NCBI GenBank assembly: GCA_951406725.2 | Contig: OX597814.1 | Span: forward strand, 27,652,001-27,716,000 | Origin: Octopus vulgaris | Lineage: Eukaryota | Reading direction: 5' to 3' | DNA length: 64,000 nucleotides | Part shown: in pieces, positions 1 through 64,000 of the stretch | Position numbering within the stretch: the stretch's first letter is position 1 | Layout of the letters: the number at the start of each line of letters is the position of its first letter | The notes under the pieces: generated by a model | Told to the model about the DNA's origin: nothing | Seen by the model: the letters and a program-made list of their open reading frames with translations, nothing else | The model's database searches: none | Translations under genes and position numbers: made by a program

Positions 1-114
1 GAAGAAGAAGAAGAAGAAGAAGAAGAAGAAGAAAAGAAGAAGAAGAAGAAGAAGAAGAAGAAGAAGAAGAAGAGGAATTTAATAATAGGTATAATAATAA
101 ATGATATAATAATG

Positions 115-154
<40 letters not shown>

Positions 155-172
155 TAATAATAATAATGACAA
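1..172. repeat. (GAA)n followed by (TAA)n microsatellites
   Basis: Direct reading. Confidence 0.95.
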
Positions 173-470
173 CAGCAATAATTATATTGAGGTTGACTAT
201 GATACCATATACATACATGCATGCATACACACACACGCACACATACACATATACATACACATACACACACACACACGCACATATATATTTATGTATATTG
301 TCTTGAAAATCTAGTTATTCAACTAGAGAATCAACAATTCAAACTAACTCAAAGCTATTTACTTGCAGAATATATAGGATTTGTTCATAATTTTCTCGCG
401 AAAATTGATGAGGGATTTTAATCACCGAAATAAACTGTTTTGTGAAATAAAAGTAAAGAATTGATTACAC

Positions 471-592
<122 letters not shown>

Positions 593-679
593 GCATTGTT
601 CCATCATAATGAGAATTCATCATATAACCAAAATGTTTTCTGCTTAAAGTATCGTCAGTATTGCTCATCATCATCATCA

Positions 680-724
680 TCATAGGGGTGAGTTACAAAA
701 AAAAAAAACTTTTGAAATATATAA

Positions 725-758
<34 letters not shown>

Positions 759-953
759 CGACGACGACGATGATGATTTCGATGACGACGAGGATGACAA
801 CGAAGACGATGATAATCATCATCCTCGTCGTCGTCGTCGTCATCATCATCATCATCATCATCATCATCGTCGTCGTCATCATCATCATCATCATCATCCT
901 CGTCGTCGTCGTCGTCGTCATCATCATCATCATCATCATCATCGTCGTCGTCG

Positions 954-991
<38 letters not shown>

Positions 992-1079
992 GTCGTCGTC
1001 GTCGTCGTCATCATCATCATCATCATCATCATCATCGTCGTCATCATCATCATCATCATCATCATCGTCGTCGTCGTCG

Positions 1080-1156
<77 letters not shown>

Positions 1157-1224
1157 GTCGTCATCATCATCATCATCATCATCATCGTCGTCATCATCAT
1201 CATCATCGTCGTCATCATCACCAC
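680..1224 (+). repeat. Short LINE 3'-end remnant plus (GAT/GAC)n switching to (CAT/CGT)n; inverted copy of 29020-29441
   Basis: tcatag..gtgagttacaaaaaaaaa..cttttgaaa.atataaatgatgat and the interrupted-repeat pattern ..ttcgatgacgacga.gatgacaacga.gacgatgataatcatcatcctc match the minus strand of 29020-29441. Confidence 0.8.
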
Positions 1225-1644
1225 CGTTTCCATCTACAAGATTTATCGACTGAGCATTGGTCTGCGCGTCAATGAATCGAGTGTGCTCCATCGTTTAAAA
1301 GGTGAAAGTTGTTTCCGAAAGCGAGATATAACACCGATTGACATATTAAGTTCAAAATCAACCGGACCATATTAAGAATGAATATGTACATCATCGGTTT
1401 GAATTTCCATCTACATAGATTTATTGCCGAACTGGCAGCATTCGGTCTACGCGTCAATGAATTTCTTTGCTTATTTGTATAAATAAGAACGAGCACTATT
1501 GTTTAGATTTGTTGATCTGAAGGTAAGTTTGACTGAATAAACGCAATCTTGTCGAAACACCGGTGTCTCGTAGTATCCCTACGTCAATGGCTGTCGATAG
1601 ACATCATATGAAAGGAGGTGTTCTTCGAAGATGTCTAATAATGA

Positions 1645-2040
1645 GGCGCAGGAGTGGCTGTGTGGTAAGTAGCTTGCTAACCAACCACATGGTTCCGGGT
1701 TCAGTCCCACTGCGTGGCATCTTGGGCAAGTGTCTTCTGCTATAGCCCCGGGCCGATCAATGCCTTGTGAGTGGATTTGGTAGACGGAAACTGAAAGAAG
1801 CCTGTCGTATATATATATATGTATATGTATGTGTGTGTGTTTGTGTTTGTCCCCTAGCATTGCTTGACAACCGATGCTGGTGTGTTTACGTCCCCGTCAC
1901 TTAGCGGTTCGGCAAAAGAGACCGATAGAATAAGTACTGGGCTTACAAAGAATAAGTCCCGGGGTCGATTTGCTCGACTAAAGGCGGTGCTCCAGCATGG
2001 CCGCAGTCAAATGACTGAAACAAGTAAAAGAGAGTAAAAG
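1645..2040 (+). mobile_element. SINE family A (tRNA-derived head, internal TA/TG microsatellite, agtaaaag-repeat tail), full length
   Basis: A-box-like gtggctgtgtggt, B-box-like ggttcagtcc, CORE-like cttgggcaagtgtcttct, 3' hairpin cagtcaaatgactg; more than 12 homologous copies in the window. Confidence 0.9.
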
Positions 2041-2074
2041 AATGATAATAAGGATTTCTTTAAAACAACAACAA

Positions 2075-2260
2075 CGCTTGAAATTTTGTGGGAGGGCCTT
2101 GTCGATTACATCGACCAAAGTGTTCAATTAGTACAACCCCGAAAGGAAGAAAGTCAAAGCTGACATCGACGGAACTTGAACTCAGAACGTTAAGATGGAC
2201 GAAATGTCGCTAAGCATTTTGCACGGCGTACTAGCGATTCTGCCAGCTCACCGCCCTAAG
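2075..2260 (-). mobile_element. Diverged SINE family B copy
   Basis: Similarity to 19648-19870 (ttgaactcagaacg, ctgccagctcaccgcc). Confidence 0.7.
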
Positions 2261-2320
2261 AAGAAGAAGAAGATCACCACCAATAACAAGAATGCTTTCT
2301 TTATTTCTTTAATGCTTATC

Positions 2321-4110
2321 TTTTCTTTATTAGCCATAAGGGCTCGAAGAGACAAAAAATACGAAACTTCAACTCAGGATTATAAAGAAAAAAAAAGAGA
2401 AAAAGGTGAGTGGGAAAGACAAGTCTAAATATATGGAAGGAAAGTGGTGAAAGACATTCTACAATATACGGAAGGACGTATTAAGATTTTAAAAGTACGC
2501 ACATATATATTTGCACGGGAACAATAAAAATAACGAAGTACAATAGTTAAAACAATATAGTTATAAGGAAAGAAAACATAAATGGCTATGTTGATTTAAA
2601 GTACCCCACTGCCATTTTCGTTTAACAATTTCTAAATCATTTACGAGTGCAACCAAATCCACCGGTAAGCGTTTTTTGAGACATATTGTGCTGAAAAATT
2701 CCATCGTCTTTGAGGTTCTTTCTTTTAATTGCTGCGTAATGCCTTAATTTTAAGTTGCTAATAATCTCTCATTCTCCTGATGTTTATATTTTGAATCTAA
2801 ATTTTTTCCTTTTAACTTCTTTGGAAAGTTCATGCATAATATTTTCTATTGATTGTTTACTTGATTTTTGAAAAACGATGAGCCTTAGCTCTTCTTCATC
2901 CTCTTTTTTTTTTGTTATTTTCCTGAGGAAGGGTATTATTATTATTCCTCCTCACCCATTTTCATTGTTTTATGTTGAGTTGTGATTTTTTCTTTATGTT
3001 TTTTTTTCTATTTCCCTATCGTGTTTTCACCGATGGTTGTCAAGTTTTTATCTACAAATATTATTTCTTCTTCTTTACTACTTTCTTTACTACTTCTTTA
3101 CTACTGGTTGGCGGCACTATTAGGTGTTCATTTATTTTTAATACTGGGCATAAAAATACTTCACTTGCCATTTCTAGAGTTTTAGGTAACGGTTGTAAGG
3201 AAACGGAGGTTCTTTTTATCCTATTTGCTGTTTAGCTGATCTTCATTGTTCAAGATTTTTTTTTACTTAACTTTTGCAATTTCTTCTAAACATCGGCTCT
3301 GGAGTAATTTTTACGACAAATATAGTAACTAAGTTCTCTGCATCATATCCTGAATCTCATGCCCTTTGTCTCGGCGTATTCTCCTGAGCACAGTTCCGTT
3401 ATGGCTCTCTTGCCATCGAGGATCATGAAGTCGATCATTGCAAGTCGATTTTGATCCCCACTAACCTCAGATCAGTTCTCACTAATCATGCTTTCGAAAC
3501 TCTCCTATACTGCGATAAAATAGTGACTACAAGCCACGGATCTAAGTCGTTTCCCATGTCCTTTATCATCACTCTTGTATTTCTCTGACTCATGTGCTGG
3601 GGTACAAAATGTATAGTCGGAGGTATGTCAAAAAATTTCAGCTTGTGCCTCGGCTAAGTCTTCAGTTTTGAAGGTACAGCTAAATCTGCTATAACTTTTG
3701 TCTTTTTCAGTTGAGAGGATTTCTCCTAATATGTCCTAAAGTACTTCTTGCACTACTTGATGTGTGGGAAGATTTTGTCTAAATTTATCCCTCCGTAAAA
3801 AGGAGGACATAATTTTTCCCGTTGTCCTCTCTTGGATTAGCACCTGCAGCAAAGTAATGCTCGATTTTACAAAATTCTCTCAATTACTGCACATTTTTTC
3901 TAGTAACTGTGGTAGGTATAAGAATATTCTCATTTACAAAAGCATACTCAGAGTATACCTATTCAATTCCACCTTTCCTACCAATTCGTTGAATACACGA
4001 GAAGACAGCATTTCTTTCTCTACCTTCACTCTACTTTGCAAGTATTAATTAAAGAAGATGATGAGAGCTTGATAGGATAGAAAAATGCTTGTCTTCAAAC
4101 CTCTCGAATG
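2321..4110 (-). mobile_element. Decayed L1/Tx1-like ORF1-bearing element with no RT between ORF1 and the 3' end
   Basis: 3' terminus gagcccttatggctaataaagaaa shared with other LINE ends here; broken minus-strand peptide PPTIHFVPQHMSQRNTRVMIKDMGNDLDPWLVVTI resembles ORF1 of mollusc L1-clade elements (from memory); many stops. Confidence 0.45.
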
Positions 4111-4149
4111 TGTCTATCTCACAACCTTTTCTTAACATCCCCCAGGCAG

Positions 4150-5190
4150 AAGAATAGCCATCCTTCACATTCAATGAAAACTGGAGGATCGATTCACATT
4201 ATAGACTCGGTTGATAGCATGGATTTTAGTACACTCCACAGCAGTTGTTCGACACAAACTCACAAGTCAGTAATGCGCGAACACTGAAAAGTAGTGTGCT
4301 GGATGATTTCGTCTTCCTATGCACACCTCGAACAGGTTCGGCAGCTGGCAGTTCTGAAAGTCCTCCAAGACCAACATCCAAAGTTGTCCTCAGACTATTG
4401 TCGCTCATCCTCCTACTATCCTTTTACAGAATGCGGCACTTGTTTTCTTACCGACGATATTGTCCATCTGCCAGATGGTTGTGATTGCTACATTAGATTT
4501 CAAAACTACCAGCCTCGGTTTTCGCTTGACTCATGGTTGCAGTTGCTCAAAGAGCTGAGGAAAATCTGTCACACGAAGGGCAACCACTCTAGTTTGCGGC
4601 AGACGTCACCGTTGGTTATCAAGGACATGCCTCTCTAGTTGTCGATTTGCTAGTCCACAGATCTGCTTTGATTGATTATGTATTCCTGTAATTTCCTGAT
4701 ACTCCTCAAGTATGATATCGACTGCTTCTATATTCAAAGTGTTCGACATTATGACAGTGACATCTATTATATTCAGACATTGTTCTCCGTTCACCCGGTT
4801 TGAGAAGGATGCCCTCCAACTCTATTCTCCGTAGCAGTGGCTCCAGAACCAAAATATAGAGGAGTGAGGAATGGAGATATTCTTGTTGGACCGAGCGGTG
4901 AGCGTATATTTCAAGCTCGAACAAATGCCACTGTACATTGTGGTGATCCAACCTCTGAAGATGGGATCGAAACCGACCGCACTGAGGATGGTCTCTAAGT
5001 AACGATTGTCCACTCGGTCGAACAATTTGGATTATGTCCCCAACAAAATCTATATCTATTCTTGACTCACTCTATGATGTGAAGGTCATTGTGGATAGAT
5101 TTGTCTGGAATTGCACAAGATTGCATGTTTCCAACTGTACAGCCTATGACAAAAGCCAGCCTCTTGGCAAACATCTTTACCAAAATATAA
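4150..5190 (-). pseudogene. L1/Tx1-clade reverse transcriptase fragment, frameshifted
   Basis: FDRVDNRYLETILSAVGFDPIFRGWITTMYS (AFDRV motif), RSVQQEYLHSSLLYILVLEPLLRRIE (degenerate QGCPLSPLLY), DVTVIM..EYQEITG (YADD region) in ORFs 4822-5025, 4706-4951 and 4606-4794; outer ends approximate. Confidence 0.85.
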
Positions 5191-5196
5191 TGATAA

Positions 5197-5345
5197 TCCT
5201 TTCTCCTATGGTCACAAAGTATGACATTTTGGGGGAGGGGGCAAGTCGATTACATCGACCACAGTGCACAACTGGTGCTTATTTTTATAGACACCGAAAG
5301 AATGAAAAGCAACTTTAACCTTGACCGCATTTGAACTCAGAACAT
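5197..5345 (-). mobile_element. Partial SINE family B
   Basis: ggggagggggcaagtcgattacatcgacc..ttgaactcagaac. Confidence 0.65.
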
Positions 5346-5624
5346 AAGGAGTTCTGCATTGGATGTTCTAAATGCAATTCGACACTGAACGGCAACAGAT
5401 CATCAAGAGAACACATTTTTGCACTATGTTTGCACAAATTAAAGACATTCCTTCTGTGAATACATAGTGCAATATACAGTGTCCTCCTGTACAACTGTTG
5501 TGGTTCAGGATCCAGTTGCATTTGGAACAGCTACTACAGAGGATGTAAATAACGACAATGGTAAAACGTACGGCGGGAAGAAAAGATATAAACTACATCT
5601 CGGGTTTATTATACTTTTTCCTAT

Positions 5625-6277
5625 ATTCTTTTCTACTTTAGGCACAAGGCCCGAAATTTTGGGGGAGGGGGCTAGTCGATAAGATCGATCTCAGTACGCA
5701 ACTGGTACTTAATTTATCGACCTCGAAAAGATGATAAGCAAAGTCGACCTCGGCAGAATTTGAACTCAGAACATAAAGACAGACGAAATACCGCTAAGCA
5801 TTTCACCTGGCATACTAATGTTTCTTATTTCTTTATTGCCCACAAGGGGCTAGACATAGCGGAGACAAACAAGGACAGACAAAGGAATTAAGTCAATTAC
5901 ATCTGATCCCAGTACACAACTGGTACTTAATTTATCGACCCCGAAAGGATGAAAGGCAAAGTCGACCTCGGCGGAATTTGAACTCAGAATATAAAGACAG
6001 ACGAAATACCGCTAAGCATTTCACCTGGTATACTAATGTTTCTTATTTCTTTATTGCCCACAAGGGGCTAGACATAGCGGAGACAAACAAGGACAGACAA
6101 AGGAATTAAGTCAATTACATCTGATCCCAGTACACAACTGGTACTTAATTTATCGACCCCGAAAGGATGAAAGGCAAAGTCGACCTCGGCGGAATTTGAA
6201 CTCAGAACGTAACGCCAGACGAAATACCGGTAAGCATTTCGCCCGCTGTGCTAACGTTTCCACCAGCTCGCTGCCTT
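5625..6277 (-). mobile_element. Tandem array of SINE family B (Meta-domain-like), three units, period about 218 bp
   Basis: Repeated atttctttattgcc at 5827 and 6045; head ccagctcgctgcctt at 6263-6277; central gtcgactttgcctttcatcctttcggggtcgataaattaagtaccag resembles the MetaSINE/Sauria SINE core. Confidence 0.85.
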
Positions 6278-6504
6278 ATATTTTTTCCTACATTAACAAT
6301 ACAATCGTTAATAATGCTAATTACAGTAGTAATCACCCCAGATTGGATGATGATAGTCTACATGGAGCTCTGTACTCTCTTGTGGACGCTGTATATCTAA
6401 CTGTACAAACAAGATATACATATGTGTGTGTGTGTGTGTGTGTGCATAATACATAATATATGTATGTATGAATGTATTAATGTTTGTTTTTGTTTTCAGT
6501 TATA

Positions 6505-6719
6505 AAGGTTTCAAATTATGGCACAAAGCCAGCAATTTCTGGGAGGAGTAAGTCGATTACATCGACCCCAGTACTCAACTGGTACTTATTTCATCGACCC
6601 CCGAAAGGATGAAAAGCAGAATCGACCTCGGCGGAAGTTGAACTCAGAACATAGAGATAGAAAAAATACCGCTAAGCATTCTACCCGACGTGCTAACGAT
6701 TCAGCTAGCTCGCTGCCTT
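6505..6719 (-). mobile_element. SINE family B copy
   Basis: Homology to other B copies. Confidence 0.8.
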
Positions 6720-6791
6720 ATGTTCAGTTATAATAGAAACAATTTTACATTAATCTGGAAGGTTACTCTATACAGTTGTAAATTACAAATT

Positions 6792-6922
6792 TATTATTCT
6801 TATGCAAGAATGTTCCTGACTGACTTTGAAGAAGTTTCGGCCAACTAAGTCATCGTCGACGTTTGCTTAGCTGACCGAAGCTTCGAAATTCCTTTGAAGA
6901 ACATTCTTGTATAAGAATAATA
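6792..6922. mobile_element. Palindromic MITE-like element (about 130 bp)
   Basis: 24-bp terminal inverted repeat tattattcttatgcaagaatgttc / gaacattcttgtataagaataata (1 mismatch), inner imperfect IR, central cgtcgacg, TA at both ends. Confidence 0.7.
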
Positions 6923-6930
6923 TATATTAC

Positions 6931-7127
6931 GGAGATGTACTTGCATAGCAAGTGACCTGATCTGAGATCGTGTGCTGGAACGAAAACAATTGCAGCGTGG
7001 AAGGTGTTTCTAAGCCATTTAAGAAACACAAAAACCGTTAGATTCACTTCAACATTTAAATTTAATTTGTCGAAATATTTTCGTTCGCGACCTGTTCACT
7101 GACAAAATTCCGTGCTGCATCTGAAAT
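6931..7127 (-). mobile_element. Probable Penelope-like pseudo-LTR fragment with degenerate minimal hammerhead motif
   Basis: Minus strand UUUGUCA-GUGAACA-GGUCGCGAAC-GAA-AAUAUU-U-CGACAAA at 7066-7106; abuts (TA)n. Confidence 0.45.
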
Positions 7128-7301
7128 ATATATATATATGTATATGTATATCAATATATAGCAAGTATTAGGCTCCAGCCTCAGCTGTGACCAATTATAC
7201 CACTTACTCAGCGTACCTATTCGTTTAGATCACCAATGAACTAACCCCGCCCCCCTCTCTCTCTCTCCCTCCCTCTGTATATATATATATATATATATAT
7301 A

Positions 7302-7695
7302 CTCTTTTACTCTTTTACTTGTTTCAGTCATTTGACTGTGGCCATGCTGGAGCACCGCCCCCAGTCGAGCAAATCGACCCCGGGACTTGTAAGCCCAGTA
7401 CTTATTCTATCGGTCTCTTTTGTCGAACCGCTAAGTGACGGGGACGTAAACACACCAGCATTGGTTGTCAAGCAATGCTAGGGGGACAAACATAGGCACA
7501 CACACATACATATATATATACAAATACATATATACGACAGGCTTCTTTCAGTTTCCGTCTACCAAATCCACTCACAAGGCATTGGTCGGCCCGGGGCTAT
7601 AGCAGAAGACATTTGCCCAAGATGCCACGCAGTGGGACTGAACCCAGAACCATGTGGCTGGTTAGCAAGCTACTTACCACACAACCACTCCTGCG

Positions 7696-7697
<2 letters not shown>
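7302..7697 (-). mobile_element. SINE family A, full length
   Basis: Reverse complement of 1645-2040. Confidence 0.9.
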
Positions 7698-7739
<42 letters not shown>

Positions 7740-8806
7740 GAGTATATTTACTACACTTTAGCGATTATAATTGTATGCAATGAGTATTTTTCTCCTTTTC
7801 TTGTACTCTGTTTAGCTCTACTTTATCCTAAGCTCATTTTCTGACCCTAACCACTATAACAGCGGTGATCGCCACCTAATAAATTCCACCCACAGGCAGT
7901 ACCTTACTACCCACCCCTCTTTACAATCTATCTTAAACAATACCCACACCGCTCCTTTTCAGCAAAAACATTCTACGCCTCTTCTAATTATAGTAATCCC
8001 ACGTAAAAGACGAGCACGGCGATAGCAATAATTCCTATCCCCTCCCACTCCCTTTCCATATTTCATCCCCCATTTGTGTATCAGTGAGCAGAATATCAAT
8101 CACTTCTTCATTAACGTTATCTAAAATCTTTGATCTTTTGCATAAAAATAAAAGTAAAAGAAAACTAACAAGATTTAAGAAGTAGGTAGTTATTCCTTAT
8201 TTTGTGAGTATGCATGTGCATGAGTGCGTGTGTCTATGCGTGTGTGTATGTGTGCTTGTGTATGTGTGTGTGTGTGTATGTGTGTATATAGGCGTGTATG
8301 TGTGTATGTGTGTGTGTGTGTTTGTGTGTAGGAGGATATATATGAATGTACAAACGCACATGTACATATGAGTTGCATATTGTAAGAACCCATCCGTGTT
8401 TGTGTCTCTGTGTGTCTATACACACACACACACACATGCATATATATATATATATATACATGTATATATATGTGCATAAATATATAGTGTGTGCATATAT
8501 ATGTGCATGTATATATATGCATATAAATATCTTTGCATGTTTATATGAATATGCATAAAATATATTTGTATGTATACATATACGTATATGTTTGTGTATG
8601 CATGAGTGTGCATGTATAAGAATGTCTATGAGTGCATTTAATACGGTGCGTACTTAAGCACACATACACACACACACACACACACACCTAAATAGGGATG
8701 TTCATATCTATGTAGTTATGTTTTTAAATATATATTAATGAATAGTTGTATATTCATATATTGCATACAGGCATACATGCATGTGTGCATATACTTGTAC
8801 GTGTGT

Positions 8807-8855
<49 letters not shown>

Positions 8856-9516
8856 TGTGTGTGTGTGTGTGCGCACGTGCGTGTGTATGTGAATACGCAT
8901 ATTTACATTCTTATGTACCGGCATGTCTGAAGTTTTCAAGTAGATTTGATTTCTGCCGTTATAAGGAATTTAGCCATTACCACACGATAAAGAACGTCTT
9001 TCTCAGTTGATAACGAATATCATCAGCTCCACTGATAAAAGTAAATAGTTCCATTGAACTTTCGGGCATGAAAGAAATCAAATATTCATTTTTTGTTTTT
9101 GTTTTCTTGTATTCCAGTTCTTAGATTCGTTAAACAAACTCTAGTAAAACAAACATCTCCATTTTGTGAACGTCTTCGATATCTTTTGAAGAATATTCCA
9201 AACTGCAGTGGTATCTATCTTCAAACCCATGGTAATATCTGAAATAACTATTATCCAGTGAAAATTAAGGTTATTGTTCTTTAATACAGAGTTTTGCAAA
9301 TGTGTATTGCAGAATAAGACTCTGAACAGGTTTCGGCTCATTTATTCGATGCTTTTGTTGCTGTTATATAGCCCACCCCATGCCAGATCAGTCCTGATTA
9401 AGCAGAACTATGATCAAAAGCACTCCAGTCATGACCATCCATCTTAACTTCAGATATAGAAAAGTATAGTTCATAATGGAGTTCTTAGCTTTTCTTTTTA
9501 ATAATAGTTTTATATG

Positions 9517-9617
9517 CCACTGCGTGGCACCTTGGGCAAGTGTCTTCTACTATAGTCTCGGGCCGACCAAAGCCTTGTGAATGGATTTGGTAGACGGAAA
9601 CTGAAAGAAGCCCGTCG

Positions 9618-9692
<75 letters not shown>

Positions 9693-9709
9693 TTATGTAT
9701 GTGTGTGTG

Positions 9710-9763
<54 letters not shown>

Positions 9764-9960
9764 TGTGTGTTTGTGTGTCTGTCCCCCAACATCGCTTGAC
9801 AACCGATGCTGGTGTGTTTACGACCCCGTAATTTAGCGGTTCAGCAAAAAGAAACCGACAGAATAAGTACCAGGCTTACAAAGAATAAGTTGCTCGACTA
9901 AAGGCGGTGTTCCAGCATGGCCGCAGTCAAATGACTGAAACAAGCAAAAGAGTAAAAGAG
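9517..9960 (+). mobile_element. SINE family A, 5'-truncated, expanded internal (TA)n(TG)n
   Basis: Homology to 1645-2040 from ccactgcgtggc onward. Confidence 0.9.
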
Positions 9961-10459
9961 AGAGAGAGAGAGAGAGTATGACTTGAGGGAAATTTAACTT
10001 CTATTTATGCAAGTTGAACGACCATATATAGGCTTTGTCATTGGTTGTTCGATCTGGGAGGCCATGATCAAACAGTCCAACCGTGACCATCCCATCACTT
10101 TAGAATTATGGAGGGCGATGCTATCTAATGTGACCTTATTAAAGACAGTACGATGTGATTTGAGGTAGATTTAGCTGTTATTTATAGCAAATCGAGCTAT
10201 AAATAGTTTTCCCGGTTGTAGGAGTTTCCTCATTTGGTAAACCTTGAGATTAACTTTGGTGGAAACACAACTTGATCAAAATTCTTGGTTGACGAGATTT
10301 CATTTGTTGTTGTTGTTGCTGCTGCTTGGCTTTAAGACATCCCTAAGATCAAGTAGATGTATGGTCTAGTCATGCAAGTTGTGAGTTTTTTTTTTTTTTA
10401 ATAGGTGTAGGCAAGGCTGTAGTGGTAATAAGTTGGCTTTGCAATGATGAGGTTCTAGA

Positions 10460-11200
10460 TTAAAGGTAATTAAGTAGTTACAGAAAGAGATATGATGAAA
10501 AACATAGTCGTTGCTGGAAGGGTTCGGAGAGTGATAGAAGAAATAAATAATTTTAGAGGAGTGAAGAAGCGATTTTGAAAAGAGTAACTAGAAGTCTTTG
10601 TAGCTGATGCTTAGCTTACATAGGCGAATGGTGGCTCTGTATTTCGGAGTTGAGTAAAGATTGTAGCCAGTGTAGCAGAGCCAAACTACAGATAAGGGCC
10701 GAAAGATTTGTAGCTTAGAGAAGAATAGGATGTGCATCTGCGAAAGAAGTGACGGGGGTAGATATAGGTGGAGTACAATCTTTAGATGTGAGAAGAGGGA
10801 AGGTTATTCAGTGGGTTAAGTTTTAGCTTCTGGATTGAGCGCCGTGAGGTCAAGATGATATCCTAGGTAGATATAGGTGGAGTACAATCTTTAGATGTGA
10901 GAAGAGGGAAGATTATTCAGTGGGTTAAGTTTTAGCTTCTGGATTGAGCGCCGTGAGGTCAAGATGATATCCTAGGTAGATATAGGTGGAGTACAATCTT
11001 TAGATGTGAGAAGAGGGAAGGTTATTCAGTGGGTTAAGTTTTAGCTTCTGGATTGAGCGCCGTGAGGTCAAGATGATATCCTAGGTAGATATAGGTGGAG
11101 TACAATCTTTAGATGAGAAGAGGGAAGGTTATTCAGTGGGTTAAGTTTTAGCTTCTGTCTTGAGCGCCGTGAGGTCAAGATGATATCCTAAAGGGAGCCT
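10460..11200 (-). mobile_element. Highly decayed LINE RT C-terminal fragment (I/Jockey-like)
   Basis: Minus-strand peptides LGYHLDL and SYKSF..FGSA reminiscent of the LGV.LD and Y.S.IRP.LEYG motifs; weak. Confidence 0.35.
10757..11190. repeat. 109-bp minisatellite, 4 near-identical copies
   Basis: ggtagatataggtggag at 10757, 10866, 10975 and 11084. Confidence 0.95.
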
Positions 11201-11431
11201 GGTTCGTGTGCTTGCATTGAAGCGAACACCATTAAAAAAACTCATAGGCCAGAAAGAGGTAATTAACCGTGAGGCGTTATGCGCCTGCTCTCCCCTCAAA
11301 TAGAGGGACTTTAACGCCTTACGTAATACGACTGCATTAGACAAACAGTGATCCTGAGTCAGATAAGCAAGTGCATGCGCACACATGCAAACATATATAC
11401 GCATGTTTTAGCTACTATTATAAGGATCCAG

Positions 11432-11650
11432 TAAGGCGGTGTGCTGGTAGAATCGTTAGCACGCTGGGCAAAATGATTAGCGGCATTTCGTCCGTTGTTA
11501 GATTCTGAATTCAAATTTCGTCGAAGTCTACTTTGCCTTTCATCCTCCGGGGTCAATGAAATAAATATCAGTTGAACTCTCGGATCAATGTAATCGATTT
11601 ATACCTTCCCTCGAAATTATTGGCCTTGTATCAAAATTTGATACCAATAT
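11432..11650 (+). mobile_element. Diverged SINE family B
   Basis: aaggcggtgtgctggtagaatcgttagc head and tttgcctttcatcctccggggtc core. Confidence 0.75.
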
Positions 11651-12088
11651 TTGGATCCGGTGATTTTTCAATTATATAATATAGACTAAGGTACACGTAT
11701 ACTCCTATACATACACTCACGCACACAGACACCAAGATGTATATATATAATATACTCACAATCTTACATGTCTTCTAAGTAGTACGATCATAAGAGAATC
11801 AAACTGCGATTAATAGGAAGCATTGCCATAAACACTATTAAATGTTTCCAGAACTACTGTAGATGATCAGTCACGATCTTCGATAGATATTCAGACAATT
11901 CGTTTTTTTTTTCCCAATTTCAGTCATTTCATATATTGACAACTGTAACAACAGTGATAAAATGAATCATAATAGCAGGACGAATGCCGCGAGACTTTAA
12001 ACAGGATATTAAAGACAACGGCAATTGGAGGAGGAGGAGACACATGAAGTAGTGACAGTAACAAGTAATATCTTGAAGGTCGCTTAAA

Positions 12089-12474
12089 TCTTTATATATA
12101 AAAGTAAGGTTGTGTGTCTGTCTCCTACGATTTAGATTCCTAACTACTCCCACATTTTGCGGTGCAGTTTAACCAAAACCGGGTATCTTATAGTCGTGAT
12201 TCATATCGAGCCCTTCTGGGTATTAGCGCGCGTCTACGATGAGTCTACGATTTAAAAAAAAAATTACCATAATTTTTTTCCATTTTAATGCATTTTTTAG
12301 CTATTATATAAGGGAAGTAACTCTCTAAAAATGTCTACGATGAGTCAACGATTTAAAAAAAATTTACCATCATTTTTTTCCCATTTTTTTGCTATTTTTT
12401 GGCTATAACTCTCTAAAAATGCTTATATAGTTATTTCCCTTACAAACCCGAGCAACGCCGGGCGATACTGCTAG
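12089..12474 (+). mobile_element. Non-autonomous Helitron
   Basis: A|TC 5' end, subterminal hairpin cccgagcaacgccggg, CTAG|T 3' end, no TSD. Confidence 0.85.
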
Positions 12475-13668
12475 TAACCTATAAATAGATTCGATTTTTA
12501 ACATCATATGCGTCAGAGTGTTATCAAAAATTTTGACTTTTCGATGGGGTCTCTATCTTCTGCATTTCCACCCTTTCTCTGTACTGTAAGTAGCAGTTCT
12601 CTGTTCAAAACTGAATGTATAATTCTGATTGACTACTGATCTACCTGGAATTTAAAACACTCTCGGTGTCGAATGTTTGATTATTGTGCCCAAGTTCCTG
12701 TGTTTGAAGAGACGAGAAAATCGCAACTTTTCTATTTATTAATGTTTTAGAAAACCATATCTTTAACCACAAATACATATAGTGTGAGTATATTCTTTGG
12801 TAGTTCTACTTCTAGTTCTAATGATCTTGTGCCTTTTTTATGGAGGGAGCTTGTTAGAATGACATACTTGACCCCACTGACAGTCACAGCTAGTACAAGG
12901 AGATAATCATTTCGTCCTAATATGAACCATGATTATAGATTTGAAATTGAAAAATTAAGGAGTCATTAGGAACAATATGCATTGAATACGCATATTAATT
13001 TTTTTTTATTTACTCAATACGAAGTTCTTAAAATTTCTAGTCTTTAGAAATAATATATTGACTATTTCATTCCTTTTAGAAATCATCTGCATGATGCAAC
13101 CTGTGACTTATAAAGAACTATATGTGGTAGATGATAGTTTTGTGAGATGTTAGTTAATTTGGGACTGTGAAGCAACGTGTGTTGGTAATGTTTGATGAAG
13201 TTGTCTAGAGATCTTTTATGATTTTAGGGACTAGTATCACATTCTCAACAGCAGAAAGGTTGGAACGACATATTTGGTTTTATTTTTAAACGAATGAGAA
13301 TAGACATTTGCACATCAAATTATGGAAGTTTTATAAACCACGATATTGCATACTTCAGGGAAATTTATTTGAGATATTTCAAGTTGCAAATACGAATACT
13401 TGAATATAAATTAAAATTAAATTTCGGTTCCTTCTCATGCTGGTTCTGCAGGGTCAGAGAAAACACACCTGCGTCCATGCAGTTGATGTGTATACCATTG
13501 TAATTAATAGAGGTGAATGATATTAATATGCTCCGTTTCTTTTGCTTTATCGTGTAGAATTTTGTGTTATTGTTTCTGATGTTCTTGTGTATATATGTAT
13601 ACATGTATGTGTAAGTGAATGTATTATATATGTATGTACACGCACGCGCGAACATACACACATATATA

Positions 13669-14071
13669 CTCTTTTACTTGTTTCAGTCATTTGACTGCGG
13701 CCATGCTGGAGCACCACCTTTTAGTCGAGCAAATAGACCCCGGGACTTATTCTTTGTAAGCCCAGTACTTATTCTATCGGTCTCTTTTGCCGAACCGCTA
13801 AGTGACGGGGATGTAAACACACCAGCATCGGTTGTCAAGCAATGCTAGAGGGACAAACACAGACACACAAACACACACATACATATATACATATATATAC
13901 ATATATACGACGGGCTTCTTTTCAGTTTCCGTCTACCAAATCCACTCACAAGGCATTGGTCGGCCCGGGGCTATAGCAGAAGACACTTGCCCAAGATGCT
14001 ACGCAGTGGGACTGAACCCGGAACCATGTGGTTGGTTAGCAAGCTACTTACCACACAGACACTCTTGCGCC
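13669..14071 (-). mobile_element. SINE family A, full length
   Basis: Homology to 1645-2040. Confidence 0.9.
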
Positions 14072-14294
14072 TATGACGGATTTCCATTCTGTTTCCGCGC
14101 AAGAAATTTAATCGAGAAGTAGTTGGTCAATGATAATTATAATGATGAAAATGACGACGGCAATGATGATGATAATGATGGAAACTTCATGAACTAATAT
14201 CATTTCCCTTGTACATGGGCCAAAACTTGGGCCATTAAGCACGCGCTGATTATTTATCCATGTATGTGTTTGTGTTCTATTATTTTATTTGGTA

Positions 14295-14674
14295 CTAGCA
14301 GTATCGCCCGGCGTTGCTCAGGTTTGTAAGGGAAATAACTATAAAGCATTTTTAGAGAGTTATAGCCAAAAATAGCAAAAAAATGGAAAAAATGATGGTA
14401 AATTTTTTTGATAGTTAAAAAAGGTCGAGTTGCGTCCCCTAGACAGTCTGTGGTTTGTGTTTTGATTCTCGACCCCATGTCGAGTTTATCGATTTTTTTC
14501 AGAACTGGAGGAACTTTTCAAAATTTTCGCTTCGTTAGTTTTGAATTATGACATTGGGCTATGTGTGTGTCAAGTTTCATCAGAATCGGTTGAAAGCCGT
14601 GGTCAGGGTGAGGGTACAACCAAACAGACACACAGAAACACACACAGACAAACTGCCGTTTATATAGAGAGCGA
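14295..14674 (-). mobile_element. Non-autonomous Helitron
   Basis: A|TC..CTAG|T on the minus strand; near-identical to 59441-59821; 3' end shared with 12089-12474. Confidence 0.85.
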
Positions 14675-17584
14675 TGTATATGATGTTAATATGTTGTAAT
14701 AATAGTAAAATTATAATCATTATACTATTGTGTGTAAGGACATTTTTGTTTTGATGTATGATATGCAGTCATATTTTCCCCTCTTATTTGTGGTCTGAAG
14801 CAACATTTATGATTCTAACGATACATATTTCAGTACAATGTGCTGTATACCATGTGCGAGTATAGCACGAGTATATTGCAAGGAATAGTTTGAATATTTT
14901 GCATGAAGAAATTGAATTAAAGAACGTTGCTAGAAGCAAAGAATACTTTGGTCTAGGAACATTTGTTGTAAGATTATTTCTTCTTAGAAACAACCGCTTG
15001 GTTAGAATAATGAATGATAGAATTCACTTCGTTTTTGTATCTGATTTGCAAGATTCTTTCTGTGAATTCATGTGTTGAAGGGAGAGTCATTATACCAATA
15101 TCATTAACACACGCACTGGAACAATTCTACTCCTTTATTGTTAGTCAATTGGTTAAATATCCAGCTAACTAATCGCTTCTTTGTTTAATTTGTTTTTATA
15201 TGGCCCCACTACAGACACACACACACAAAATTTTAGAATCGTTTTATAGTAAAATCACTTAACACTTGTGAGCTTAGGTTGGAACAGTATTTTTCTAGCA
15301 AACTTTTACTTCCGATACAAAAATCTTAATTTCTGATACCCTGAGATCTGGGGCTTATAAAAGGGAAGTCTTCGGACAGTAGATCGGTCCAGAGTCCTGA
15401 GAGACGAAAAAGATCGCATAGCAACTGACGAAGTTCTCCCTAAAAAAAAAAAAAAAAAAGAAACCTCTAGCCTCTTTGAATTTTATGAGGATCCATCTAG
15501 GGCCCTGAAAGCAGCCTTGTTCCATTAAAAAAAAAAAAAAAATCGGAAGTCCACCTCTCAGTTACAGGAAAAAGTGTTCCATTCGTTTCTGATTATCGCC
15601 GAAAGTTTTCTGTGAATTGTATTAATACAATTCTCAGTCTTTCAAAATTGTTCCTGGTCTCACAAATAAAAATCCTTGATTCTTGACTCTTTGCTGCAAA
15701 ATGATGACGATGATGATGATGGAGGATACTGCTGCTGCTGCTGCTGATGATGATGATGATGATAATGACCATGACGAAGACGACAATGATGATGACGATG
15801 ACGACGACATTGGCGACGACGACGGTGATGATGAAAACTATTTACTAACACTATTTGCCTTCTATTCTGGCCAAATGTTGGGCCATTAAGTGCACATCGA
15901 GTAGTTATGTAATCAATGTTCCTATTCTGAGATGATATTTTAAAACTCTAGATTAGTTTCTTTAAAAAATGATTGGAAATTTATTTTATATTTTATCAAT
16001 CTCCCAACTTATTGAAGTTGAGCGTTACCTTTTTGCAAGACGCTTCCAGAAACAATTCAGTGGTAAAACACAAATCTTGAAAGATATTGTAGTTGTTGTT
16101 CTTACAGTTGTACTTTAGTCCCATAGACATCCTCGATCAAGGAGCAAAAGCACGTTCGCCCTGGCCATCTCATTTTTCCCCGACAGTTTATTCAAGACTT
16201 CCTTACACAATGTCTTTCCTTTTTTTAAACACAGTTAGCTATAGTTTGAGTGAGATTAGGCTGCTATTTCTAACAGGTTAAACGACTTGATGATCAGCCG
16301 AAATAGTTAAGATGTATGGAATTAAGTGTAAAGATTTGAAAATATGTTGAATAAAATAAAAAGATTATAGTCGATGTTTGTGTTGAATATAAATCTCTCA
16401 GGTGTTTGGGATGATCTGTAGGAAAACAATATTTCGAAGAGTTAGAAATATTTCAGACGCTAGAATTAAATCATTAATTAAATTATTAGTTTAACTTGAA
16501 CGCTTTATAAAACTCATTATAAAGCCTGATTAACTAAAATCTTAACGAAATGAGATGAGAATATAGCCAGAATAGTACATCTTAAAACCTAATCCCTTAT
16601 GTCAGTACTTGACACTACACCCATGAAATTCATATTTTTGCCAAAGTTACAAAGGGAATCTTTTAAAGCGTATTCTATCATGGCAACGTTTATAACTTTC
16701 TTATCGCAGCTACATTGCGCGTTTCATGTTAGCTATCAATACGACACTTGTCTTCCTACTCAAACCACATTTGTAAAAGTAATTCCAAGCTTAAGTATTT
16801 TCGTGACTCTTCATGTCATATTTACTCCTTTGGACTATATACTGAAGAATTATCACTCAAGCCATGAGTGGAGTTTCAGACTGTTGTTATTTCTAGCAGA
16901 TTAAGCAACCGCGTAGAGGCTCACTCGATGGTCCACCGAAAGAGTTCTTTTGAAGAACATTAGACTAAAGATCTAAAATGATATTGTGTAAAGTATTAAT
17001 GTGCTAGATGTTTGTCTTGAATATAAATTTTTCAGGTTGAGAAGAAAAGAGAGTGGCCTCAAATCGGGATCTTTAGGCCAAACTTACTCTTCTCTTCCTA
17101 AAAGGTACGGAGGCCTCGAAAAGGGTCATGAGCACTATCTTTCCTCCTGACTATGTAATAAAATAATTACAATTATTAATCTACAACATGTACCGTACAT
17201 TCCCAGAGCCCCCATGTCTCAATCCTTCTATTGCAATAGGGTGAGAGAGGTTGTCATAGAGGAGAGGGTTAACGTGAGGCGTTCCGTCATCCTTCTCACA
17301 GCACAGCACAGCACTCGATTCTGCGAGTAAGAGGTAGCGAGAAATCGATACAGCACTCAGCCGGTACTTTATTTCATTGACTCTCGAAGGGTGGAAAGTA
17401 AAGGGGATCTCGGCAAGATCTTAACTTAGAACACAGAGTTGGAACAAACACGGCAAAGACCAAACGCTCTAACGATTCTGCTATCGACCATCTTTCCATT
17501 TTAATATTGCTCCTCTTTATAAAGATATTCCCGCGTGGCTAAAGGATAGGGCACAAAGCGCTGAAATAATAATTCTGCCAATTA

Positions 17585-17976
17585 CTCTTTTACTCTTTTA
17601 CTTGTTTCAGTCAGTTGACTGCGGCCATGCTGGAGCACCGCCTTTAGTCGAGCAAATCGACCCCGGGACTTATTCTTTGTAAGCCCAGTACTTATTCTAA
17701 CGGTCTCTTTTGCCGAACCGCTAAGTGACGGGGACGTAAACACACCAGCATCGGTTGTCAAACAATGCTAGGGGAACAAACACAGACACACAAACACACA
17801 CATATATATATACATATATACGACAGGCTTCTTTCAGTTTCCGTCTACCAATACCACTCACAAGGCTTTGGTCGGCCCGAGGCTATAGTAGAAGACACTT
17901 GCCCAAGGTGCCACGTAGTGGGACTGAACCTGGAACCATGTGGTTGGTAAACAAGCTACTTACCACACAGCCACTC
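17585..17976 (-). mobile_element. SINE family A
   Basis: Homology to 1645-2040. Confidence 0.9.
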
Positions 17977-18809
17977 ATTTTTTAAATGCACTAGAGGCCG
18001 CCTTGTGTGGTCACTTAAGCCAAAGTAGAAGCTAATAACAGCCTATTGATAATAATAATAATAATAGATCGATAACAATAACCGAATGACAATAACAGAC
18101 TGATAATAATAACAACAACAACAACAACAACCGATTGATGATAACAATAACCGACTGTCAACAATAACAAGAGCATTAAGTGAGTATGTAATTCGGAAAC
18201 CATTAATTTCGACAACAACCTATTGGTAACATTATCAATGATTATAATAAGCGACTTACACTGTACTATACTTTATTCAATATTTACCAATATTTTTCAC
18301 TTCGATTTTTTGTTGCTTCTGTACATTGTATTACATTACTACCGAAACAGAGGGTGTCAAAATCAGATATAATTTTTCTCTGTATAATCTAAACCTATCT
18401 GTTGATCTAATTAAAGATTACTGAACCAATAGATATGTGGTAATAAATGATTGTTGCCTTTCTTCACACAACTGTAACATTTCTGTACTTAATTGAATCA
18501 ATAAGGTTGCTTGTATAAAGCTCTTTCTATCACAGACCCTTAGCATCTTCAAATACTGTTGTGTTTGCTCCCTTTTATTCATATTCTTCCAATAATCAAC
18601 CTAATTCTTTGACTCCTCAGTATTTCTAACCCTCCACACCATAACTTACTAACATAAATCTTATTGGAGTTCTACGCCCCACCTTAGAGTGCTGCTCACG
18701 TATCTGGGACTGTGTAGCTACCACATACGCAACATTCCAGATCGCATCCTACAAAAGGTCATCTGTTGGAATGGCAAACTTTCATTCACAAACATACTAC
18801 AGCTACAAC

Positions 18810-19631
18810 TTAATCAATACACTATGTTTTTCTCCCTCTGTCTCTTCTACAGTTCCTCTGATATCCCCACCGCCCAAGCACACACGATGCGCATGTCTTG
18901 CTTCTTCTCGACATATCTGCTGTTCCTTACTTCACAGACCTTATGCTTTATACTACGCTTGAGCTTACTTTACCATGACTACAATCCTTTTTCTCCTCAC
19001 CCAGGCTTTTATTACGAAAGTCTATGAGCACTGTCTCTTCTATAGGAGCTCAATGGTGAGGGCGCGTGGCTTAGTGGTTAGGGCATTCGGCTCATGATCG
19101 TAAGGTTGTGAGTTCGATTCCCGGCGACGCGTTGTGTCCTTGAGCAAGACACTTTATTTCACGTTGCTCCAGTCCACTCAGCTGGCAAAAATGAGTTGTA
19201 CTTGTATTTCAAAGGGTCAGCTTTGTCACTCTCTGTGTCACGCTGATTATCCCCGAGAACTACGTTAAGGGTACACGTGTCTGTGGAATGCTCAGCCATT
19301 TGCACGTTAATTTCACGAGCAAGCTGTTCCGTTGATCGTATCAGCTGGGACCCTCGTCGTCGTAACCGGCGGAGTCTTTTTTAATCAATACACTATGTTT
19401 TTCTCCCTCTGTCTCTTCTACAATTCCTCTGATATCCCCACCGCCCAAGCACACACGATGCGCATGTCTTGCTTCTTCTCGACATATCTGCTGTTCCTTA
19501 CTTCACAGACCTTATGCTTTATACTACGCTTGAGCTTACTTTACCATGACTACAATCCTTTTTCTCCTCACCTAGGTTTTTATTACGAAAGTCTATGAGC
19601 AGCACTGTCTCTTCTATAGGAGCTCAATGGT
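18810..19631. repeat. 248-bp direct duplication (18810-19057 and 19381-19631) bracketing a SINE
   Basis: ttaatcaatacactatg..ggagctcaatggt present twice with few differences. Confidence 0.95.
19058..19380 (+). mobile_element. SINE family C (tRNA-derived, V/CORE-like body)
   Basis: A box gtggcttagtggtt, B box gagttcgattc, gttgtgtccttgagcaagacact; homologues at 35965, 53371 and 62882. Confidence 0.9.
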
Positions 19632-19647
19632 AAATTAAAACCTAAAA

Positions 19648-19870
19648 AGGCGGCGAGCTGGCAGAAACGTTAGCACGCCGGACGAAATGCGTAGCCGTAT
19701 TTCGTCTGTCGTTAGGTTCTGAGTTCAAATTCCGCCGAGGTCGACTTTGCCTTTCATCCTTTCGGGGTCGATAAATTAAGAACCAGTTACGCACTGGGGT
19801 CGATGTAATCGACTTAATCTCCTTGTCTGTCCGCTCTGTGTTTAGCCCCTTGTGGGTAGTAAAGAAATAG
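19648..19870 (+). mobile_element. SINE family B monomer with 15-bp TSD
   Basis: TSD ggtaaattaaaacct at 19629-19643 and 19870-19884; B box gagttcaaattc. Confidence 0.9.
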
Positions 19871-19968
19871 GTAAATTAAAACCTTCGTACTACATGCATA
19901 TCTCATTCATCATTAACATATTACATTTTGACATAATCTGTATTATTGTTTGTCAGGATATGTTTTAA

Positions 19969-20380
19969 CCCTTTAGTGTTTAAACCGGCTATATCAGGCC
20001 AAAATTATCTTCCTGTTTTATGCTCAAAGCAGCCAGCTCTGACCTCTCACACCTACCCTACAAAGTCATTCTAAAAATAAACATAGACATCATCAAAATC
20101 TCAGAGTTACAAGATGCTGTACAATTAATTTAAAACAATGTAATTAAACAAGCTTTACATTTGACAGAGTAATCTGAATGCTATATCAGGCCAAAATTAT
20201 CTTCCTGTTTTATGCTCAAAGCAGCCAGCTCTGACCTCTCACACCTACCCTACAAAGTCATTCTAAAAATAAAGAGAGACATCATCAAAATCTCAGAGTT
20301 ACAAGATGCTGTACAATTAATTTAAAACAATGTAATTAAACAAGCTTTACATTTGACAGGGTAATCTGAATGCTAAAGGG
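19969..20380. mobile_element. piggyBac-type MITE with internal 192-bp tandem duplication
   Basis: TTAA|ccctttag..ctaaaggg|TTAA; gctatatcaggcc at 19988 and 20180. Confidence 0.85.
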
Positions 20381-20441
20381 TTAAAGCAGAACACTTTTAA
20401 AATTTTTAACTGTGGAAGGAAAACGAACATATAATCTAAAC

Positions 20442-22053
20442 CAGGAGTTCTCGAACATTTTTAATCTGTGGCCCCCTTTGATTACTATTTTATTCTGGTG
20501 GACCCCCTCCCCAATAGCCATTCGATGTTCAAAAACTAGTTTTATAGAAACGTCTTTCAAAATTCCTATTTTGTTCTTCACGTTTGCTTTTGTAGGTTTA
20601 ACTATGCAAAATGATGGAGTAAGAAACCTAGCCGTTTCTTGCGATACATATCAATACATACATAAGGCGGCGGGCTGGCAGAAACGTTAGCACGCCGGGC
20701 GAAAAGCTTAGCGGTATTTCGTCTGCCGTTAGGTTCTGAGTTCAAATTCCGCCGAGGTCGACTTTGCCTTTCATCCTTTCGGGGTCGATAAATTAAGTAC
20801 CTATTTCTTTATTACTCACAGGGGGCTAAACACAGAGGGAACAAACAAGGACAGACATAGGTATTAAGTCGTTTACATCGACCCCAGTGCGTAACTGGTA
20901 CTTAATTTATCGACCCCGAAAGGATGAAAGGCAAAGTCGACCTCGGCGGAATTTGAACTCAGAACGTAGCGTCAGACGAAATACCGCTAAGCATTTCGTC
21001 CGGCGCGCTAACGTTTCTGCCAGCTCGTCGCCTTATAAATTAAGTACCAGTTACACACTGGGGTCGATATAATCGACTTAACCCGTTTGTCTGTCCTTGT
21101 TTGTCCTCTCTGTGTTTAGCCCCTTGTGGGTAGTAAAGAAATAGGTATTTTGTCTGCCGTTAGGTTCTGAGTTCAAATTCCGCCGAGGTCGACTTTGCCT
21201 TTCATCCTTTCGGGGTCGATAAATTAAGTACCAGTTACACACTGGGGTCGATATAATCGACTTAATCCGTTTGTCTGTACTTGTTTGTCCCCTATATGTT
21301 TAGCCCCATTGTGGGTAGTAAAGAAATAGGTATTTTGTCTGCCGTTAGGTTCTGAGTTTAAATTCCGCCGAGGTCGACTTTGCCTTTCATCCTTTCGGGG
21401 TTGATAAATTAAGTACCAGTTACACACTGGGGTCGATATAATCGACTTAACCCGTTTGTCTATCCTTGTTTGTCCTCTCTGTGTTTAGCCCCTTGTGGGT
21501 AGTAAAGAAATAAGTATTTCGTCTGCCGCTGCATTCTGAGTTCAAATTCCACCGAGATCGACTTTGCCTTTCATCCTTTCGGGGGTCGATTAAATAAGTA
21601 CCAGTTATGCACTGAGGTCGATAGAATCGACTTAATCTGTTTGCCTGTCCTTGTTTATCCCCTCTGTGTGTAGCCCCTTGTAGGCAATAAAGAAATAAGA
21701 AACGTTAGCACGCCGAGCGGAATGCTTAGCGGTATTTCGTCTATCTCTACGTTCTGAGTTCAAATTCCACTGAGGTCGACTTTGTATGTTATCCTTTCGG
21801 GGTTGATAAATTAAGTACCAGCTGTGTACTGGATCGATCTAATCGACTGGCCCCCTCCCCCAAAATTTCGGGCCTTGTGCCTAGAGCAGAAAAGAATACA
21901 TACCAATACATACATCTAAAGTAAATGTTTTTCAGGGGTCCTCAATTTACTGTTTTGAAGCATGGATCCCCAATTTACTATTTTGTAGCATGGATCCCCC
22001 AAAATTTTATATGGACCCTCAGGGGCCATATGGACTCCAGTTGAGAACCACTC
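20442..22053. mobile_element. hAT (Charlie-like) MITE split by a SINE array
   Basis: Degenerate TIRs caggagttctcgaac / gttgagaaccactc; 8-bp TSD-like atctaaac / atctaata. Confidence 0.65.
20665..21895 (+). mobile_element. SINE family B tandem composite containing an inverted B copy (20802-21034)
   Basis: Outer 20-bp TSD atacata(t/c)caatacatacat at 20644-20663 and 21896-21915; inner 14-bp TSD ataaattaagtacc at 20788-20801 and 21035-21048. Confidence 0.9.
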
Positions 22054-22066
22054 ATCTAATAATATA

Positions 22067-22268
22067 ATACTTTCTACTATAGGCATAAGGCCTAAAATTT
22101 TGGTGGTGGTGGTGGGGGAGGGGGTTAGTCGATTACATCGATCCCAGTGCGTAACTGGCCCAAAAGATGAAAAATAAAGTTGACCGCGGCGGAATTTGAA
22201 CTCAGACTGACGAAATGCCGCTAAGCATTTTGTCCGGCGTACCAACAATTCTGCTTGCTCATCGCCTA
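22067..22268 (-). mobile_element. SINE family B copy
   Basis: Homology to other B copies. Confidence 0.75.
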
Positions 22269-22374
22269 CAATGAAGCGCTTTTACAAAATCAATAACAGT
22301 GCCTCAATACAGAAATGGGATCATTTATAAAACGTGGAATTTCCACAGGTCCGACTGACTTCCTTTATCTTTTA

Positions 22375-22575
22375 ATTTTTACTTGTTTCAGTCGTTGGAC
22401 TGCGGCCATGCTGGAGCACCACCTTGAAAGGTTTAGTCGATTAAGTCGACCCCGTACTTACTTTTAAGTCTGGGACTTATTCTGTCGGCCTCATCTTGCC
22501 GAACTGCTAATGTAAGGGGATGTAAACAAACCACTATCGATTGTTAAGCGGTGGTAGGAGACAAACACACACATC
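22375..22575 (-). mobile_element. SINE family A, 3' half only
   Basis: acttgtttcagtc..gcggccatgctggagcacc. Confidence 0.75.
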
Positions 22576-22584
22576 ACGTATACG

Positions 22585-22863
22585 CGACGAGCATGACGAC
22601 CCTTCCTGACACGAGCACCGGATTCAGTTGGCTTTGGCTGGCAGTACCTGATATGAAACCTGGACAGGGTAAATAGTCTCACTGCCTAGTGAGATTACGG
22701 GTAGGGGATAAACCTTATAAATCCGGATGGAGATCCTCAGGCAGTCTGGTGCTCAACTTAAAACTTGCCCAGAAACTCTTACAGCTAAATTCGTGCCAAA
22801 TGCTCTGCACTATACGCCTTTATGTTGCCCAAGGAGGGTTGAGAGAGAGAGAGAGAGAGAGAG

Positions 22864-22940
<77 letters not shown>
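22585..22940 (+). mobile_element. Possible RTE-related short non-autonomous retroelement with (GA)n tail
   Basis: GC-richer segment with hairpin agtctcact-gcct-agtgagatt and ggtaggggataaacc..aaatccgga reminiscent of RTE 5' UTRs; ends in (GA)n. Confidence 0.3.
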
Positions 22941-22941
<1 letters not shown>

Positions 22942-23118
22942 GGGGGGATTTCTGGCGTGTGGTCAACCCAAAATCTCAGTATTCCTAACCTACGCAAGGA
23001 CCCGATAGAAGTCACTTTAGTTACTACCGACAATTGATACAAATCTTTCTTCCGTGAGACAGACACATGCCACAGGGACGTAAATGCATGTATATGTGTG
23101 TGTGTGTATGTGTGTGCT

Positions 23119-23154
<36 letters not shown>

Positions 23155-23270
23155 TGTGTGTGAGTATGAATACATGCACGTGCGTTTGTGTGTGTGTGTG
23201 AGGCTTTGGCTATGGAGTAAAATACCTTTGGTTATTTTGAGTGTTATCGTTTGAGTCACCTTTACGCTGA

Positions 23271-23326
<56 letters not shown>

Positions 23327-24070
23327 ATGTTATAAATTGTCAGTACGCATAATATCTGCAAACATGTTTTCCACTCTATGTAATCGAAAAATATACTGGG
23401 TGCGCATTCATGTTACAAACACATATTTCACTTTTGTATGCTTAAACGCATGTGTAAGTGTGTGGTTATTACGTAGTATTGCTGTCAAATCTTTGTTCTT
23501 CTGGTTATGACTCCCAATTGATTTCCATTTTTCTTTTTCTTTTTTTTTTCGTTTTGATATCGTTTCAGTTAGACAGCCATACATTTAAAAGGCTGGTAGC
23601 CATTTTGAATGAGCAACCGATCCAATTTTTATCTTTTAATTTCCCAACTATAGCTTTTGTTGCAGGTGCATTCAAGGTTACTCAGTATAAATCGTAGTTT
23701 TACACTGGAAAACCTTTTGGATGCACTAAATGCTGCAGAAGCAACAGTAACAGCAGCTGCAACAACAACAACAACAACAACAACAGCAGCAGCACCAGCA
23801 GCAACAGCAGCAGCAATAGCACTATCACCATGACCAACAATAACCATCGTTACAATCATCACTATCATCACCATTGTCATCACCGCGAATCAATGAAAAG
23901 CCTCGACTTCCAAGAAATAGCAACCAAATATCCCTCATGTAATATCCTGTCGTCATAGAAAATAACGCAGTTGGATAGTGTGATTCTGGATTATCTATGA
24001 CTGGGAAGAGGCCAGGTGGTCACGGCCCCAGACCCACTAGATAACAATGATGAAACAGCCACCGTTATTC

Positions 24071-25037
24071 ATTTCTTTATCGGCCATAAGGGACTAAACA
24101 TAGAGGGACAAACAAAGACAGACAAAGGGATTAAGTCGATTACATCGACCCCAGTGCGTAACTGGTACTTATTTAATCGACCCCCGAAAGGATGAAAGGT
24201 AAAGTCGACCTCGGCGGAATTTGAACTCAGAACGTAGCGGCAGACGAAATACCTGTTTCTTTACTACCCACAAGGGGCTAAACACAGAGAGGACAAACAA
24301 GGACAGACAAACGGATTAAGTCGATTATATCGACCCCAGTGCGTAACTGGTACTTATTTAATCGACCCCGAAAGAATGAAAGGTAAAGTCGACCTCGGCG
24401 GAATTTGAACTCAGAACGTAGCGGCAGACGAAATACCTGTTTCTTTACTACCCACAAGGGGCTAAACACAGAGAGGACAAACAAGGACAGACAAACGGAT
24501 TAAGTCGATTATATCGACCCCAGTGTGTAACTGGTACTTATTTAATCGACCCCGAAAGGATGAAAGGTAAAGTCGACCTCGGCGGAATTTGAACTCAGAA
24601 CGTAGCGGCAGACGAAATACCTATTTCTTTACTACCCACAAGGGGCTAAACACAGATAGGACAAACAAGGACAGACAAACGGATTAAGTCGATTATATCG
24701 ACCCCAGTGCGTAACTGGTACTTATTTAATCGACCCCGAAAGGATGAAAGGTAAAGTCGACCTCGGCGGAATTTGAACTCAGAACGTAGCGGCAGACGAA
24801 ATACCTATTTCTTTACTACCCACAAGGGGCTAAACACAGATAGGACAAACAAGGACAGACAAACGGATTAAGTCGATTATATCGACCCCAGTGCGTAACT
24901 GGTACTTATTTAATCGACCCCGAAAGGATGAAAGGTAAAGTCGACCTCGGCGGAATTTGAACTCAGAACCTAACGGCAGACGAAATACGGCTACAGATTT
25001 CGCCCGGCGTGCTAACGTATCTGCTAGCTCGCCGCCC
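24071..25037 (-). mobile_element. SINE family B array, five 184-bp units plus one head
   Basis: Unit starts at 24071, 24255, 24439, 24623 and 24807; head gctagctcgccgccc ends at 25037. Confidence 0.92.
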
Positions 25038-43119: not shown

Positions 43120-45293
43120 AGAATTATTATTGCTTTCGAACAGATTTTCGAAATCAGCAAATGTACTTTGCTTGAAAATCTATATATGAATATCCTGCAG
43201 AGTGAGAATTCGTCGAGGAAGCGGAAGCCTACCACACGCCGACGATAGGCAATACACCTTGAAACCATGGTCCGTGTGTGGTTTCCGCTTCATCGGGGAA
43301 TTACCTCCCTTTGCCGGTTAAGGGCACCGTGACGGTGTCGAGCCTTTCTGGTGACGTCGATGTTCGCCTGGGGCTGAATGCAACAGTAACACCCCCACCA
43401 CCCTGCCCTGTCCCTAGCCATATTCAGATGGCTTTAGTCCCTTATGTTATCGAGCAGTTACTGTCTATATCTCTTTTAGAGAATTATTATTGCTTTCGAA
43501 CAGATTTTCGAAATCAGCAAATGTATTTTGCTTGAAAATCTATATATGAATATCCTGCAGAGTGAGAATTCGTCGAGGAAGCGGAAGCCTACCACACGCC
43601 GACGATAGGCAATACACCTTGAAACCATGGTCCGTGTGTGGTTTCCGCTTCATCGGGGAATTACCTCCCTTTGCAGGTTAAGGGCACCGTGACGGTGTCG
43701 AGCCTTTCTGGTGACGTCGATGTTCGCCTGGGGCTGAATGCAACAGTAACACCCCACCACCCTGCCCTGTCCCTAGCCATATTCAGATGGCTTTAGTCCC
43801 TTATGTTATCGAGCAGTTACTGTCTATATCTCTTTTAGAGAATTATTATTGCTTTCGAACAGATTTTCGAAATCAGCAAATGTATTTTGCTTGAAAATCT
43901 ATATATGAATATCCTGCAGAGTGAGAATTCGTCGAGGAAGCGGAAGCCTACCACACGCCGACGATAGGCAATACACCTTGAAACCATGGTCCGTGTGTGG
44001 TTTCCGCTTCATCGGGGAATTACCTCCCTTTGCAGGTTAAGGGCACCGTGACGGTGTCGAGCCTTTCTGGTGACGTCGATGTTCGCCTGGGGCTGAATGC
44101 AACAGTAACACCCCCACCACCCTGCCCTGTCCCTAGCCATATTCAGATGGCTTTAGTCCCTTATGTTATCGAGCAGTTACTGTCTATATCTCTTTTAGAG
44201 AATTATTATTGCTTTCGAACAGATTTTCGAAATCAGCAAATGTATTTTGCTTGAAAATCTATATATGAATATCCTGCAGAGTGAGAATTCGTCGAGGAAG
44301 CGGAAGCCTACCACACGCCGACGATAGGCAATACACCTTGAAACCATGGTCCGTGTGTGGTTTCCGCTTCATCGGGGAATTACCTCCCTTTGCAGGTTAA
44401 GGGCACCGTGACGGTGTCGAGCCTTTCTGGTGACGTCGATGTTCGCCTGGGGCTGAATGCAACAGTAACACCCCCACCACCCTGCCCTGTCCCTAGCCAT
44501 ATTCAGATGGCTTTAGTCCCTTATGTTATCGAGCAGTTACTGTCTATATCTCTTTTAGAGAATTATTATTGCTTTCGAACAGATTTTCGAAATCAGCAAA
44601 TGTATTTTGCTTGAAAATCTATATATGAATATCCTGCAGAGTGAGAATTCGTCGAGGAAGCGGAAGCCTACCACACGCCGACGATAGGCAATACACCTTG
44701 AAACCATGGTCCGTGTGTGGTTTCCGCTTCATCGGGGAATTACCTCCCTTTGCAGGTTAAGGGCACCGTGACGGTGTCGAGCCTTTCTGGTGACGTCGAT
44801 GTTCGCCTGGGGCTGAATGCAACAGTAACACCCCCACCACCCTGCCCTGTCCCTAGCCATATTCAGATGGCTTTAGTCCCTTATGTTATCGAGCAGTTAC
44901 TGTCTATATCTCTTTTAGAGAATTATTATTGCTTTCGAACAGATTTTCGAAATCAGCAAATGTATTTTGCTTGAAAATCTATATATGAATATCCTGCAGA
45001 GTGAGAATTCGTCGAGGAAGCGGAAGCCTACCACACGCCGACGATAGGCAATACACCTTGAAACCATGGTCCGTGTGTGGTTTCCGCTTCATCGGGGAAT
45101 TACCTCCCTTTGCAGGTTAAGGGCACCGTGACGGTGTCGAGCCTTTCTGGTGACGTCGATGTTCGCCTGGGGCTGAATGCAACAGTAACACCCCCACCAC
45201 CCTGCCCTGTCCCTAGCCATATTCAGATGGCTTTAGTCCCTTATGTTATCGAGCAGTTACTGTCTATATCTCTTTTAGAGAATTATTATTGCT
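43120..45293. repeat. Six head-to-tail 360-bp units plus 15-bp terminal redundancy; origin unknown
   Basis: agaattattattgct at 43120, 43480, 43839, 44199, 44559, 44919 and 45279; only three differences seen (43166, 43315, 1-bp deletion near 43752). Confidence 0.97.
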
Positions 45294-45530
45294 ATATATA
45301 TATAGGAATATATATATATAGGATATCACCCTATAGCTTCATCGGAGCTTTGAATATGAAGTGCAATTTTATTTAGGAATGCATTTCCAGAAATTCTTAT
45401 TCCTTTGTATTTTTAATTTCTTATTACTGCTCTGCACTCGACTGGCGATTTGTTCTGAAGCGTGTATATATTGAGTGGTACACCAGGTTATCAGTATCGC
45501 TATGCCTAAATGAAATAATAATAATAATAC

Positions 45531-45564
<34 letters not shown>

Positions 45565-45599
45565 AGAAACAAGAATAATAATAATAATGATAATGATAC

Positions 45600-46080
45600 T
45601 TTCTTTATTGGTCATAACGATAGACCACAAAACATAATGGACAATACATAGACGAAGGACAGTGAGGTTGTATGTGTAAAAAAGAAAAAAAAACACAACA
45701 ATTAAGGAAAATTACACAACAATATATAATTCCCCAAATAGGGGGAGATCCACCGAGAGGTGACCAAAGCAACCTCACCCACTTTGGGCTTCTAACACCA
45801 AGGCACCTCAGGTAAGCACCCCTTCCCTCCTCACTCCATTCGGCCTACAGGCGCACACTTAGAGTAGGCCAATTTACACGGGTCATCTTTGCTACATTCA
45901 CCCATCTCTCGACAAACTTACTGGGTGACAGCACCTTCGTCTTCAGTCTCACCTTACTTTTCAGGTGGTACCTGAAAAAGTCAATGAGGCCTTGGCCAAA
46001 AAGGAAGGTAACCGTCTTCAACACTTTCAATCGCGTCCACTATGCAACCTCTTACGTCATAGCCAGCCACCAGACAGAGA
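45600..46080 (-). mobile_element. L1/Tx1-like LINE 3' end (ORF2 C-terminus plus UTR)
   Basis: GQGLIDFFRYHLKSKVRLKTKVLSPSKFVERWVNVAKMTRV; terminus ..ccaataaagaaa. Confidence 0.65.
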
Positions 46081-46631
46081 GCAATCTATACTATAATGGA
46101 GAAAGCTGCTTATTAATTAGGTGTATATAACAATTACTATAAGTACTAAAAGAAAGCAATTATTAAAGGGTTGACCGTCTGGAAATATTTCTATAAATTC
46201 ATGTTCAAAGAAATTTCCTATAATTTCAATTCCTCAAGTTTATTGGATTTTTTAAACTCCAATTCTCGCAAATTTAAATATTCATTGCATTCACTGCGTC
46301 CAATTCTTCACAGATTTAAATATTCATTGCATTCACTGCAGAGTATTCCATTTTCATTTGTAAAGTCTCTCAGTTTCTCTTTTAAGTTTTAATTCGCTAT
46401 TTGGAAAACCGATCGTTTATTCTATTAAAGTATACGTAATGTAAAAACATTATTTATTGAATGAAAATTTTAAAAAATACCCGTATAATTTTTGAACGCG
46501 GGATAGCTGTGAGAAAAGTCTAGAAAGTTTGGTAATTACTATTAGAAGACGAGGAGAAAAATAAAACAAAAGTTACCGACCAGTCCTTGAAACTTGCACC
46601 TTATTCAGTTTCCAAACAGAACTTCAACAGT

Positions 46632-46695
<64 letters not shown>

Positions 46696-46824
46696 AATAC
46701 ACACTCGCGTTCACACATAGATACACATACACATCAATAGAAAGCAATGAATGCGTGGGTGTGTGTGCGTGCGTTTCTGCTAGTAATAACAATGATAATA
46801 AACATATATATATAAGTATGTATA

Positions 46825-46911
<87 letters not shown>

Positions 46912-47249
46912 GTCCCGGGTTGAGTTGGGGTTAACCACAGTAAATAAGGTACTCAATACATAGCAGAGTATATATATATACACGCGGATTTATCTATCTA
47001 TCTGTATAAATATGTGTGTATGTATCTTTCACTATATATATATATACATACAACACATACGCATACGCACGCGCAAACTCACGCGCGCACACACACACAC
47101 GCGAGTGAGTCATTGATCATTGGCAATGTATTTCCAAGTTTTTTTTTTCCTATTAGCAGAAAAATTAGTTGCCTTTGCATCACGAGATATAGTGTCCATC
47201 ATTTCCCTACGTCACATATTTTAATATGAAACATCAGCTATGTTAAACA

Positions 47250-48380
47250 TGGCCATTTCCCTTTCTGCTTACTCTGAAGAAGAGCAGTGATTAAAGAACA
47301 GTTTTCTGTCGGTAACAGCGTTTGAAATCCGTGGAAGGAGGCCTGCAGAACCGTATAGAAACAGTATTTTTAACGCTACGGACTGCCTACAAATGCATTG
47401 AAAAATAAATCAAAAATGGTCGCTCACGAAGAAGAGATCGGATGCCAGAAGATGACCTGTGCTGGTAACAACATAGAGCGAGTTTGTGATATGATTCTGT
47501 TGAACGGATGGATGATTGTTGAAACGGCGACTAATACGCAAAAACTGATGATTCTGTTTATGAAATCAAAATCATGCACTAAATATTTGGCTTCGGTAAA
47601 GTTTGTGCATGCTAGGTCTTAAAATATATCACAGAACTCCATGAACAGAATCGTTTCGAAATTTGCAATCGACTTATGAAATTCTATAGCAGTAAAAACA
47701 ACACTTTGTTGCATTAAATTAAATTAAATTAAATTAAAATGAATAAATATTTACGTCTTTCGTAACGAGACACGGCTATTCCATTACGAGCCGAAGTGTA
47801 AATGCCAAATTACTGAATGGAAACTTCTAGAACTTGACGCAAAACAACAACAACATCAAACAAACAAATTTCAAATCTAAACCGACAGCAGAAAAATGAT
47901 TCCAACTGTATCAGATTATTAACTGGAAAGAAGATCAACAATAATCAGTGCTTCTTAAAGCAAGGAGCTATGCGACAGTGGACAAGGAGGATTACTGTTG
48001 AAAGGTGTCGTACTGTTGTTCGCAATCCGTGTCCTGATATTGCTGTTTACATTGTTGAAATCTTCCAGAAACTGTAATTGGATATATTAAAGGATCTTCT
48101 GTATAGTCCTAGCTTTGTCTCTTGTATCACCTGCTTGGGCCAGTCAGTGACGCCTTAAGACGAAAGTCATCGATTTGCCAATGACCCCACCACTCAAAAT
48201 GAAGGAAGTTGTGACTCATAGTGAAAATATTCTGAGAGTGTATGTGTGTGTGTGCGTGAAAGACAGAGAGAGCGAGAGAGAGGAGGGGGAGAAAGAGAAA
48301 GAAAGAGAGAGAAAGAGAGAGTGACAGATAAAGACCCTTGTGCAAAAATGGGCCAAAATGTGTTGAAAAGCGAAGGGGCT
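47250..48380 (+). pseudogene. Heavily decayed mariner transposase (different subfamily from 33435)
   Basis: NETRLFHYEPKCKCQITEWK (GDETW..YEPE.K.QS.EW), GLLLKGVVLL, YSPS, YHLLGPVSDALR, LVQKWAK..CVEK. Confidence 0.75.
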
Positions 48381-48699
48381 CTGACCAAAAACAGTCTCCT
48401 CGTACTTATAAATAACTTTACTGTTGTTGCAATGAATTAAAAAAAAATAATTGCTATATAAAAAAAAAAAAGAACCCAGAATACATTATTGAGCAATGCT
48501 CTTCTCCAGAGCTAAGAGGAAGCGGAACGAATATGTTTAACGTAATAACAATGGCAACTTGACGCTCCATGTTCAAACTTGCATCGTTGAGAGTAGACAG
48601 AGACGACGCCTAATGGTGGCACGAGCAACTAATTTTTTCGTCAAAAAGAAAAACAAAAATATAAGTACACTATGGATAATTAATGACTCACCTTCATGT

Positions 48700-48825
<126 letters not shown>

Positions 48826-49115
48826 CTATGTCAGAAATCTACAAAACTTCCCTTCGCAGACGACACACGCTATATGAGTATGCATACACATAAGTGAATA
48901 CACCGAGCTAACTTTATCAGTAAATATATGTTCTATTTCTGCGAGTTTGTATGAAAATGTCAGTCTGTACAAGCATGAAGCATGTACAGACAAAACGTAT
49001 GTGTACTTTTTCCTGTGCGCTCGCGTCAGCGCCTATGTGACGTATGTCTGTAGATACATTCGCCATTTTGTCTGAGTCGCATGCATATACGTATGTATTT
49101 AGGTATGTATGCATG

Positions 49116-49150
<35 letters not shown>

Positions 49151-49316
49151 GTGTGTATATGAATGCGAATGCAAAGGTTCAAGTATTCGTTTGCCTATAA
49201 CTGTATGATCTTTTGTTGTATAGCTTTATATGTATGCGGATGATAATGAGAGTGTGGCCCTTGACCTTGTTATAAAAATGTATGCGTGCTGACTTGCCTC
49301 TAATAATAATAATAAC

Positions 49317-49383
<67 letters not shown>

Positions 49384-49443
49384 GTAATAATAATAATAAT
49401 AATAATGGTAATAATAATAATAATAATAACAATAATAATAATA

Positions 49444-49474
<31 letters not shown>

Positions 49475-49895
49475 TGGGGATGATGATGATAATAATGATA
49501 ATAATGGTAATCCATACACACGCGTATGTTTATTTTGTGTGTGTATATCTATATATCTATATATATATATATATATGTGCGTGTGTGTGTGTGTGTGTGA
49601 TGTATGCTTTTGTGTGAGCGTGTTATGTTGGATGCATATGTGCGTTATTCTTATCGAATGTGTGTATGCGTACGCAAGCATGTACCTGTGTGTGTGCAAG
49701 TATGCGCTTGTAAATGTATGAAATATGCTTTATCGGAGAGTATTATGTGTATGCGTGCGCGCTGTATGTATGTATGTATGTATAAATATGTTTACACGCC
49801 GACATACATACACACGCACACAAGTGTGAACGTCTGCAAAAGCCGTTTCGATATTTATGTGCAAATGATGTGTGCGTATATATATATATATTTGT

Positions 49896-49963
<68 letters not shown>

Positions 49964-50637
49964 GCGTGTATGTGTGTTTGTGTCTGTAAGCGTACATTAA
50001 TTCACGTACACACATCCCATATGTATGGGATGTGTGTACGTGTACTTCTGTGATCTTGTGTAAGACTGGAATGAAATGAATACGTACGCGGCGTACACGA
50101 AAGAAAGGATTCAGATATATAGAAGGACAGAAAGAGAACGAGTGAATAACAGAGGAAGAGGAATAGAAAGCGAGGAGGTTTAGAGGAATAGATAGCAAAT
50201 GAAGCAGAGTGAGAAGGTTAGAGATGGATGGTATGTTAAACATATGTGACAAACCATGAGAGAATGGGTGTGGAGGAGAAACGGAGAAAGACTACAGGAA
50301 TATAGAAGTGGAAGAATGAATGGAAGACGAAGCTGAAGAAGAAACATTAGAAGGAAAGATGGGGGAAAAGGTGGAAGGAAGGAAGAAAGAAAGAAAGTAG
50401 ATGATGTAGAAAAGACAGAAAGATAGAATGAAAGAACGAGGGAAGAAAGATAAACAGAGAAGGTGCCGATTAGGCTGTGGTGGTAAGAGGAGGTAATAGA
50501 GGAATCCCGGCTCAGCCGTTAGGTGGCCTCTTACGATATTGAGTGTTCTAATTTGAAATCATAGCTATCTGTTAGTATCCTTGATTTATGAGTGTGTCTT
50601 AAAAACGCAAACACTCACGCACACACACAAACGCAAT

Positions 50638-50677
<40 letters not shown>

Positions 50678-51151
50678 ATACATACATGTAAGACATGCAT
50701 ACAACAAACACTTGAACATACAACAAATGCAGATATAACATATATGCATCCAGCATCCAAAACACACAGCGCTCATCTCCTATAACACATACTTACACAT
50801 ACATACAGGCATATATTCACAGATAGATACTAACAGACACACACATACACACACACACTTACATACCAATATATTCTTGTTCATATAAATATATGTACCA
50901 CATACACACACGCACACACACATACACTTGCACATACATGTGTGTGTGTGTATTTGTTCTACATGTGTGAGTGTATATCGAAGTAGTATTCAGCTACATG
51001 TGTATAAATCAGATAAATTTGGGTATGTAAAGAAAATTACACGCATATTAATATATACACATATCTCTGCATAGGAGTATACATATTCATGAATGTTTTT
51101 CAGACCCGTCTATGAATAGGTGTGTGTGTGTGTGTGAGTGAGTATAAAAGA

Positions 51152-51203
<52 letters not shown>

Positions 51204-51216
51204 GTAATATATATAA

Positions 51217-51269
<53 letters not shown>

Positions 51270-51280
51270 CATATATATGT

Positions 51281-51500
51281 TACTCTTACTTGTTTCAGTC
51301 ATTTGACTGCGGCCATGCTGGAGCACTGCCTTTAGGTCGAATAAATCGACCCCATTCTTTGTAAGCCTAGTATTTATTCTATCGGTCTCTTTTTGCCGAA
51401 CCGCTACTTTACTGGGACGTAGATACACCACCATCTGTTGTCAAGCGATGTTTGTGTGTGTGTGTGGAAACAAACACAGACACATAAACATATACATACA
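51281..51500 (-). mobile_element. SINE family A, 3' half
   Basis: Homology to 1645-2040. Confidence 0.85.
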
Positions 51501-51647
51501 TACATACATACATACATACATACATACATACATACATACATACATACATACATACATACATACATACGTTCATACATGCATACATACATACATACATACA
51601 TACATACATACATACATACATACGTATATACGTACATACATACGTAC

Positions 51648-51687
<40 letters not shown>

Positions 51688-51689
<2 letters not shown>

Positions 51690-51887
51690 CCGCGTGTGTA
51701 CCGTTGGCGATTTTTTCCCCTCTGTCTTCCCTTCTCTGGATCTTTCCTTCTCCTATGTTTCCGACGAAGAGCGCCGCTCGAAACGTTAAGCCCTCCTTCT
51801 TTCCTTCTTCCCTGAGCGTCCAATAATACTATATTTGTTCCACGTCCTCGCGTTGTTGTGTTTTTTTGTGCTTTCTTGTTTGGATTA
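51688..51887 (+). mobile_element. Penelope-like pseudo-LTR fragment with minimal type I hammerhead motif
   Basis: GUUU-CCGACGA-A-GAGC-GCC-GCUC-GAA-ACGU-U-AAGC at 51757-51791; abuts (TA)n. Confidence 0.65.
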
Positions 51888-51888
51888 T

Positions 51889-52351
51889 ACTCTTTAACTT
51901 GTTTCAGTCATTTGACTGCGGCCATGCTGGAGCACCGCCTTTAATCGAGCAACTCGACCCCGGGACTTATTCTTTTGTAAGCCCAGTACTTATTCTATCG
52001 GTCTGTTTTGCCCAACCGCATAGTTACGGGGACATAAACACACCAGCATCGGTTGTCAAGCAATGTTAGAGGGACAAACACAGACACACAAACACACACA
52101 CGCATATATATATTTATACATATATATGACAGGCTTCTTTCAGTTTCCGTCTACCAAATCCACTCACAAGGCTTTGGTCGGCCCGAGGCTATAGTAGAAG
52201 ACACTTGCCCAAGGTGCCACGCAGTGGGACTGAACCCGGAACCACGTCTACCAAATCTACTAGAAGACACTTGCCCAAGGTTCCACGCAGTGGGACTAAA
52301 CCCGGAACCATGTGGTTGGTAAGCAAGCTACTTACACACAGCCACTCCTGC
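51889..52351 (-). mobile_element. SINE family A with internal partial duplication
   Basis: Homology; agaagacacttgcccaagg..ccggaacca repeated. Confidence 0.9.
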
Positions 52352-52572
52352 ACACACACATACATATATACACATACATTGCTCTTGCTGTTTACCCCCT
52401 GGTGAGCTGTAAATCAGCAGACCCCTATTGAAAAGTATTCTAAATGTGACCATTCCATTGTAATTTTAGGCATTGTGCAGCATGGGATTATGTTGAAGGG
52501 CATCGATGATTGAAGCGAAATTCGGGTGCTATCTCTAGCGGCACGAGTGGTCACGTAAGGACCATATATATG

Positions 52573-52939
52573 TCTTTTACTTGCTTCAGTCATTAAATTG
52601 CAGTCATGCTGGGGTATCGCTTTGATGATGAGCTTGGTACTTATTCAGTCGGTGTCTTCGGACGAACCGCTAAGTTACGGGAACCGGAACGTAAACAAAG
52701 CAATACCGGTTGTTAATCGGTGATGGGGACAAGCACAGACACAAAACTGCGCGCACGCACGTACACACACATACACATATACGACGGGATTCTTTCAGCT
52801 TCCGTCTACCAAATCCTTTCACAAGGCTTTGGTTGGCCCGCGGCTATAGTAGAAGCCACTTGCCCAAAGTGTCATGCAATGGGACTGAACCCGGAACCAT
52901 ATGGATGGGAAGTAAACTTCTCACAACGTAACCACACCT
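52573..52939 (-). mobile_element. Diverged SINE family A
   Basis: Homology to family consensus. Confidence 0.8.
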
Positions 52940-52949
52940 GAACATCTAT

Positions 52950-53323
52950 TTACCAACCACTTGGTTCCAGGTTCAGTCCCATTGCGTGGCACCTTGGGCA
53001 AGTGTCTTCTACTATAGCCTCGGGCCGACCAAAGCCTTGTGAGTGGATTTGGTAGACGGAAACTGAGAGAAGCCCGTCGTATATATGTATATGTATATGT
53101 GTGTGTATGTGTGTGTATATGTTTGTGTGTCTGAGTTTGTCCCACCAACATCGCTTGACAACCGATGCTGGTGTGTTTACGTCCCCGTAACCATGCGGTT
53201 CGGCAAATAAGTCCGATAGAATAAGTACTAGGCTTACAAATAATAAGTCCTGTTGTCAATCTACTCGACTAAAGGCGGTGTTCCAACATGGCCACAGTCA
53301 AATGACGGAAACAAGTAAAAGAG
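52950..53323 (+). mobile_element. SINE family A, head-to-head with the previous copy
   Basis: Homology to family consensus. Confidence 0.88.
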
Positions 53324-53370
53324 TATCTATCTATCTATTTATCTATACATACACATATAGTACTTTAGGT

Positions 53371-53718
53371 GTGGAGGCGCAATGGCCCAGTGGTTAGGGC
53401 AGCGGACTCGCGGTCTTAGGATACGATTCCCAGATCGGGCGTTGTGAATGTTTATTGAGCGAAAACACCTAAAAGCTCCACGAGGCTCCGGCAGGGGGTG
53501 GTGGGAACCCCACTGTACTCTTTCGTCACAACTTTCTCTCACTCTTTCTTGCTGTTTCTGTTGTACCTGTATTTCAAAGGGCCAACCTTGTCACACACTG
53601 TCTCACGCAGAATCTCCCCGAGAACTACGTTAAGAGTACACGTGTCTGTGGAGTGCTCAGCCACTTGCACGTTTATTTCACGAGCAGGCTGTTCCGTTGA
53701 TCGGATCAACTGGAACCC
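53371..53718 (+). mobile_element. SINE family C with TSD
   Basis: tatagtacttt at 53356-53366 and 53719-53729. Confidence 0.88.
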
Positions 53719-54477
53719 TATAGTACTTTGGGTCTTCCTGTTTTATGCACACACGCATGCTTAAATTTGCTTGTGTATCTGTGTATGCGTTTGTTTGTGT
53801 GTGTGTGTGCGTGTGCAAGTGAAATGATGTAGTTTGTGTACATTTGAATGCAAGCACAGTAAGATAACTGCTTACATGTTTGCATGCATGAATGTACGGG
53901 TACATGCGTAATACATGTATCTATATACTATTGTTTACAAAGATATGCCCGAATACATGCCTGTATACATACATGTATACATACATGCATGCATGCGTAC
54001 ATATATACATACATGCATACATACATGCATACATACATATATGCATACATAATACACAAACACATACATATATACATACATACACATACATACACGCACA
54101 CATACATACACATATACATACACAAACGCACACATATAAATATATACATACGTACACATATATACATACATGCATACATACATATATACATACGTAATAC
54201 ACACACACACATACATATATACATACATAATACATGCATACATATATACATACACACACACTTACATACTCGCACACATACATACACACATACACAAACA
54301 CACACTCATACATACATACATACATACATACATACATACATACATACATACATACATACACACACACATACATATATACATACCTACACTATGTGTATGT
54401 GTGTCTATGATGGATGTATATATAGTTCAATGTGTTAGTGTAAGCAAATGCGTGTGTAAGAGAGTGAAGACCTATAC

Positions 54478-55090
54478 TCAAAAGCATTCCAGGCTTGACC
54501 ATCCCTTCTTTTTCTATGGGCAGAGATGGAACCTAGGACCGTATTATCCGAAATAGCCTTTTCTAAAACATTAGGAAGAAATCCGAAGAAATTTGGTTGC
54601 TATTTCTGGTTGATTGAGCAACCACCTACAAGATCCCTCATTGGTTCATGTAATAAACGGTGTAGTTTAACGCCAGATCAACGTTGATTGAGCAGACCTA
54701 TGATAAAAAGACATTCCAGACATGGCCACCTTAACTTTATGGATGTATTTTAGGATTGCATTATCTAAAGTGCCCGATCCTTATATAAGACAGTGGCGTG
54801 TGATTTGAAGTAGATTTGGCAGCTATTTCTAGTTGATCGAGCAACCATGTACAGAATTACCCGCTGGTTCATGTAATAAACGGTATTGGTGTTGTTTAGC
54901 TACAGGTCAATGTTGATCGAGCAGACCTATGATCGAAGACATTCCAAATATGACCACCTCATCTTTGTAGGTGTATTTCAGGTCTGCATTATCTAATGTA
55001 CCCGGCCGTTATATATAAACAGTGGCATGTGAGAAAGGAAGATTTGGTTGCTATTTCTAGTAGATTGACTGACCACGCAGAAGTTGCCTC
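54478..55090 (+). repeat. Old interspersed repeat (family D), diverged tandem copies
   Basis: agcagacctatgat..acattcca and gatttgg.tgctatttctag recur here and near 9400, 10030-10200, 16130-16280 and 52420-52550. Confidence 0.65.
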
Positions 55091-55799
55091 AGTGACTCGT
55101 AACGAACGCGGCAGAGATATCGCCACTACAGCCATAACCACTAACAGCAATGCCTTTATATTATACCACCACGTTCATTACCACTACCTTATAATCACTA
55201 AAGAACGTAGTAGTTATATATGCAGTGGTGGAGGTGGTGTAGATGGTGGTGTAGATGGTGGTGGTGATGGTGGTGGCGATGAGGGTGTTGGTGGCGGTAC
55301 AAAAACCATCCATAAAGCCAGCCAGAGTAGCTCCCCCATCATCCGATACGACGACTAGATAGATCAGAGTGTAACACTAAAGCAACCAATGACGTAGATA
55401 GAAAATTGTGTGGGGGAAGACAACAATAATTCCCCTTACCGTCCCCTCTCCACACCACCATCATCACCTTGGCTTCAATCACCTTCTATCTCCCCCTCCC
55501 TCCCTCTCTCTCTCTGTCTCTGTTCCTCTCTCCCTTCATCTCTCTCTCTCTCTTTTTCTCTCGCTTTCTATTTCTGTCTTTTTTTCTCTCTCTCCCCTCG
55601 CTCACCTGATTTTCCTACCTACCTACAGACTTACCTACCTACCTACATTCCTCGTTCCCTCTTTCTTCTTATTCTTCTGCCTCTCTCTTTCAATCTCTCT
55701 GACTCTCTTTAACCTTATTTCTCTCTGTCTATCTGTACACATATCTCTTTCTATCTTCCTCTGTCTCTCCTACTTGTCTCTTGACGTCATCACTGCTTA

Positions 55800-55800
55800 G

Positions 55801-55834
<34 letters not shown>

Positions 55835-56277
55835 CATGTATATGTTTGTATATGTACACACATAGGCATATACATGTGCATAGATATGCGTATATATATA
55901 TATGCATATATGTATCACACATCATATGTACGTGTGTATGCATATATGCATATATAAATTCACATATACATCAATATATGCGCATGTGTGTATATATATA
56001 TATACATATATATACATATATATATACATACATACACATACATATATATATGTATATGCATATATATGCACATATATATTTGTATTAACATATGTTTGTA
56101 TGTATGTATGTATGTATATATATATGTGTGTGTGTACATAAATGTATATGTACACACACACACACACACATATTTGTATGTCTGCGTGTGTTCATACAGA
56201 AATGATAAACACACTCACACACATATATTGTATTAATAGTTTTACATATACATACATACATATACATCTATATATCC

Positions 56278-56341
<64 letters not shown>

Positions 56342-56681
56342 ATATATAGATGTATATGTATGTATATATACATATATGTATGTATGTATATATTTACATA
56401 TACATACGTGTATAATGTGTGTAGTTTCTAGCTCTCTCCCTCTCTCTCTCTCCCCTTCTCTCTCTCTCTCTCTCTCTCGCTTACCCTCCCGCTCCCTCAG
56501 TGCATTTACATCGTGATATATAGATCGATATGTAGGTGTATATGTGCGCGTGTGCATGTGTTTATGTAACTGGTAATTTATGATGCGCGTGTGTGCTTTA
56601 TTTTTATATCTGTATGTTTCTGTTATGTTTATGTCCACACGCAAACATCTACACGTACGCACGTATATCCATACACACACA

Positions 56682-56774
<93 letters not shown>

Positions 56775-57079
56775 TACATACTCTAACGAACGTTTGTGTG
56801 TTCTTTGACATACACACACACATACACACATATACATACATACATAAATACGTACATACATGCATACATACATACATACATACATACATACATACATAAA
56901 TACATACATACATGCATACATACATACATAGATACATACACATACATACATGCATACATAAATACATACATACATGCATACATAAATACATACATACATA
57001 GATACATACATACACGCATGTATTCATTTTATGTGCGTGTGTTGTGCAAGGGCCTGCGTAGCGTGTATGTGTGTATGTA

Positions 57080-57149
<70 letters not shown>

Positions 57150-57255
57150 TATGTGTGTGTGTGTGTGTGTCTGTGTGTAGATGCTACTGTTTAGCGGAAT
57201 TCAATGACGGTATAAAGACTGGGTGCTTGCATGAATCTGCCTGTGATTAGAAAGC

Positions 57256-57290
<35 letters not shown>

Positions 57291-57396
57291 ATCTATGCGT
57301 GCGCGTGCGTGTGTGTGTGTGTAAGCATGCGTGTGTGTGCGTGTGCATGTATAAATGTGTGCATATTTATCTGTATATGTATGTATGCATATTTGT

Positions 57397-57464
<68 letters not shown>

Positions 57465-57515
57465 GACACATGTACACATAAATATGTGTATATATATACA
57501 TGTACATACATATAC

Positions 57516-57585
<70 letters not shown>

Positions 57586-58037
57586 TGTATATATATATAT
57601 ATACATATATATACATATATATACATATATATGTATATACATATACATATATATATATATGTGTGTATACATGTAAGTGCGTGTCTCTTGTTAGTGTTTC
57701 TAAATGTCAGATAATATTCAATGATAGTATGCGTGTGTATGTTTGTGCTTTAGATGAAAGTATGTGTGTTAGACATATGTACGTCCACGTATGCCTCTAC
57801 TGTACAATAGACACACACACACACACATACACATATACACATATACACATATATACCGAGACGCATACACACACGCGTTCGCATTTGTTACCGCCTGGTG
57901 TTAGACAATGTCAGTATTGAGATAATAGGTCTGTGTTCATAGGAATAAGAATATATTGATATGTATGTACCTACGTATGTTTATATACATACATATATAT
58001 ATATATATATAGTATATATATATTTAATATATGCATA

Positions 58038-58086
<49 letters not shown>

Positions 58087-58117
58087 AATGCATATATATG
58101 TGTGTGTGTGTATATTC

Positions 58118-58177
<60 letters not shown>

Positions 58178-58281
58178 TATATATATATACATATATGTAG
58201 ATACATAGATATACGTATATATACTTATATACATATGTGAATGTATGTGTATGCATTTGTACGTGAGTGTTTCTTATTTGC

Positions 58282-58332
<51 letters not shown>

Positions 58333-58400
58333 TGTATGTATGTATGTATGTATGTATGTATGTATGTATGTATGTATGTGTGTATTCATGTATGTATACG
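55800..58400. repeat. Degenerate TA/TG/CA microsatellite field
   Basis: Direct reading. Confidence 0.9.
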
Positions 58401-58656
58401 TACATGTGCATCTGAAACCGTGGTCGTATGATTGTCTATATGAATATGTGGGTGAAAATTTTCTTTGTAGTTATATCTGTTGATAAGCTCTTTGTTGTTC
58501 TGCAAAACTGTGGTAGCTCTCTTGAGGTTCCGATTTCAATTCAACTAAAAGGCATCTTTGACAAGCGTCCTTTTTTACCATAACCTTGGATCAACCCAAG
58601 ATTTGTTGACCGAAAATGAGCAAATGGAAACTGTTCGGCATCTCAGGGTATATATA

Positions 58657-59093
58657 CTCTTACTCTTTTACTCTTTTACTTGTTTCAGTCATTTGACTGC
58701 GGCCATGCTGGAGCACCGCCTTTAGTCGAGCAAATCGACCCCGGGACTTATTCTTTTTGTAAGCCCAGTACTTATTCTATCGGTCTCTTTTGCCGAACCG
58801 CTAAGTGACGGGGACGTAAACACACCAGCATCGGTTGTCAAGCAATGCTACAGGGACAAACACACACACACAAACACATACACATACACATACATATACA
58901 TATATATATATATATATATATACATATATACGACAGGCTTCTTTCAGTTTCCGTCTACCAAATCCACTCACAAGGCATTGGTCGGCCCGGGGCTATAGCA
59001 GAAGACACTTGCCCAAGATGCCACGCAGTGGAACTGAACCCGGAACCATGTGGTTGGTTAGCAAGCTACTTACCATACAGCCACTCCTGCGCC
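58657..59093 (-). mobile_element. SINE family A, full length
   Basis: Homology to 1645-2040. Confidence 0.92.
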
Positions 59094-59105
59094 TAGATAA
59101 TTTAT

Positions 59106-59315
59106 TGGGGCACCGCCATTTGGTGTTGCTACATGATTTTACTTCACGAATGCTTTTTTAGTAAATGCCATCTGGTGCATGAGAGAGTTCGATGCAGCTG
59201 CCCTCATCTGCACCTCCTGCCGTGGAGTTGGTTCATCTGGGACACCTGACAAGAAGAGATCCAGTTTCATTTTAAAGTTTCATTTTAAAGATATCTGCAT
59301 CCACCCCCATGCACC
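59106..59315 (-). mobile_element. CR1/L2-group LINE 3' end
   Basis: GVDADIFKMK..LDLFLSGVPDEPTPRQEVQMRAAASNSLMHQ (FK..LD.FL..VPDEP..NSL motif). Confidence 0.75.
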
Positions 59316-59440
59316 CTATTTGCATCTCAAAGAGTCAGCCTTGTCGGGTTTTGTGTTCCATTGACTCAGCCTGATAATTGAAGTAAGGGTTGCATATGCG
59401 CTTTGAATGCTCATCTGTTCCCGTGGGCATTTAATGAAGA

Positions 59441-59821
59441 CTAGCAGTATCGCCCGGCGTTGCTCAGGTTTGTAAGGGAAATAACTATAAAGCATTTTTA
59501 GAGAGTTATAGCCAAAAAATAGCAAAAAAATGGAAAAAAATGATGGTAAATTTTATTTGATAGTTAAAAAAGGTGGAGTTGCGTCCCCTACACAGTTTGT
59601 GGTTTGTGTTCCTGATTCCCGACCCCATGTCGAATTTATCGATTTTTTTCAGAACTGGGGGAACTTTTCAAAATTTTCGCTGCGTTAGTTTTGATTTATG
59701 ACATTGGGCTATGTGTGTGTCAAGTTTCACCAGAATCGGTTGAAAACCGTGGTCAGGGTGAGGGTACAACCAAACAGAAACACACACAGACAAACTGCCG
59801 TTTATATATAGAGAGAAGAGA
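59441..59821 (-). mobile_element. Non-autonomous Helitron
   Basis: A|TC..CTAG|T on the minus strand; near-identical to 14295-14674. Confidence 0.85.
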
Positions 59822-60014
59822 TGTGGCTGACTTGTGGATCTCCGTCGATTTCGACGATGATTATTCCAGTTGATCGACCGACTTAACTGCCAGCTTGTTG
59901 GCAGAGAATTATCGTATGAAGTAGATGAACGTTTTTTCACAGTCGTATGTGACTCTAACGTAATTCTCGGGTAGAATCAGTGTGACACCGTATGTGACGA
60001 AACTCGACCCTTTG

Positions 60015-60047
<33 letters not shown>

Positions 60048-60105
60048 TAGTTGCGTGTTTGTGTGTGGTTGTATGAGTATGTATAAACAGATATGTATGC
60101 ATGCA

Positions 60106-60184
<79 letters not shown>

Positions 60185-60235
60185 ATATATGTACGTATGT
60201 GTGTATATATATGTATATATATATACATGTATGTA

Positions 60236-60267
<32 letters not shown>

Positions 60268-60289
60268 ATATGTATATATATATAGTATA

Positions 60290-60325
<36 letters not shown>

Positions 60326-61160
60326 TATAAATACGTATTTATATATATATACATATATATACATGTGCTTGTGTGTCTGCGTGTGTGCTTGTGTTTGTGC
60401 GTTTGTATGGATGTATGTGTGTATATGTGTTTGTGTGTGTGTGTGTGTGTATGTGTATTCACAGACATAGAGACTTCGATACATTTCTCATTACATGCAT
60501 ACCCACATAAGTGAACTAAATGAGCACGAATACTTTGTCTGTCTACATATCATTGATATGTAAGAACGAAGAGCAGTATGGCATATATCTGTATATGTGT
60601 ATGCATGCATGTACGCTGTGTACCTATGTACCTATTGTTATACGAATATGTTGACATGTTAGTCTGTCAGTATGTTGCTTGCATATGCTTTCCTATTGCA
60701 AATGTGATCTTGAAATATCATTGATTTGTCTTAAGATGTTCGCCTCTATTGGCGGCTGTTACGACGCCTGCAGAGTTTATCTGTAGCTCATCGGCAGGGC
60801 CGTGTCAAGTGCAAATGTGGAGTCTTTTTTTTTTTTTTTTTTTTTTGTGAGCATTCAAAATATTTATTTGTACATATATGTAAAAGGAGAAGGCAGGCAG
60901 CCATTAAGAAATACCAAATCTGAAGTGTTTTCTGGAGTGCATTATGCTTACGCTTCAAGCATGTTTGTTTTTGTTGTAGTTGTTGCTGCTGTGCTACCGT
61001 TGTTTATATTGTTCAATGATAATGCTCTTTGCTATGCTATCTACTGGGTGGTTGGTCTCACCGCTGTTACGTGTAACCTATTCAAAAGTAGTTTTAGCAG
61101 TGTGTTGTTCAAAAATGGTCTTGGCGGAGTCCCAAGTTCGATACCATTGCATGGCATAAA

Positions 61161-61395
61161 AGGCGGTGAGCTGGCAGAATCGTTAGCACGCCGGGCGAAA
61201 TGCTTAGCGGTATTTCGTCTGCCGCTACGTTCTGAGTTCAAATTCCGCCGACGTCGACTTTGCCTTTCATCTTTTCGGGGTCGATTAAATAAGTACCAGT
61301 TACGCACTGGGGTCGATATAATCGACTTAATCCGTTTGTCTGTCCTTGTTTGTCCCCCCTCTGTGTTTAGCCCCTTGTGGGTAGTAAAGAAATAG
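61161..61395 (+). mobile_element. SINE family B monomer, 18-bp TSD, inserted into an older SINE
   Basis: gataccattgcatggcat at 61140-61157 and 61395-61412. Confidence 0.92.
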
Positions 61396-61743
61396 ATACC
61401 ATTGCATGGCATTTACTTTTACTATAGCTTCGGGTCATTCCATACTTTATAAGTGAAATTGGTTAAATAGAAAATAATAATAAAAAAAAAACTGTGTGGA
61501 AGCTCGCTGTATTTGAAAGGCCCAGCCTTGTACCAAAGAGTTCTCTCATTGGTTCGGCCCGAGAATTACGTTAAAAGTACATGTGTTCTGCGATATTCAA
61601 CAATTTACAAGCTAATTCAATGAGTAACTCAGTTGATCGAATTGAGTTAAATTAATCATCGTTGAAAGTGACGGAGGATCCATATATGTATATATTGTTT
61701 AGTTATGCAGTATTAGTAGAAATTTTGACCCTGAGTTAATGCA

Positions 61744-62320
61744 GCAAGCTGGCAGAAACATTAGCATGTCGGTCGAAATGCTTAGCGGTATTTCGTCTGC
61801 CGCTACGTTCTAAGTTCAAATTCCGCCGAGGTCGACTTTGCCTTTCATCCTTTCGGGGTCGATTAATTAAGTACCAGTTACGCACTGGCGTCGATGTAAT
61901 CGACTTAATACCTATGTCTGTCCTTGATTGTCCCCTCTATGTTTAGCCGCTTGTGGGTAATAAAGAAATAGGTATTTCGTCTGCTGCTATGTTCTAAGTT
62001 CAAATTCCGCTGGGGTCGACTTTGCCTTCCATCCTTTCGGGGTCGATTAAATAAGTACCAGTTACGCACTGGGGCCGATATAATCGACTTAATCCGTTTG
62101 TCTGTCCTTGTTTGTTCTCTCTGTGTTTAGCCCCTTGTGGGTAGTAAAGAAATAGGCATTTCGTCTGACTTTATGTTCTGAGTTCAAATTCTGCCGAGGT
62201 CGATTTTATCTTTAATCCTTTCGGGGTCGATAAATTAAGTAGCAGTTGCGTACTGGGGTCGATATAATCGATTGGCCCCCTCACCCAAAATTTCGGGTCT
62301 TGTGCCTAGAGCAGAAGAGA
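61744..62320 (+). mobile_element. SINE family B array, three units
   Basis: Restarts at ggtatttcgtctg and ggcatttcgtctg after each aaagaaata tail. Confidence 0.88.
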
Positions 62321-62409
62321 ATTTTGGCCATGGGTTACTCACATTCGCTATAAACTCGCTAGAAAATCTGGGTAAATATACCTAAGTGATACAAGTATTC
62401 TTTATCTTC

Positions 62410-62857
62410 TATATTTTGCTTCTTTTAGTCATTGGCTTGCGACCATGCTGGGGCACCGCCTTGAAGGGTTTTAGTCGAACAAATCAGCCCCAATATTTAC
62501 ACTTCCTTTTTCAAAGTCTGGTACTTATTATATTGTTGTAGTTTGTCGAAGCGCTTGTTTACAAGGACGTAAACAAAAAAAGATCGGTTGTCGAGCGGTT
62601 TGAGATGGGGGACAAACGCAGACACGCAGACACCTACGCGCGTGCACACAGACACACACACACATACATTTCCTCTCTCATACACATATGTGTACACGAC
62701 AGGTGTCCACACAGTTTCCGTCTACCAAATTCACTTACAAGAGATTGGTCGACTTATGGCTATTGAAGATGACACTTGTCCAAGGTGCCGCGCAGTGAGA
62801 CTGAACCTGAAACCGCACAGATGCATAGCGATCAGCTTTACCACGCAGTCATGCCTG
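62410..62857 (-). mobile_element. Diverged SINE family A
   Basis: Homology to family consensus. Confidence 0.75.
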
Positions 62858-62881
62858 TAGTATTATAATCACAAATTAATG

Positions 62882-63197
62882 AAGGTGCGTGGCTTAGTGG
62901 TAAGGGTGTTCGACTTACGGTCGTAAGGTCGTGAATTCAATTCCTGGCGGCGCATTGTGTCTCTTGAGCAAGACACTTTATTTTGCATTGTTCCAGACAA
63001 CCTAGCTGGCAAAAATGAGAAGTATCCGATTTCAAATTGTCGGCTTCATCACATCCTGTGCCACGTCCAATCTCCCTGAAAACTACGTTAAGGGTACTCG
63101 TGTCTGTGGAGTGCTCAGCCACTTGTACGTTGATTTCATGAGCCGGTTGTTCTGTTGATCGAGTCCACTGGAATCATCGTCGTAACCGACGGAATGC
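62882..63197 (+). mobile_element. Diverged SINE family C
   Basis: gcgtggcttagtggt head; aactacgttaagggtac body. Confidence 0.8.
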
Positions 63198-63711
63198 TAG
63201 TTTATATTCATATATTGCAGTTCACATTTTACAATTCAGAGGTCAGTTAATTTTTCAAGGTTTTTCTTTTCTTTTCTTTTTTTCCCTTTATTTTCTTTCT
63301 TTGTATTTCACATAACCAATGTCCAATAAAGATAATATTAAATCAATAACAATCAAGTTTAATTCATGTTATAGAAGCTTTCCCGCTTCTATTTCGGCAG
63401 AATCGTTAGCAAACCAGACAGAATGCCTAGCAGCATTTCTTCCAACTCATTACATTGTGAGTTCGAATTCCGTAGAAGTCGTCTTTGCTTTTTTTTTTAT
63501 TACCTTTCGAGGCGGATAAAATAAGTAGCAATGAAGTACTGCGGTCAAAGTAATCAACTTGCTTCCACCTCTTAAAATTACTGGCCTTGTGCCAAAATTA
63601 CAAAGGATTTACTGCTAAAAACGGTGAGCATATTTTAAGTCAATTTCTGGACTGCTTTGAATCCCATTTTGCACGGATGTACCCTCCTAGCCATCAGATG
63701 TTTAAAAAAAT

Positions 63712-63967
63712 ATAATAAATGCGCCCTTTTAAAGCCTAGCTAGGCTCATGGGTCCGGTTTCCCGGTTTCTATGGTGTATGTGTTCCCCAGCTGGACGGGA
63801 CGCCAGTCGATCGCAGCGTTACTCATTTTCGCCAGCTGAGTGGACTGGAGCAACGTAAAATGAAGTGCTTTGCTCAAGAACACAACGCGTCGCCCGGTCC
63901 AGGAATCGAAACCACAATCTTACGATCATGGTGTTGACACCATAACCACTAAGCCACGAGTCTCCAC
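63712..63967 (-). mobile_element. SINE family C, alternative-tail variant
   Basis: Matches 28127-28376. Confidence 0.85.
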
Positions 63968-64000
63968 CATCTGATGTCAAAAGATTCTATATTTTTATAA

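Follow-up and report, generated by a model that had tools for sequence, protein, structure and literature searches.

The tandem array at positions 43120 to 45293 of the window, as we call the whole 64,000-nucleotide stretch of Octopus vulgaris DNA that was analyzed, is one of at least 749 recent insertions of a noncoding 360-base repeat. As judged from its sequence, it is very probably an insertion of an animal non-LTR retrozyme, and we think it likely that the enzyme of a Neptune-type Penelope-like element (PLE) inserted this young hammerhead retrozyme at TA microsatellites, probably by copying one 360-base circle from two fixed starts. The first-pass annotation of this DNA had considered the capture of a small DNA circle on the one hand and a retrozyme or small mobile RNA on the other; the second idea has gained from the dispersed arrays, from the type I hammerhead motif in each unit and from the single haplotype per array.

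The array and its dispersed family

The insertion and its surroundings comprise the following features (positions of the window).

42882 to 43029, no strand: left (TA)n target tract, long
43027 to 43119, minus strand: inverted arm, made of unit 331-267 (43027-43091) and, directly after it, unit 150-122 (43091-43119)
43120 to 45293, plus strand: sense arm, six units and 15 bases, terminating at the fixed end at unit position 15
43120, 43480, 43839, 44199, 44559 and 44919, plus strand: unit starts (lengths 360, 359, 360, 360, 360 and 360 bp)
43191 to 43320, plus strand: long imperfect hairpin that encloses the hammerhead as an extended stem I, fold z -6.12; arms end most often on its 3' side
43273 to 43632, plus strand: predicted cut-to-cut RNA monomer of 360 nt, a candidate circular RNA placed from the predicted cuts
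45250 to 45293, plus strand: 44-base "tail" bounded by the two fixed ends (unit 332-360, then 1-15), on one arm only
45293 to 45323, no strand: right (TA)n tract, short and interrupted

For the array as assembled, the unit coordinates bear out the earlier description of six near-identical units of about 360 nt with a 15-bp overrun and exactly three differences: unit 1 has two substitutions, and unit 2 lacks one base. All six units carry a G at unit position 257 that was found in only 2 of 100 sampled loci. The longest open reading frame (ORF) within the array encodes 85 amino acids, and the monomer that follows the one listed above has a fold z of -5.19. The GC content is indeed higher than in the 2-kb flanks (46.9% versus 40.1% and 35.4%). 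The array had also been called CpG rich, which is true of the count (18 per unit versus 10.3 and 8.6 per 360 bp in the flanks), but given observed/expected ratios of 0.91 for the array and 0.88 for the whole window, there is no enrichment beyond GC content. As the first-pass annotation had stated, no unit-like sequence is present in the other repeat families of the 64-kb window. The window also holds four copies of a 109-bp unit that are 98% alike (10757-11190) and short tandem runs of 184- to 218-bp units (5687-6240, 19988-20375, 21035-21697, and 24084-24988), three of which resemble what we take to be a cephalopod SINE-like repeat.

The reported insertion into (TA)n is correct insofar as tracts lie on both sides, but the right one is short and interrupted, and the insert starts near 43027-43030 and not at 43120, since the bases at 43027-43119 exactly match unit pieces in reverse complement. 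This 93-bp inverted arm, which adjoins the left (TA)n tract and begins at the family's fixed end at unit position 331, had been overlooked, as had the hammerhead motif that the unit holds along with a long hairpin. Splicing of unit 151-267, which has GT..AG ends, was considered as the source of the inverted piece and rejected: the 267/150 junction within the arm occurs a single time in the genome and hence represents a one-off jump, not a recurring splice form. Two internal jumps, one in another locus (L068) and the one at window position 43091, land at unit 150-151, two to three bases 5' of the predicted cut, as would be expected if copying had moved onto a cleaved RNA at its end.

Genome-wide searches covered the 2.8-Gb host assembly. 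The 360-base unit gave 785 first-look candidates, of which the 40 that were scored yielded 176 matches, the best being 96 to 100% identical. The hammerhead pattern had 1,461 matches, and unit position 15 abutting (TA)n in an exact junction had 749, while the reversed control of either search gave 0. Dispersed, differently permuted arrays had been named beforehand as the mark of a mobile circle. The arrays are indeed dispersed; their outer ends are fixed at two unit positions and not randomly permuted, which counts against a captured DNA circle. Three samples were drawn for comparison: the 40 loci nearest to the window unit, the window included; 35 additional loci taken from the initial 100 matches to the hammerhead pattern; and the first 100 junctions out of 749, a sample that is unbiased for arm length and selected for an intact 15 end. 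Two further families, seen in loci L100-L111 and L132-L161, share their tail end with the young family. Sister family B, at 356 bp and about 85% identity, has the core UUGAUAA and gave 109 matches to one diagnostic pattern; the older family C, with 2,621 candidates, has the canonical core, and its copies are about 90% alike. Searches of the main texts of a largely open-access literature listed no earlier report of the 360-base family; PMC8557442 was the only paper listed for octopus hammerhead tandem repeats.

The hammerhead motif

Every unit contains a hammerhead, here a predicted self-cutting RNA motif, which is laid out as follows in unit 1.

43233 to 43278, plus strand: predicted type I hammerhead; the motif recurs in each of the six units
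43233-43238 with 43273-43278, plus strand: stem I
43239-43245, plus strand: core CCGACGA
43246-43260, plus strand: stem II, with U.U at its base
43261-43264, plus strand: GAAA
up to 43272, plus strand: palindromic stem III, then GUC; predicted cut after C 43272, that is, after unit position 153
after 43632, 43991, 44351, 44711, and 45071, plus strand: predicted cuts of the remaining units

An Rfam scan returned chance matches only and no hammerhead family, because the core is a variant (CCGACGA). The tally of cores in young copies is CCGAUGA (109), CCGACGA (38), UUGAUAA (16), UUGACGA (14), UUGAUGA (5), and other (2). The core is UUGAUAA in sister family B and, with compensatory changes, the canonical CUGAUGA in older family C. 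A pattern search found 0 canonical cores in young copies; given that a rough estimate predicts about one such copy, this zero is no evidence of selection. To the pairing itself the covariation analysis speaks, for which 12 sequences were chosen out of 30 variants. In this set, 94.6% of the cells are paired, and both sides change at 4 of 14 pairs: the 3-8 core pair (C3-G8 to U3-A8), one pair in stem II, and two in the stem III palindrome. The covariation score was reached by 0 of 500 shuffles, and slid controls scored far lower, but the sequences represent three related families. The lowest-energy fold is a rod in which the core is paired in, rather than the active junction, making ribozyme activity uncertain.

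According to PMC3088659, U3-A8 and U4C are natural hammerhead variants, U4C being less active in vitro. Both are likewise found in the sister families here; such variants are rare in that account, whereas in the present family, a successful mobile one with a canonical older relative, they are the norm. At L074:191-240, in an inverted repeat beside a PLE, there is a further hammerhead-like motif; its core is CCGACGA, and its stem I has 8 pairs.

Insertion scars and the probable Penelope-like partner

The typical scar reads (TA)n, antisense arm from unit position 331, sense arm to unit position 15, (TA)n. Among the 100 insertions sampled by their 15 end, 82 have an inverted arm, which starts at unit 319-331 in 78 of the 82 and exactly at 331 in 66. 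Two of the four inverted arms that start elsewhere do so because the fetched sequence ended too early, and two of the 18 loci without an inverted arm in the sample proved to be two-armed on longer sequence. The second arm starts about 44 bases from the first end, and this 44-base stretch is terminal on one arm only. Target duplications of 11 to 13 bases were seen at 5 of 6 hand-picked nonmicrosatellite sites.

The lengths of the two arms are correlated (rho 0.57, n = 78). Tail arms exceed one unit in 45 of the 100 insertions, with inner ends at fractional unit positions, and the numbers surviving turns 1 to 5 (45, 12, 8, 6, and 5 of 100 arms) follow a heavy-tailed rather than a geometric distribution, with no clear pile-up at exactly one turn in the 100-insertion sample. 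The array maximum is 24 hammerhead copies, and one insertion consists of 16 + 8 copies in which all changes are private to single units. Arm stops are concentrated on the 3' flank of the long hairpin (unit 154-210). The inner ends lie at most 30 bases apart in 29 of 78 loci (permutation mean 17.3; P = 0.002), and within a range of 45 bases, chosen post hoc, the tail arm ends behind the other arm 23 times and ahead of it 9 times (P = 0.02). This proximity and this bias fit the notion that both target ends copy one endless template. Fold-back self-priming was rejected as the general source of the inverted arm, since many inverted arms hold sequence that is missing from the other arm. "Twin priming" had no occurrence in the papers that the literature search covered.

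A candidate enzyme was sought by a genome search for GIY-YIG domains, which gave 6,136 candidates; 150 were scored, the matches numbered 148, and 50 loci (30 + 20) were compared with the unit. Two PLE families were found whose ORFs combine a reverse transcriptase (RT) with a C-terminal GIY-YIG domain and have the Cx4CxxC linker, a mark of Neptune/Nematis according to PMC8557442. Both of these Neptune-type families lie in (TA)n with one arm inverted, and their tails measure about 40 or 32 bases. Neptune-type loci targeting (TA)n, from at least two families, are L112:1745-4087, L130, and L113:2582-4303, and one family retains an open 781-amino-acid frame in many copies (L112/L130). The L113 family has a type I hammerhead (CCGAAGA, U.U at the stem II base, palindromic stem III) whose oddities match those of the retrozyme without sequence similarity. 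A match to the unit in L113 was discarded as an autonomous partner, since it is a separate, older retrozyme relative. None of the 50 GIY-YIG loci holds an autonomous PLE (pLTR) with sequence similarity to the unit, and two patterns built from diverged contig ends had no match in the genome.

A direct PLE/retrozyme junction was seen in a single one of the loci compared (L256, G000:C2:86148697-86152697), and it is ambiguous. The left end of this locus holds 270 bp of the pLTR of the 781-amino-acid Neptune family, 98% identical, with its own tail-less end at (TA)n; an inverted retrozyme piece follows without a TA spacer, and then the sense arm. One explanation is that the template was switched in the course of a single insertion, and this would identify the partner; the other is a nested insertion combined with a deletion. 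PLE copies also lie near retrozyme arrays in L162, L168, and L169.

Given the inverted truncated arm and the one-sided tail between two fixed ends in 78 of 82 cases, and autonomous PLEs with the same target and scar in the same genome, it is highly probable that a PLE enzyme inserts the family. Tandem and inverted insertions with a 30- to 40-bp tail are described for PLEs (PMC8557442, PMC3846280), and the PLE protein of Anolis Poseidon nicks and extends both strands, the tail being bounded by two internal RNA start sites (PMC11167929).

Template, proposed mechanism, and known relatives

How variants are shared bears on whether the template was a circle. Differences between units in the 35-locus sample amount to 0.48% within arms, 0.32% between arms, and 3.7% between loci, the last value being taken for loci under 8% apart. 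Variant sharing was scored in 74 loci (L196 was left out as rearranged), 61 of which have three or more passes. Counted per locus, family variants are present in all passes 108 times, in some 9 times, and in one 40 times, and private variants in one pass 78 times, in some 6 times, and in all 2 times. The arms are identical at every polymorphic site in 49 of the 72 two-armed loci, versus 4.6% when shuffled, and 15 locus-private alleles in these loci occur in both arms and 78 in one arm only. The 56 full-unit loci hold 37 haplotypes, and most loci are uniform in haplotype. Of the 190 arrivals at the predicted cut site, only 3 (1/111 and 2/79) stop within three bases of it, showing that cut monomers are not the template.

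Arm sharing, long arrays, and read-through of the cut site fit rolling-circle reverse transcription of one circle; matching arms would also be expected of two RNAs of one donor locus. On balance, we lean toward a circular template. The rolling-circle product proposed at first sight thus survives as the reading that we favor on indirect grounds, but not as the capture of a DNA circle. In a set of four sequencing runs, contigs of two that we guessed to be RNA close as 360-base loops, as tandem DNA would also make them do. Some long arrays (L039; L274 with L249) are mosaics in which several family haplotypes are mixed unit by unit, which may stem from template switching, a mixed donor, or gene conversion.

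With the same element and the same PLE enzyme, the template could instead have been a linear multimer, transcribed from a tandem donor and left uncut, with the weakened hammerhead sparing long transcripts. We regard this as rather unlikely but worth weighing. It would suit the noncanonical core of every young copy and the occurrence of donor-sized long arrays and of mosaics, and in vitro the main substrate is unprocessed RNA, with hammerhead cleavage dispensable (PMC11167929). However, the 37 haplotypes in 56 loci, mostly uniform within a locus, would require many homogeneous long donors, the arms overlap in sequence yet have private alleles in common, and arrays cannot grow by the copying of linear donors. 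A second alternative is that short PLE-type insertions grew later in place, by slippage or unequal crossover, in which case array length would be uninformative about the template. Local amplification is what a vertebrate survey, with cleavage in one of nine elements, preferred for tandems (bioRxiv 10.64898/2026.07.22.740005), and the heavy-tailed arm lengths and the six private variants common to some units of an array agree with it. We consider it improbable, since private variants are so much more often confined to one unit (78 versus 6), long arms come in pairs, the longest arrays are star-like, and the 45 arms beyond one unit already have fractional ends. Finally, the captured rolling-circle product of an extrachromosomal DNA microcircle (eccDNA), or an assembly artifact, is barely credible in spite of the 360-bp size and near-identical units: where eccDNA predicts a single linear donor and random circular permutation, the genome search gave hundreds of independent insertions whose outer ends keep to two unit positions, together with inverted arms and a ribozyme motif that is conserved and covaries, a pattern that refutes a DNA microcircle as the origin of the family and the idea of a one-off capture, and the unit is present in one piece on a contig of a separate public run.

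For the circular template, the following course of events can be proposed. A tandem locus would be transcribed, the hammerheads would cut after unit position 153, and the monomer would be ligated into a circle, by analogy with other retrozymes. The PLE protein would nick both strands of a (TA)n or AT-rich target, and the DNA ends would prime reverse transcription at unit positions of about 15 and 331, where the observed ends lie, as PMC11167929 leads one to expect. Both enzymes would then travel 3' to 5' on what is presumably the same template, through the cut site, where read-through is observed, for part of a turn up to about 16 turns, the range of the arm lengths. The two cDNAs would be joined back to back, often at hairpins, in keeping with the geometry of the scars. 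More speculatively, the two RTs of a Neptune PLE dimer, primed by the nicked strands, might chase each other 44 bases apart around one 360-nt circle and so write both arms, with weakened cores (U4C; U3 variants) that arose independently keeping the circle closed for copying. The hints for such a chase are the behind-bias (23 versus 9; P = 0.02), the private alleles in both arms, and the L256 junction. The copying of retrozyme circles into tandem arrays by PLEs was proposed in PMC7229834, and co-occurrence and phylogeny support PLE copying of retrozymes (bioRxiv 10.64898/2026.07.22.740005); the insertion step itself is not demonstrated in the parts of these two sources drawn on here. The youth of the octopus family preserves the scars with their two fixed starts; the template is short and defined, the target is known, and the same genome holds intact candidate enzymes, and the in vitro PLE assay of PMC11167929 makes the choice between circle and linear RNA directly testable. 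The variant cores also mean that searches for canonical hammerheads can miss entire retrozyme families.

Compared with PLEs, the family resembles them in the head-to-head inverted, 5'-truncated arm, the one-sided tail (44 bases here), the type I hammerhead, the microsatellite or AT-rich targets, and the 11- to 13-base duplications. It differs in being ORF-less, the whole element being a permuted 360-base unit repeated up to 24 times.

The assignment to the retrozymes agrees with tandem noncoding repeats in the range of about 150 to 450 bp (360-bp units, ORFs of at most 85 amino acids), a type I hammerhead in 6/6 units with covariation and a variant core, and dispersed multicopy occurrence without LTR structure. 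Calling the element undescribed and viroid-like was therefore an overstatement, because animal non-LTR retrozymes have already been described (PMC7229834). Their units are of similar size (coral; mussel, 350 to 390 bp; axolotl, 330/350 bp), they are noncoding with a GC content under 50% and one type I hammerhead per unit (PMC7229834), and they are dispersed as monomers to multimers, with PLEs co-occurring (PMC7229834; bioRxiv 10.64898/2026.07.22.740005). The axolotl Amex2 ribozyme has, as here, a two-pair helix III with a tetraloop and U.U at the helix II base; with its weak helices, it performs best as a dimer (PMC7229834). Unlike in described animal retrozymes, no sequence-related pLTR donor was found here in the 50 loci compared, and the cores of the young families are never canonical (CCGAYGA, UUGAUAA, UUGAYGA). 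(TA)n targeting, inverted arms, and two fixed ends are absent from the retrozyme descriptions in those parts of PMC7229834 and the bioRxiv study that we used. On sequence grounds, then, the family is an addition to the animal non-LTR retrozymes, with a variant core and unusually clean scars.
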